Assembly: GCF_000142905.1 (NCBI RefSeq)
Contig: NW_013657631.1
Location: forward strand, 124,001 to 188,000
Direction of reading: 5' to 3'
DNA: 64,000 nucleotides
DNA from: Thecamonas trahens ATCC 50062
Lineage: Eukaryota; Protista; Apusomonadida
Below the pieces are notes generated by a model. It searched no databases. It saw nothing but the letters and a program-made list of their open reading frames with translations, and had not been told where the DNA came from. A program made the translations under genes and the position numbers. Of this stretch, positions 1 to 64,000 are shown one piece after another (position 1 is the stretch's first letter; every line of letters begins with the position of its first letter).

Positions 1-191
1 AACGGCGACAAGGGGGGAGGGGAGGGGGGGGAGGAAGGACATGCGGTGGTGGTGGTGGGTGTGGGTGTAGAGGGGGAGGGAGTGGACGTACTGGCGGCAA
101 GAGTGGCTGCGCGGTGTGGGTTCCGTCGCTGCTCCTCCTTGAGCTTTGCTGCAAGCCTCCGTATGCACATCTTGTTCGTCTTGTGCACACG

Positions 192-739
192 ATGACCATG
201 GACTACTTGCACGTCACTGGCAACCGTAAGTGCTCGGCCGCAGCACCAGCAAAGGTCACTGTCCGACATGCCAGCCCTCCTCGCACAAGCTCTCGCTCTC
301 CACTTGCACAACGAGAAGTGCCTTTCCCCCCCCCCCCCCCCCCCCTTCCTTCTGCACCCACCCCCGCCAATAAGCCTGAACATGGCATCACATACACAAA
401 CTACCAATGTTCCGGTCACAATTGGTGAAACACGTGCACACAACAGGTCGACCTGGTCAGCCAGCGATGGTTGGGGCGGGTACCATTGCATTGACCTGCT
501 ACTGGTCTCTGCCTGGAATGATACACACTACCATTGACATACCCCAATGCCATAAGCTTGGTTTTGTCGTGCCACCCGATGATCTCAAGTCGGCGTACAT
601 ACCAAGCCAGAGGTGGTGGGTAGCAGCCACCACTACCACCCGGATACGAACGATGCCGGCCTTGAAGCCCGATCCGTCCTCACCCGATATGGTATTCATC
701 CATGCCCCCATCGTTACCCAGCTCAAGCCTCTCCCCTAG
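192..739 (+). CDS. Possible small two-exon hypothetical protein, or the 3' part of a gene starting upstream
   Basis: GTAAGT donor at about 226 and CAG acceptor at about 447 join ORF 114..428 in frame to ORF 407..739. No recognisable domain and weak codon bias. Confidence 0.3.
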
Positions 740-933
740 CCGCCTGCTCGGTTCCAGTGAGCCCAGCCGTGGCTTGTCTGGCGCACCTTGTCGGTGGTCA
801 TCGAGATGTGATCGACGTCGATCTCGAGTTAGCCTCTAAGCAGTCACACGGTTGGTCTGACTCGGCCAGGAAAGACGTCCGGAGCTGGCAAGAGGCCGGG
901 CGGAGGTACTCTCGTCGCGCATATTCTGCAGAC

Positions 934-2214
934 ATGAGCGAGGACGACCCGTTTGCGCCAGCATCCCCTCCGCCTACCTCTGCCCAGCAGCAGGCTGAGG
1001 GTGATGACGGTGATGCCCAGGGTGCCGAGGAGACGACCGATAGCTCGTCCAAGAAGAAGGACCTCAGCCCCGAGGAGCGTGAGGCCCGCCGGAAGCGGAA
1101 GGAGGCCAAGCGGAAGAAGAAGCAAGAGGACAAGCGGAAGCGCGAGGTAAGCAGTACATGTGAATATATTTCATTCCCATCCCCTTCCCCACCATCTTTC
1201 CCGTGTGCCCCCCTCCCCTCCTCTCCCCTTCTCTGTCCGCTTGCTGGCGCATGTCGTCGTCCAAGTCACGTTCGCCTGAACTGGCTCTCCTGCCGCGGCA
1301 AACCAAGGCCAGCACGCGGCATGCAGACCAGCTACTAGCTAGTCACATCCTCAAGATTGTTGAACATGCTGCATACATACGTTGTGCCGACTTTGTCCTC
1401 GCTGTCTCCTTTGGTTCAGCAGGCGGCGCCCTGGAGGGCGTCGCCCTCGGGCTCGTCTCGCGCCGACCCCTTTTTTGGGTAGCTGCGATGCGACGCTCCT
1501 CCTGCTTGCTCGCCCGTTTTACTGGCTTGATCGGCGGTGACGCAGTGGAAGCGCGCGCTGGCTGAGGGCCTTCTGTACTGAGGGATGTCGCATGTTGTGC
1601 AGAAAATAGTGTGAATGGGCAACTTACGCTTGAGGATGGTGTGGTGTGCGGATTCGCGGTGATGATCCGGATCGATGGCCATGGTGTGGCGCTGACGGCG
1701 ATGTCGGCCGGTCTCGTTGGTACGGTGGGCTTCTACGTCATGATGTGGACAGATCATTGTGAGCAAGGAGTCGTCGGCGTATGGCCACTTTCAGTCTGTG
1801 CAGCCGGAGCCGAGCAAGAAGCTCTCGACGCTGCACACGACTGCGTACATTGCGCCCGAGCAGTCGCGGTTCTTTGACGCTGCGGTGGACGATCCGGTGA
1901 AGCATGGCGATGGGTTTTCGGCGTACACAACGTACCGGACCCGGGTCAAGTCGTCGGATCCCGAGTTTGCACCGATGGTCGACATCCGGCTGCGATACTC
2001 GGACTTTCACAACCTGCGGACGCAGCTCGTCGAGGCCCACCCGACGATGCTGGTGCCCAACTTGCCGCCGAAGCAAATATTCGGACGGTTCAACCCCAAG
2101 TTTGTGGAGAAGCGCGCGCTCGGCCTGACCAAGTTCCTCAACCTCGTTGTCTCGCACGCTGTCTTTGGCAAGTCGCCGCATCTCATCGACATGTTCAAGC
2201 TCAACCGCTCGTGA
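934..2214 (+). CDS. PX (phox homology) domain protein, sorting-nexin-like, with an acidic/Lys-rich N-terminus
   Basis: Exon 1 934..1146 ends at a GTAAGC donor. CAG acceptor at 1752 gives a phase-0 join. Exon 2 has PX motifs YTTYRTRV, RLRYSDFHNL, PNLPPKQIFGRF and FVEKRALGLTKFL. Confidence 0.8.
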
Positions 2215-2301
2215 TCGATGCTGGCTCACGGCTGTGTACTTTGTGGTAAACACGAGTTGCCTCTGCAAGTGGTAGCTGCGGTGAGGCGCGCGTTGCGAAG
2301 A

Positions 2302-4274
2302 TCACATAAAGCCTGACGACGACGAGTAGCCCGACGAGTAGCCCGATGAGCCACCCGATGAGCCGCCTGATGAGCCGCCGCCCTGCGAGCAGCCCGTCGA
2401 AGTGCAGATCCAGCCGGCAGGACAGCAGAGGCCAGAGGTCGGGCAGCATACGCCCGAGTCGGTGGCGCAGCAGCCCCACGAGCAGCAGACGTTGTGGACG
2501 GCGCAGACGCCACCGGGTGCGCCTCCGCACGGCGCCGACGGGAACGACGGCGTAAACGCAGCGTCAACACCCGCCACAAAGTAGCCATCGCCTGAGGTCA
2601 GGAACGCCTTGGGCCCGAGCTTCACATCCTTGACCAGCGGCAGACGCGCGCCGGGATGCAGTGCCTTGGCCGCTGCCGAGCCGAGGAGATCAAAGAGCGC
2701 CGCAAACTGCGAAGCCGCGACGGTGCCGACATTCGAGAACGCCAGGACCGACGAGGGGAAGGTGATCGAGTCGAGAGTGGCATTGAGCTCGAGCTGGGCG
2801 TCGGGCGTCAGCGTGGCTGCGAGGCTTCCAGCGACGTCCATTTCCACCACCAGCTGAAAGGCGGTAACCGGCTGGGCGGCATCGACCACGAACGTCATGT
2901 TGATGGTAAACGGACTGGCGTCAAGGCCGGCAGCCGAGTAGTTGGCGCGCGGCGCAGAGACTAGGTCAAGCGTGACGGAGATGCCGAGGCCCGGGTACTT
3001 GGAGAGGCCCGGAACGGCGGCAGCAAAAAATGGATCCGAGGTGTTGAGCTTGACTGGCGAGTCGGCCGGCACCAGCTGCGGCGGGATGGTGACGCCTGAG
3101 AGCTTGCCCGATGTCGCCAGGGCCCACAGGCCCGATGAGAGCAGGTAGTCGGTGCCGACAACTGCCACTCCGGTCGAGATGTTGGCAAACGCGCTGGCAG
3201 GTGGCACCACCTTGGGCGCAAACGGCGGCAAGACGCCGGGCTTGTTCTCGATGCTGCCGGCAAGCTCAAAGACGAGGCCGCCAAAGTCCGGGACTGTGCC
3301 AAACGCACCCGTGAGGACAACATCCATGGCCAGGTCTGGCACCGCGACCGTGGTTGCGATCTTGTCGACAATCTTGGTCGCTTCCTCGCCGACCACCTTG
3401 AGCACTGTCGCCTCAAAGGTGGCCACAAAGTTCGAGGCGACTCCCTGGGCAATCTTGTCGACCGGGATGACGCAGATTGAGTCGGAGCACTGAATGAGAA
3501 TCTCCACATGGCTCTCGGTATCAAGCGTGACCGACTGAGCCAGGTACGCCACATTCGGCCCCGAGAACGTCAGCTCGCCGTCGACGGACAGTGGGACCGG
3601 AACAAGTGTCATGATCTCGATGATGCCCGACTCCTTCGGGTGCGGCCAGGCGTCGGCGCGGACGTGGTAGTTGAACACAATCGAGAATCCGAGCTTCCCC
3701 CACGACGCCGAGAGCTTGGGTGCCGCCGCAGCATTGAGAGCAAAGTCTTCCAGCGCTACATTGTATCGGATGTTGGAGAAGGTGTACGACACGCCTCCAC
3801 CTGATCCGGACACATCTGGCGACGTTGTGTCGAGATTGGCCGTATCCGCCACCTTGAGAGACAGCTGAGCGCGCGCGAGGGGGGGGATGGGGGGGGGGCG
3901 GATGAGTAGGCACGATCGCGTCATGATCGAGAGGATGGGCGCGATCACGGTCATGACCTTTCTGGTCACAAGCACGATCACCATCTCGGCCACCATCTCG
4001 GCCACCATCTCGGCTACCATCTCGGCTACCATCTCGGCTACCATCACAAAGGGGAAGCAAACACGATCATACGCCCCATACGCCGGGCTAGGCTATCATC
4101 TCCCTTTCTCCTCGCTCTCGCTACCCTTACCTCCCTCCCCACCTCGTCCACAAAGGCCTCTGACAGTGCCAGGTAGAGACCGGCAGGGTCTGGGAAGGCA
4201 GCCACAGGCACGGCCACAAGCCCAGCAGCAGCAACCAGGAGCACAAGGCAGAGTGCTGGGTAGCGCGATAACAT
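2302..4274 (-). CDS. Secreted BPI/LBP/CETP (TULIP) family lipid-binding protein with a C-terminal granulin-like 12-Cys module
   Basis: Exon 1 4274..4143 encodes a signal peptide plus PAGLYLALSEAFVDE, typical of a BPI N-terminus. Exon 2 starts at 3864 and has BPI-like segments (PDVSGS..VSYTFSNI, GTDYLLSSGLWAL, LNTSDPFFAAAVPGL). Tail pattern C-C-CC-CC-CC-CC-C-C. Confidence 0.75.
3978..4045. repeat. Intronic 12-bp tandem repeat (CCATCTCGGCYA), about 5.5 copies
   Basis: Directly visible. It produces the spurious MVAE repeat at the start of ORF 2302..4047. Confidence 0.9.
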
Positions 4275-4639
4275 GACGAGTACTACGTCAAGTGTGCACT
4301 CGTAAACTCTGTCAACTGCTACTTGCTGCCGTTGGCTTTGGTGCCCGGCAGAGGGAGGAGGGAGGCCAGGGGGGCTCACGCACGCATGCGCATGCGCATC
4401 GCGGTCCAGCAACGCTACTTTTTTTTTCTCGCACTTGTTACGTTTCCTCCTCTTCTCCCCTGCCCCATCCACATCGTGTACAAGAAGAGGGGTAGGCCCA
4501 GTCAGGGATCGGTTCAATTAGGGGTGCAGTGGAGGTAGAACAGACCACACGCTTCCTGTGTGGTCTCTGATCAGTCGGCAGCAACCTGTTATCGGTCGGC
4601 AGCGGCCTGCTGTCAGTGGTAGTGTTGCCGTCATAGGGC

Positions 4640-5419
4640 TTAGTACGGGTTGTCACGTCGGCTGGCGCGGGCACGGCGGCGGCGGGCGGCTGTTCGCGGT
4701 GTGACGTTGGCCTCGGCTCGAAGTGCCTCGCGGGTCGCTCGCGCAGCCTGCTCGCGCTCGTTGCCAGCTTCGGCCGCCTGCGTTGCCGAGATCTTCTCCT
4801 CGACAACCTTGAGCATGTCACGTGCGCGATCGAGCGTGGTCCCGATCTCGATGGAGAGCGTGCGGAGGGTGTTGACAAAGACCAGAAACTTGCGAGCGAG
4901 TGGGCCGTCCTTGGCCTCACCGCGCCTGGCGCCGCTGCTCGGCGCGGCGAGCTCGAGCTTGGGCAAGTCGAGCGCGGCCGAGGTGGCGGCAGCGACGCGA
5001 CGGGCGGCGTCGATGGCCGGCTTTGCCAGCGCGTGCGGCACCGCGCTCCGCTTGGGCTGGACCTCACCAGCAAGCAGTGCAACGGCGTTCTGCAGGCTGC
5101 GGATCTCCTGTGCGACAGCGTCGTGATCGGCCGCCGTGCCGACCCGCGACTGGCCACTTGTGAAGCTCGGGGCGGTGTTCTCGTCGTCGCCGGCGCCCTC
5201 GTCCTCCTCATACATCATCTCCACCACTTCGGTGTTGGCCTCGAGCTCCTGCTCGAGCGCCTTGATGAACGCAGCCGCCGCCAGGCGGACCTTCTTCTTT
5301 GCCCGGCTATCCATCATGCTCCGCTCGTCGTCGGCGAGCCAGGCCTCCAGCTCCGAGTTGATCGCCTTGGCCACCTTGCGCGACCGCGTTGCCTCGGAAG
5401 GTACCACCACCCTCGACAT
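4640..5419 (-). CDS. Hypothetical coiled-coil protein
   Basis: Long ORF with GC3-biased codons from ATG 5419 (MSRVVVPSEA). Ala/Glu/Arg-rich helical segments, no recognised domain. Confidence 0.65.
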   Translation of the reverse strand: MSRVVVPSEATRSRKVAKAINSELEAWLADDERSMMDSRAKKKVRLAAAAFIKALEQELEANTEVVEMMYEEDEGAGDDENTAPSFTSGQSRVGTAADHDAVAQEIRSLQNAVALLAGEVQPKRSAVPHALAKPAIDAARRVAAATSAALDLPKLELAAPSSGARRGEAKDGPLARKFLVFVNTLRTLSIEIGTTLDRARDMLKVVEEKISATQAAEAGNEREQAARATREALRAEANVTPRTAARRRRARASRRDNPY

Positions 5420-6120
5420 CCTTCCCTCAGTGGCGTAGACAAGTCGAGTGCCCTTCACTATGCCGTTGGCCCTTCTCCCGCCTCTCGGCCCGCCACGGCT
5501 GCTCCTCTTGTCCGCGCCAGTTTGCCGCTCGCTTTGGCGCCAATGGGCGCCGCTGACACCGCCCCCGACAGCCAAATAAAAAGTTACAGCGCACAAATTG
5601 AGTGGCAGTTTGGGAGGTTTACAGTGACTGTTCCCCGTCAAAAACGATCGTCGGTCACGCGACGTCGCCGGGCCACAGAGTCGGACATTCGACTCTCGTA
5701 CACCACCTTGTCACCGACATTGCTCACGCGAACTCGGCATCCTACGCATAAAGTTGGTTTACATCTGAGCTACACAACTGCTCACACTCTCAGCTTACTT
5801 TTCGAAACCGGTGAACTGTACGTAGTGGGCGAGGAGGTCGGGGGTCATGCTTGCGGTACTTGCGGTGACTTTGCGGCGAGCGGCGAGTTTGGGCGAAGCG
5901 CCATGGTTTCCTCTTGGCAAAGGAGTGCGGATGTGCGGCGGGTGATGATGATGACGAATATTTCGCCGCAGTGTGCCTGTTCCGGTGTATTACCCGCGCT
6001 CGTGATCTGCCCATCCAGCAGCGTTTCGCCGCGGTGTGACCCATGCTTGCGGGGAAGGGGGAGGCACACTTTACGCACAGGGTGCACCTTACACTGTGGG
6101 GTGCAGCTGTGCAGATAACT

Positions 6121-8883
6121 ATGGCCAAGCGTAACGGTGGTGGCACCTCCGGAAGCAAATCTAAGGCCAAGCGGCGGCCGCGGCTGTACGGGCTGGTGAA
6201 GCAGAAGAAGATGGCGGCTGCCGAGCGGGTGGTGGAGGAGATGACCGCCGAGGGGCATGCCCTGGGCGTAGTCGAGTACACCATGCTCGTGCGCGGGTAC
6301 ACGGCTTGCGGCCAGCTGGAGCAAGCCGAGGCGGTGCTGGATCGCATGGCGGCGGCAAATGTGGCGCCGAATGACGTCACCTTTAACACCCTCATGCAGG
6401 GCTACGCGTCGCGCAAGCGCATGGACGCTGCCGAGGCCGTCGCCCGCCGCATGGTCCGCTCAGGCATTCCCATGGACCACTACTCGTTCAACATTCTTCT
6501 GGGCGGCTACATTGAGGCCCATGCCATCGAGGCTGCTGAGGAGCTGGTGTGCTCCCGGATGCCGGCCGCTGGCGTGGCCTACGACCCGGTCACCTTTACC
6601 CAGCTCCTCCGCGGCTACGTGCTCATTCGCGACATTTCGTCAGCCGAGAATGTACTTAAGCGGATGCGGGCTGCCGGGCTCGACCCCGAGTGTATGACGT
6701 ACAACAACCTCGCACAGGGCTACACTGCCGAGAAGCGGATGGACCTCGCCGAGGACGCGGTCAACCGCATGATTGCTGCCGGCATTGCCCCGAACAACTA
6801 CACGTACAACATCATTCTGCAGGGCTACACCCGCTCGCGCGACATGACCACCGCCGAGGACGTTGTTGCCCGCATGCGTGCTGCCGGCCTCTCGCCCGAC
6901 CGCTTCACCTACTCGGCCTTGGTTCGCGGCTACGTCGAGGTCGGCCATGGCGACGCTGCTCGTGGCTGCGTTGCCGAGGCCCACGAGGCCGGCGTCCGCC
7001 TCGACCACAACATCATGAAACTGGCCGCAAAGGCCCGCAATCGCAAGGGCGGCAATGTTAAGAGCGGCAAGCAGGGCAAGCCGAGCAGCTCGTCCAAGAG
7101 CAAGAAGAAGAGCAAGCGCCCAAAGTCGCCGCGCGACTCGATTGCTGCCGGCGGCGGCTCTTCGACCCGCGACGATGCGAGCGACGGCAAGTTCGCCGGC
7201 TGGGGCCCACGGAGCGGGCCTCCTCTCCGCACCTCGGCCGCTGCTCCGGCCGCCGCTAACCCGCCGGTCTCGGCCGCTGCCAACATATCTAAGCTCGTCC
7301 GCCAGCAGCGGCTCGACGACGCTGTGCTGGTGCTGGAGGCCAAGCTGGCAGCCGGCAAGCCTGCCGCGCTTGCGTACTACACCCAGGTTGTGCGCGGCTT
7401 TGTGCGCGCCGGGCGGACCGACGATGCGTCGGACCTTGTCCGCAGCATGCCCGAGCACGGCGTGCAGGCCGACGTCGTCACCTTTACCGCCCTTGTTCAG
7501 GGCTACATGGACGAGGGTATTCCGGCCGCCGCCGAGGAGGCCGTTGAGTGGATGCTCGCTGTGGGTATTGTGCCCAAGACCCACACCTACAACGTCCTCA
7601 TCCGCGGCTACATCAACGGCGGCAACCTCCGCGCAGCATCCGGTGTCATTCTCCGCATGCGCGCTAATGGCTGCCAGCCCGACCACCTCACCTACGCGCT
7701 CCTCATCCGCGCCCACCTCGAAGCTGGTAACCTCAACTCGGCCAGGATGGCCTACGACGAGATGCAGGCCTCGGGCATTGTGCCTGATCCGGTCCTCGCT
7801 CGCGACATTGCCGCCCTCAATGGCAATGGCTATGAGTATGGCTACGACGCGACGGCCGCCGCTGCCAACGGCAGCTCCTCGCCGCGCTCGCTCCCCTACG
7901 CGGTGGCTGCCTCGCAGGCCATCACACCCAGTCCTATCCCCACCGCTCGCGTTTCGATGACCCTCGGCGGCGCCAAGGCCAAGCTCGCCCGCGCGCTCAA
8001 GAAGCGCAAGTACGCCGAGGCCGAAGCTATCCTCGCCGACATCCTAGCCACCGGCCTCCGCCCCTCCGTCGTCATGTACACCATGCTTGTGGGCGCGTAC
8101 GCGCAGTCGGGGGATGTCGCTGCTGCTGAGAACGTCATCGTCCGCATGCAGCGTGAGGCGGGCGTCGAGCCCAACGTGGTGACCTTTAACTCGCTGATGA
8201 AGGGCTACACCGCGGCCGGCGACATGGCCGCGGCCGAGGACATTCTCGATCGCATGGACTCGCGCGGCGTCGCGCCCACCGTCTTTACCTACAACACCCT
8301 CATGATGGGCTACACCCGCTCAGGCGAGATGAGTGACGCTGAAGGTGTCCGCTCCCGCATGCTCGGCCGCGGCATCGAGCCCGACCGCATCACCCTCAAC
8401 GCGCTCCTCAAGGGCTACACCCGCGTCAAGGACGTGCCGGGCATCGTCCGCTCGCTCATTGCCATCCACCACTCTCGTGTCCGCCCCGAGCCTGCCCTCC
8501 TCCGCATCGCCCACGACCTGCTCCGTGACGCCGGCATTGACCCCGACAATCTCGACGCCCAGCCGCTCGCGGACGCTCCTGCGTCAGCGCCTGCGCCTGT
8601 GCTCGCCCCGCCCTCGCATCTGTCCGCCCCTCCGGCCGCGGCCCCCTGCCACGCACCCGCCCGTCCTCGCGCTCCTCATCCGGATCCTCCACGTCGCCGC
8701 CCATTGCGCTCCTCGAGCTCGCGCGCTCTGGCCCGATGGCACTCCGCGACCGTGACGAGGGCGCTGTCGCTGCTCTCGTCCGCCGCATCCTCATGTCCGT
8801 CTGAGGCCATGCGTCTCCCTCCCCTCTCCTCTTTCTCTTCATCTCCTCCTTTTGCCATTTCTTTGGGGGCATGGACAAGGTAA
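6121..8883 (+). CDS. Pentatricopeptide repeat (P-class PPR) protein with three repeat blocks
   Basis: At least 15 repeats of 35 aa (VTFNTLMQGY, TYNIILQGY, TFNSLMKGY, each ending G..PD/PN). The extreme C-terminus is uncertain because of probable frameshifts at about 8640-8700; an alternative stop lies near 8804. Confidence 0.92.
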   Translation: MAKRNGGGTSGSKSKAKRRPRLYGLVKQKKMAAAERVVEEMTAEGHALGVVEYTMLVRGYTACGQLEQAEAVLDRMAAANVAPNDVTFNTLMQGYASRKRMDAAEAVARRMVRSGIPMDHYSFNILLGGYIEAHAIEAAEELVCSRMPAAGVAYDPVTFTQLLRGYVLIRDISSAENVLKRMRAAGLDPECMTYNNLAQGYTAEKRMDLAEDAVNRMIAAGIAPNNYTYNIILQGYTRSRDMTTAEDVVARMRAAGLSPDRFTYSALVRGYVEVGHGDAARGCVAEAHEAGVRLDHNIMKLAAKARNRKGGNVKSGKQGKPSSSSKSKKKSKRPKSPRDSIAAGGGSSTRDDASDGKFAGWGPRSGPPLRTSAAAPAAANPPVSAAANISKLVRQQRLDDAVLVLEAKLAAGKPAALAYYTQVVRGFVRAGRTDDASDLVRSMPEHGVQADVVTFTALVQGYMDEGIPAAAEEAVEWMLAVGIVPKTHTYNVLIRGYINGGNLRAASGVILRMRANGCQPDHLTYALLIRAHLEAGNLNSARMAYDEMQASGIVPDPVLARDIAALNGNGYEYGYDATAAAANGSSSPRSLPYAVAASQAITPSPIPTARVSMTLGGAKAKLARALKKRKYAEAEAILADILATGLRPSVVMYTMLVGAYAQSGDVAAAENVIVRMQREAGVEPNVVTFNSLMKGYTAAGDMAAAEDILDRMDSRGVAPTVFTYNTLMMGYTRSGEMSDAEGVRSRMLGRGIEPDRITLNALLKGYTRVKDVPGIVRSLIAIHHSRVRPEPALLRIAHDLLRDAGIDPDNLDAQPLADAPASAPAPVLAPPSHLSAPPAAAPCHAPARPRAPHPDPPRRRPLRSSSSRALARWHSATVTRALSLLSSAASSCPSEAMRLPPLSSFSSSPPFAISLGAWTR

Positions 8884-8995
8884 ACGTCCATGTTGGCAAA
8901 GTCGCCGTGTCCTGGATTCGCCGTCTTCTTGACCCGAGAGTCACTGGCACCACCAGAAGCTTTTATCCGCTACCACCTGTCTTTCAATACCAGCT

Positions 8996-9335
8996 ATGGC
9001 TCGGGTTAAGATGACAAGCATGACAGGCGGCAAGGCACCTCGCAAGTGGACAGGCGGCAAAGCGCCTGGCAAGTCTCTCTCTTCTTCGCAACCAGCGTCT
9101 ATTGACGCCCTTGAGCCCCCTGCACCTATGACGTACGTCCCCCTCCCCACGCGCGTCGCTAAATGGAAGGCTCGGCCGCCCCCCGTCTTTCTTCGGTCAC
9201 GCCCCCCCCCCCCCCCCCCCCTCCTCCCCTCCCTTACCACCCACCCATTCACCACCCACTGCCCTTAACACCCTCCCCCTCCCCCGTCCATCTCTTTTCT
9301 TTCCCCCTTCTCAGCCTCCTTTCCAACCGCTGTAG

Positions 9336-9366
<31 letters not shown>

Positions 9367-12250
9367 CTCCCTACACATGTTCACTGTTTTGTACGACCTC
9401 AAGAACAACTTTTTTTGGGCGCCTTTGGAGATGGGTCTTGCCGGATGCCGCNNNNNNNNNNNNNNNNNNNNNNNNNNNNNNNNNNNNNNNNNNNNNNNNN
9501 NNNNNNNNNNNNNNNNNNNNNNNNNNNNNNNNNNNNNNNNNNNNNNNNNNNCCCCCCCAGGCTTGTGCATGCCGTGCTGTCAGCATTCGGTGGTCGCCAA
9601 AAGGCCATTTTTTCGCGCCCTGCCTCGCGCCATTCTCAACCCCGGCTCCACACAGCCGTATTCTTGTCCACCACTACCATCATTCTTTGCATTGTTTAGA
9701 CTGGTGCAGCGACTGGGTAGGCTTGCTATATCCTACATGGTTCGCCACCTGATTCGCCACCAGGCGAGTCCCGCAGTCTCGTTGCTGCTACCCGACATCT
9801 CCCGCACACGGCACCCGTCGGCTGGTACCCGTGATGGGCCTTGGTCTCTCTTGGCGTTGGGCTGGCGGCATCGGCCGAAAACCACGACCTTTTTTTAAGG
9901 GTTTTTGGAGGCGGGGGAAGGGAGGGGGTGTCGATGGGCAGTTTGATGTGCGTCGGACTCACGAGCGTGAGCGTATGGGGATGGGGACAGGGTGGACCAG
10001 CGGGCAATGATCGACGAGGAGAACGGGCTGCGTGAGCTTTTTGCCACCCGGCGGGAGGATGCGGCGATCAGCAACCCGTACGTGGGTCTGGTCAATGTTC
10101 ATGGCGAGATGGACACGTTCCGGTACGCGGCCGAGACGCCCGAAGAGGCGGCGGTGCCTAAGCTGCTGACGCGGGATCGTGTGGCGATTGTGCCCGGCGA
10201 GTCATCGGTGGTGGACGCGGCGACGTTTGCGTCGCGGTGGGAGGCGTTTTCCAAGGGCGTGTTCAAGGGCATGAACTGGAACAACATGTTTGTGGCCGGT
10301 GGTGCGGTGCTGTCGAACGTGCAGGTGGCGCCATCACCCGGAGCGCAGGGCTCGGACATTGACATTTTCCTCTACGGGCTGCCGACCGACGCAGCGGCCA
10401 ACGCCAAGCTCCGCGAGATCCATGCGACGATCCAGGCCAACTCTGGCGCTAACTGCGACGTCATCCGGACGCACCGGGCGGTGACGATCATCGGTGAGTA
10501 CCCGTTCCGGCACATCCAGATCATCCTCAAGGTGTACAAGTCGCCAGCCGAGGTCCTTCTCGGCTTTGACGTCGACTCGTGCTGCGTCGGCTATGATGGG
10601 ACGAGCGTGTGGACGGCCAAGCGGGCGCGGCGGGCGCTCAACAAGGGCTACAACCTGGTGAACATGACGCGGCGGTCACTGACGTACGAGACGCGGCTGA
10701 AGAAGTACGCCAAGCGCGGGTATGCTGTGGCGGTGCCGAACCTCGACAAGGCGCGAGTTGACCCGAACATTCTCACGCGGAGCGAGAAGAACGCGCAGGG
10801 TCTGGCCAAGCTGCTCATCTACGAGTACCAGTCGCGGCACGGCTCATTCCGGAAGTCGTACTCACGCGAGACCGGGACGGCAGTCAACCAGTACACCGTG
10901 GATGCTGTCGAAGAGTACGAGACCATCCACACGGCGTCCGATTATGCTGACGTGTTCATCCCGTGGGGCCCGCGCTGGTACTCGAAGCAGATCCTTCGCC
11001 TGCTCTCCAAGAAGGACCGGGCGCAGTATTTCCAGCAGGCGCGCTCCAACTTTCAGCACAAGCACATCTTTGTGTCGGGCATTGACGCCGCCGTCAACGG
11101 CCCGGTCGGCCACGAGGTCTGGTGCATCCACTGCCGCTCCAAGCTGCAGCTGGAGGCCGATGCTTCTGGCAAGTACGTGAGCAACCAGCTGACCTGGCTT
11201 CGCGACACGCCGGCCATGCAGGACTTTGAGAACGGCCGGACGCGGACCCTCATCACCGGCTCGTTCTTCCCCACCATCGAGTCCAACTGGATGAAGAACT
11301 GCTACCTGCCCGACGGCGCCCCGGCCCCGTCGCCGCACCCCCTTCAGATCAGCGGCGGGGGCGCGAGCAGCTCGCGCTATGGCGACGGTGGCTTCAATAA
11401 GCGGAAGTCATCCAAGGTGGCGAAGAAGAAGCAGGCTGCGAGGAAGCAGACTGCCAAAAAGTCATCGTCCAGCATGTTTGGTGGATCCTCCAAGCAGTCG
11501 AGCCCGTTCGGTTCCAAGCAGTCGCCCAGCCTGTTTGGCACCAAGATAGCCAACCCATTCGGCGCGCCCGCCCAGCCACAGCCCGCCGAGAACCAGTACG
11601 CTGCCAACCCGTTCGGCGCGCCCGCCCAGCCGCAACCGGCCCAGAACCAGTACGCTGCCAACCCGTTCGGCGCGCCCGCCCAGCCGCAACCGGCCCAGAA
11701 CCAGTACGCTGCCAACCCGTTCGGCGCGCCCGCCCAGCCGCAGCCGGCCCAGAACCAGTACGCTGCCAACCCGTTCGGCGCGCCCGCTCAGTCGGCGCCG
11801 GCCCAGAACCAGTACGCTGCCAACCCGTTCGGCGCGCCCGCTCAGTCGGCGCCGTCGCTCTCGGCCAATGACATGCGGCGACAGGCCGGCATGGGCGGGT
11901 TTGGCCAGTCGCAGCCGCAGCCGCAGTCGCCGAACCCGTCGTTCGGCGCTTCCGCGAGCGGCACCGCCGCCGGCTCCCTGCAGTCTGTCATCGCATCCAA
12001 GGTCCAGCCGTCGATGAACCCGATGTCGGTCGCGCTCATCATCATCAAGCTCTTCAACAAGGCCGGCATGATTGACTCGGACGCCAAGAATACCCTCAAG
12101 GACCTTGCCCTCCAGCAAGACTACCGCATCTGGGGCGCCATCGACTCGTTCCACATCGACAACGACGTTGAGGATCTTGCCGACACCTTCAACCGCGTCA
12201 TCAAGATCACCAGGGCCAACAGTACCTTCTCTGGCCCGAGCAACTTTTAA
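8996..12250 (+). CDS. Pol-beta-superfamily nucleotidyltransferase-like protein with an N-terminal histone H3 tail-like peptide and NPF/FG repeats
   Basis: Exon 1 8996..9132 (GTACGT donor, phase 2) joins in frame to the CAG acceptor at 9990. NTase signature FVAGGAV...SDIDIF, then HIQII, FDVDSCC and RLKKYAKRGY. The intron contains an N gap, so an extra exon is possible. Confidence 0.8.
11549..11854 (+). repeat. Coding 54-bp tandem repeat (ANPFGAPAQPQPAQNQYA), about 5.7 copies with 6 NPF motifs
   Basis: Near-identical DNA units are directly visible. Confidence 0.95.
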
Positions 12251-12892
12251 AACAAATGCTCCACACCCCGTCGCCCATTGCTTTGAAGCAGAGTGCAGGA
12301 TGTGCAGGTATGTCCGCAGCGGGGTATTCCTGCGGCAAAACTGATGCGGGGCGTGTCGGCCAAGTCGAGCCGGATGCGACCCGGCAGGGCTCGGACCACC
12401 GGCCGCGTCACCACCACCTCACACACACACACACCCCAAACCACACGACGACCAGCAGAGGTAAGACTTCGCTCGCACCGGCGACTACCAGTAGCAAGGA
12501 AAGGGAGGGGCGGCGCATTAGGCAGACAGGAACAGGTCGGGTGCAAGCGAGGACAGCAGACAGTGCCGCTAGTAGAGCAAGGAGGACGAGCCGGACAGGC
12601 CCACGAGGTTAGCCGACGGCGTCGAGGACCAACCACCCACAGCGAGGTCAGGCCAGGTGGCTGGTGATCAGACGAGACAGAAAGCCAGCCAGACGACCGA
12701 CCCCCGGGACCGACCAGGAGGGTAGCCAGGCAACCAACAAGGCGATCGACAAGGCGATCAACAAGGCAACCGACAAGGCGACCGCCCAGGCAGCCGACAG
12801 GGCGACCGACAAGAGCAAAGGCCACCGCCCACGGTCTCGATCGCACAACGTCGATCTCGGTGACAAGACGAGGCGGTACGGCCAGAGAGGGC

Positions 12893-14308
12893 ATGGGCAG
12901 CAGGAACGGGAAGTCGATGAAGCTCTCTGACTTTGAGAAGGACGCCGTCGTCGGCGATGGTGCGTTCGGGCACGTGTATCGTGTGGTGGAGAATGCGACC
13001 GGCAAGGTGTATGCCCTCAAGTCGATGATCCGATCGCCAGATCACTCGGACGAGGTGTGGGAGAAGCTCAAGCGCGAAGTCGAGCTGCAGCGCAAGGCCT
13101 CGTCCTCGCCGTTTGTCACCACCTATCGGTATACATTTGAGGAGAACGAAAAGGTCTACATTGTTCTCGACTACATCGGTGGAGGTGACCTGTTCTACCA
13201 AGTCAAGTCGGCCAACGGCGGACTCCCGCTCGATGCCGTCCGGTTCTACACTGCCGAAGTCATGGTCGCGCTGGAGCACCTGCACAGCCTGGGCATTGTC
13301 TTTCGCGATCTCAAGCTCGAAAACGTGCTCATCGCCGAGGACGGACACGTCAAGCTCTCAGACTTTGGTCTCGCCAAGCAGCTTCTGCTGCGGGCGTCGG
13401 AACAGCGGTCGCGGCGGCGATCGCGCACGCGGGCCCGCGACGATGCCGCTGCTGGCGGCGACTCGGGCTCGCTGCGGTCGACATCAACGTTTTGTGGGAC
13501 CAAGTACTATATGGCGCCCGAGATGGTCAACAACCGCCGATATGCGATGAGCGTCGACTTTTGGTCGTTGGGCGTCCTCGTCTACTCGATGCTGACCGGT
13601 CACTACCCGTTCATGTCACCTGACCGCACCGAGTTGTTCAACATGATCCGCCATGACGAGGTGCTGTATCCCGAGACGCTGCCGGACGATGCCGTCGACT
13701 TTGTCGATGCGCTGATGGAGAAGGACACCGCGCTGCGACTCTCGTCGTTTGACGATATCCGTGCCCATCCTTTCCTCCGCTCCATCGACTGGGACGCCGC
13801 CGCCGCACGGGAGCTGACCCCGCCGGCCGTCCCAGGCGACATTGCCGTCGACATCTACAAGGAGCTGACCGGACAGGCCCCGTCGCCATCAAGCTCACGC
13901 CGCAAGAAGCGCCGGCACAAGTCTCGCTCGCGCAAGAGCGACACCACCGCAGCCGCAGCCACTGGTGCTGCCGGTGTTGACAGCAACGTGTCAAGCCCGC
14001 ATCACCGCCACCATCGTCGTCATCACCGCCACCATCGTCACCGCCGAAGGAGATCTGGCAAGGTCGAGCCCAAGCCGCACAAGACTAGGAAGCGCAAGAA
14101 GAAGCGCTCGTCGCGTCCCAGCCCGCGGGAAGCATCACCGTCGGGTGACGAGCAGCCGCCGCCGGTGGTCAGCCAACAGGAGTTGGCCACGGCTGGCACG
14201 TCAGCAGCAGCAACAACCGTCAGTGTGCAGCTCAGCGGAATGTCGACAATATCTGACGACGAATGGTTCTCCAAGTCGGCGTCGGCAGGCTACAGCTCGG
14301 ACGAGTAG
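12893..14308 (+). CDS. AGC-group Ser/Thr protein kinase (S6K/Akt/SGK-like catalytic domain)
   Basis: Motifs GDGAFGHV, YALK, FRDLKLEN, DFGLAK, TFCGTKYYMAPE, VDFWSLG and HPFLRSIDW..PP. Start codon uncertain. Confidence 0.92.
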   Translation: MGSRNGKSMKLSDFEKDAVVGDGAFGHVYRVVENATGKVYALKSMIRSPDHSDEVWEKLKREVELQRKASSSPFVTTYRYTFEENEKVYIVLDYIGGGDLFYQVKSANGGLPLDAVRFYTAEVMVALEHLHSLGIVFRDLKLENVLIAEDGHVKLSDFGLAKQLLLRASEQRSRRRSRTRARDDAAAGGDSGSLRSTSTFCGTKYYMAPEMVNNRRYAMSVDFWSLGVLVYSMLTGHYPFMSPDRTELFNMIRHDEVLYPETLPDDAVDFVDALMEKDTALRLSSFDDIRAHPFLRSIDWDAAAARELTPPAVPGDIAVDIYKELTGQAPSPSSSRRKKRRHKSRSRKSDTTAAAATGAAGVDSNVSSPHHRHHRRHHRHHRHRRRRSGKVEPKPHKTRKRKKKRSSRPSPREASPSGDEQPPPVVSQQELATAGTSAAATTVSVQLSGMSTISDDEWFSKSASAGYSSDE

Positions 14309-15953
14309 GTGTAGGTGTACTCGCCGTCATCGGACTCATCCTTGCCCAGCGCGGGCAGCCGAGCCGGCGAGCTGCGCGGGGCGGCAGAGTCGAGGCCCGG
14401 CGCCGAGCGCGGATACCACGGCGTGCCCTCGAGCATCGGCTGTGGTGGCAGCGGCTCCGGGCGACGCTTCGATGACGTGGAGGGCGTCGACGCATTGCGC
14501 TGGCCCGAGCGCGGCGGCGCAAGATTGGGAGCCAGCGGGAGCGGAAGCGGGCGCGGGCGCGGCGCCTCGCGGTCGTCGCGTGGCGTGGCCGGGACAGACT
14601 CTATGGCATCGTCAGGTGCCTTGGTCGACTTGGTCAGCCAGCGCGGACCGAGCCAGGCGATAAGCACGGCGCCAATGGGCGCAGTAACAATGATGATGAG
14701 GACAGCCAGAGTGAGGATGGCTCGCCACGCTCGATAATGTCTTGCGACTCGTTGCGGGAGCGGGCAGTGTCGAGGGCGATTGAGCCGAGCGCAGCCTGGA
14801 CGGTGGCCTTGGGAAGCCAGGCAAAGGCCACAAAGATGCGCTCGCGCCACGAGAGCGTGGTGCCGAGCACACACGAGACCGTGATGGCGAAGCGGATGAC
14901 AATCGAGATACAGATCATGATCAGACCCTTGCCCACCACCTCGCCCTTGACGGCGTCGAGCTCGACGGCAGCGCCAATGAGCGAGAAGAGAACGATCTCG
15001 GCGGCAAAAGTCCAGGCGAGGCGGAAGATGTTGGCGACAGGCGCAGTGGCTTCGGCGCCCCAGGCTTGACGGACGACAAAGCCAAAGACCATGGTGCCGA
15101 GCGCGCCAGTGCCAGTGACCTCAAAGTGGCGCCCGCCAAGAGTGGCGCCGAGTCCGCCGAGCGCAACTCCGATCGTGCGCCAGCCAAGCGGAGCCGAGGC
15201 GAGCGGAATGGCAAGAACGCCGAGGATTGTGCCGAGAACGAGGCCACCAACAAGTTCAAACGGGCCGCGGAGGATGTTGAGGAGGAGCGAGCCCGAGGCA
15301 AAGGCGATGCCCAGAAAGGCACCAAAGCCCGAGATGGCCATGACGTCATCAAGGCCAGCAGCGGCAAGGATCATGGTGGGGATTCCAGCATCGACGCCGT
15401 AGCCAGCGCGCTGGAGCTTGAGTAGCGAGGGGACAACAACAGCTGGCGAGACAGCCGAGAGGACAAAGCCGAGCAGCAGGGCCCATGCCACGGGGAGATC
15501 GAGGAAGAGCATAGCAAGAACACCAACTGCAGCGGCCTCGACCAAGACTGGGATGGTAGAGAGACGCAGAGTGGGCATGCCCATAGCCTTTAAGGCCGGA
15601 AGAGAGAGGCCCAGACCGCCACGGATGAGGATGACGGCCAGGGCGGACGACTTGAGCACGCTCGCCCATTCATCATCAAAGCCATCGAGCAGACCACCTG
15701 GCACATTCCTTAGAACCAGTCCAGCCACAAGCATGCCAAGGAGCGGAGGCATAGCCAGATAGGGAGCCACATGACCAGCAAGGGCAGCACCAGCAAAGAG
15801 GACGACCAGTGCCATGGCTCGACCACCGCCCAACTCGCCGTCGTCTTCGCCCACAAAGTACACCACTGCTCCTCCGAGTCCCGCAAAGCACATACCAGCA
15901 ATACGGGCATGCCATAGTGTCCACCGCATGAGTGGGGGAGGGGAACTCGCCAT
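14290..15953 (-). CDS. NHA/SLC9B-type Na+/H+ antiporter, with one apparent frameshift near 14724
   Basis: Motifs PPLLGMLVAG, AVSPAVVVPSL, AAGLDDV (DD motif) and AWLPKATVQAALG. The C-terminus ILTLAVLIIIVTAPIGA continues in ORF 14290..14874. Confidence 0.9.
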
Positions 15954-16257
15954 GTCGGTAGTGGCTGGCGTCGAGTGTCCAACTCGGTCGCCAGTGGCCG
16001 CAAGAGACGCGGCAGGCGGAGGAGGGGGGGGGGGGGGCGGTTCGTCGCAGCGCGCAGTGACGTGGTGGCGCAGTGATGGCGATACGATGGTGCAGCCAGA
16101 GTACAGTGACGGCTAAAGTCCGATGGTGTGGCGGCAAGTGCTGTAACTCAGCAGGCGACTCAATCAGCCGAGTCTGACGACCTGATGGCCTGTGCTATGA
16201 CCCAGATGATGCTGCTTGATGAGATGCATGGCATTCACTCGATCGCAGCTCAGTCCC

Positions 16258-16644
16258 CATCACCATCACCATCACCATCACCATCACCCCACTATCACCA
16301 TCACCATCACCATCACCATCACCATCACCATCACCATCACCATCACCATCACCATCACCATCACCATCACCATCACCATCACCATCACCACCACCATCAC
16401 CACCACCATCACTATCACCATCACCATCACCATCACCATCACCATCACCATCACCATCACCATCACCATCACCACCACCACCACCACCACCATCACCATC
16501 ACCATCACCATCACCACCACCATCACCATCACCATCACCATCACCATCACCATCACCACCACCACCACCGTCACCATCACCATCACCACCACCGTCACTA
16601 TCACCATCACCATCACCATCACCATCACCATCACCATCACCATC
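16258..16644. repeat. (CATCAC/CAC)n microsatellite running into an assembly gap (N 16645..16841)
   Basis: Directly visible. It explains the poly-His, IT and DG pseudo-ORFs. Confidence 0.95.
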
Positions 16645-16958
16645 NNNNNNNNNNNNNNNNNNNNNNNNNNNNNNNNNNNNNNNNNNNNNNNNNNNNNNNN
16701 NNNNNNNNNNNNNNNNNNNNNNNNNNNNNNNNNNNNNNNNNNNNNNNNNNNNNNNNNNNNNNNNNNNNNNNNNNNNNNNNNNNNNNNNNNNNNNNNNNNN
16801 NNNNNNNNNNNNNNNNNNNNNNNNNNNNNNNNNNNNNNNNNNCCCCCCCCCCCCCCCCCACCCTCCCCACTCACCTTCCCACTCCCTCATCACCCCCCCC
16901 CCCCCCCCCCCCCATCCACACCACGCCACCTGACTCTCTCTCGCACCTGAAAAAGAAG

Positions 16959-18092
16959 ATGATCAAGTTCGTTGCTGCCCTGCTCCTCGCTGCCGCCCTT
17001 GCAGCCACCTGCAGTGCCGGACATGCGGAGAACGTGCCGGATTGGCCCACGGGCTTCTCCACCACATACTACTACGTACGTTACTTGATGCGGAAGGGGA
17101 AGGAGGGCATGTGTGGAATGGAAGCAGTCTGCCAAGGTCAGGCTACCTCCGCTGGTGCTGTCGGTCACACAACGTCTTGGCACGCCCCATCGCTAATGGC
17201 CATGGCCCGCGCTCACTCATGCAAGTACGACACACACACTCACTCACACACGCTCTCATGTCTGGGGATGTTTGCTCTGGATTCTCGATGGGTACACATG
17301 GGCTCTTGCGATGGATCGGTGTGGATGGCTCGGCTCCATCTGGTCGGATACAATCGGTCTCTGCGCGGTTGGCCCCGCATGTGTTCTCGCACGTGTGGGT
17401 CGCCCTGGTGGATCGACATGGCATCGCCTCTGACACCCTCGGTCTCGGCTGGATCGACCCCGGATGCATGCGCGCACGTGGGGGGACTCCCCATCTCTCA
17501 CCCTCGCCTCGCTCTGCTGACCATGCTGGTTGCGTGTGCAGGTTGTGGAGGACTCGACCACGGGCAAGAACGAGACGACCGAGGCCGAGATGTTCTACTC
17601 GTACACTGATGAACTCAAGGGCTGGGTCTGGGCCATGCAGGAGGACGTTGGAGCTTGCCGCGCCTACGCCGTTGCCGAGGGCAAGAACGAGACTCAGGCG
17701 TGCGTCGTCCAGTTTGCCACCGACTCAAGGTCTACATGATGCTGCCCGAGTCGGACCTCTGCTGCGAGATCGCTCCGGTTGGCCCGGTCTTCCCCTCGTG
17801 GGTCGCCAACTTTACGTACGAAACGACCGTGCCGTACGGTTCGGAGGAGAAGGCTGATGTCTTTGAGTTCCAGGCCAACCAGCTCAACTTCTACCTCATG
17901 CTCGCCGACTCGCACGACATCACCGACTCGCTTGGTTTTGGCATTATCAAGCCGTTCTTCGGCTTCTTCTTTGAGCAGGGCACGTTTGAGGTCGCTCCAC
18001 AGCCGCCGCAGTACTTTGCGCCGCAACCGATGTGCGCCTCCGCCACCTCGTGCTCGTCCTCGGTCTCGAGCTCGCTCGCTGCCTTCCTCTAG
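16959..18092 (+). CDS. Secreted or lysosomal ependymin-related (EPDR/LolA-fold-like) protein, with an apparent frameshift near 17727
   Basis: Signal peptide MIKFVAALLLAAALAATCSA, then PDWPTGF. Intron 17076..17541 (GTACGT..CAG). CC..VGPVFPSW and a C-terminal YFAPQPMC resemble EPDR-like proteins. Confidence 0.6.
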
Positions 18093-18123
18093 TTACCGTG
18101 GTAAACGCCGTGGCTCTTTTGGC

Positions 18124-19251
18124 TCACTCGACCGAAGTCACTGCAGCCACAAACTTGTCACCAACACGGATCTTGACAGGCTCGCCGACCTTTAGCGGCA
18201 GCGTCGACTGCCCGGACCGCAGCCGCGCCAAGCCTACCACTGCGTGGGTCACCGGCAGCGCGCCGTCAAGGTGCAGCGCCGTCGTCGCCGCCGCCGCCAG
18301 GCCACCAAACGACATGATTGGCTCCACCACAAGCTCAGAGTACAACGGGTCGCCGTCAATCTTGACCAGCGCCCGCCGCGCAGGCTCTCCGTTGCCATCG
18401 ATGCCGGCGACGTCGTCTAGCAGCGCCGCAGCCGCCTCCGCCAACGCAGCCTCGCCGGCTGTGTGCGGCTTGTATGCGGCTCCCGGAATGTACACTGCCT
18501 CGCCCGACGGCACGGTCAAATCGTAACCATCAAGCTCAGCGTCATCAGCCATTGCTGCTGCCGCCGCTGCTGCCGGCGTGTACACCTTGCCGCTCGCTGC
18601 GTCGACCCAGACCACCGTCTCCAGCTCGTCGTCGGTCGAGACGTCGCCGACGTACACCTTTTCCGGCACAACCGCATCATGAAAGTAGACACCTGCCGGG
18701 CGGATGGAGCCGTCATCAATGACTCTGTCCGACAGCACGTACTCGTCGCGGTTGGCGTCAGTGATCTCGACCTCGTGGCCGGCATCGTCGACCCAAACCA
18801 TGGTCGTTTCGTACGATGAATCGTCACCCAACAGCCGCGCCACCTCATCGCTGCTCATGGAGAAAATCTCAATCTCAACCTCACTCTCCTCATCGGCAGC
18901 AGCCTCATCGGCCATCCACCGGGCGAGCTCGGCCACGAGGGCCGCAGCGTGCGACGCCGACCTGGCCTCAAACGGAAGGACCTCGCCGCCATCGACAACA
19001 ATGACAAACACAGCAGCCTTTCGCGCATGTGACAGTCTCGGATACTCTTTAGGCAGCAGGCGCGGACTCGCTTCGATGCCCATAATAGCCGCAGCAGGCA
19101 GGAGCAGCTGGCCAACCTTGGCCGGGCCGCCTCGCTCTCCTCCTCGAGGCACTTCAAAGACAACCCACTCGCCAGCAAACTCACTCCGTCGCCCACGCCG
19201 CACCTCATACTCGCAAGCCATTTGCCCTTGCCTACCTCCCACCACCACCAA
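18124..19251 (-). CDS. Hypothetical acidic protein with a possible N-terminal PH-like fold
   Basis: 375-codon ORF. The segment VFVIVVDGGEVLPFEARSASHAAALVAEL resembles a PH-domain C-terminus. Start uncertain. Confidence 0.55.
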   Translation of the reverse strand: MVVVGGRQGQMACEYEVRRGRRSEFAGEWVVFEVPRGGERGGPAKVGQLLLPAAAIMGIEASPRLLPKEYPRLSHARKAAVFVIVVDGGEVLPFEARSASHAAALVAELARWMADEAAADEESEVEIEIFSMSSDEVARLLGDDSSYETTMVWVDDAGHEVEITDANRDEYVLSDRVIDDGSIRPAGVYFHDAVVPEKVYVGDVSTDDELETVVWVDAASGKVYTPAAAAAAAMADDAELDGYDLTVPSGEAVYIPGAAYKPHTAGEAALAEAAAALLDDVAGIDGNGEPARRALVKIDGDPLYSELVVEPIMSFGGLAAAATTALHLDGALPVTHAVVGLARLRSGQSTLPLKVGEPVKIRVGDKFVAAVTSVE

Positions 19252-19653
19252 TCAAGTTGCGGCCACGTCGAGTCGAGTCGGGTTGGTCGCACGTTCAATG
19301 GCTATAGATAGGTCGAGCAACACGGGTAGTCTCGAGTCGGACGGGGAGGGGGGGGGGGGTCCCCCCGCCTCCCGGCATACCGATGCGCTAAGACCGGTAT
19401 TTCCAGATCTGTGTCTCATCTGTAACGATCAGATGAGAATGGATGATGAAACATAAGGTCATATGTCTACCCTAATGCTTCCTTGTGTTGGGCAAGGAGT
19501 GGTGCGGTTGCGGTGGAGGGAGATTGTTGGTCATGTGGTGAATTGGAGGATGACTCGAATGATGGCAGGGAGGGGACGCAGCAGAACCAACAGCAGCAGC
19601 AGGACACCGACCACCACCACTACCACCTCTCCTCCTCTCCCTCCTTGTCCCCC

Positions 19654-22600
19654 ATGCTCGGACAAGCTGCCGAGGGCGATACTGCCCCGCAGGCTGCTGC
19701 TACTACTACCGACACTCCAGCAACCTCTATCCCTCCCCCTCCTACCTCTTCTGCATCTACCACTCCCGCAACACCCTCTCCGTACGTTCCTCTCCCTCTG
19801 TTCCCCCCCCCCCCCTTCCCCTCCCGTGGCCGCTGGCCCTGCCACGAAACCCGCTCACTTTGACCAAAGAACCCATCCCCCTGCCACCCTGCCACCCTTT
19901 ACCACCCCCTTCCCCCCCTCCCTCCCTCCCCCCCTTCCCCCCCTTCCCCCCCCTGTGCCCTACATTCCCGAAACNNNNNNNNNNNNNNNNNNNNNNNNNN
20001 NNNNNNNNNNNNNNNNNNNNNNNNNNNNNNNNNNNNNNNNNNNNNNNNNNNNNNNNNNNNNNNNNNNNNNNNNNNNNNNNNNNNNNNNNNNNNNNNNNNN
20101 NNNNNNNNNNNNNNNNNNNNNNNNNNNNNNNNNNNNNNNNNNNNNNNNNNNNNNNNNNNNNNNNTTTACACACACCCACCACCACCACCACCTCGCCACT
20201 ACCTACCACCCCTAACCTTCCCCCCTCCCCCACCCCCCCTCCCGCCCACTCCCGCTGCCTGCCCCGGACTCTACCGACTTCCAACATGACCTCGTTGGTT
20301 GTTCGATGTTGTTCGAAGTTGTTCGATGGCAACCATTATTATATTTGTGGTCGTTGATGGTGGTGGTGGTGACTGAAGCCGACTTTCCGGCTGAGAAAGG
20401 AAGATTTTTCACTGCCTGGCCACAACACAACCCCCCCCCCCCCACACACACACACAGACACACACGCACTGCCACCTACATGCAATGGTTACTATGAGGG
20501 GGTTGGCTGCTGGTGTGGGAAATTACTTACTGTGGAAGATGGTTTGGGTCTAGTTCCGAGAAGAAGACCGATGCTGTACCGGCAGACAAGGCCACGAACG
20601 ATACCGGTGCCTCGGTGAGCAAGGCGAGCGCTTCGGCTGGTGCTGCTGGTAAGACCAATGCTGATGCTCCAGCACCGGCTGATGCTCCGGCACCGGCTGA
20701 TGCTCCGGCACCGGCTGATACTCCGGCACCGGCTGATACTCCGGCAAAGACTGATTCCCCTGCTCCTACATCCGAGGCTGCAACGCCCGCCGATGCTCCT
20801 GCTGCCGCTCCGGTTGCCTCTGCTGCCGACGCCAAGGACACGCCTGCTGAGGCTGCCAACAGTGCGGCAGGCAAGCCGGCCGATGCTGCCGATGGCGCGG
20901 CAGGCAAGAAGCGCCGCAAGCGCGGCGGCCGCAAGAACAAGAAGAGGACTGAGGCCAATGCCAAGGCCGCGGCCGGCGAGAACAACACCCCGGCTGCCGC
21001 TGACGCCAAGGCCAAGGCGAATGACACGGCCGCTACTGACGCCGGTGACGGCGCAGCTGCGGGCGCCAAGAAGCGGCGCAAGCGTGGCGGTCGCAAGAAC
21101 AAGAAGAAGAGCGATGCCAACGCCAGCGGCAACGCCAACGGTGAGCGCAAGCAGCCGCCGCCGTCGCTGGTCCAGAGCCGCGGCAACGGCAACGTCAAGA
21201 AGGGCAGCAGCGGCGGCGACCGCAAGTCGGACTCGCGGCGCAAGAACTCGCGCAAGAAGAACTGGGTTGCGCGTGTCGACCCGCAGGCCGAGCTCGAGGC
21301 CATGCGCGTTCTTCTTCAGCGGTCAGAGGTGTACTCTGAGCGGCGCCCGCAGATCCAGGTCCTCCACCGCATGCTCGAGTCGATGGACCGCCCGTACTAC
21401 TCCAAGGCCGTCATCTTCTGCAACTCGTCGAGCGAGGCCACCCAGCTGTTCAGCGACATGCAGGGCCTCTTTGCCGACTCGAAGCGAATGATCTTTGCCT
21501 GCACCATCCTCCCGTCCACTCCCGAGGCTGAGCGTCGCGAGTCGTTTAAGATCTTCAACAAGAAGCCGTCCAAGCTTCCCTACCTCTCCATCATTATTTG
21601 CACCGACTGGCTCATCAACTTTATGGCCCACAACCGCTTTGCCATCAAGTTCCACGACGTCGTCATCTCCTACGAGCTTCCGGCAAACATGAATGTCTAC
21701 CGCCGCCGCGCTCTCGCCACCACCAAGTTCACTCTCGACCACTCCAAGCGCCGCCTCACCTACGCCACCCTCATCTCGCGCGACCGCGACACCGACAAGC
21801 TCGCCGCTCTCAAGGAGGTTCTTGAGGCTTCCGGCTCGCGCCTCTCGCCCATGCTCCAGAACTGGCTGGACAACCCCGAGCAGCGCTCCGAGCCGCGTGG
21901 CCGCCGTGACCGTGGCGATGACCGCAACCGCGATCGTGGCGATGACCGCAGCCGTGGCGATGACCGCAACCGTGGCCGCGACGGTGACCGCAACCGTGGC
22001 CGCGACGGTGACCGCAACCGCGGCAGCAGGGACGACGGCGACGGCGATAGCAACGCCCCCCGCTCCGCCCGCAGCCACAGCAACGCGTCGCGCGACCGCG
22101 CTGCGCCTGCTGCCCAGCAGCCGCACCAGAACCAGGAGCGCGAGCACATCCACGCTCCGCCGGCCCACCCGCGCGCTGGCGGCTCCGCCGGCCGGCGCGC
22201 CGCAGGCGGTAACCGCCGCAACGGCAACCCCAACTCGGACTCGTTCCCGCCGCTTTCCGGCCAGGACGCGCTCAAGTCCGAGGGTGCTGCCCGCCGCCGT
22301 GAGTCGCAGTCGCTCTGGGCCGCCGGCTCGTCGGCCATCCGGCACGACCAGCAGCCCGGACGCGGTCCCGCGCCGCACCAGCACCAGCAGCCGCACCCGG
22401 CCCAGCACCAGCAGCCGCACCCGGCCCACGGCGGCTACGGCCGGTCCAACGGCATGCACCCGCAGTACGCTGACGTCGCCGCAGCCACTCCCGAGTCGGC
22501 CGTGCAGGCCCAGACCGCAGAAGTCGCGCCGGCGCACACCCAGACGCCCGGCTACGGCGTCGCAGTCCAGCAAGTTCGCCACCGCCGCCGTCCTGACATG

Positions 22601-23707
22601 GTCCCGCCCGAGGACCAGTTCCAGCGCTACTCTCAGGAGCAGCAGCAAGCTGCGCAGGCCGCGTCGCAGCAGCAGCAGCAGCAGCAGCAGCAGGGGCCCG
22701 ACGGCCCGGTGCCCGATAGCACCAGCGGCATGATGCCACCGCACGGTGCAGGTATGCACGGCGGCTACCCGCAGCAGCACCACCACCACCCGATGCATGG
22801 GGGCCACCCGCAGCACCCCATGCACGGCGGCATGCCTGCCCAGTACCCGCAGGCGGGCATGTATGGCGGCGGCTCCGCTGACTACGGTGGCGGCTACATG
22901 GGCGCTGGCTCCTGGCAGCCGCCTGCGGCTGCCGGTTACGACGGCGGCTACATGCCCGACTACGCCCACGGCGGCTACGGCGCACCTGCAGGCCCGCCGC
23001 ACTCGTACCAGGCCACGTATGATCTGGCGACGTCGGGTCCAACCTCTCTCGGCGCCCCGCCCGACATGTATGGCAGCGGTCATGCCGCGGGCGCGCCCAT
23101 GTACAGCGCTGCCGGCTACGACATGGGCAGCGCCGCTGGCTACGACCCGGCCGCCGGCTACGACTACTCGCGCTACATGCCGCCGCAGGGCCCGCCCTCG
23201 TACCCGCCTGCCGCTTACGGAGGCTACGACCCGGCCCGCGCCGGCCCAGCAGCCCAGCAGCCCATGCAGCCAACGCCGAATGCCTATGCCCTCCCATACT
23301 CGGGCAACAACCCCGATTGGTGCGAGGAGTATCAGCAGGGCCAGCCAGGCCCTGCCACAGGCCAGGGCCCGCCCGCCCAGCAGGCCGCCGAGGCCCAACA
23401 GGGCCAGGGCCAGGGCCAGCAGCCCGCCCACGCCCAGCAGAACTACGCCGCGCAGCCGATCTATGCGCCCTACCAGCAGATGCAGGCGGCCCTCGCCCAG
23501 TCGGCCGTCGCCCAGTCGGCCACCCCCGACGTTCGCGGCCTCTGGGGTGGCACCGCCGCCCAGCAAGACTCGCCCGCATCAGGCAACGCCTGGACCGGCG
23601 ACCGCCCCGGCTCGGCGGCCTCCGGCCAGCCGCGCCGCGAGACCCCGCCCCCCCAGCATGGCTACACTGGCGAGCAGCGCCCGCTCGGCGGCAGCCGTCG
23701 TCGCTAG
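19654..23707 (+). CDS. Large low-complexity protein with a degenerate DEAD-box helicase C-terminal (RecA2) domain and a Gln/Pro/Gly/Tyr prion-like tail
   Basis: Exon 1 19654..19781 (GTACGT donor, phase 2) joins the TAG acceptor at 20553 in frame with ORF 20513..23707. Folded core KAVIFCNS, IIICTD and VVISYELP..YRRR. Confidence 0.75.
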
Positions 23708-24018
23708 ACCATCCAAGCCACACCACCCCCCTCTTCCCCGAGCCTCTGCTCCCCTCGTTCGGTAGAGGGAAGAATAAAAGAAAGAGGCCCGCCATGAGCC
23801 GTCACGATGCCAGACGCCAGCTTCCCGACCGGCATCTAATCGGGATCGGTCGCTCCGCTGCGAGTGGACCGTCTCGGGGCGGTGTCCTGAAAACGAGCGC
23901 TCGATTCGTGGGCTCGCGCTCGATCGCGCCACCGGTGACCAGCGAGCCGGCGGCAGCCACCTGCGGGCGGGCAAGACACACTCGGCTCGTGGTCAGCTTT
24001 GTGCAGAGAACCCAGACC

Positions 24019-27000
24019 ATGGACCATGCTGAGGTGTACATCCAGCACACAGAGCTTACAACTCCACTGCTGAGCATTCTCCGTGCGGTGCAGCGGTCGC
24101 GGGCGGTGCATGCCAAGAACGTCCTGGCGGCACTGGAGTTGACGGCTAAATTTGAACATTTGGCGGTGGACGGCGGGGCGGCCGAGGGCCAAGCCGAAGC
24201 GAGTGTGCTGTACGAAGTGCTTGTAGACGTGCTCGGCTCGGTCGTAGCCGTGAAGACCAAGGAGCCTGCCGTGGAGCGGCTGGTTCAGTGGCTCTCGCTC
24301 TTCCTCGCCGAGCTCGGCAACGATGGCCTCGTCCTCGCCATTTTGGCGCGCTTTCTCCCGCTCTCCACAGCCGCCGCCTCGCACGTCCGCCAGCGGGTCA
24401 CCCACATCGTGGGCACCCTCATCAACACCCTCACCGAGGAGGCTGAGATCGACGAGGATTTCTGGGCCGAGATCACACAGGCCATGGCCGACAGGCTCAT
24501 CGACCGCATCCCGGCCGTCCGCGCTGCCGCCGTCGTCGCCCTCGAGCGCATGCAGATCCTGCCCGAGGACGAGGGCGATGAGTTTGACGCCGATGAGGAG
24601 GCCATAGTCCCCTCGCTCGACACTCCGCTCAAGCGCCGCAAGCACGCCTCAGAGTTTATGGACGCCTCAGGCTTTGACGATCCCATCCTCTCCCGCTTTG
24701 TCGCCCTCCTCCAGGCCGACTCGTCCAAGCACGTCCGCGCCGCCGTCCTCCACAAGCTCGCACTTGCGCCGTCGACGCTCCCGCTTGTCATCGAGCGGAC
24801 TCGCGATGTTGACGCCAAGGTCCGCAAGGCTGCCTACGCCGTTCTCGCTGCCAAGGTCGACATGCGTGGGCTCAACATTGCCCAGCGGGTGACGCTCCTC
24901 GACTCGGGCCTTCGCGACCGCGACGACGCCGTCCGCAACGCCGCGCTCTCCATGATGTACACTGGGTGGCTCAAGGAGTGCTTCGAGGGTGATGTGACAG
25001 GCTTTCTCGACGCCCTCGACGTCATCGAGTACGAGGAGAAGCTGGTGCCGGCTCTTGCGGCGCTCTTTGCCCGTGACGCCACCAACGGTAACCCGGCCGA
25101 CGTGGTCTTCAAGCCGCCGTTTGAGATGGAGCAGCTGGCCAAGTTTGGCGACGCTCTTGCCCTTACTCCCGAGACCGCCCTCTACTGGCGTGTTCTTGCC
25201 AGCTGGGCGCTCAACACTCCACGCAAGGCTGCCGGCGCGCTGGCGGCGAGCCACGAGATGCTGCTGCCCTCCATCTCTGACTTTACCTCGCTCATTTGCG
25301 GGTACTACAATCAAGCGCTCGCCCTCTCGCAGCAGCTCGGCGCACTCGGAGGTGACTCGTCCGGCTCGGATTCGGACGCCGAGGCCGATGACGACGTCCG
25401 CGAGGCGCTGGAAGAGAACTACGAGGCCATGGTCTTTGTGACCAAGCAGCTGCTCATTCTCGGCAAGGAGCTTGACTTTTCCGACGAGGCCGGCCGCCGC
25501 ATGCTCTCCTCCTTCCTCCGCCAGCTCTTTGTCGCTACAATCGACCACGACGAGTCACTCTTCGCCGCCTCGCTCCTCGGCCCGGCCGCTCAGCTCCTGT
25601 TCACGGTCCACAGTGACGAGATCGGCCAGCTGACCGTCGTCACCGGCATTGTCGGCGACCTTATGGAGGCGGTGGAGGAGACCGGCGATCAAGACGCGGT
25701 GCTCGAGACCGAGTTTGAGCTCACACCCGAGCTCAAGGAGAAGGAGCGCAAGCTCAAGCTCACCGTCGCCTCCATCCACGTCAAGTTGCAGGAGGCGGCA
25801 GACGCCAAGCGCGCCGCAGTCAGCTGCGAGGACTTTGACGGCGCCGCCGCCGCCAAGGCCACCATCGACGAGCTGCTTCTTGCCGAGGCCGCCGCCCAGG
25901 TTGAGTTTGAGACTGAGGTCGACAGCGCCAAGGCCAAGTTTGTGCGCTCCAACCGCAAGTCCGCCGACGAGCTCGCCCTCGACACCGAGTCGGCCTACTG
26001 CCGCGCCCTCGCCGTCGTCAACGAGCTCTACCGCGCTACCGAAGCCACCATGGAGTCGCCGCTACTGCGGTCGCTGCAGGACACACTGGTCCTTCCGTCG
26101 GTGACCTCCCCGGTCCCGGCCGTCCGCGCCGCTGCGCTCCGTGCCGCCGCTACCTCGCTCGTCCTCTACCACGATGCCCCAGGCTCGCTGGTCTTCCTCT
26201 TTGCCCAAGTCCTCCGCAACGACATGCCTGCGCTGCAGCGCGTTGCCCTCGAGGCGCTCTGTGACGGCATGCTCAAGTTTGGCGCGCAGCTCGAGTTTAT
26301 GGACGATGTTGAGTCGGATGATGAGGCCGACGAGGCTGCGGCCGATGCGAGCGCCGGCGCTGTGGCAGTGATTGACCTCGTCCGCCCCTACCTCGATGAG
26401 GAGAGCGTCAAGCTGCGCGGCGCCGCTGTCCGCGGCTTTGCGCGGCTGCTTCTCTTTGCCCGGATCCCGGCCGACGCCGCCGCAAGCGTTGGCGCCCAAA
26501 TGGTCGAGCTGTTCTTCTCGCCGGTCACAGAGACTGACTTTGAAGTCCGGCAGTGCCTCTCGGTCTTCTTCCCGCACTTTGCTGGCTCTGCGGCCGGCAA
26601 GGCCGTTCTCCGTGCCGCCGTTGACGGCGCCATGGCTCGGCTCTTCTCTGCCACCCGCTCGGACCCGGCCAAGTCGATCTCGCTCTACACCGTCCTCCAG
26701 TTTGGTCTCTCGCTGCTGGGCGCTGGCCTTGAGGCCAACTCAGTCCGCGACTTGCACTCGGTTCTTGCCGACGCATGGCTCAACACCGTTCTCGAGTGGC
26801 TCTCCTCCAAGGAGTTTGCTGTCACCAACGTCCGCCGGGCCAAGGCCTGCATCAAGGACCTCGCCCGCGCCATCAACCTGCTCGATGCCCACCCTTCCGC
26901 CGAGCTGGCCACCCTCGCCGCCACGGTTGTCGAGGAGCTGGCCGACTCGGATTGCAACGTTGCGGCGCGGACAGCAGCCAAGGTAGTTGCGCGACTGACG

Positions 27001-27243
27001 CCCGAGGTCGAGCCTGAGGCCGAGGCCGAGGCCGAGGCCGAAGCCGAAGCCGAGACTGAGGTTCACGATGCTGAGTCCAAGGCCTCGGACCACGGCGACG
27101 AGGATGCCCAGGATGAGGGCAAGGACGACGTCGACGCTGTTGATGCCAAGCGAGCCGAGGTGTCACCTGCCAAGAGCTCGAAGCGGGCCCAGGGCGGAAG
27201 GCGGAGCAAGGGCGACACCGTCCTCGCCGAGATCAACGCCTAG
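24019..27243 (+). CDS. NCAPG: Condensin complex subunit CAP-G (Ycg1/Cnd3)
   Basis: HEAT repeats with CAP-G motifs KEPAVERLV, AEIDEDFW, DRIPAVRAAAV, DSSKHVRAAVL, IERTRDVDAKVR, LDFSDEAGRR and VRQCLSVFFPHFA. Confidence 0.92.
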   Translation: MDHAEVYIQHTELTTPLLSILRAVQRSRAVHAKNVLAALELTAKFEHLAVDGGAAEGQAEASVLYEVLVDVLGSVVAVKTKEPAVERLVQWLSLFLAELGNDGLVLAILARFLPLSTAAASHVRQRVTHIVGTLINTLTEEAEIDEDFWAEITQAMADRLIDRIPAVRAAAVVALERMQILPEDEGDEFDADEEAIVPSLDTPLKRRKHASEFMDASGFDDPILSRFVALLQADSSKHVRAAVLHKLALAPSTLPLVIERTRDVDAKVRKAAYAVLAAKVDMRGLNIAQRVTLLDSGLRDRDDAVRNAALSMMYTGWLKECFEGDVTGFLDALDVIEYEEKLVPALAALFARDATNGNPADVVFKPPFEMEQLAKFGDALALTPETALYWRVLASWALNTPRKAAGALAASHEMLLPSISDFTSLICGYYNQALALSQQLGALGGDSSGSDSDAEADDDVREALEENYEAMVFVTKQLLILGKELDFSDEAGRRMLSSFLRQLFVATIDHDESLFAASLLGPAAQLLFTVHSDEIGQLTVVTGIVGDLMEAVEETGDQDAVLETEFELTPELKEKERKLKLTVASIHVKLQEAADAKRAAVSCEDFDGAAAAKATIDELLLAEAAAQVEFETEVDSAKAKFVRSNRKSADELALDTESAYCRALAVVNELYRATEATMESPLLRSLQDTLVLPSVTSPVPAVRAAALRAAATSLVLYHDAPGSLVFLFAQVLRNDMPALQRVALEALCDGMLKFGAQLEFMDDVESDDEADEAAADASAGAVAVIDLVRPYLDEESVKLRGAAVRGFARLLLFARIPADAAASVGAQMVELFFSPVTETDFEVRQCLSVFFPHFAGSAAGKAVLRAAVDGAMARLFSATRSDPAKSISLYTVLQFGLSLLGAGLEANSVRDLHSVLADAWLNTVLEWLSSKEFAVTNVRRAKACIKDLARAINLLDAHPSAELATLAATVVEELADSDCNVAARTAAKVVARLTPEVEPEAEAEAEAEAEAETEVHDAESKASDHGDEDAQDEGKDDVDAVDAKRAEVSPAKSSKRAQGGRRSKGDTVLAEINA

Positions 27244-27431
27244 CAAGAGTTTGAGACTCTGCCATGCTATGCTGCTCTCTGGTCTGCCGCCTCAGCAGCC
27301 GCCATCACTAACACTGTAATCTGGTTCACCTGGTGACTCCCAGCCAATAGCATTGCCGTCAGCCAGCCAGCCAAGGACTACGCCTACCACGGCCTTGGAC
27401 GACACCTCACTCTCGAGCCTCGCCACTCGCC

Positions 27432-29508
27432 ATGCCTGTGGAAGAGGTCGAGTCGACACCGCTTCTGTTTTCCCAGATCCAGCGGACACATGACAGCATC
27501 AAGAGCAGTCACCATGATCCTGTGGCATCAGGTGGCTTGGTATGTCATCATGGCGGCGGTGGGCGGGAAGTACGGCGGGTGACCGTCACGTGACACCGAG
27601 CCGAAGACTAGGAGGGCGGGGGGGGGGGGGGGGGGGGGGGGATTGTGAGGGGCTGCCATGTGGGATGTGTTGTGATAAAGAAGAGGAAAATTAGATAGAG
27701 GTGTGACTCATGGAGGTCAGTATGTGTGTGGTGGATATGGGTGGTGTGGGTGGACGTTTGTGTGAGATAGAGCAAGTCACAGATGGCGCTGTACTGCCTG
27801 CCATCGTTTGCCTTTGCGGCTGGCACCAACTTTATGAACCTCTATCAATTCCGATACTACTCGGATACGTACAATGTGCCTCTGCGGAACCTCAATGTTG
27901 CCTTTGTTGTCCTTCAGCTGTTTCTCTTTGTGGGCGATCCACTGCTGGGTTGGTACACTGACACGGCACAGACAAGATTCGGTCGCCGTCGTCCCTTTAT
28001 CGCCATCTTTGGCCCGCTCCTCATGCTCATCGTCTTTCTCGGCATGTACCCCATCGTAGACTCGTCCCAGCTCATCCTTACCATCTGGTTCGGTGCTTCG
28101 TACATGCTCAACAACCTGGTGACTCTGCTGTATCTCTCGCCGTACCAGGCGCTGGGCATCGAGCTGACGCTTGACTCGCGCGAGCGGAACAAGCTCTTTG
28201 GCGTGACGCAGACTCTGTACCAGCTCGGGGTAGTGGTCTCGACCGCGCTGCCGGAGGCGCTCGTCTACTGGGCCTCGTCGCGGCGCGAGGTGTACATGTG
28301 GTTCGGCGCCGGCGCCGGCGTGGTCGGCGTGGCCACCATGCTCACGCTGGTGTTCTCGGTCAAAGAGCGGTCGGACTTTCGGTGGAGACGCCGACGCCGC
28401 TGATTCCCGGGATGATCCGAACGCTGCAGAACCCGGCGTTTGGCACGCTCCTCATCACCATCACCTTTCTCAACTGCCAGCCGTACTACCTGGTCATTCT
28501 TCCATACTGGGTCAAGTACTCGCTCGAGCTGGACTCGTTCTGGCAGGCTGCGATCATGACGACGTATATGACAGGCGCCTTTGTGTTTATTCCATTCTGG
28601 ACATGGCTGGCGGCGCGGGTTGGCAAGAAGCGCACGTATTTGCTGTCGATGGGCGTGGCGGTGGTGGCGTTCTCGACGATTGTGCTGGTGCGGTCAGGCG
28701 ACAAGGTGGCCGCGGTGTTAGTCTCGTTTTGCGCCGGAGCGTCGGGCCTCTCGCTCAACGCGTACAACTTTCTCTTCCAGTCGCTGCTTGCGGACATCAT
28801 CGAGTACGACGAGCTGCGGACCGGCGTCCGCCGCGAGGCGCAGTACGCCAACATGGTCCAGGTCTTCAACGCGTTGACCTCGGTCATGTCGGTCTCGCTC
28901 CCGCTGTTTATCATGGACTCGGTCGGCTTCCACGCCAACGAAGACCAGCCGGCCAAGGTCCGGCACACCATCTCAGCGCTGCTTGGTCCGGGCTGCGCCG
29001 TATACGTGGCCCTGGCCGCGCTCTCATTCGTCTTTTACCCCATCACCACACTCGTTCATGAGCGCATCCGCGACGGGCTCGACCTCCACGCCACCGGACA
29101 GCCTGCACTCGACCCAGTGACTGGTGAGATGGTTCTTGCGCCCGGCTCGACAACCTCGGTGGTCGACAGTGACGTCGCATGGTTCCTCGACAACTTTTCC
29201 GCTTTGAGCTCCGCTGGGCCCTCCTCCGCAACTCGAAGCAGGTGCCCAAGCGCGGACTGTTCCGCCTCGTCATGGCCTGGATTGCACTCACCACCGCCAC
29301 TACTGTTGGCTCGATCGTCTGGATCCTGCAGAACGTCGACCGCTACATGGAGGTCGGCTCGTTTATCGCCATGGTCTCACTCGCCTGGCTCATCTTTAAC
29401 CTCTGCCGCATTGCTCCGGCGCTCAAATTTGCGCGCGCGCCCATGCCGTGGGCCATCATCCACCACCACGTCGTCAATGGCAACAACTTGGTGGCCAAGA
29501 GCATGTAG
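27432..29508 (+). CDS. MFS transporter of the GPH/MelB/MFSD2 family, with apparent frameshifts near 28379 and 29199
   Basis: Exon 1 27432..27539 (GTATGT donor) carries an ESTPLL dileucine motif. Motifs DPLLGWYTD..TRFGRRRPF, PYQALGIELT...ER and LADIIEYDELRTGVRREAQY. Confidence 0.88.
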
Positions 29509-29542
29509 CCTGTGACAGCAATTGAAGGCTCTTGCTCGCGGC

Positions 29543-30403
29543 TTACCTGCGGCTCCTGGCCTTGGACTTGGATTTGGCCTTGGACTTTGCCTTGTCTTTG
29601 GTGTGGCCGCGCCATGGCTGATCGGAGAGGCCTGAAATCGGCTCGGAGCTTTCCGAGTTGTCCGAGAACTTGGGAGCTTTGCGGCCCTTAAAGTCGCCGA
29701 GGTAGTCTGCGTTGATGGCCGGCATGGGCGACTCCGAGCCGTCATCGGACGAGCTCGCCTTGCCCTTGCCCTTGTCCTTTCCCTTGCCCTTGCCCTTGCC
29801 TTTTCCCTTGCCCTTGCCCTTGCCCTTGCCCTTTCCCTTGCCCTTTCCCTTGCCCTTGCCCTTGCCCTTTCCCTTGCCCTTTCCCTTGCCCTTGCCCTTG
29901 CCCTTGCCCTTGCCCTTGCCCTTGCCCTTGCCCTTGCCCTTGCTCTTACCCTTGACCTTGCCCTTGGATTGGGGCCGCCGCGGACCAGCCGAGCCATCAC
30001 TACCGCTCTCGGACTCGTTGTCGAGTGAAGAGAAGAGCGTGCCAACCCTGGCGTTGAGCGCATCCAGCTGGGCTTGGACCTGAGTGGCGTTATCGTCCAG
30101 AGCCGACTCGAGGGCTTCGACCTGCAGGGCCAGCTCCCACAACTCCTTGCGGATCTCGTTGGACAGATGCTTCGGCGGGCGCGGAAACAGATGGCTTCCC
30201 GACGAGTACGCCAGCGACGAGACGGACGAAGACGATCCAGCCGATGATGATGATGATGCGGCTGACGATGATGATGCGGCTGAAGATGATGCGGCCGACG
30301 ACGACTTGCGGCGGCTGGCCTTGGACTTGGCCTTGGACTTGGCCTTGGGCTTGGCCTTGGGCTTGGCCTTGGCCTTGGCCTTGGAAGACTTGTTCTTGCC
30401 CAT
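29543..30403 (-). CDS. Basic low-complexity (KA/KP, poly-S, poly-GK) protein with a short coiled coil
   Basis: ATG 30403 ([12 protein letters not shown]). Unique helical core [25 protein letters not shown] and about 30 GK dipeptides. Confidence 0.6.
29757..29966. repeat. (CCCTTG)n hexamer microsatellite encoding poly-GK on the minus strand
   Basis: Directly visible. Confidence 0.95.
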
Positions 30404-30649
30404 GGTTATAGGTGGTATGGGTAGTTGGGTGGTATGTGCGGAGGTGTGGGGTGGGCTGGGGGGGCGGAGTGGGTGGTTGTGAGAGGGGTGGCTGAGTTGG
30501 GTGTCGGTGCCGGTGTCTGTACGGTCTGGCAGCAGCCACCGGTGACCAGCCACTTGATAGCCGCAGCGGGACAAGTGGGGCAAAAGGGGGGGGGGGGGGG
30601 GGGGAGGGGGTTGACTGTGATGGTGGGAGTTGTGTATATCATGAGCACC

Positions 30650-31013
30650 GTCACCATTACTATCATATCATACCCATCATCATGCTCATTGTCATCAGTA
30701 TCATCACATCACCATCACCATCACCATCACCACCACCATGCCCACCACCATCACCATCACCATCACCACCACCATGCCCACCACCATCACCATCACCATC
30801 ACCACCACCATGCCCACCACCATCACCATCACCATGCCCATCACCATCACCACCCCCACCCCCACCCCCACCATCACCATGCCCACCACCACCACCATGC
30901 CCATCACCATGCCCATCACCACCATCACCATGCCCATCACCATGCCCATCACCATCACCACCCCCACCCCCACCCCCACCATCACCATGCCCATCACCAT
31001 GCCCATCACCATC
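30650..31013. repeat. Compound CAC/CAT/GCC microsatellite, intergenic
   Basis: Directly visible, with higher-order units of about 36 bp. Confidence 0.9.
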
Positions 31014-31640
31014 CCCCCTCCCCCTCATCCGCCAATCACGGCTGACAGCCCTCGCTGAGTCACACCCCACTCAGACACCTGCCCCCTTGCCACCCTCCCT
31101 GAAAACACTTTGAAGGGAGTGATGGAGGCTTCGATCCGCCCCTCCCTCTGTCGTAGTTCAGGGCAGTTGGGCCTGAGTGTGCAGATCGCACTGTACCCAC
31201 AGCTCATTTCAAGTCCCCCCGTAATAACCCCTACAACCTGCAAGCCGCTTGAAACCTAAGCGGACTTAACAATTGATCCTTCTTGAGACAATCCATTGAG
31301 AGCCTCTGGCCGAATGCACACGCTAGACACGAGACCACGGTCCCGCGGCAGAAGAGAGATGGCGAGATCCCTCCTCGCGCGGGTGCATTTCCTCACCCCC
31401 GTCGCTACAACCCACACCCAACGCGCTGCCGCCTCCGCGATCGCCTCACGCCGCGGACGACAACTGACAATAAAGGACNNNNNNNNNNNNNNNNNNNNNN
31501 NNNNNNNNNNNNNNNNNNNNNNNNNNNNNNNNNNNNNNNNNNNNNNNNNNNNNNNNNNNNNNNNNNNNNNNNNNNNNNGCCCTCCGTGCTCGACGTCACA
31601 CCCACCTCCCCCCCCCCCCCACCCCCACCCCCACCAACCC

Positions 31641-33530
31641 ATGGGAAGACGCAAACACGGCTACGCCCGCCTCCCGCAGTCTCGTCACTCTCGCGAGCCA
31701 GGCCCTCCCTCAGCCTCCTCACCCTCCCCCACCTCCTCCTTGCCCTCCCCGCCCTCCTCCTCCTCCTCCGCACCAGCAGCCGCAGCAGCAACAGGAGGAG
31801 GAGGACAGTCGTCAGTGGTCTCAGCATCGTCGCAGACTGCTTTGTCTGCAACTGCTCGTGGGGGATCAATCTCCTCGCTCTCCTCGCAATCAGGTCCAAC
31901 TCGACCTCCTGCATCCGCTGGTCACTCATCGCCCACTCGTCGGTCTCCTGCTGCTCGTCTCCTGGCTCCGCTCTCGGCTACATGCTCATCGGCTGTCATG
32001 ATCTGTGCCCTTGCTGGCTCGGCCCTGACTGGCGGTCGGCTGAGTGGTCGCTCGGGGAGAAGCGCTCCACCGCAGTGTTGTCGATCGGTGTTCTACGGAT
32101 GGCTCATCGCGCTCGTCTGCGGCTATCAGTACTTTCTCTCCGGCCCTGGCCAGACCTACGGTGTCTCGCAGTTCCTTCCGGCCTACGGCCAGTCATTTGG
32201 CCTCTCTGCAGCGCGGCTCTCGCTTTTGTATGCCATTGCCACCGCCGCCTCGGGCTTTACCCTGCCTATCATGGGCAGAGTCGTCGATCGCATGGGCGTC
32301 AAGCGGGCGTCGCTTCTGGTTGCGGTCGCCTTTGCCCTCGTCTGTGTCTTCAACGCCTCGCTGCTCTCGGGTGAGGTCACCATGCTCCTTTCGTTCTACC
32401 TTCTGCGCTTCCTCGGCCAGGGCTCGATGACCCTTCTGCCCAAGACCCTGCTCCCGCAGTGGTTTGTGGAGAAGCGCGGACGGGCCTTTGCCCTCGTCAA
32501 CATCGGCTCGTTTGGCGGCTCGACCGTCTTTCCGGTCGTCCTAACTGCGCTCATCAGCGGGCTCGGCTGGCGCAAGACCTGGTTCATCCTCGCCCTCATC
32601 CTCCTTGCTACCTTTGTCCCGCTCGTGCTCTTTGTCGTTGTCGACGCGCCGGAGCACATCGGCCTCCTCCCCGATGGCGCCACCCTCTCCCACAACCGCA
32701 CTCCGCCGCCGCTGGCGGACCAGGCCACAGCTGCGCTGCTGCGGGTCCGGCCGGGTGAGGAGCCTGATTCCGAGTCGGACGACGACGAGCCCGAGTACCT
32801 CGTCCCGCCCGGCTTTGAGATCTCGTGGACGCGTGCCCAGGCCATGCAGACCCGGACCTTCTACTTGCTACTCGCCTGCAACGCCCAACGTGCTGCTGTC
32901 AACACCGCCATCACCTTTTTCCTGCACCCAATGCTCACCCGCCGCGGCATGACTGACATCCAGGCGGCGCTGGTGCTCTCGGTGCAGGCCGCGGTCGGCT
33001 TTCCCATGACCCTTGTCGCCGGCGTCCTCGCCGACCGGGTTCCGCTCCGGTACATCCTCTCGGCCACATACCTGACCCAGGCCCTGTTCCTCACCGTCAT
33101 GGCCTATGCGTCTACCGTCGGTCTCGCCGTTGTCGCCGCCGTCCTCTGGGGCATTGCCGGTGGCCTGGAGCAGATCGGGTTCAACGTAGTCTGGCCCAAC
33201 TACTACGGCCGCAAGCACGTCGGCGGCATCGTCTCCATCTCCATCTCGGTCATGGTGCTAGGCTCGGCCATCGGCCCGCTGGCTTTTGCGCTCCTCCGCG
33301 ACTCGGTCGGCTCCTACCGTGACGCCATCCTATACATCGTGCCTCTTGCTCTCGTTTGCTCCGCCCTGGCCTACGGTGCAGCCAAACCCCGCATCCGCGA
33401 CTCGGGCCTCGCCCCGCTCGACTTTTACGATGACGACCTGGTCATGCGCAACCCGGCGCGCCAGTCGCTGCTCCCACTCACCCGTCCGCCACTCGTTGCC
33501 ACCGACGACTCGCTGGAGGAGGTCGACTAG
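31641..33530 (+). CDS. MFS transporter (OFA/MCT-like, GPGQT type) with a Ser-rich N-terminus
   Basis: About 12 hydrophobic segments. Motifs FYGW, SGPGQTYGVS, MGRVVDRMG, LRFLGQG, PQWF..KRGRA and YYGRKHVGGI. Confidence 0.9.
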   Translation: MGRRKHGYARLPQSRHSREPGPPSASSPSPTSSLPSPPSSSSSAPAAAAATGGGGQSSVVSASSQTALSATARGGSISSLSSQSGPTRPPASAGHSSPTRRSPAARLLAPLSATCSSAVMICALAGSALTGGRLSGRSGRSAPPQCCRSVFYGWLIALVCGYQYFLSGPGQTYGVSQFLPAYGQSFGLSAARLSLLYAIATAASGFTLPIMGRVVDRMGVKRASLLVAVAFALVCVFNASLLSGEVTMLLSFYLLRFLGQGSMTLLPKTLLPQWFVEKRGRAFALVNIGSFGGSTVFPVVLTALISGLGWRKTWFILALILLATFVPLVLFVVVDAPEHIGLLPDGATLSHNRTPPPLADQATAALLRVRPGEEPDSESDDDEPEYLVPPGFEISWTRAQAMQTRTFYLLLACNAQRAAVNTAITFFLHPMLTRRGMTDIQAALVLSVQAAVGFPMTLVAGVLADRVPLRYILSATYLTQALFLTVMAYASTVGLAVVAAVLWGIAGGLEQIGFNVVWPNYYGRKHVGGIVSISISVMVLGSAIGPLAFALLRDSVGSYRDAILYIVPLALVCSALAYGAAKPRIRDSGLAPLDFYDDDLVMRNPARQSLLPLTRPPLVATDDSLEEVD

Positions 33531-35626
33531 AGTGTCAAGTGCATCACCCCGTCAGCGTGCGGCCCGATCGCCCGCCGCAGCGCCGCCCACGCCCCGGCCG
33601 GCGCGCTCCACCCTCTCAACTCGAGGCACTCGAGGCTCGGCCACGACGTGGCCTCATCATGCGGCTGTGGATTGCGAGACGCAATGTAGGCCCCCAAGGC
33701 AGGATCGATATCAGTGTAGTCCTGCTCCGGCGCTGCAGTGTCGCCCTGCCCGGTCGCTTCCGTGGCCACACGAGGTATGCCCAGCGCCAGCTCGACAACA
33801 CCCGCCGCCCGCCCACGCGGCCTGTGGATCATCGACGACATCCGCAGCATCCGAAGATCCTTGGCCTTGCGAAGCGCCGTAAACGCTGCAAGCGTTGCGT
33901 CCACGTCGCAGCTTCGTCCGTCAGTCTCACATATGGTTACGGCAGTCAGGTTGAGTGAGACGAGCTGCGGAGCCACCGCCGCAAGTGCATGCAGTGCTGC
34001 CGTATCCAGCACATGGTTCAGAACCGGGGCAGTGGTCATCGTCATTAAACCCTTCTCGTTTCGATACTTCCGCGGCCAAGAGACGTCGAGCTCAGTGGTC
34101 GACGCAGGCAGGCTGGCAAAGACGGCGGTGAGCGGCGCGCCCTCGTGGCTCCAATGAGAGATGAACCGGACGTGATGGGCATCAAGACGCTCGAGCTGCG
34201 GCGCGGCAGTCAGCAACGACTTCAGGCTCTTGGTTGTCATGCAAGTGTGTGAGATGTCCAGAGTGACAAGATTGGGCATGGCCGGCCAAGCGGTGTCGTC
34301 CGGTTCGGCCAGTGCCACGCAATTGCGGACGTCGAGGTGGACGAGCCCTGCGCCGAGGCGGTCGAGCATGGCAAAGAGATCTTTGTGCGAGAGCGAGACA
34401 AAGTCGGTGACCTGCAGGTTTGTGACATGTGGAAAGTGCGTCGCCAGACGCACGCCGAGCGTGCCACTGCTCTGGATCGGCGCAAGCAGCCGCGTCCCGT
34501 CCGAGAACCGGGTGGCGCGCAGTGTGAGCCGCCACACGTGCGGGCACTGCTCAGCCATGATGTCGACCATCTTGGGGCTGACAACAAGCGCCGAGAGATC
34601 AAGGTGCAGAACCTCGGGGTTGAGGAAGAGCCGCATGGCCTCCCAAGAGAGCGCGCCGTTCTTCTGCAAAAAGGTAAAAAGCATGGCCAGGAGCTTGGGC
34701 GGGAGGCCAGCAGCCACAGCTTCGCGCGCAGACAGTGACCCGCTGGCGAGGCGGTCGCCAAGCACGCCCAACACAATGTCGGTGAGACTTGGAACCTGGG
34801 CGAGGGTGCGACGACGCGCCGGCTGTTTGTCCGGCGCAAACAAAGACTTGCTGTCACTGGGATGATGCACTGCCCGCACCGACTGCAACGAGATGTTGCG
34901 CCCGAGGCCGATAGTGCCGCCATCGGCCTCGTCCGTCTCCTTTCCCTTTCCCTTACCCCCCTCCACCTCCTCCACTGCCAACGCCGCACTCGGCCCCAAC
35001 TCGGGCGCCTTCATCGGCACGCGACGGGTAAGAAAGTCGGCCAGAGGCGCCTTTGTCTGCGGCGATGATGCCCAGACTCCAAAGCTCGCCGCAGTAGTGA
35101 CAGGTCTCGCCACGGAAAACTCAAACTTCCGGGCTGTGGCAACCCACGCCGGCTGCCCACCCGGGCTTCCTTCCGCTTCCACAGCAGCACCATCTGTTGG
35201 CCCAGCAGCCTCGGTCCTTTCTCCAGCCACGGCTCCAGCTCCAGCTCCAGACCCAGCCCCTGCTCCAGACCCAGCCCCAGCCCCTACCCCTGCCGCGTCG
35301 CCATTGTCGTCAGGCATCACCAGTCGAAAGCGAGAGTTTCGTTCGGCAGCTGCGGCGAAAGCTTCCATGGACATGGGATCTCCAACCATGTTGTATGAAC
35401 TCCTTGATATGGGCGGCGCGCGGACGGAGCCGCACTTGCGGATTCTGGTGACCCGGGCGGATCGGGTTCTGTAAGACATGGAGACGTGTGGTGGTAGTCC
35501 TGAAGGTGAGGGAGGTGGTGGTGATGGTGACTGACTGGCTCGTGTCGCATTTGGGTCAGTGCGACTCGATGAACCGACGGGCGAAAAGGCGGTGCCGGTG
35601 GGGAGGCCGTGGGATGAGGATGACAA
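33527..35626 (-). CDS. RNI-like leucine-rich-repeat protein with a BC-box/cullin-box-like segment
   Basis: LRRs LHLDLS, LVHLDVRNC, LVTLDISHT, LERLDAHH and LVSLNLTAV, preceded by VPSLTDIVL...GLPPKLL. Start uncertain. Confidence 0.75.
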   Translation of the reverse strand: MSSSSHGLPTGTAFSPVGSSSRTDPNATRASQSPSPPPPSPSGLPPHVSMSYRTRSARVTRIRKCGSVRAPPISRSSYNMVGDPMSMEAFAAAAERNSRFRLVMPDDNGDAAGVGAGAGSGAGAGSGAGAGAVAGERTEAAGPTDGAAVEAEGSPGGQPAWVATARKFEFSVARPVTTAASFGVWASSPQTKAPLADFLTRRVPMKAPELGPSAALAVEEVEGGKGKGKETDEADGGTIGLGRNISLQSVRAVHHPSDSKSLFAPDKQPARRRTLAQVPSLTDIVLGVLGDRLASGSLSAREAVAAGLPPKLLAMLFTFLQKNGALSWEAMRLFLNPEVLHLDLSALVVSPKMVDIMAEQCPHVWRLTLRATRFSDGTRLLAPIQSSGTLGVRLATHFPHVTNLQVTDFVSLSHKDLFAMLDRLGAGLVHLDVRNCVALAEPDDTAWPAMPNLVTLDISHTCMTTKSLKSLLTAAPQLERLDAHHVRFISHWSHEGAPLTAVFASLPASTTELDVSWPRKYRNEKGLMTMTTAPVLNHVLDTAALHALAAVAPQLVSLNLTAVTICETDGRSCDVDATLAAFTALRKAKDLRMLRMSSMIHRPRGRAAGVVELALGIPRVATEATGQGDTAAPEQDYTDIDPALGAYIASRNPQPHDEATSWPSLECLELRGWSAPAGAWAALRRAIGPHADGVMHLTL

Positions 35627-35713
35627 GATCTTGGAGAGGATTAACGTTAGAGGATTGGAGAGGAGGAGGGGGGGGGGAGGGGGGAGGGAGACGCAGGGAG
35701 AGGCAGGGAGAAG

Positions 35714-37788
35714 CTAGTGGTTGAACGGGTCGTCAGGGAACTCGTCGGTCCAGACCGAGTGGAGCTCCGAGGTGTTGCGCGCATGTTGCTCGGCGGTGTA
35801 GTCTGGCCAGGGAACGTGGGCCATGGCCCGGCCGAGGATGCGGCCCATGTCCTGTTCGTAGAGCGAGGGGAAGATCTGATGCGCATGCCAGATGAGATCG
35901 GCGTCGTAAGCGACCGAGATGAACGTCGAGCGCCGGTCCGGGTACTTGGCGGCGAGGAAGAGGAACCGCTCGTATGACCGGACAAGGCCGCGGAAGAACG
36001 GGGTGTAGCCCGCAGCAAGCGCGTCGGCGCCATCGGCGCCCGTCACGACGTGAAGGCCGGCGAGCCACTTGCGATCGCGGACAACCTCGGCAGGCGTCAT
36101 GGTGGCGAGCAGGTTGGCCGAGACAAGGCCGGGCCGGTGCGCGGCGCCGTCCGGGTAGACTTCGGCGAGATTGACAATGTACTCATCGCCATAAGCCTCG
36201 CGCCAGGCGGTGCGCGTCCGCTCGAGGGCAACCTCAACGTCGTAGTCGCTATCGTCGGTGAGGAGCTTGCCAAACTTGTCGAGCACAATGAGCGGACCGC
36301 GACGGTCGACGAGCTTGTGTCGCGCCCGAGGTCCGGCCTCGCTGACGCAGTACGTCTTGTACTCGCGGGTCCGGATAATGTGCGAGAACCAGACAGCGAG
36401 GATGTCGAGCGCAGGGATGAGCGGAGTTCCCCGGCGCGAGCATTGGTAGACTCGAGCTTGAGGAACTTCTCATAGCGGTCCATGGCAAGCTCCACGTTGT
36501 CTTGGCGTGCGAGCTCGTCCACCGTGTCGATCATGAGAGCCATCTGATAGATGCGGTTGGCCGAGTCGACGAGGTCTACCGAGACGTTGATGACAGGCTG
36601 TGGGCCGGTAGCTGGGTCGGCAGCGGCAATGGGCTCGTGCAGTGCCTCGACGACGTGCGGCGACCACGCGTCAAGCAACGGCTCCTTGAGCGAGTAGAAC
36701 GGGAACCGCCGCATGCCGTCGGCGACGGCGGCGCGCGCCTCGTCGTTAACTCCCGGCGCATCGCGAACATACACGTCATTGTCAAGGATAGACCGGACGC
36801 AGAGCTTGGCAAGCGAGGGAAACTCGGCTGTCGGGCAGGTCAGCCCGGTGTTGTTCTTGATGGAATCGGCCCACCACGACGGTGGGGACGCCTGGTTTGG
36901 GACAGGCGGCCGACGAGCCAAGTCCGGCTGGGTCGGCAACGGCGGCACGCATGGGGGCGGAATCAGCCGTTGCGGTGGTGGTGCACATCCAAGCTGTGGT
37001 GGGGGTGGAGGGCGGGGCGGGCCAATCGGAATCTGCACCGCCCGCGGCGCACACCCGAGCGGCTGCTGTGGAAATGGCATGGGAGGCGGGGCACACCCTA
37101 GCTGAGGGGGAAGCGGCAGGTCCGGCAACTCTTCCGGCTCCATATCGCAAGCCATAAAGTCAAACGACGGAACACGAGTGATGGTAGGTATCTGATCCCG
37201 CGAGTCGGGGGGACAAGCATGTGGGGCGGCAACTGGGCGCACGAGACCGGCATGTTGTCAAAGATCGAGTCTGGCACTGGAATCGGCTCGTACGGTTGCG
37301 CACAGGCAAGAGGCCGGTCAAACTCGGCAAATGGGTTGTCAAGAAGAGTGCTGCCATCAGGCTGCGGGCATGGCTCCGCGCATGCGACGTTCATAATGAG
37401 CTCAGGCTCTTCGTCAAGCGCGACGGGCGCGACGTCGGGTTGGACATCCGCCACATCCTCGACCGGTTCAGAGCTGGACGGCCCACCGGCATCGTTCTCC
37501 AGATCAGAGTTTGTCTGACCTCGCAGCCTGCGGACAAGACCGGCAGTTCGAGTCTTTGATGCCTTCTGTAGAACGATGCGGTGCTCCGCAGAATGATGTT
37601 GACAAAACGCCGCCCGTCACCACACATCGCCAGCCGTCACCCCCACACACGCCACACGCCAGCCGCGCCACAGGTCATACGCCACAGGTCATACGCCTCA
37701 TGAGTCATACCACCCCCGAGCACCAAACCACTAATACAACATCCTCACCCGTCTCCTCTACACATACCGCGGCCACCTTCTTCAGCAT
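35714..37788 (-). CDS. GRDP/DUF1399-family protein with a Pro-rich N-terminus, with apparent frameshifts near 37220 and 36440
   Basis: Two DUF1399-like units: AMDRYEKFL...PALDILAVWFSH and YERFLFL...DADLIWHAHQ.FP..Y..D. Exon 1 37788..37768 (GTATGT donor), exon 2 from 37565. Confidence 0.8.
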
Positions 37789-37904
37789 GTCTACGCCCGT
37801 GTGCTCTGGCGACAGGTGCCGTTCTCTTCCCCAAAACGGCGGACAGGCGTGACACACGGAGCGAGTTGGACCACGGCGTGCAATGACCATGTTTATGGCA
37901 TTGG

Positions 37905-39473
37905 TCACAAAAAGTCGACCGAGAGCCCGGTGAGGGCCTTGAACCGGTTGAAGAGGTTGGACGACCAGCCAGTCTTGGTCCGCTCAAAGTCGGAGCGCGG
38001 AATGCCGGACTGGCTCAGAGTCAGATCCGTGCCGCCCGACCGCGACGGGGTGAGGGTGAACTCGACGCGCGAGTGGTGGCCGGCCGGCCACGACTCGAAC
38101 CGCCAGTCCTGGACAAGCTTGGTCGGCGCCTCGATGGCCACGTTGGTTCCAGAGACAAGACCCGAGAACATGGTGAACGCCGCGCCGGCCTCGAGCGGCA
38201 TCGACGTCGCCGCCTGCGTCACAGCAGACAGCCGGCCCTCGTCAGTGATCCAGGCAAAGACCTCCTCCGGCGGAAGATCAAAGTGGAGCTTTTGCTTGAA
38301 CGAGTCGGTCTTCTCACCCGACTTGGTCGAGCCCGTACCCTTGGTTTTGGCCGGTGCCGCCGCCGCAGGCGCCGCCGCCGCCGCAGGCTCGGTCTCCATG
38401 GCCACCTGCGCGGCGCCCGACGCCGGCGGTGCCTTGCTCGCACCCGCACCCGAGGCCTTCTTGGCACCGGTCGGCTTGGCGTGCTCCCGCAGATCATCCA
38501 GCAGCCGCACAAAGAGGTCCACAACAACCGGGCGGACCTTGGCCTTGATGGCGGCGAGCAGCGGAGCCGCCGCAGAGTTGTTCTTGGTCAGCTTGACGTT
38601 GATCTCATAGTCGCCATCCCGCGCGTTCTCCTCGGCAATGTACGGCATGTCGACGGTGCCCTTAGCCACGACCTCGCCAGGCGTCCCGGCGTTGAGAGTG
38701 GCCTTGAACGAGAGGGTGACGGCGACTTCGTAGAACAGATACGTCTTGCCGCGACGATGGGTGACGGTCACCTCACCGGTGAACGACTTGACCTTTGTCA
38801 CCGTTGCCTCCATGCCTCCGCTCCCATCCAGCAGCACAGCGCCCGTCGCCAGCTCCTCATAATGGCTCGTTGCCCACTTGCTCATGTCGCGCTCCTCCCA
38901 GTGCCACCCACCGACATTGCGCCCATCCTCACGCTCCTGCACAATCCACCGCTCATCACCCTCGTCGATCTTAGCCTGAACCCCCCTCCCCCCATGCCAC
39001 ATGAGTCCATGCCCGATCGACATACCCGATATGCCTCGACGCCCACCCACCCAGCGAGTACCCAGCGAGCACCCAGCGAGCACCCAGCTCCGACAAGGCG
39101 GGGGGGGGGGACGATCTGGCTGGGCATAGTCCATACAGAAGACACAGCCACAGCCACAGCCATACCCGAGCCAGCCCCCACACCTATTATATATCCCTCC
39201 ACTCCAACCATCCCCCCTCCCCTCCCTGTATTCATCCCTGTACCCCCAATCCCTTCCCCTTCCCCGTTTCCCTTTCGCTCGGTCGCGGTCTCTTCCATGT
39301 CGGCCTTCACGAAGCCGATCGATCCTCCTTCCTCCCCCCCACCCCCCGGGTCACCCAGCCAGCCAGCCACAAACACATCCGTAGTCAACACACACTATAA
39401 ACTACACACATATAAAGTATATATTATGCTACTCCATCACGTAAGGTAGTATGTTGGGATGTTTGCGTACCAT
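37905..39473 (-). CDS. AHSA1: Activator of Hsp90 ATPase (Aha1)
   Basis: ATG-only exon 39473..39471, intron 39470..38976. Then AKIDEGDERWIVQEREDGRNVGGWHWEERD, HRRGK and a C-terminal START-like domain (KLVQDWRFESWPAGHHS). Confidence 0.93.
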
Positions 39474-39734
39474 CGCTTTCTGATTCCGTCTGTGGGAATG
39501 CGTTGAGTGTCCCCGCCCTCTCTCTTGCTCTCTCTCCGGACTCGCTCGTCTGTCCTCGCCCGCCGTCCCGACTATCACTCGGTCGATGCGATTGGCTGTG
39601 TCGTAGCGAGGGGTTGGTCAGGGAGAGGCAAAGACAGCAGTGGCAACATGGGAACTGGCCGACATTATGTTCAAGCCAAACAAGATCTACTTGGTCTTTG
39701 GGTTTTAGAGCGGGCGGGCAGGTATGTTGGGGTT

Positions 39735-41172
39735 TTATGCCGTTTTCTTGGACCCGGTACTGTGGACCATCGGCCCCGGAGAGTGCGGCGGTGCGGCCGG
39801 CTCAGAGGCCCCGATGAGGTCTGCGCGAGGAACAGGCTGTACGGTGGCAGCAGGAGCAGGATGGGGCAGGGCGGCGGTAGCGTCGAGCGCCGGCGAGTGC
39901 TCTTCCTCGGACGACTCCTCCTCGGTCTCAATCGAGTCCCATGCCCCAGCGGAACCATGGTCTGAAAGTCGATGGGTGCCGGCGGGGCATTGCACAGCGC
40001 GCCGACGCACCGCGTCACAGGTGAGATGCTACCCGAGGTGCGGAAGGCGGTGGTGAGGAGGCCGAGATGGGTGGATGCAGCGTCAAAGAGCTGGAAGCCG
40101 ACGCGGAGCGAGATAGCGGCGGTGACGACGGCGAGCGCAGTGTGCGAGAGCGGAACGACTAGCGCATAGCGGAGATAGGCGACAGCCGAGACACCGATGA
40201 GCAGTGACTCGAGAAAGGCGGCGAGGACAACAATGACGTACGGGCCGTAGTTGCACGCGCCGATACAGTTGCCCATGACGGACGAATGGAGGCGGAAGCC
40301 AATGACGCAGTTGTCGCACAACGAGCAGTGTTCGACGCCGGGCGGCTTGTAGAACTGGCACACATTGCAGAGGGGGAACTGAACCCAGTGTCCGGCCACC
40401 TTGCGCTCCACAAAGCCTGCGTCCTCTTCCACGCCATCCCAAAAGGTAAACTCGATCTCGGCGTCATCGCGGCGGTACGGCACAATACCCGGGTCGGAGA
40501 ACCTGACCACCGTGAGTCCGACCATAATCAGCATGAGCAAGTACAGCATAGCGGCTCTCAATCCTGCGACGGTTTTCCCAACACACACAAAGACACACAC
40601 GACCCCAATCCCCAGCCCCAAGCGCGCCCAGCGTGCCCAGGCCGCCATCAGCCAACCCACGCCGATCGCCATCAGCCAACAAGCAGACCCATACCGATCA
40701 TCCCACCGTCAGCAAAGCCGCCACACACAAACCGCACACAGACACACAGATCGATCATTCATGCATTCCGTCCACATTGCCCAGCATGAGTCTTACCCCA
40801 TTGCACTGTACTGTGTCCGTCTGTCGCTCCGCCCCGCACCCGCGCCGCGCCCCCCCCCCCTCTCCCCCCCCCCCTTCCCGCACCCCCGCACCCACCTCCC
40901 CTCAGCCAATGTGACGTACCCCACAAAGCCCATGAGCCATCCTCCGGCAGCAAGACATCCAACCAACCCATATACAAGACCAGGGAGGTTATGGCCAGAG
41001 CCAGGACGGAGGAGCCAGGAACAGCCGAAGGCGGACCAGTGACCAACTTGCCCGACCACTTGAACTGCGACTTTGTTACGTAGACCTCGGAGAGCGGGAA
41101 CATACTCCCGCCTGCACCTGCTTCATCAGTCTCGTCAAAGGGGCACTTTCGCCGAGGCACCTCTCCAGCCAT
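39735..41172 (-). CDS. DHHC palmitoyltransferase-like protein (Erf2/ZDHHC9-like layout) with the DHHC motif replaced by RLHS
   Basis: Exon 1 41172..40920, exon 2 from 40563. Motifs SDPGIVP and CNVCQFYKPPGVEHCSLCDNCVIGFRLHSSVMGNCIGACNY. The 3' end is at 39735 or 39671, depending on a possible frameshift. Confidence 0.8.
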
Positions 41173-41427
41173 TCTCTCTCTCTCTCCCTCTCTCTGTCGC
41201 TCGCTCTGTCGCTCGCTCTGTCGCTCTGTCGCTCGCTCTGTCGCTTTGTCGCTCTTCTGGTCGAGTCAAGTGCGGTGGTTGGTGGCTGACTCGTCGTCGT
41301 GGCCACTGGCCACTGGCCAGCTCATCTGCCTGATCAAATGGCTGGGGGAAGGGGGGATCGGAAGGGGGGGGGGGGGGGATCGGAAGGGGTGGGATGTACT
41401 GCTGCAGGTGCACGCACGGTACGGCGG

Positions 41428-44400
41428 CTACGAGAAAAAGTACTCCGACTCCAAGACAAGGTCAAGATCGAGGTCGCCGCGCGGGGGGAGGTCCTCAAAC
41501 TCGACATCAGGGTAGCGCTGGCGGAATTGGGCACGGAGATCCTCAAGCAGGGCGCGCTTGTGGAGCTGGACAAACTCACGGCGGAGGATGGCGGACATGT
41601 CGTCGATGCGAGCGGCGTGGGTCCAGTACGAGTCGTGGACCGAGGCAAAGGTGATGCCGGCGCGGCGCGAGGCAGTGGCGGTGAGCAGCATGTGCGTGGC
41701 GTCGATCGAGTGGATAAAGTTGGGCGGGAAGGAGGAGCGCTGCTTGGAGACGGCGACAGGCTGCTCGCGCGGATCGAGGAGGGAGACAGCCTGCAGGACG
41801 GTTTGCACCTGCTGCGCCTGCTCGCGGACGTAGGGCTGGACAACCGGGAGGCCGAGCGGAGTGGTCCAGCGGACAGGCTCGCCGGTCTTGGCCACGGCGT
41901 GCGCGGCGCTGGCGAGCCACGACATGGTTTGCGAGGCGTTGGCAAAGACTGAGCCGATCGAGTTGAGGACGGTGCGAGCGAGGTAGGACGAGGCGGCAAA
42001 GCGAGTCTCTTCCGGCAGAACGCCGAGCTGCTTCTCGATCTGGGCCCGAGCGCCGACAAATGTCACGCCGTACGTCGAGGTCATGACCGTCTGCTTGACA
42101 ACCTTGCGGGTGACGATGCCCTGGACGGCCTGAGCAATGTCGACGCCGGTGGCGGCATCGCGGTCGATGACCTCGAGCACCACCCGCAGGACGTCCGAGT
42201 ACACGTCGGCAGGCTCCGGCCCGGGGACAAGGTTGACCGAGCCACCGCCGACGGCATCGAGCGCGAGTGCAGCGTAGTGCTGCAGGCCATTGCACGAGCC
42301 GTCCTGGGCGACAGGCAGCCGCGAGCTGTAGTCGGCCGGCGAGCCCGAGTCGACGGCGGCGGCGATCTCAAAGCAGGTCGCCAGCGTCTGCCACGGGTTT
42401 TCGCCCTCGAGCCACCAACGGTCGTACTCGCCTTCACCGAGCGGATTAGCCGCCGACGCCCGGATCTTGTCCAGGTTCTCGTCGGCAAAGGCTGCACGCT
42501 CGATGTTGGACGCCTTGTCAAAGCCAAAGACGTTGGCGAGGTGAACCTTCATCCAGAACCAGCCGCGCTCGCCGAGCGGCATGGCCTCGGCAAACATGAG
42601 CATGCCACGCTTGAGGTCCGAGCCGAGGTGGTTGAGCGTGGGCGCGACCGGGTAGGCGCGCCCGCGGAAGTCAAGGTTGGTCGGTTGGAAGAGAGCGGTC
42701 TTGTCAGCAAGGTCGGCCGCCGTTCGCAGCGTGATGTCGAGGTCGGCTTTGAGCGAGGTCAGATCATTGCGTGCCTGCCGCGCCTTGGCCATGGCTCTCC
42801 GGTGGGCGGCGTGCTCCGAGGCCGGCGCGTCGGCCGGCGGCGGCGGCGGATCGTCGACCGGTGCCCGCGACGGGACGTACGGCAGCCCGCCGCCGGCGTC
42901 CCACGCAGCCTGGATGACCTCGAGCACCCTTGCGTTGACAACCCACGGCGTGGCCGAGAGCGCGTTGAGCCCATCGAGGACTTCAGACATGCCGACGCCA
43001 CGCAGGGCCTCCTGCTGGACGTACGACTTGGCGCGAAGGACCGAGGTGGGGAGCGAGAGGAAGCCGCCCGACGACGGCGACGTCCACGGCCGCGGCGGGA
43101 CAAGCATCGGCGAGAGCCGCGGTGCAGGCTGGACCTCGAGGTGGCCGGCTTCGACCAGGTCAAGCACGTACGAGTGGAGGGCGATCCAGCCGGTCTTGCG
43201 ACCGCCACGGCCGACGTCGATGCGGTGCTCAAAGGCGGCGGCATGGCCGCCGTCGGGCACCGCCACCGTGCACGTCGCCAGCGCAGTCTTGATCAGTGCC
43301 GCGCCGACGTGCAGCTTGCCCTCCTTGTGGAACGACGAGTCCGGGAGCAGCGAGCGGGCCGAGGCGTTGACGGCCGAAACCGAGGGCTTGGGCTTGAGCC
43401 GGACGAGAGCAGACCGGTCCTCGCGCCGAAGCCGAGCCAGGTTGACCTCGGCCTCGACCGCTTCGCCGACAGCCATGCACGCCTTGACAAACTTGACTTG
43501 CGTGGCCGAGGCGAGCGAGAGACCGACAAGCTCGTGGAGGGTAATGACCGCCAGCTTGTCGGCCTCGACGAGCGCAAGCAGATGGCCGTACTTTGCGCGC
43601 TCGGATGAGCCCTCGCGGGTCCGCACCAGCCGCTGCTCCTCGCCGATGGCCTCGGCGAGCGGACCAAACCACTTGAGCAGCAGCGACTGGCCGGGACCAA
43701 GCTCTGCACCGCGACCCAGCTCGGTCACCTTGGCCGCCTGCTCTTTGTACTTTGCCACGGCTGCATCGAGCGCGAGCGTCTCGCGCGTCAGCTGCTCCTC
43801 AAACAGCTCAGTGGTGACTGCTGTGCCATCGGCGAGACCAAACAGCTCGATCTCCATGCGGTACTCGGCCAGCTTGGCGTCGCGGATGGCTGGGTCGATC
43901 ATGAGCTCAGAGGGCTTTGACCCGACGGCCACCGCCGCCTTTCGCAGCAGAGCTGATGGCTGTGGAACGGACCTGCCTGTACGAGCCGCCACAGCAGCCA
44001 TACGAGCTTCAGCCTCTGAGCTCGCCGAGGCAAGATAGTCCATGTCGAGCACAGAGCGGGTTGCAGCACCACGAGCACCAGCCTCTCCGGGCTGACCCGT
44101 CTCTCCCCCCGATCCATCCAACTCGCCCGAGTTGAGCGATCGGTCGGCCTCGCCCAGGCCATTCGATGAATTTGGCTCTGAATGTGGGCGGGCATCAGCA
44201 TGAGTCGTCGTTGCCGTGTTGAGCGGAGTGGCACGGAAGAGTGGCGGGCGAGGCGATTGGCTTGCCGCGTCCGAGTCTGAAGCTGCGTCAGCGCCCAGCG
44301 CAGTGCTGGAGAACCGACAGAGTGAGGCAAGTGATTGACCTGGTACTATGCTACCTGCTCTCCATGCCATGCTTGCCAATACCCTTCCAATGCTCGGTAC

Positions 44401-44433
44401 ATGCCCCGACAGGCTCCTTCCTCCTCGGAGCAT
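41428..44433 (-). CDS. POLRMT: Mitochondrial single-subunit (T3/T7-like) DNA-directed RNA polymerase
   Basis: Motifs PMLVPPRPW, NLDFRGRAYP, QDGSCNGLQHYAAL, RKVVKQTVMTSTYGVT, PPNFIHSIDATHM, SVHDSYWTH and C-terminal YFFS. Arg/Ser-rich presequence. Confidence 0.97.
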   Translation of the reverse strand: MLRGGRSLSGHVPSIGRVLASMAWRAGSIVPGQSLASLCRFSSTALGADAASDSDAASQSPRPPLFRATPLNTATTTHADARPHSEPNSSNGLGEADRSLNSGELDGSGGETGQPGEAGARGAATRSVLDMDYLASASSEAEARMAAVAARTGRSVPQPSALLRKAAVAVGSKPSELMIDPAIRDAKLAEYRMEIELFGLADGTAVTTELFEEQLTRETLALDAAVAKYKEQAAKVTELGRGAELGPGQSLLLKWFGPLAEAIGEEQRLVRTREGSSERAKYGHLLALVEADKLAVITLHELVGLSLASATQVKFVKACMAVGEAVEAEVNLARLRREDRSALVRLKPKPSVSAVNASARSLLPDSSFHKEGKLHVGAALIKTALATCTVAVPDGGHAAAFEHRIDVGRGGRKTGWIALHSYVLDLVEAGHLEVQPAPRLSPMLVPPRPWTSPSSGGFLSLPTSVLRAKSYVQQEALRGVGMSEVLDGLNALSATPWVVNARVLEVIQAAWDAGGGLPYVPSRAPVDDPPPPPADAPASEHAAHRRAMAKARQARNDLTSLKADLDITLRTAADLADKTALFQPTNLDFRGRAYPVAPTLNHLGSDLKRGMLMFAEAMPLGERGWFWMKVHLANVFGFDKASNIERAAFADENLDKIRASAANPLGEGEYDRWWLEGENPWQTLATCFEIAAAVDSGSPADYSSRLPVAQDGSCNGLQHYAALALDAVGGGSVNLVPGPEPADVYSDVLRVVLEVIDRDAATGVDIAQAVQGIVTRKVVKQTVMTSTYGVTFVGARAQIEKQLGVLPEETRFAASSYLARTVLNSIGSVFANASQTMSWLASAAHAVAKTGEPVRWTTPLGLPVVQPYVREQAQQVQTVLQAVSLLDPREQPVAVSKQRSSFPPNFIHSIDATHMLLTATASRRAGITFASVHDSYWTHAARIDDMSAILRREFVQLHKRALLEDLRAQFRQRYPDVEFEDLPPRGDLDLDLVLESEYFFS

Positions 44434-44676
44434 CTGATGGAGGATGGTCGTCGTCGTTGGACTGGCCGAACAACCGCTGGCCAATTTGAGACGAGTGACC
44501 AAACCGATGCTTCAAAGGCTCGAATGTTGGCGGCAGGCAGCTGAGCAGCTCATGACGGTCAAGGCCAGCTGCTGGGCGGGCTGTGGCAAACCGATGGCGG
44601 CGAGTCGTCGACCAGCAACCTGTCTGCTTCTATGCTTTAACATGAATGCGGACCATTGGGTGAAATAATGAGTGGC

Positions 44677-47600
44677 CTACGCAGCGGCACGGATAAGGGC
44701 TCCAAAGGTATCGGCGTCGACGACGCCGGTCACGTCGAGTCCAGCCGACAACTGGACGCTGGCGACTGCGGCGACCATGCTGGTGTCAAACGATGTACCG
44801 CTGCCGAGGCCGAGGAGCGCCCGATATGCGGCGACGTGGGCACCGGACGCGCCACGGACAGCCGGCTGGAACAACAGCCGCCACGTCGCGTCCCGAACAA
44901 TGCCGTCGGCCGGGCTCAGGCCGGCGTCGGTCTGCAGCGCAAACACGGCGCCTTGCGTCCCGCTCCCGTACAGCCCGTCGACGGTGACCGGATGGCATCC
45001 AAATCCGAGGAGGTGCTGGACTGCCTCGGCCCGCGCTGACGCCGGTGCTCCGGGCGACCAAAGCTGCCCGCCGGCCGGGGTTGTAGGCAGCCGCTCGCCG
45101 GCCACCGTTGGCAGGTCTATCAAGCCGGTTGCACCTCCGGCGTTGGCCCACATTGAAAACGCCTGCAGTGAGAGCGAGAACTGCGCCGACGCCTCGGGCA
45201 TCCGCGCCGCACCCCACCACAGGCCCTCGGCCACAAAGTACGGGGCAAGATCCACCAGCCCTGTTTGCGTCAGCCCGTCGCCGACGGCATCAACCACGCC
45301 ATCGAGCGCGAGTTCGAGCGACGCGCCAAACGACGAGTCGGCGAGCGTCCCGGCCTCGACCGCGCAGCACGCCACTGAAGCCGACGGCACAGACACCGCC
45401 GCCGTCACAAACGGCATCTCCGCCGCAGCAGCTGCAAGCGCCCGTCGCGCGCCCATCACCAGCGGCCGGAGCCCGGTGACGCAGCTGGCCCCCACACGTG
45501 TGGTAAAGAGCGCCGCGGTGATGCTCGGATTTGTCACCGCGGCGCAGCCCGGCGCCGCAGCGGGCGCCGCACACGGCGCGCCTACAAAGGCCAGCGCGTT
45601 GAGCGCCGTGTTGGGAGTCTGGCCACGCTGGACATACCGCGCCAGTCGCGCCGGCGTCGCCACAAGCGTCGTCACTGGCGGAGGCGGCGAAGGTGGGGGC
45701 GGGCGCGGCGTCGGCGCGGGTGTCGGTCGCGGCGTCGGCGAAGGTGTCGGACCCGGGCTGGGACTCGGGGTTGGGCTTGGCACTGGCGTGCTCGCCGAGC
45801 TGCATCCGCCCAAGACCGCGTGCAGCGTGGCGATGTCGTTCAGCTCGCCACTGACGGTCAAACCCGCGCTGGACTGCACCGCGGCCACCGCGGCTTGCAT
45901 GGCAGCGTCATAGGTCGAAGAGTCTGAAAGCGAGTAGCCGGCAACAGCCAGGAGGAGACGGTAGGCCCGGACGTGGGGGCCGAGTCGCCGATAGTGGCCG
46001 ACACAAATAGCGCCCGCCAGGTTGCGGCCCGAGTGATGCCGTCGGTTTCTGGCAAGTTCAAATCAGCCTGGAAAGACGCCACCACCGCCGCGGTCCCGCT
46101 CCCATACAGCCCGTCAGGCGTGGTGGTGTGGCATCCGTGCGAGACCAGGAGTTGGACGGCCTTGGCCACCGTCGACGCCGGATTGCCCGACGTCCACAAC
46201 ACGCCGCCAGCAGGAGTGACCGGCCACGCGCACACGGCATCACTCCACCGCGATGTGGGAAGCGGATAGACGGCGCCAGAAGCAAGACGACCCTCGGCAG
46301 CCCAGGTGGCGTACGCCTGAGACGAGGCCTCAAACGCCGCACGCGCCGGCGACCAGAAAAGGCCCGCTGCGTGGGCGTGCGGGTAGAATGAGACCAGACC
46401 CGAGAGCGTCGTCGCGTCCGCCGGCGCGTCACTCGCGCCGTCGAGCGAAAAGCCAAAGGCGAGGCCAAAAGACGCAAGCGTGCCCGCAGAGCAGCAGCAC
46501 GCGTCCGCCGCAAGACCCATGGCATTGTACAGGCCACGGTCAGAAGTGCGGAGTGAGTCAAAGGCTGTGCGCAACGCGGTGAGTGCAGGCAGCGCGCCCG
46601 AAGCACAAAATGGGCCGACGTTGAGCGTGGCCATCACATCGTCGAGGCCTGCCGAGGCGCACGGCGACGGCCACCGCGACGCAGCTGTCGACGACGAGAG
46701 CCGCGTGAGCCCGTTCTGGTTGGCATCGGCCCATGACGGAATGGCGACCGGCTGAGAGTAGACGCCGGCAGGCGCCGGCGCAGGCGTTGGTGTCGGCGGC
46801 AGGGTGGGCGCAGGTGTAGGCGCCGGGCTTGGACGCGGCGTCGGCGCAGGCGTCGGCCACGGCGTTGGCGCAGGGACAGGGGTAGGCGCAGGCGTCGGCG
46901 CAGGCGTCGGCACCGAGCTGCCTCCTCCCGAGCACCCGGTGATGAGCGCCTGGAACGAGGGCAGGTCCATTTTGCCGGTCTGCGCCAGGCCGCGGGCGGC
47001 CTGGAACGACGTCACCGCATTGCGAGTTGCCGAGTCGTACGTGTTAGTCACTGCCAGCGTCGTGCCGGTCTGCGCATTTAGCGCATACTTGTAAGCGTAG
47101 ACCGCGTTGCTCGAGTCGCCGAGTTCGGCCGGCTGGAAGAGAACCCGCCAGGTCTCGGACCGGACCAGGCCATCAGTCGTCGCCAGCTTGAGATCCTCCT
47201 GCAGCGCCTGGACCTTGGCCTTGGTCCCAGATCCATACTTGCCGTCAGCAGTAGCGCGATGGCAGTTGTGGGTGAGGAGCGCTTGGACAACAACCGCCAG
47301 TGGCTGGGCCGGATCGCCAGTAGACCAGAGAGCGCCGTTTTCGGGAACCAACGGCCAGGCGCACGAGGCCTCGTTGAGTGGCGAGGCCGGAACGGGCCAG
47401 GGGGTGTCTGGGTTGAGGCTATCATCGGCCTGCCAGCCCGCGTACGTCTGGGCCGAGGTCTCAAAGTGCATGGCGTCTTCGTTCTTGGTCCTGGGAAAGC
47501 CGAAGCCCGCACCCCAGTAGAAACCCTCGTCATGGAGAAACGGATACAGGTCGATGAGGCCCTCCTGAACGAGGCCATCACCATAAGGATCGAGTTGAGC

Positions 47601-48204
47601 ATCGATACGAAAGTCGCATGCCGAGCCCCATGAGTGGTTGGAGAGATCAGTCTTGCCCGAGATGTACCGACAGCAGACGCACGATGCGGTCAGCTTGCCC
47701 CACAGCACGGCATCGTTCTTCTTCAACTCTGCCAAGCCGCGCTTGAGGGCCAACGCCGCTGGTTGAATGAGATCAGCACAAAACGGACCAACATTGACCT
47801 TGACCAGCAACTTGTTGAGCCCACTGTTGCTCACTCTCGTACACCAGTCTGGTCCGGGTGTGCACGGTGTGCCCAAGGCCAAAGTGGCCGTCGACGGCGG
47901 AAGGTACGTCAGCCCGTCCTACCTCCAGAATGGTGACTGCTGTGAGTGACCACCCCCCTCCCCTTCCCCTTCCCCTTCCCCTTCCCCTTCCCCTTCCCCT
48001 TCCCCTCCTCCTCCCCCTTGTGGCTCTTGCCCTTGCCCTTGCCCTTGCCCTTGCCCTTGCCCGTACCTGGTCCTTGTCCGCCCATGCAGGCCTTGCCACC
48101 AGACTGGTGTATGCACCATGGGCATGACTGGAGATACCGACCATGACCATGTAGACAACAACAAGTACCACACCCGTCAAGCAAATGGTCATGGCCTTCT
48201 TCAT
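44677..48204 (-). CDS. Secreted protein with three tandem modules of M15-type Zn peptidase plus peptidoglycan-binding (PG_binding_1-like) domains, with an apparent frameshift near 45980
   Basis: Signal-peptide exon 48204..48067, exon 2 from 47918. Module 1 has [10 protein letters not shown]...GFYWG...DAMHFE. Repeated [12 protein letters not shown]....DGLV..ETW motifs with Pro/Thr linkers. Confidence 0.85.
47953..48062. repeat. Intronic (CCCCTT)n and (CCCTTG)n microsatellites
   Basis: Directly visible inside intron 48066..47919. Confidence 0.9.
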
Positions 48205-49020
48205 CTCTGCTAACCGGAGAGAGAAGCGAATGCCTATCCCCCAAATACACTCCCGTTTGCGGCGGCGTGGCAGGAGCGGGGAAAGGCGGAGGAGTCATGA
48301 GCCACGGCACTTTGGCAGAGAGCAGCGAATGCTGTGACATTTTTCCCCAGAGGGGGATGGGCGGCTGTGTGGTGGATGATGAGGAGATGGTGATGATTTA
48401 CGGATGGATGGAGAGGTGGGGGTGAGGAGCAGTGGATAGTGGGGTGGGATGGGGGGGCGATGGAGAGAGAGAGGGTGAGAGAGGGTGGGAAAGGGAGTGT
48501 GGTGAGAAATGGGGATCTTTTTCGAGATCTGAAGATATGACAGGTGATGTTGCCTATGTCACGGGAATGCTTCTGCGTATAAAGGATCGTCATCGCTGAA
48601 GATGGAAATGCACTTGGGGTGTGTGGGTGTGCGAGAGAGTGAGAGTGTGTGTGTGAGAGTGTGTGTGAGAGTGTACTTGTGTCTTGCAACTCGCCTGATT
48701 CTGATCTACCCTCGATAATCAGAGCTTGTTCCATCGTCATGGCCCATCTCCTGGAAGGGTCGGACGGACACGGCCGCGACTGCTGGAGGTACATACCCCA
48801 ACCGCGATTCCTCCACTACTCGGCCGTCCTCCCATGCCAATCCTGATTCTCATCACCTCCCAATTTATGATGATCGCATGATGGGCAAGCCTCTTCTCCC
48901 TATGTATGATCCCGCCTTGGGCACAGGCCAGTTGGCCAGTCGGCCAGTCGGCCATCCAATTCCTTCCGAGTTTGCCATTCCTTCGGCAGCCGTTCCTCAC
49001 ACTTGTCGCACACTTTGCTG

Positions 49021-51846
49021 ATGTGGTCGTGCTCGACGTGCACATTGGACAACCCGCTGTCAAGCACGGCATGCGCAGTTTGTGAGACTCCCCGTCCTCC
49101 TTCCAAGCCGAGTCAAAGTTCCAGAAGATCTGCAGGCCAGCCGAGGTCGTCGGCGGGCGGCGGTGGCCAGAGCAGTCGGAGGCGGAGCGGTACATCGGCA
49201 TCGACATCGACATCGACATCGACGTCGACATCGACATCGACATCGACATCGGCATCGACATCGGCCTTGACTGTACATTGCCCGATGTGTACCTATGCCA
49301 ATCCGTTGGAGCGTGTGGGCGCTTCATGCGCTGTATGTGGCTTTGCTCCGCTTCCGCCGCTGGGGCGTGATGGCGGCTCGCGAAGCAATGGTAGCAGTGG
49401 CGGGTCTGGCGGTGCGCTGACAAGTGGTGTGCTCATTGCATACAAGACGAGCGGGCGGACGATGCGGATGAAGGTGGTCGCTGCGGGTGAGGGCGGGCCG
49501 GACATCGGGAGTGTCGAACTCCACTTTCCGCCGACGCTCAAGCCAGCACAGATCCTCCTCCGCTCGCCGCCGTTCAAGTACTCGCGCAAGCTCGAGGGAG
49601 AGGTCCATGTGACGGTGGTGATCACGCCTGCACGCGGCGAGGCCAGTGCCGGGCTGGCGCCAATCTCGACTACGCTGGTGTTGCAGCCGAGCGAACCGCC
49701 GGTCTCGCGCAAGATAGAGGTCGCGTGGGACACTGCTGCGCCGTCGGGCTACAACAGCGGGAGCAGCGCAAGCGCAGCGCACACCGCGCCGGTCGGCTGG
49801 GCGTGCCGCAGATGCACCTTTGTCAACTCTGTCGGCGCGGCAATGTGCGAGGCGTGCGGCGAAGTGAGGGTGAAGCGGCCGGACGGCGGCACGCCGGGCA
49901 CGCCGATCTCGCCGCTCGACACGCGGCGTGCCTTTCCATCAGAGAGCTCGCTGGCATCAGCAGAGTCGGCCATTTCGTTAGCGGATCTCGCGGATGGGTG
50001 GGTGCCGACGACGTCGGCCGAGGAGGTGCTGGCCGGCGACGTGGCTGAGGCCGAGTCGCGGCTGATGGCCATCCTTGAAGCTGGGCTTGCTCCGTTTGCC
50101 GACGCCGACTTTCCGCCGACAGACGTCTCACTCTACGGGGGCAACATGACCGAGGCGCTCAAGGCGGTTGATGGACGCGAGAAGATGTGGGCGCGGCCGC
50201 AGCACATCCGGCGGGCAGGGCGGCAGGGATGGCGACTGTTCGCATCGGGACTAGGCGCAGCGTCGTCGCAGGACATCGAGCAGGGCGCGCTGGGCGACTG
50301 CTGGTTCCTCTCTGCGCTGGCGCTTGTTGCTGAGCGGCCGGGCTTGCTCGAGCGCATTGTGCTCACGCCCGAGCTCAATTCCGAGGGCGTGTACTCGTTC
50401 CGGTTCTGCAAGGACGGCGAGTGGCGGGTGGTGACGGTCGACGACTGGCTGCCGGTCGATGCCAACTCGGGCCGGCTGGTGTACTCGCAGGCGGCGCGGA
50501 ACCAGCTCTGGGTCCCACTTGTAGAAAAGGCGTACGCCAAGCTCCACGGCAGCTACCGCGCGATTGCTGGCGGCGTCTCGACGGAAGCGCTACAGGATCT
50601 GACCGGCGCACCGACGCTCCGAGTCTCGCTGGAGACGACGTCGGCGTCGGCACCCGACGAGCTCTCTGCGGAAGATCCGGAGCTCCTGTGGGGTCAGCTG
50701 CTCTCGTGGCACGAGTCGGGCTACCTGGTGGCGCTCTCGTGCGGGCGGCACGGGCTGAGCAGCGAGGTGTATCAAAGTGTCGGACTCAACGACAACCATG
50801 CGTACTCGTTGCTCCAGCTGCGGTCTGTTGGCTCGCTGTGGCTGATGCAGATCCGCAACCCGTGGGGCGGGAGCGGGCGGGCGAGCGAGTGGCGCGGCGA
50901 CTGGAGCGACCACTCGGCGCTGTGGACAGCAGAGATGCGGCGCGAGCTCGAGGTGTACTCGGAGGCGTCGGAGGACGGCATCTTCTGGATGTCGTTTGAT
51001 GACTTTCTGCGGTACTTTGGCGCGGTCTCGGTCTGCATGCTCAACAGCGCGTGGCACGAGTATCGAGTCCCGCTCGCCACCAATGAGCTGGTGGCCGCTC
51101 CGTGGACGGCGTCAGCCTTTGAAGTGACAGTTGCGGCGCCGACCTGGGTGGCGTTGGAGATCCTGCAAGCGTCGGACCGCCAATTTGATGAGGCGACGGC
51201 GTACGCATACATTGCCATCGGCGTGCTGGTGGCCAAGCGGCGCGGGCCCGGGCTGTATACCGTGGTAGGGAGCGTGTCGCCGCTGGCGCGGCGGTCGCGA
51301 ACCATGGACGTCCTGCTCGACGATCCCAGCGCCGAGTACGTGGTCCTCCCGATGGCGCCCGATCTGAGCGGGCGGACCAAACTGACGCTCGCTCTCTCGT
51401 CGGCGCACCCGGTTGTCATCCGTGAGGCCGAGACCAACGCCAACGTGGCGCGGCGGGTGGTGGCCGACCTCGTCGCCCGCCGCGGCTCGCCGGCCGACTA
51501 CGGCGAGGGCATGACGCTGTGGACGTACGTCTTTGGCGCCATGTTTTTTATTCTCGTCATCAACGGCACCCGCGGCAAGTCGATCGACATTGCTGTCGAC
51601 GCCTCGGCCTCGACCAACATGCTCTCGCTCCGGGCTGGCTCGATGAACAGCTCGGACACGCTCGGCCCGCAGACTCGCATGATTGTCATGGCTGGCACCA
51701 CCATCGAGGCGTACACCTCGTGGGCCGCCGCGTACGCCACCCGCTACACCACTCGGCGACTGCGGGGATTGGCAGCCGCAGCCACCCGCCACGAGCCGTC
51801 CGAGAGCCACGATGGGCTCTTTGCCGAGATCCATGACGTCGAGTAA
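49021..51846 (+). CDS. CAPN15: Calpain-15/SOL (small optic lobes)-type calpain
   Basis: Three RanBP2-type zinc fingers (WSCSTCTLDN..CAVC, CPMCTYAN..CAVC, WACRRCTFVN..CEAC). Intact triad QGALGDCWFLS, NHAYS and RNPWG, followed by a SOL-like C-terminal region. Confidence 0.9.
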   Translation: MWSCSTCTLDNPLSSTACAVCETPRPPSKPSQSSRRSAGQPRSSAGGGGQSSRRRSGTSASTSTSTSTSTSTSTSTSASTSALTVHCPMCTYANPLERVGASCAVCGFAPLPPLGRDGGSRSNGSSGGSGGALTSGVLIAYKTSGRTMRMKVVAAGEGGPDIGSVELHFPPTLKPAQILLRSPPFKYSRKLEGEVHVTVVITPARGEASAGLAPISTTLVLQPSEPPVSRKIEVAWDTAAPSGYNSGSSASAAHTAPVGWACRRCTFVNSVGAAMCEACGEVRVKRPDGGTPGTPISPLDTRRAFPSESSLASAESAISLADLADGWVPTTSAEEVLAGDVAEAESRLMAILEAGLAPFADADFPPTDVSLYGGNMTEALKAVDGREKMWARPQHIRRAGRQGWRLFASGLGAASSQDIEQGALGDCWFLSALALVAERPGLLERIVLTPELNSEGVYSFRFCKDGEWRVVTVDDWLPVDANSGRLVYSQAARNQLWVPLVEKAYAKLHGSYRAIAGGVSTEALQDLTGAPTLRVSLETTSASAPDELSAEDPELLWGQLLSWHESGYLVALSCGRHGLSSEVYQSVGLNDNHAYSLLQLRSVGSLWLMQIRNPWGGSGRASEWRGDWSDHSALWTAEMRRELEVYSEASEDGIFWMSFDDFLRYFGAVSVCMLNSAWHEYRVPLATNELVAAPWTASAFEVTVAAPTWVALEILQASDRQFDEATAYAYIAIGVLVAKRRGPGLYTVVGSVSPLARRSRTMDVLLDDPSAEYVVLPMAPDLSGRTKLTLALSSAHPVVIREAETNANVARRVVADLVARRGSPADYGEGMTLWTYVFGAMFFILVINGTRGKSIDIAVDASASTNMLSLRAGSMNSSDTLGPQTRMIVMAGTTIEAYTSWAAAYATRYTTRRLRGLAAAATRHEPSESHDGLFAEIHDVE

Positions 51847-52265
51847 TGATGTCAAGCCGAGACGACTAGGGAGAGAGAACAAGACAAGACGAGAAGCTAC
51901 CACTCACTGCTGCTGGTCTTGATGTTGTTAATCAGTCGATGGGACGAGACCCCCCCATCATTGCTACGATTCCACCCCCGTGTCTCCCATTCCGTGCCTG
52001 TAGCCACACCGCTAGCCAGCGTAGCGTGCCACCAGCAAACAACAACTTTTGAGCCTAAAATTCATCGTTTGCCCAAAGTCGAATAAAATGGCAGCAGCGA
52101 ACACAGCAGCGGTTGTGTGTGTGAGAGAGTGTGTGAGAGGGAGAGAGCTGGCCGACCGACGACGACGAGGATGACGACCAGGCGCCCGACCACCCCACCG
52201 TTCCGTGCGACCAAGGAGGCGGGCAAGGCAAGGCCAAAGGGGGGAGGGGGAAAGAAGCTATTGAG

Positions 52266-55200
52266 ATGAACAGCGGGTGGCAGGGAGCACCCGCGAGCTT
52301 TGACAGTCATGGAACGTATGCTACGCACCTTCCGTCGTCGTGTGTGGCCTTTGACACGGGAAGCCCTATGGTGTGGGTCGGCGGTGGCTGGGGAGGTCAC
52401 CCGTGTACGGGACGGAACACCCGAGCCATGACCCCATGGGTCACCGGTCTGGCACCTGCTACAACTGCCCGGACTGCCTCCTTTGTAGCCGGTCCTCCAG
52501 ACTCGGGGCATGTCACAGACTTGGCTTGCTACGGTGATGGCCTCGCCCTCGCCTCGCCCTCGCGGGTCCAGCTCCGGTCTCGGGCAGGAGCAAAGTTGGG
52601 AGAAATTCGGTCGGCGGAGATGACCGCCTTGTCCACCCTCATGTTCCAGCGACATGAGAGCCAGCTGCTTGCAGGTGGTGCTGCGGGAGAGCTCTTCCTC
52701 ATCGACATGGGCACCGCGCGCATCCTCAAAAAGTACGATGCCTCGTACACCATCGGCTCCACAGGCGTGGCAAAGCTTGCGGCTGCATCGGGCGCCGTCT
52801 TTGCGGGCAAGCCTGGTGGAAAGGTGCTGGTTCTAGAGCCGGATACACTGGCTCCCATCGAGGCGCTCAACGCCCACTTTGGTGCTCTGTCGGACATGGT
52901 GGTTGTCAGCGACAGCCTGGTGGCCACGGCCGGTCGGACAGCCGGCCGTGGGGGGCTCCACCTCGACCTTGCGGTCAAGATCTTTGACATCCGGATGTAC
53001 CGCGAGCTGGCGTCGATCCGTTTGCCGAGGGTCCGGCGCTGCTTGCCGCCGCCGGCACCTCGCTCATCATTGCCTCGCAGCTCGGGGTCTACGAGTCGCA
53101 CGGGGTGCTGGGCGAGTTTCTGGGGCGGAGCCACGGCGGGCAGCTTGCGCTCTCGGGCCCGCAACAGTTTCTGGTGGACATGGCCATGTCGCCGTCGGGC
53201 GCGTATCTGGGCGTTGTTGAGGCCGGCGGATGCATGCACATGCTCTCGCCGGTGCCTGCGAGCTCGACTGAGCCCGGCCCACCGCTGGTCGGCACCTCGC
53301 CCGCGAGCGAGCCGCCGCTGGTGGTGAGCAAGGGCACGCCTGCGACCGAGCCACCGACGCTCGGCGTGCTGGGCATGCCGGACGTGGCGGATCGGACGGC
53401 GCCACTGGGCCTCGGCTCGGTCTACACGCCGTACGCCGAGCTGAGCGGCGGGCCCGAGTCGATGCTCTCGGCTTGGCCTGTCGGGCTCGGCTACTCCCCG
53501 GGCCTTCCGCCGCTTGCCATTCCGGGAACCATCAAGGCGTCGCTGCGGATGGCGGGCGGCATCGGGTACGCGACCAACACCTTTGGCATCAAGCGGAACA
53601 CGGTGGCGGCCCACCGACTCGACGTGCTCGACGCCATGCGGCACGGCACAAGTCGGCCGGCGGGCCGGACCGCGTCGGGCTCGGTCATTTCGCGCTCGAC
53701 CTCGGTCCCGGTCCACCTCTCGGACGCCGGCGGGCACTCGGGCGGCGGGCTGCTGGAGGTTGGGCGGAGCGGGCGCGGGCGCGGGCGTGGGCGCGGGCGT
53801 GGGCGCGGGCGCGGGCGGGGCGGGCGAAGCGGGCGCGGACGGAGCGACATGAAGCGGTCGCGGTCGCACGGGATGGGCGACGAGTCGGGCCTGGCATCGA
53901 TGCTGGGCCCGCCGCGGCCGTACCGGCTCTTTGTTGTCCCGCAAAAGCAGGTGACGGCGACGCACTTTCGCATCGGCGAGCACTACAACAAGTCTGAGGT
54001 GTTTGCGGCGCTGGAGAACGGGTTCACCAACTGCTTTGTCAACGGCGTCCTGCAAACGCTGTTCACCATCGAGCCGTTGCGGGCGTCGCTCATTTCGCAC
54101 GTGTGCTCTGTCGAGTTTTGCCTTGCATGCGAGCTCGGCTTTCTCTTCCACAACATGGGCAAGGCGCAGGGCGCGTCGGCGCAGGCAACCAACTTTGCAC
54201 GGGCGCTCTCGCACATCAAGGTTGCGGCGAACATGTCTGTGCTCGAGCCTGAGGATCCGGACGGGTCGACGCCGTACCCGCACCTTGTCACAGCCTTTAA
54301 CCGGTTCATTGTCCCGCAGCTGCGGTCGGAGCTGGGACACGCTGATGAGCTTTTCGACACGCTCTTCCGCATGCAGGTCCGGGTGAGCGAAGAGTGCCGG
54401 GTGTGCGGGAGCAACACTGGCAAGGCGACCGGAAGCGACTGCCTCGAGTACGCGATTCCGTCGCGCGAGGTCAGCGAGGCGAGCGAGAGCAAGGCCTTCC
54501 TTGCGGGGCTCAACGGCTCGCTGAGCAAGACGCTCTCGGCGCGCGCGTGTGCAAGACGTGCGGCGACTACAAGCCGATCACTAAGCGGTCTGCGGTGGAG
54601 AACCTGCCGTGGCAGCTGGTGGTCAACGTGGGCTCGACCGAGACGAGCGCGGGATCGTTCTGGCGGTCGCCGCAGGTCAAGGTTGCGCGCGAGTTTGTGG
54701 CGGTCTCGGTCGGCGATGGCGTGCAGGCGCTTGCGCCTGGCGACGCTGTGCCGGCCGGAAGCGAGGTGCTCGGAAGGTACGCACTGTACGCGAGCGTGAT
54801 GTACGTGCACCCGCGCGCAGCAGCCGAGGCCAACGAGCCCGGTCACTGCATGGTGGCGGTCAAGGCGCCGCACGTCGAGTCGTGGCACCTGCTCAACGAT
54901 CTCATCATCACGCCTTGCTCGGCCGACGACGCTACGACATTCCACGACGAGTGGAAGGTGCCTGCCGCGCTGTACTACCGCAAGGTGGCCGATGGCGCGG
55001 TGCCGGACATCCTGCGCGAAGCATGTGTGGTGACCAACCATGTGGTTGCTTCGGTCCTTCCGCAGCCGCTCCCGCCTCCGGGCGAGGGCGAGATGCGGCT
55101 GGCGGCGCTCGACGCCGAGTTTGTGGCGCTCTCCAACGACGAGAAGGAGCTCGACGCGTACGGTGAGACGCGGATTCTGCGGCACCGGCGGCTGGCGCTT

Positions 55201-55703
55201 GCGCGGGTCTCGGTCCTCCTTGGCGACGAGTCGGTCATTGTGGACGACTACATCGCTGCTGCCGAGCCGGTTGTCGACCATCTAACCCAGTTCTCAGGCA
55301 TCCAGCCGGGCGACCTCGACCCTGCCACGTCGCCGTATCCGCTCGTCACTCTCAAGGACGCGTACCTCAAGATTCGCTGGCTCGCCGACGCCGGGTACGT
55401 TTTTGCGGCCATGGCCTTAAGAAGGACTTCCGTATGATCAACATCGTCGTCCCGCACGAGCAGATTGTCGACACCGTCGACCTCTTCTACATCGCCAAGC
55501 AGCGGCGGCTCAAGCTGTCGTTCCTCTCGCGCCACCTCCTCGACGAGACCATCCAGGTCGACACCCACGACTCGGTCGAGGACGCGCGCGCCGCCCTCCT
55601 TCTCTACAAGAAGTGGCTCGAGCTCAAGGCCGTATCCGACTACCGGGTCTCGGAGGAGCTGGCCCGGCTGTACGATGCCGGGCGGGTGCACGGGTGGTCG
55701 TAG
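52266..55703 (+). CDS. PAN2: PAN2 poly(A) deadenylase catalytic subunit, with apparent frameshifts near 53018, 54549 and 55404
   Basis: WD40 region (AHFGALSDM, VKIFDIRM), pseudo-USP region (LENGFTNCFVN, CLACELGFLF) and DEDD nuclease (LDAEFV, LARVSV, DHLTQFSGI.PGDLD, GHGLKKDFRMIN, HDSVEDA). Confidence 0.95.
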
Positions 55704-55789
55704 CAGGCTGGGCAGGAGCAAATGTGGTACGATGACCTGTTTTAGTCGGGACGGCAGTGGCAGTGCCGAGATGGGAACCTGCTCAGCAC

Positions 55790-56383
55790 TTAGCGCTCGG
55801 CCGGCATGCGGATGCCGTAGAGGGCCTCGGCCTGGGCACGAAGGTTGGGAGCCTCGACGGGATCGCGGGCGTCACCGAGATAGTCGGCAAAGGAGATAGA
55901 CTCATCGGCGCCCGAGAGGGTGTCGAGGGCGACAAACGACGACGGAAGGCCCGGGAGGCGGTGGTACTGCGAGAAGACGGCAGCCTCAAACTGGGTGCGG
56001 AGGAAGGCATGCGAGCCAAAGGTGGCGTCCAGAGCGTGCTTGGTCAGAGCAGCCTCCTGGGCCGGCGCGTTGGCCTCGATGGCCTCCACCGGGTGCATGG
56101 GCCGGAGTTCGGCAGCGACCGTGTTGCCGAGTCCCGCAGTCATAGGATCAACCATCGCATGCGAGGTCATCCCCACAGCAGGCATGGCCTGCTTCGGCAC
56201 AGCAGACGGCTTCAACGACGCCTGTGCGTGTGGTGTGGGGTAGGGGCGGTGGTGGTGAGGAAAAGGTCGTAGAAGTGGGAGGGGGGGAAGGGGGGAGGGA
56301 GTGACAGGTCGCACTCTGGGGGGGGGAGGGGAAGGTGGGTCAGGGGGGGTAGGGGGGGGGGGGGGGGGTAGGAGGCGTACCAT
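55790..56383 (-). CDS. POMP: Proteasome maturation factor UMP1/POMP
   Basis: ATG-only exon 56383..56381, intron 56380..56222. Motifs HPVE, FGSHAFLRTQFE and RLPGLPSSFVALDTLSGADESISFADYL. Confidence 0.92.
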   Translation of the reverse strand: MVRLLPPPPPPTPPDPPSPPPPRVRPVTPSPLPPLPLLRPFPHHHRPYPTPHAQASLKPSAVPKQAMPAVGMTSHAMVDPMTAGLGNTVAAELRPMHPVEAIEANAPAQEAALTKHALDATFGSHAFLRTQFEAAVFSQYHRLPGLPSSFVALDTLSGADESISFADYLGDARDPVEAPNLRAQAEALYGIRMPAER

Positions 56384-56775
56384 AGTTGTATGTATGGTAG
56401 TGGTGTTGTATGTGGTGGTGGGTGTGGTGGTGGGTGTGGTGGGGTGTTGGTGTTGGTGTTGGTGGTATGTCTGTGCGTGTGTGTGTGTGTGTGTGGTGGT
56501 GGTGGCGGGTGGTGGGTTTGATCGGTTGGTTGGTTGGTTGGGGTGGTTGGGGTGGATGGAGGTAGTGATGGATGGATGGTTGGGATGGTTGGGTTGGTTG
56601 GCTGGTTGGGTTTGATCGGTTGGATGGAGGTAGTGATGGTTGGATGGTGGGTTTGATCGGTTGGATGGTGGGTTTGATCGGTTGGTTGGTTGGTTGGTTG
56701 GTGGATCTGATCGAAGCGGCGCAGTGCATACTCGAGCAGAGTGTTGCGATGGAATGGTTAGGGTCAGGGCGAGAG

Positions 56776-58190
56776 TCATCGACGACCGCCTGGGAGGAGG
56801 AGGCCAGGATAATGGTAGTGTCCGGCATTGTAGGGGATCGGCCCAGGGCCACCACCGGGACCCATCTGCTGGAGGTGGTAGCCCGGTGGGAGGTAATGGC
56901 CGCGGCCGTGCGGAGAGCCCGGGGCAGGGACCGGCGGAATGTGGACGCCTGGGACCGGCGGCTGGCCCCGCGGCGGCGGCATGGGCATGCCCTGCGCACG
57001 TCCGCCACGACGGCGCTCGCGTTCGCCGCCGAGGAGGAGCATGCCTTTGGAGCGTGAGCGCGTCCGCGATTGCTTGGCGGGGCCGGCCCAGGGCTTGGCA
57101 TGCTTGGCTCGCTTGGCGTGCTTGGCGTGGGCGCGGATCATCTCGGACTGCGGCGGAAGCACTCCCTCGTCGCGCCAAAAGTTGTTCCAGTCGTCCTCGT
57201 AGTACGAGTAGTCGTCGAGCTCGAGGAAGGTGTCGCCGATGGCTGTGGCCACCGTTGTCTCCTCGTCGGCAGTAAGCGCGGTGTCGAGGGTTGAGAGAGT
57301 GTCGACCGATGACAGGTTGGTATCCAGCGTATCGCTCGACGACGACGAGTACGACGAGTCGGAGCTCGACGACGACGACGAGTAAGATGCCGCCGTCGTG
57401 GTGAGCGTCGACATAGCGGTCGTTGTCTCGCACGTCGCCGTCGATGAGACCGCAGTAGTGGTGAACGTTGACGCCGTCGACGCCGTCGAAGCCGTTGTTG
57501 GTGAGAAGCCTGTCGTCGACTTGCCACGCGGCCGCATCCGCACCTGGGTAACCTCGGTCGTCGTCGACGCCTCTGCGGACGAGCTCTCAAACGACGAGTA
57601 CGCCGACGAGATAAAGACTGTGGTCGTCGCCGGACCCATCCGCATCGCCTTGCCCTTCTTGCCGCCCACAGCACCCATGGTGGTCATCTCGACGCCACGG
57701 CTTCTTCTCCCAGCCTTGCCCTTGGTTCGGGACTTTGCATCCTTGGATCGCGACGCAGTCGGCTTGGAGTGCTTGGATGACTTGGAGTGCTGGGAGTGCT
57801 GGGAGTGCTTGGATGACTTGCGTGCCGCCGGCTTGTCCTGCCCGCCTCTGGCCTTGGCTCTTGCTCGCGCGCCTCGTGCTCTGCTCGGAGCTGGTGCCGG
57901 CATACCCGCCGCCACCCTGCTCTTGCTGTAGCTGCTTGTCCTCTCGCGGCTCCCCTTCCACCCTTGCTCTTGCTCTTGCTCTTGCTCTTGCTCTTGCCCT
58001 TGCTCTTGTCGGTCCCTGTTCCTGTCCCTGTCCCCGTCCCCGTCCCCGTGCTCCTGCTCCTGCTCCTGCTCCTGCTCCGACCCGCCGGTCCTCTCGCCTT
58101 GTCCACCCTGGGCCGAGCCCTCCTCCCACTCCCGCTCTTGCTCCCGTAGCCCTCGTCCATGCTCGGCGACGAAGATCCAGACTTGCCCAT
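56776..58190 (-). CDS. Hypothetical low-complexity protein (K/S-rich, T/S-rich and acidic), probably frameshifted near 57940
   Basis: ATG 58190 (MGKSGSSSPS) continues into the frame of ORF 56776..58245. Unique segment YEDDWNNFWRDEGVLPPQSEMIR. Confidence 0.5.
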
Positions 58191-59187
58191 GTCGCCCTCG
58201 TGCTGTGCCCCGAGTGCGGTGATGGCGGATGTGGGTGGCCACCAATGGCGTCGCTGCTAGTCTCGCACCAGCCCCGACAGTCTCGCACAGTCGGTTGCCT
58301 CATTGGCGATGGTTTTTGTGTGGCCGGGGTTTGGATTCTGAGTGGCGCACATGACAGTTAACATAAATTTTTACCCCATGCGCTCCTCACGTTTCAGGTC
58401 TGGGACTTTGCGCTTCCTCTGATGCCTACAGCTGGATTCGGCCGGAAACGAGGTTGGAGGTGCTGTGTGAGGCCGAGAATAAAGTGCACCCTTGCAGCAA
58501 TGGGCGTTGTCGAAGAGAGAGTGTTGGCTGGGTGTGATGGTGATGGTAGGAGTGTCAGAGTGTTTGCCAATGCGGTTTCGCAGAGACTCGGTCAGCATCG
58601 AGGTGTTGACTGCGGTCGCAGTGTAATTCTGGGTGTAGGCAGCAGGCTACCCAAGCGCTCCAGCTGTAGACAGGTACTCAGGGCAGTACATGTGTGCTCT
58701 GACTAGTCACTCCAAGAGAATAGTCTTGGTCGGCTTCAACCGACCGTTTGGAGGCCGTGCGGAACAGGTCGCACTCAAGCTGTCGACCCGGTGAGAGCAC
58801 TCCAAACGAATCTTTGCTCCACCACCCAACGCACCCTCTGATGTGAAACTTTCTCGGCCCGACAAGCCTGGCACAGAACCCTCCTGCAGTACAGCATATC
58901 AAGGCAAGGTAGAGGAGATGATTGAGCACATATGCAGCTGGCTGAAGCTTGCTTGTCTGGGTGGAGGCGAGCAGGAGTGCCTGCGCCGGACATAGGACCG
59001 GGATCATCAAGCTGGGGGAAGCAGCCAATTTTGCGCTTCCGCTCGAAAACTCGTGCCACGCACTCGGCACTCCACTCCCCGTCTCGAGGTGCGGGGGTAT
59101 CTGCATTGCAGCATTCCGGGTATCTCACCGCTCGAGATCTTCACCCCGTACTCCCACACCCACTACGCATTTGTGAGCTCGCAAGCA

Positions 59188-60395
59188 ATGTCAGGGTGTG
59201 GCTGTGCGGGGGGAGAGGGCGAGTCGTCGAACACGGCTGCTCGTACGAACCCGTTGTCCAATATCAGCCGCTCTCCGCGTCTCGACAACAACATTGGCAG
59301 CAGGTCTGGTGCCGAGCCACCGACACTGCCCCAGAACAGCGAACCTATGCGATTGGACTGCTGCTCGGCCAACTGCACCTCATGCACTTGTAGGCTCACC
59401 CTTGCCTTTCTCGAAGACGATGGCGTCTCGCCGTCCAGCAGAGCCTCAGCTACTGATGAAATTCGCGCGTGCAAGTGTTGCCAAAAGTGCGGCGGCATTG
59501 CCCAATTTGCCGATGTCAAGGCGCCGTCACCCAAGACGTCGTCGCCGGAACCGCCGCCGCTCCAGCTCGCCCCACTGCACATATCCGAGCCTTTGGCTAC
59601 CGACCGAGTCTCACACGCTCAGCAGCCACTGGTAGGCTCCGAAGGCATGGCCGAAGAAGCACCACTGCCGATCTACAGCGGCGGCCGTAGCAGTGGCGGC
59701 TTGATGTCGTCAAGCGATATGGTGTATGTGGGGCCATCGGTCGACAACGCTGCGCCGTCGGCGGCCGAGGCGCTGACGCACATGCTCTCGGGCTTTCCCA
59801 GCCACGCACCCATGCATTTTGGAGCGTACCCGGGCATTGGTCCGCTCACTGGGCTGCCGCTTTCATCGTCGGGCGTCTTTCCGTCGTACCATTCCTCACT
59901 GCCGCCGACTCCGTCGTCGCAGCACCGCGCGTCGCCCAACCTGGGCGCGCACTCGCACTCGCACTCGCACTCGCACTCGCACTCGCACTCGCATTCGGCG
60001 CCGCCGACGCAGATGCTGACTTCTCAGCATCCGTCGCAATCGGGCCTCGCTGCCCATGCTCTGGCTGTGACCGCCGCGCTCCTCCACTCTGGCGGACGCC
60101 GGCCTACGCCCCGGGCAAGACGCACGCGTGCGATGTGCCGGGCTGCGGCGAGTTCTTCTCGCGGCGATCCAACCTCATGCGTCACATGGCATCAGTTCAC
60201 GGCCAAGCGCGCTCCCATGTGTGCGCGCGGTGCGGCCAGTCGTTCTCTCGAGGCGATGCTCTCCGCCGGCACGTCATCCGCCGCCACCAGGACGGGCCCA
60301 AGCCGGTCTTCCAGTGTACCATCTGCTCGCAGGCCTTCACTCGCGCCTCATCTCTTCGCCGCCATAAGGGGCGCATCCACCCCGATGCGTCGTGA
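59188..60395 (+). CDS. C2H2 zinc-finger transcription factor (3 fingers) with a Cys-rich N-terminus, with an apparent frameshift near 60064
   Basis: Fingers CDVPGC..F.RRSNLMRH..VH, CARC..F.RGDALRRH..RH and CTIC..F.RASSLRRH..IH. Confidence 0.8.
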
Positions 60396-60830
60396 CTCGT
60401 CCCCAAGTTCTTCGTTGTCTTGGCTCTCCTTTCCCGTGAGGCGATCTGCTGATCTGGGTGTTGACCACCCCACCCCCTCCCCGAGACCGCTCCCCCCTTT
60501 GATCTCACGCCCTCTTGCGTGCGATGATATCCTAAACTACGTTGGAGCCAGAGCACCGTCTCTTCACCCACGACGCGACGCGGGCCACAGTGAGCCTCCT
60601 GAGTCCTGATCCGATGAGGCTGGCAGGTGTAGGCTCACGATGGGCAAGCGCTGACTCTGTGCTCAAGCCACACCTGGCCGGGGCGTGTTCTGATCTGATT
60701 AGGCTGGCATGTGTGGGCTCGTGGTGAGCAAGAAGTGGCGAGCGATGACGGCGAGCGAATATGATGAGACGGATGGACGGGCGAGCGATGATGATGAAGC
60801 GAAGCGGGCACCACTCGTCGTCGTCGGCGA

Positions 60831-62655
60831 ATGTCACGCGCGACGGGAGGGGCGGCGGATGTCAACCTCTCGGGGCTTCTGAGCACCACCACGTTGTCTT
60901 CCTCATCCGAGTGCGGACGAGGAGAGAGTAGTAGCAGAGGTGGTGAGGAACATGTATGCGGGCGTGGCCTGCTCTGGAGCTCGTCAGACGATAACTCGGG
61001 CGCTGCCTCGCCTTCGCTCCCTCCGCTCACACCTGCCACTTGGCCAAGTCGGCCGCCGGTGACCGAGGACGTGGGCAAGGACAACGCTCCCGCAGGCATG
61101 GCCATGACCGAAGCCATGGCAGGCATTGCGATCAGTGATGGGACTGGCGAAGAATCTCTGGGTGGCCATGGCAGTAGAGGTGGTGCTGGAGGAAGCTGGC
61201 CAAGGGCAAAGTCATATGGGAGCTCTCCGTCGCCGCCATCGGCCTTTGCTGGTGGCCTCCGTGGCTCGCCGAGTACGCCGCTGTTGGCGACGGGCAGTCT
61301 TGGCCGAGGTGACGACATGATCAACGCGCTCGAGGTCATGACCGAGACTACTGTGCTCAAGCCGACCGAGCTGGACTCCGAGTCGGCTTCGCCGTTGTCA
61401 ACAGGCATCAACCTGACCAACACCGTGGTGGGCGCGGGCGTCGTCGCCCTGCCCTACGCCTTTGCCTCGATGGGCATTCTTCTGGGCTCTGTCATGGTCC
61501 TCATCATTGCGCTCCTTGCTGACTACTCTCTGCGCCTGCTGGTGCGGACAGCAGCGACGTTTGGCTACATCTCGTTTGAGCACATGGGCCACGCCGCGTG
61601 GGCACCCGCGGGCGGGTCGGCGTCCAGTGCACCCTCCTTGTTCTCCTCCTCGGGTCACTGGTGGCGTATCTGGTGATTATTGCCGACTCGCTGACGCCGA
61701 TTGTCCGGGCGCTTGCCGATGCCCCGGCCGATCCGTCGGCCGTGTACCTCCAGTCGTGGTTTGTGGTCATGGCTCACACCGTGGTTGTCATCCTGCCGCT
61801 AGTCCTCATTCGACGCATCGACACACTCAAGTACTCGTCGGTCCTCTCACTGGTCTCGGTCGCGCTCCTGGTCATCTTTGTTATCACCCGCTCGTTCACG
61901 CTCAACGCTGTCGGGCCGGCGCCGGCGCCCACGCCGCCGCCGCCGGTGGCGTATGCTACCCGCTCGCGCATCACCGACACCAGCGGCCAGGCAAAGCTCG
62001 GGCGGTTCGGCTCGCGCATTTTTGTCGCCCTTCCTATCGTGTGCTTCACCTTTACTTCGCACCCCAACGTGCTGCTCCTCTACTACCAGCTCCGCGGGCG
62101 GACAAGCAAGCGAATGGGGCGGATCATCCACGGTTCGGTCGGCGCGTCGGCCGGCCTCTACCTCGCCATCGGCATCTTTGGCTATTTCACGTTCCTCGGT
62201 GAGACAAAGGGCAACGTGCTGACCAACTACGCCGACGCCGGCGATGCGTTTGCCAACATTGTGCGCGGCGCGCTCGTGGTTGCCATCACCTGTTCGTACC
62301 CGCTGCTCTCGTACCCGTGCATCTCGACTCTCGACGTCCTCCTCGTCCCGTCGTTTATGGGCGTCAAGGCGCCGAGCTCGCGCTGGTACCTCGAGTCGGT
62401 CGTCCTCGTTGCCGCTACTCTCGCGCTCGCCATCGCTGTTCCGTCGATCACGGTGGTCTTTTCGCTCACCGGTGCCACTGCTGCCGTCGCCATCTGCTTT
62501 GTCCTCCCAGGCCTCTTCTTTGTCAAGCTCACCGAGCGATCTCTCGTCCGCCGCGACATGTTGGCCATCATCACTCTCGTGGGCACTGGCATGTTTTTGG
62601 CATCGTCACGACTGTTGTCATCATCCAAGACATAGTTCGCAACGGCATCGATTGA
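60831..62655 (+). CDS. SLC38/AAAP-family amino acid transporter, with apparent frameshifts near 61601 and 62598
   Basis: Motifs NLTNTVVGAGVVALPYAF, LPIVCFTFTSHPNV, GYFTFLGETKGNVLTNY and VFSLTGAT. Confidence 0.92.
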
Positions 62656-62790
62656 ATCATACTCACAATCCGAGCTGGCCACATTGAACATCTGTTTGCC
62701 GTGAGTCGAGCGTCAAGCGCCGAGCGTGGTTCGGTGGCGTGGCTTGGTGGCGTGACAACACACTCCACTGAGCGGCGCAGCACCAAGTCG

Positions 62791-63972
62791 ATGCAAGCGA
62801 CGCCCATTCTCACACGACCGTCTCTCGCCAGCTTGCCCCTTGAGCTCCTCCACCTCATTGCATTTGAGTTTGCAATCCTTGCGCCTGCCGATGTTGTGGC
62901 CTGGGCTTGCGCCTCGAAGCGGTTCCATGCGGCGCTGCTGAGCCGCGGCTACCCGCGGGTGAGGAGCCAGGCTCTTCTCGGACCGCTCGCGTGCATCCAG
63001 CGCGGGCTTTTTGACGCTGCACGATGGGCCATCGCCCACGGCGCAACGACGAGCAGCAGCAAGAGCAAGGACACGGATGATGGATTCGAGCTGCTCTCTG
63101 CGCTCTGTGCTGAAGACATGGTGCTCACGGGCGCCGTCGACTCGGACGGCTGGATCGGGGTTCTCGATGAGATCATCACTCGCATGCCGAGCGTGGCTCT
63201 CTGTAAGCCGGAAGTGACGTGGATTGGGACAGTCAATTCACCGCTGGTGCTCCGCTTGGCGACTATCGGCGCGGCCCGCGGCCTGCGGCATGTCTTTGGC
63301 CGGACCGATATCGAGGTCGACGCCTCAGTCGGCAACAACGTAGCGCTTGTTACGGCAGCAAGCCGCGGGCACGCAGCTGCCGTTGCCGTCCTTCTCGACA
63401 GATTTGAGGTCTCGCACAGCGCTCGCAACAACGGGGCGTTTCTGCAGGCCTGTCGCAAGGGACACTACGATGTTGTGGAGCTTCTCCTTGCCCGCGACGA
63501 TATCGATCACACCAACGACAACTTTGAGGGCTTCCAGCGGGCGGCGCAGTTTGGGCATCTCGACGTTGTCCGGCTCCTGCTTGACCTGCCGGACAAGCCG
63601 CCGGCCAAGGCGAGTAACTTTGCCTTTGCCGCCGCCGCCGGCCTTGGCCATCTCGCCATGCTCCGCCTGCTCCACGCCTCACCTGGCGTGGTCGTCGATC
63701 CCGGCCATCGCGACTCGATAGCGCTCCGCTGGGCGGTAAGCAACGGCCACCGCGAGACTGTCGAGTGGCTCCTCGACATTGGTGGCTTTCAAGTCTCGGC
63801 ACGCGACTACAGCGCCGTTCTCAGCGCGGCGTCGCGGTATCCCGATCTCGTCCCCATTCTCCTTGCCCACGAACCTGCGCCGCTCCCGGATGGCGTCCGC
63901 GAGCGTGCCATCGAGCTTGCCAACGAGGCCGAACACGCGGGTGCGGTGGCCGCACTGGCTGCAGCGCCGTGA
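62791..63972 (+). CDS. Ankyrin-repeat protein with an N-terminal F-box-like motif
   Basis: SLASLPLELLHLI...ACASKRF, then repeats AASRGHAAAVAVLL, ACRKGHYDVVELLL, AAQFGHLDVVRLLL and AVSNGHRETVEWLL. Confidence 0.85.
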   Translation: MQATPILTRPSLASLPLELLHLIAFEFAILAPADVVAWACASKRFHAALLSRGYPRVRSQALLGPLACIQRGLFDAARWAIAHGATTSSSKSKDTDDGFELLSALCAEDMVLTGAVDSDGWIGVLDEIITRMPSVALCKPEVTWIGTVNSPLVLRLATIGAARGLRHVFGRTDIEVDASVGNNVALVTAASRGHAAAVAVLLDRFEVSHSARNNGAFLQACRKGHYDVVELLLARDDIDHTNDNFEGFQRAAQFGHLDVVRLLLDLPDKPPAKASNFAFAAAAGLGHLAMLRLLHASPGVVVDPGHRDSIALRWAVSNGHRETVEWLLDIGGFQVSARDYSAVLSAASRYPDLVPILLAHEPAPLPDGVRERAIELANEAEHAGAVAALAAAP

Positions 63973-64000
63973 CGATGTGTCTCTGGCCACGATGTAAACG

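What the first reader, a model, noticed from the sequence alone, without database searches (positions are those of the whole stretch)
8996..11464. Histone H3 tail mimic fused to a nucleotidyltransferase
Seen: exon 1 encodes (M)ARVKMTSMTGGKAPRKWTGGKAPGK, compared with H3 ARTKQTARKSTGGKAPRK. It keeps the free A1-R2-x-K4 terminus and T6, lacks R8-K9-S10, and duplicates the TGGKAP (K14) unit. A phase-compatible GTACGT..CAG intron joins it to a Pol-beta-fold NTase (AGGAV..SDID). Just after the catalytic region, at 11438..11464, is ARKQTAKKS, close to H3 KQTARKS, the part missing from the N-terminus. Established: H3-like peptides in non-histone proteins can bind or be modified by chromatin readers and writers. 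Inference: this is a nucleotidyltransferase recruited to, regulated by, or acting as a decoy for H3K4/K9/K14 machinery. I do not know a described example of this architecture.
Basis: partly seen in the sequence, partly recalled or inferred. Interest (0 to 1): 0.8.

Follow-up and report, generated by a model that had tools for sequence, protein, structure and literature searches.

The report
Histone H3 tail on a nucleotidyltransferase
A single-copy gene of this GC-rich protist puts a copy of the first residues of histone H3 at the very start of a Gad2-family nucleotidyltransferase, and relatives in all three amoebozoan phyla do the same, which points to an undescribed link between this enzyme family and the machinery that reads or modifies the H3 tail.

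Summary
Exon 1 (8996-9132) encodes MARVKMTSMTGGKAPRKWTGGKAPGK…LEPPAPM(T). It scores 53 against H3(1-19), and none of 5000 shuffles reached that. The assembly gap (9452-9551) lies inside the predicted intron and touches no coding base.

The 9132|9991 junction is supported by homology:
- Exon 1 ends in the family motif LEPPAPMT.
- The two exons are colinear with orthologues, with no residue missing or extra.
- Balamuthia has an intron in the same codon and phase (ATGAC|GTACGT).
- A metagenomic orthologue encodes tail and enzyme in one uninterrupted ORF.

The core carries an invariant GG…SDxD…FDxD signature. It models confidently (pLDDT 88), and its best structural matches are class II CCA/A-adding enzymes, poly(A) polymerase and TENT5. 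Its homologues carry Pfam PF26128 (Gad2).

Orthologues from Rhizamoeba, Balamuthia, Mastigella and Pelomyxa begin MARTKQT…; the Rhizamoeba one matches H3 over 18 residues. Only residues 1-6 are shared by all. That fits the published "H3 N-terminal mimicry" rule (iM-Z-R-X-K), so the likeliest role is docking to H3K4-tail readers or writers; binding was not tested.

The internal ARKQTAKKS is present but not conserved, and only weakly above chance. I found no paper describing this architecture. No transcript data were available. The exons were never joined; every search was run exon by exon.

The parts
8996..9132 (+). Exon 1 (coding): start codon, H3-like leader, linker and the LEPPAPM(T) motif. 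It ends with 2 nt of a Thr codon.
   Evidence: Single copy in the genome. Aligns to residues 1-35 of Mastigella P0003.
8999..9073 (+). H3 tail mimic ARVKMTSMTGGKAPRKWTGGKAPGK. It starts at Ala directly after the initiator Met.
   Evidence: SW 53 against H3(1-19), 0 of 5000 shuffles. Fits iM-Z-R-X-K of PMC8166343.
9022..9074 (+). 27-nt tandem duplication that doubles the TGGKAP(R/G)K (K14-like) unit.
   Evidence: TRF: period 27, 2.0 copies, 88% matches.
9110..9132 (+). LEPPAPM(T), a family motif that precedes the first helix of the core in orthologues.
   Evidence: PLEPPAPMT in Pelomyxa and Mastigella, EPPAPMT in Rhizamoeba, PAAPMT in Balamuthia. Order begins here in the model of P0025.
9133..9990 (+). 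Predicted intron GTACGT…ACAG. It holds C homopolymers and the assembly gap 9452-9551, so its true length is unknown.
   Evidence: Same codon and phase as intron 1 of the Balamuthia gene. No Rfam match.
9991..12250 (+). Exon 2: the rest of the protein, up to and including the stop codon.
   Evidence: Open frame 9971-12250, closed upstream by TGA at 9968-9970. Residue 3 aligns to residue 39 of P0003.
9992..11329 (+). Gad2-family (PF26128) Pol-beta-type nucleotidyltransferase core, about 446 residues.
   Evidence: Homologues down to E 1e-187; 94 of the 100 listed carry PF26128. AF2 pLDDT 88, pTM 0.90. Best folds are class II CCA/A-adding enzymes, PAP and TENT5.
10295..10303 (+). A102-G103-G104 of the NTase signature.
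   Evidence: A102 and G103 invariant, G104 at 90% or more in 50 sequences.
10352..10363 (+). S121-D122-I123-D124, the DxD metal-binding motif on strand 123-128.
   Evidence: D122 and D124 invariant. Strand E123-128 in the model.
10565..10576 (+). F192-D193-V194-D195, a second invariant acidic pair and candidate third carboxylate.
   Evidence: Invariant in 50 sequences. Its role is inferred, not shown.
11399..11464 (+). Basic linker KRKSSKVAKKKQAARKQTAKKS, with the internal H3-like ARKQTAKKS at 11438-11464. It looks like a nuclear localisation signal.
   Evidence: Absent from all homologues examined. Several orthologues have a C2H2 finger at this place instead.
11549..11845 (+). 54-nt x 5.5 array encoding NPFGAPAQPQPAQNQYAA repeats (FG/NPF type).
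   Evidence: TRF, 95% matches. Orthologues have FG-rich linkers.
12014..12220 (+). Conserved C-terminal helical domain (…LKDLALQQD…IDNDVEDLADTFNRVI).
   Evidence: Shared by the orthologous group, including all tailed members and the PARP-fused ones. Four helices at pLDDT about 90 in P0025.

Best explanation
A two-exon gene (8996-9132 and 9991-12250, 798 codons) encodes a modular protein. In order it has: a flexible H3-like N-terminal leader, the LEPPAPMT motif, a Gad2-family (PF26128) Pol-beta-type nucleotidyltransferase core with its catalytic signature intact, a basic linker, FG/NPF repeats and a small helical C-terminal domain.

Shown here: the leader belongs to this gene, and it is an inherited feature of an orthologous group that spans the three amoebozoan phyla.

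Inferred mechanism. After removal of the initiator Met (Ala at position 2 allows it), the free A1-R2-x-K4-x-T6 end acts as an H3 N-terminal mimic. It docks into pockets that normally hold the unmodified or K4-methylated H3 tail (PHD fingers, WD40 proteins of the WDR5 or RBBP4 kind, K4 methyltransferases or demethylases). This would tether the enzyme to a chromatin complex or place it under that complex's control.

The catalytic module most resembles enzymes that add nucleotides to RNA 3' ends, so its likeliest activity is nucleotide addition to a nucleic-acid end in the nucleus.

My confidence is about 0.9 for the architecture, its conservation and the NTase fold. It is about 0.45 for reader or writer docking as the tail's role. 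The confidence figure given with this explanation is for the whole statement.
For: Gene model.
- Exon 1 ends in LEPPAPM(T). Orthologues read PLEPPAPMT followed by xxQxAxIxxE.
- Exon 1 aligns to P0003 residues 1-35, and exon 2 residue 3 aligns to P0003 residue 39. The three residues between (TVD against TAK) are exactly those supplied by the split codon plus the first two exon-2 codons.
- Balamuthia intron 1 lies at ATGAC|GTACGT after …PAAPMT, the same codon and phase.
- P0038 encodes tail and core in one intronless 2598-nt gene.
- Both exons are single copy.

Tail.
- SW 53, 0 of 5000 shuffles.
- H3-like starts: P0025 Rhizamoeba (18 residues identical to H3), P0023 Balamuthia (10), P0003 Mastigella (8), P0002 Pelomyxa (6), and the P0038/P0040 clade (13, then L in place of K14, then APRKQLA).
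- These taxa sit in Tubulinea, Discosea and Evosea.
- Tailed rows are spread through one 24-row clade (SH-aLRT 97), including its deep P0038 branch.
- The leader fits the published iM-Z-R-X-K rule for H3 N-terminal mimicry proteins, which bind PHD and Tudor domains and NuRD in vitro (PMC8166343).
- AF2 leaves residues 1-28 of P0025 disordered and undocked, like a histone tail.
- A clear second gain and a further partial case: L054 begins MARTQQTARKT in one ORF with an ankyrin-fused family member, and L042 has TARKPPGKKAPRK ahead of its core. Their scores are 45 and 53, against a reverse-strand control maximum of 29.

Enzyme.
- GG, DxD and FDxD are invariant.
- Model pLDDT 88.
- VIA Z 8.8, 7.5 and 7.5 to A-adding enzyme, PAP and CCA-adding enzyme; Foldseek also finds TENT5C and CD-NTases.
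- Homologues carry PF26128 Gad2.
- Gad2 is predicted to be an NTase (bioRxiv 10.1101/2023.05.01.538930).

Nuclear context. Other family members are fused to WGR-PARP, WWE, SAP, Sin3-PAH, MYND and polynucleotide kinase modules.
Against: - There is no transcript or protein evidence for the junction or for Met removal.
- The intron contains an assembly gap, and at about 858 nt it is far longer than the 62-nt Balamuthia intron.
- Many orthologues with apparently complete N-termini lack the tail (Ceratiomyxa P0004, Copromyxa P0007, Mastigamoeba P0011, the Pelomyxa paralogue P0009). The tail is therefore dispensable for the core function.
- A strict-motif scan of 78 metagenomic homologue loci found no tail. 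A looser scoring scan of the same loci found L054 and L042. None of 119 ascomycete relatives of L054 has one.
- Position 3 is Val here, not Thr, and residues 7-10 are not H3-like.
- No binding partner, substrate or activity has been shown for any eukaryotic member. The mechanism of phage Gad2 is itself unknown.
- Structural matches are moderate (Z below 9, TM 0.2-0.3), and there is no sequence-profile link to PolyA_pol.
Confidence: 0.5

Rival explanations
1. Exon 1 is not part of the NTase gene. It would be a decayed H3 pseudogene or chance ORF brought next to the gene by a scaffold misjoin at the gap, and the enzyme would start at the first Met of exon 2 (…AMIDEENGLRELF).
For: The gap lies between the two exons (finding note). 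The closest homologue P0001 is called from MIRAEDELRQLF, which aligns with the internal Met. No RNA data were available.
Against: Exon 1 ends in the family motif LEPPAPMT and is exactly colinear with orthologues. The intron position and phase are conserved with Balamuthia. Six further orthologues have the tail. Both exons are unique in the genome. P0001 comes from a prokaryote-style ORF call on a short contig, which would miss an upstream exon.
Confidence: 0.03
2. The leader is a histone-type transport or chaperone signal. It would let the enzyme use the H3 import route (importin-4 / Kap123 type karyopherins, H3 chaperones), not chromatin readers.
For: The H3 tail carries the histone's nuclear import signal (my own knowledge, not tested here). 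The protein also has a basic NLS-like linker and FG-type repeats. Family members are fused to nuclear modules.
Against: The part shared by all tailed orthologues is residues 1-6. To my knowledge, the lysines around 14-23 that matter for karyopherin binding are absent in Balamuthia, Mastigella and Pelomyxa. The strict placement at the extreme N-terminus is a hallmark of reader pockets, not of import signals.
Confidence: 0.15
3. The leader is a cis pseudo-substrate or auto-modification site. On this view the NTase family acts on H3 tails themselves, for example by nucleotidylylation of T6 or K4. Its own H3-like end would inhibit the enzyme, prime it or be modified by it, as histone-mimic loops do in G9a, SETDB1, Clr4 and PRC2.
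For: H3-like leaders were attached to PF26128 enzymes more than once: the amoebozoan clade, L054 and L042. That is easier to explain if the family has an intrinsic relation to the H3 tail. K4 and T6 are kept in all seven tailed orthologues. Auto-modified histone-mimic motifs are documented for SETDB1 (bioRxiv 10.1101/2025.01.21.634156, listed).
Against: AF2 does not dock the tail on the core; residues 1-28 have pLDDT under 50. The nearest folds act on RNA 3' ends, not proteins. L054 has Q at position 4. Most family members have no tail.
Confidence: 0.12
4. The resemblance to H3 is a compositional accident of a Lys/Ala/Gly/Pro-rich disordered leader and has no function.
For: Disordered basic leaders are common. 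Residues 7-10 differ from H3, and the tail is missing in many orthologues.
Against: 0 of 5000 composition-preserving shuffles reach the score. Orthologues are identical to H3 over up to 18 residues. A genome-wide pattern for M-A-R-T/V-K-Q/M-T finds only the three H3 genes, this gene and one other locus, and none in the reversed control.
Confidence: 0.02

Closest known systems
H3 N-terminal mimicry proteins (H3TMs: VRK1, PCLAF/PAF15, BCL11A/B, SALL, FOG1 and others; Chen et al. 2021, PMC8166343)
   Same: An iM-Z-R-X-K motif at the extreme N-terminus of a non-histone protein, with a small residue that allows Met removal, R2 and K4. In vitro such peptides bind PHD and Tudor readers and NuRD, and some are methylated at K4.
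   Different: Human H3TMs share only 4-5 residues with H3. Here the match runs to 18 identical residues (Rhizamoeba), includes a duplicated K14 unit (window), and is inherited across Amoebozoa. The carrier is an enzyme family with no described chromatin role. No binding data exist.
SNAG-domain repressors (Snail, Gfi1, INSM1) binding LSD1, and the PAF15 VRTK end binding the UHRF1 PHD finger (my own knowledge, not checked here)
   Same: A free N-terminus that imitates H3 residues 1-6 is used to dock a non-histone protein into an H3-tail pocket.
   Different: Those carriers are transcription or replication factors, not enzymes of the NTase fold, and their sequences are only loosely H3-like.
Gad2, Gabija anti-defence protein 2 of SPbeta-like phages (Pfam PF26128)
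   Same: The window protein's homologues, including one 63% identical, are assigned to PF26128. Gad2 is predicted to be an NTase of about 400 residues.
   Different: Phage Gad2 is a single-domain anti-defence protein of bacteria-infecting viruses with an unknown mechanism. tblastn of the core against 50,697 phage records finds nothing. The eukaryotic proteins add an H3 leader, FG repeats and a C-terminal domain.
Class II tRNA nucleotidyltransferases and bacterial poly(A) polymerase (PolyA_pol, PF01743); TENT5/FAM46
   Same: These are the best structural matches. VIA gives 3wfo Z 8.8, 3aql Z 7.5 and 3h37 Z 7.5, each over 173-184 aligned residues of head and neck. Foldseek gives TENT5C at E 5e-4. 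All share a GG…DxD signature.
   Different: There is no PF01743 hit. hhalign against the genome's own CCA enzyme gives probability 0.2%. The genome has a separate canonical CCA enzyme. About half of the 446-residue core has no counterpart in these enzymes.
Giant-virus 'ankyrin repeat' and 'BTB' proteins with the same core (Fadolivirus, Pithovirus-like, Pandoravirus, Bodo saltans virus)
   Same: Strong structural matches to the whole core (Foldseek E 1.6e-33, TMq 0.75). Giant-virus MAG loci are 29-31% identical over residues 4-455.
   Different: The one viral copy read through (L016) has no H3 leader and continues into ankyrin repeats.

Membership tests
Pfam PF26128 (Gad2) | Significant match to the family HMM | not testable with these tools
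   The model is absent from the local Pfam copy, and NCBIfam gives nothing. By proxy, 94 of the 100 listed homologues carry PF26128 in precomputed annotation, including P0001 at 63% identity. Atlas clusters nearest to orthologue P0023 are 94-96% PF26128.
Pfam PF26128 (Gad2) | Anti-Gabija activity in phage infection | not testable with these tools
   This is a bacterial and phage phenotype. It has no meaning for a eukaryotic nuclear gene.
Pol-beta-type nucleotidyltransferase superfamily | hG[GS] … DxD signature plus a further conserved carboxylate | tested here: met
   A102-G103-G104, S121-D122-x-D124 and F192-D193-x-D195 are invariant or nearly so in 50 sequences and present in the window.
Pol-beta-type nucleotidyltransferase superfamily | Alpha/beta NTase fold | tested here: met
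   AF2 pLDDT 88.1, pTM 0.90. Every top PDB match is an NTase.
PolyA_pol (PF01743; class II CCA-adding enzymes and PAP) | Sequence match to the family profile | tested here: not met
   No PF01743 hit at E up to 0.1. A genome-wide PF01743 search finds only C38:6130. hhalign probability is 0.2%.
H3 N-terminal mimicry proteins (H3TM) | iM-Z-R-X-K at the protein's N-terminus, with Z permissive for Met removal | tested here: met
   M-A-R-V-K at 8996-9010. Rule taken from PMC8166343.
H3 N-terminal mimicry proteins (H3TM) | Binding to H3K4-tail effector domains, and K4 methylation | not testable with these tools
   This needs peptide arrays or ITC and proteomics.
Histone H3 (PF00125) | Histone fold following the tail | tested here: not met
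   No PF00125 hit on exon 1 or exon 2. The genome-wide histone search does not list this locus.

The most novel reading that the evidence does not exclude
PF26128 enzymes of eukaryotes would be writers of a nucleotide-based mark on the H3 N-terminal tail, or on proteins bound to it. The H3-like leader would be their cis pseudo-substrate or auto-modification site. That would explain why H3-like leaders were gained more than once by this one enzyme family.

A related reading is that the leader is an integrated decoy. It would arm an effector NTase when a giant-virus factor that targets host H3 tails engages it.
Probability: 0.1. Interest if true: 0.92.

Novelty: new variant of a known kind. Interest (0 to 1): 0.72.

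Why it matters
Histone mimicry is known mostly from short motifs of 4-5 residues in animal and viral proteins, and it is hard to tell from chance. Here a cellular enzyme family carries up to 18 residues identical to the H3 N-terminus. The leader always sits at the free end. It has been kept since before the split of the three amoebozoan phyla and was gained again elsewhere. That is strong comparative evidence that the mimicry is functional.

The finding gives a function-less but widespread enzyme family a concrete, testable link to chromatin. The family (Gad2-like NTases) occurs in amoebae, fungi, haptophytes and, in large numbers, giant viruses. The finding also provides natural variants (1-6 only, 1-10, 1-19, K4Q, duplicated K14 unit). 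These show which part of the tail is under selection and suggest which peptides to test.

Tried and rejected
- Local Pfam, NCBIfam and PADLOC scans of the core gave nothing useful. PHROGs gave only phrog_4400 at E 0.0018, of unknown function.
- The profile search of PDB sequences gave no relative.
- tblastn of the core against phage genomes gave no match, so the Gad2 link could not be tested directly.
- A word search with the H3-tail part of P0025 returned only mis-annotated histone-fold fusions and was uninformative.
- DNA for the closest homologue P0001 and for P0038 could not be fetched, so their upstream regions were not read.
- A strict motif scan upstream of 78 metagenomic homologues found nothing. 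A scoring scan then found L054 and L042.
- 119 ascomycete relatives of L054 have no tail.
- Giant-virus homologues: the one read through (L016) has no tail.
- A recent copy of the organism's own H3 is rejected. Own H3 reads KSATGAKAPRK, while the mimic keeps the canonical TGGKAPRK.
- An RNA gene in the intron is not supported; there is no Rfam match.
- Intramolecular docking of the tail is not seen by AF2.
- The organism could not be named. Notes of the scan gave nothing. The best matches of the gene are amoebozoan.
- The costly representative search was not used, because the word search settled the family.
- Two loci from 'human gut metagenome' assemblies (L091, L095) were left out of my scripts as a precaution. 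I do not take them for human DNA.
- Rows P0028, P0053, P0059, P0068, P0070 and P0080 were left out of the tree because my motif anchor did not find their core. The tree is the quick IQ-TREE version, not the finished careful search.
- The joined (spliced) protein was never built or searched.
Full report
**What is in the sequence**

The window is GC-rich (about 63%) eukaryotic DNA with long ORFs on both strands. It belongs to a 28.7-Mb assembly of 131 contigs.

At 8996 an ORF starts MARVKMTSMTGGKAPRKWTGGKAPGKSLSSSQPASIDALEPPAPMT. A 752-codon ORF runs from 9992 to 12250. It is closed upstream by a TGA at 9968-9970.

Against H3 residues 1-19 (taken from a database protein, not typed), exon 1 scores 53 by Smith-Waterman. 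Composition-preserving shuffles give mean 20.5 and maximum 44, and 0 of 5000 reach 53. The alignment keeps A1, R2, K4, T6 and TGGKAPRK. The second TGGKAPGK is a true 27-nt tandem duplication at 9022-9074.

**The gap and the splice**

The N run 9452-9551 lies inside the predicted intron 9133-9990, so no coding base depends on it. The remaining question is whether the two sides belong together. Four observations say they do.

1. Exon 1 ends in LEPPAPM(T). Orthologues read PLEPPAPMT (Pelomyxa, Mastigella), EPPAPMT (Rhizamoeba) and PAAPMT (Balamuthia), directly followed by xxQxAxIxxE…LF. Exon 2 begins in just that way: VDQRAMIDEENGLRELF.
2. BLASTP puts exon 1 on residues 1-35 of Mastigella P0003, and exon 2 residue 3 on residue 39. 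The three residues between are exactly the split Thr codon plus two codons.
3. In the annotated Balamuthia gene the first intron sits at ATGAC|GTACGT after …PAAPMT. That is the same codon, phase and donor hexamer as 9132|9133 here.
4. Exon 1 and the core are each unique in the genome.

Also, a metagenomic orthologue (P0038) encodes tail and enzyme in one intronless 2598-nt gene.

The model is 137 + 2260 nt = 799 codons with the stop. Every search used exon 1 or exon 2 by reference.

**The enzyme**

The local Pfam copy gives no hit. The word search found 100 homologues (best E 2.5e-187), and 94 of them are annotated PF26128. The encoding-contig tool names this family Gad2, and the Atlas confirms it for Pfam 38.1.

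Gad2 is the second Gabija anti-defence protein of SPbeta-like phages. It is predicted from AlphaFold to be a nucleotidyltransferase, and its mechanism is unknown.

In an alignment of 50 sequences, A102, G103, D122, D124, F192, D193 and D195 are invariant, and all are present here.

The AlphaFold2 model of residues 1-460 of exon 2 is confident (pLDDT 88.1, pTM 0.90). Its structural matches are as follows.

| Search | Best matches | Scores |
|---|---|---|
| Foldseek, PDB | TENT5C, A-adding and CCA-adding enzymes, poly(A) polymerase, CD-NTases | best E 4.7e-4, TM 0.2-0.3 |
| VIA-align | 3wfo; 3aql; 3h37; Arabidopsis CCA enzyme; TENT5B | Z 8.8; 7.5; 7.5; 7.3; 7.2, over about 170-195 residues |
| Foldseek, viral models | giant-virus 'ankyrin' and 'BTB' proteins | E 1.6e-33, TMq 0.75 |

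The fold is therefore a Pol-beta-type NTase with large family-specific additions. It is not a PolyA_pol member by sequence:
- there is no PF01743 hit;
- the genome's one canonical CCA enzyme is elsewhere;
- hhalign against that enzyme gives probability 0.2%.

**The H3 tail in relatives**

This is the central result. Orthologues start as follows.

| Orthologue | N-terminus |
|---|---|
| Rhizamoeba saxonica P0025 | MARTKQTARKSTGGKAPRK… |
| Balamuthia mandrillaris P0023 | MARTKQTARKS… |
| Mastigella eilhardi P0003 | MARTKQTAR… |
| Pelomyxa schiedti P0002 | MARTKQTQR… |
| Metagenomic clade P0038, P0040, P0101-P0103 | MARTKQTARKSTGGLAPRKQLA… |

The named species fall in Tubulinea, Discosea and Evosea, the three amoebozoan phyla.

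On a quick maximum-likelihood tree the tailed rows are scattered through one 24-row clade (SH-aLRT 97), including its deep P0038 branch. Several 'untailed' rows are ORF calls that begin exactly at the exon-2 equivalent. The simplest history is one old gain with losses.

The tail is not universal. Transcriptome-derived orthologues of Ceratiomyxa, Copromyxa and Mastigamoeba lack it.

Only A-R-T/V-K-Q/M-T is common to all tailed members. The leader is always at the extreme N-terminus.

The organism's own H3 reads ARTKQTARKSATGAKAPRK. The mimic's TGGKAPRK is therefore closer to canonical H3 than the resident histone is. This argues against a recent copy.

**Recurrence**

A scoring scan of the 2 kb upstream of 78 metagenomic homologues gave two hits far above the reverse-strand control (maximum 29).
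- L054 starts MARTQQTARKT at the first ATG after an in-frame stop. It runs in one ORF into an ankyrin-fused family member.
- L042 has …TARKPPGKKAPRK… in frame ahead of its core.

None of 119 ascomycete relatives of L054 has such a start, so that leader looks like a separate gain.

**The internal motif**

ARKQTAKKS is at 11438-11464, inside a basic NLS-like stretch where several orthologues have a C2H2 finger instead. No homologue has it.

Its score is reached by 19 of 5000 local shuffles against canonical H3, but by 284 of 5000 against the own H3 tail. I treat it as unproven.

**How it most likely works**

- *Shown:* the architecture, its conservation, the fold and the intact catalytic signature.
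- *From the literature:* N-termini of the form iM-Z-R-X-K bind H3K4-tail effector domains and NuRD in vitro, and some are methylated at K4 (PMC8166343).
- *Inferred:* after Met removal the leader docks in such pockets and tethers or regulates the NTase.

AlphaFold2 of the full-length Rhizamoeba orthologue leaves residues 1-28 disordered and undocked. Order begins at EPPAPMT. This fits a free, tail-like address label and gives no support to stable self-binding.

Other family members are fused to WGR-PARP, WWE, SAP, PAH, MYND and polynucleotide-kinase modules, which fits a nuclear, nucleic-acid-end role.

Rivals are a histone-type import signal, a cis pseudo-substrate for an H3-directed NTase, a misjoin and chance. 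The last two are contradicted by the data above.

**Novelty**

Four literature searches found H3 mimicry in animal and viral proteins and Gad2 in phages. None found anything on an H3 tail fused to this enzyme family. I rate it a new variant of a known kind (H3 N-terminal mimicry) on an uncharacterised enzyme family.

Noticed in passing
G000:C44:207683 (locus L031:1001-3726): A second non-histone gene candidate starts MARTKQTAR. It is the only other genome-wide hit of the M-A-R-T/V-K-Q/M-T pattern besides the three H3 genes and this gene. The 256-codon S/T/K-rich ORF overlaps a frame-shifted 699-codon ORF with a protein kinase domain. A GTGAGC donor lies right after the ninth codon, with in-frame acceptors at 1695 and 1866. 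It may be an H3-mimic kinase; this is unresolved.
   Followed up: partly
L002:405-1172 (G000:C57, next to an H3 gene): A 255-residue H3 variant starts MARVKQSLVRKN, has a long basic N-terminal extension, and ends in a divergent histone fold. It looks like a CenH3. It shares the MARVK start with the window gene.
   Followed up: no
L001:1474-1887, also L002 and L004: The organism's canonical H3 has an extra residue in the K14 region (KSATGAKAPRKS instead of KSTGGKAPRKQ).
   Followed up: partly
window 12014-12220, and P0025 residues 680-742: A small four-helix C-terminal domain (pLDDT about 90) is conserved in the whole orthologous group and in the PARP-fused members. No Pfam family matches it.
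   Followed up: partly
P0026 (Tiarina transcriptome), also P0029, P0037, P0039: A WGR-PARP_reg-PARP catalytic module, as in DNA-break-sensing PARPs, is fused upstream of the same NTase core and C-terminal domain.
   Followed up: partly
window 8676-8891 minus strand, and 6043-8883 plus strand: The 946-codon PPR ORF runs on through low-complexity sequence to 113 nt before exon 1. A minus-strand ORF starting near 8810 (MASDGHEDAADESS…) overlaps its end. The region 8811-8995 may be a short two-way promoter.
   Followed up: no
window 9336-9365 and other C runs in 9180-9370: A C30 homopolymer and further long C runs fill the intron next to the assembly gap. They are probably the reason for the gap.
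   Followed up: no
P0011 residues 395-407 (Mastigamoeba balamuthi): An untailed orthologue has an internal RKESGGNAPRRNV inside the core that resembles H3 RKSTGGKAPRKQL (ungapped score 34). It may be chance.
   Followed up: no
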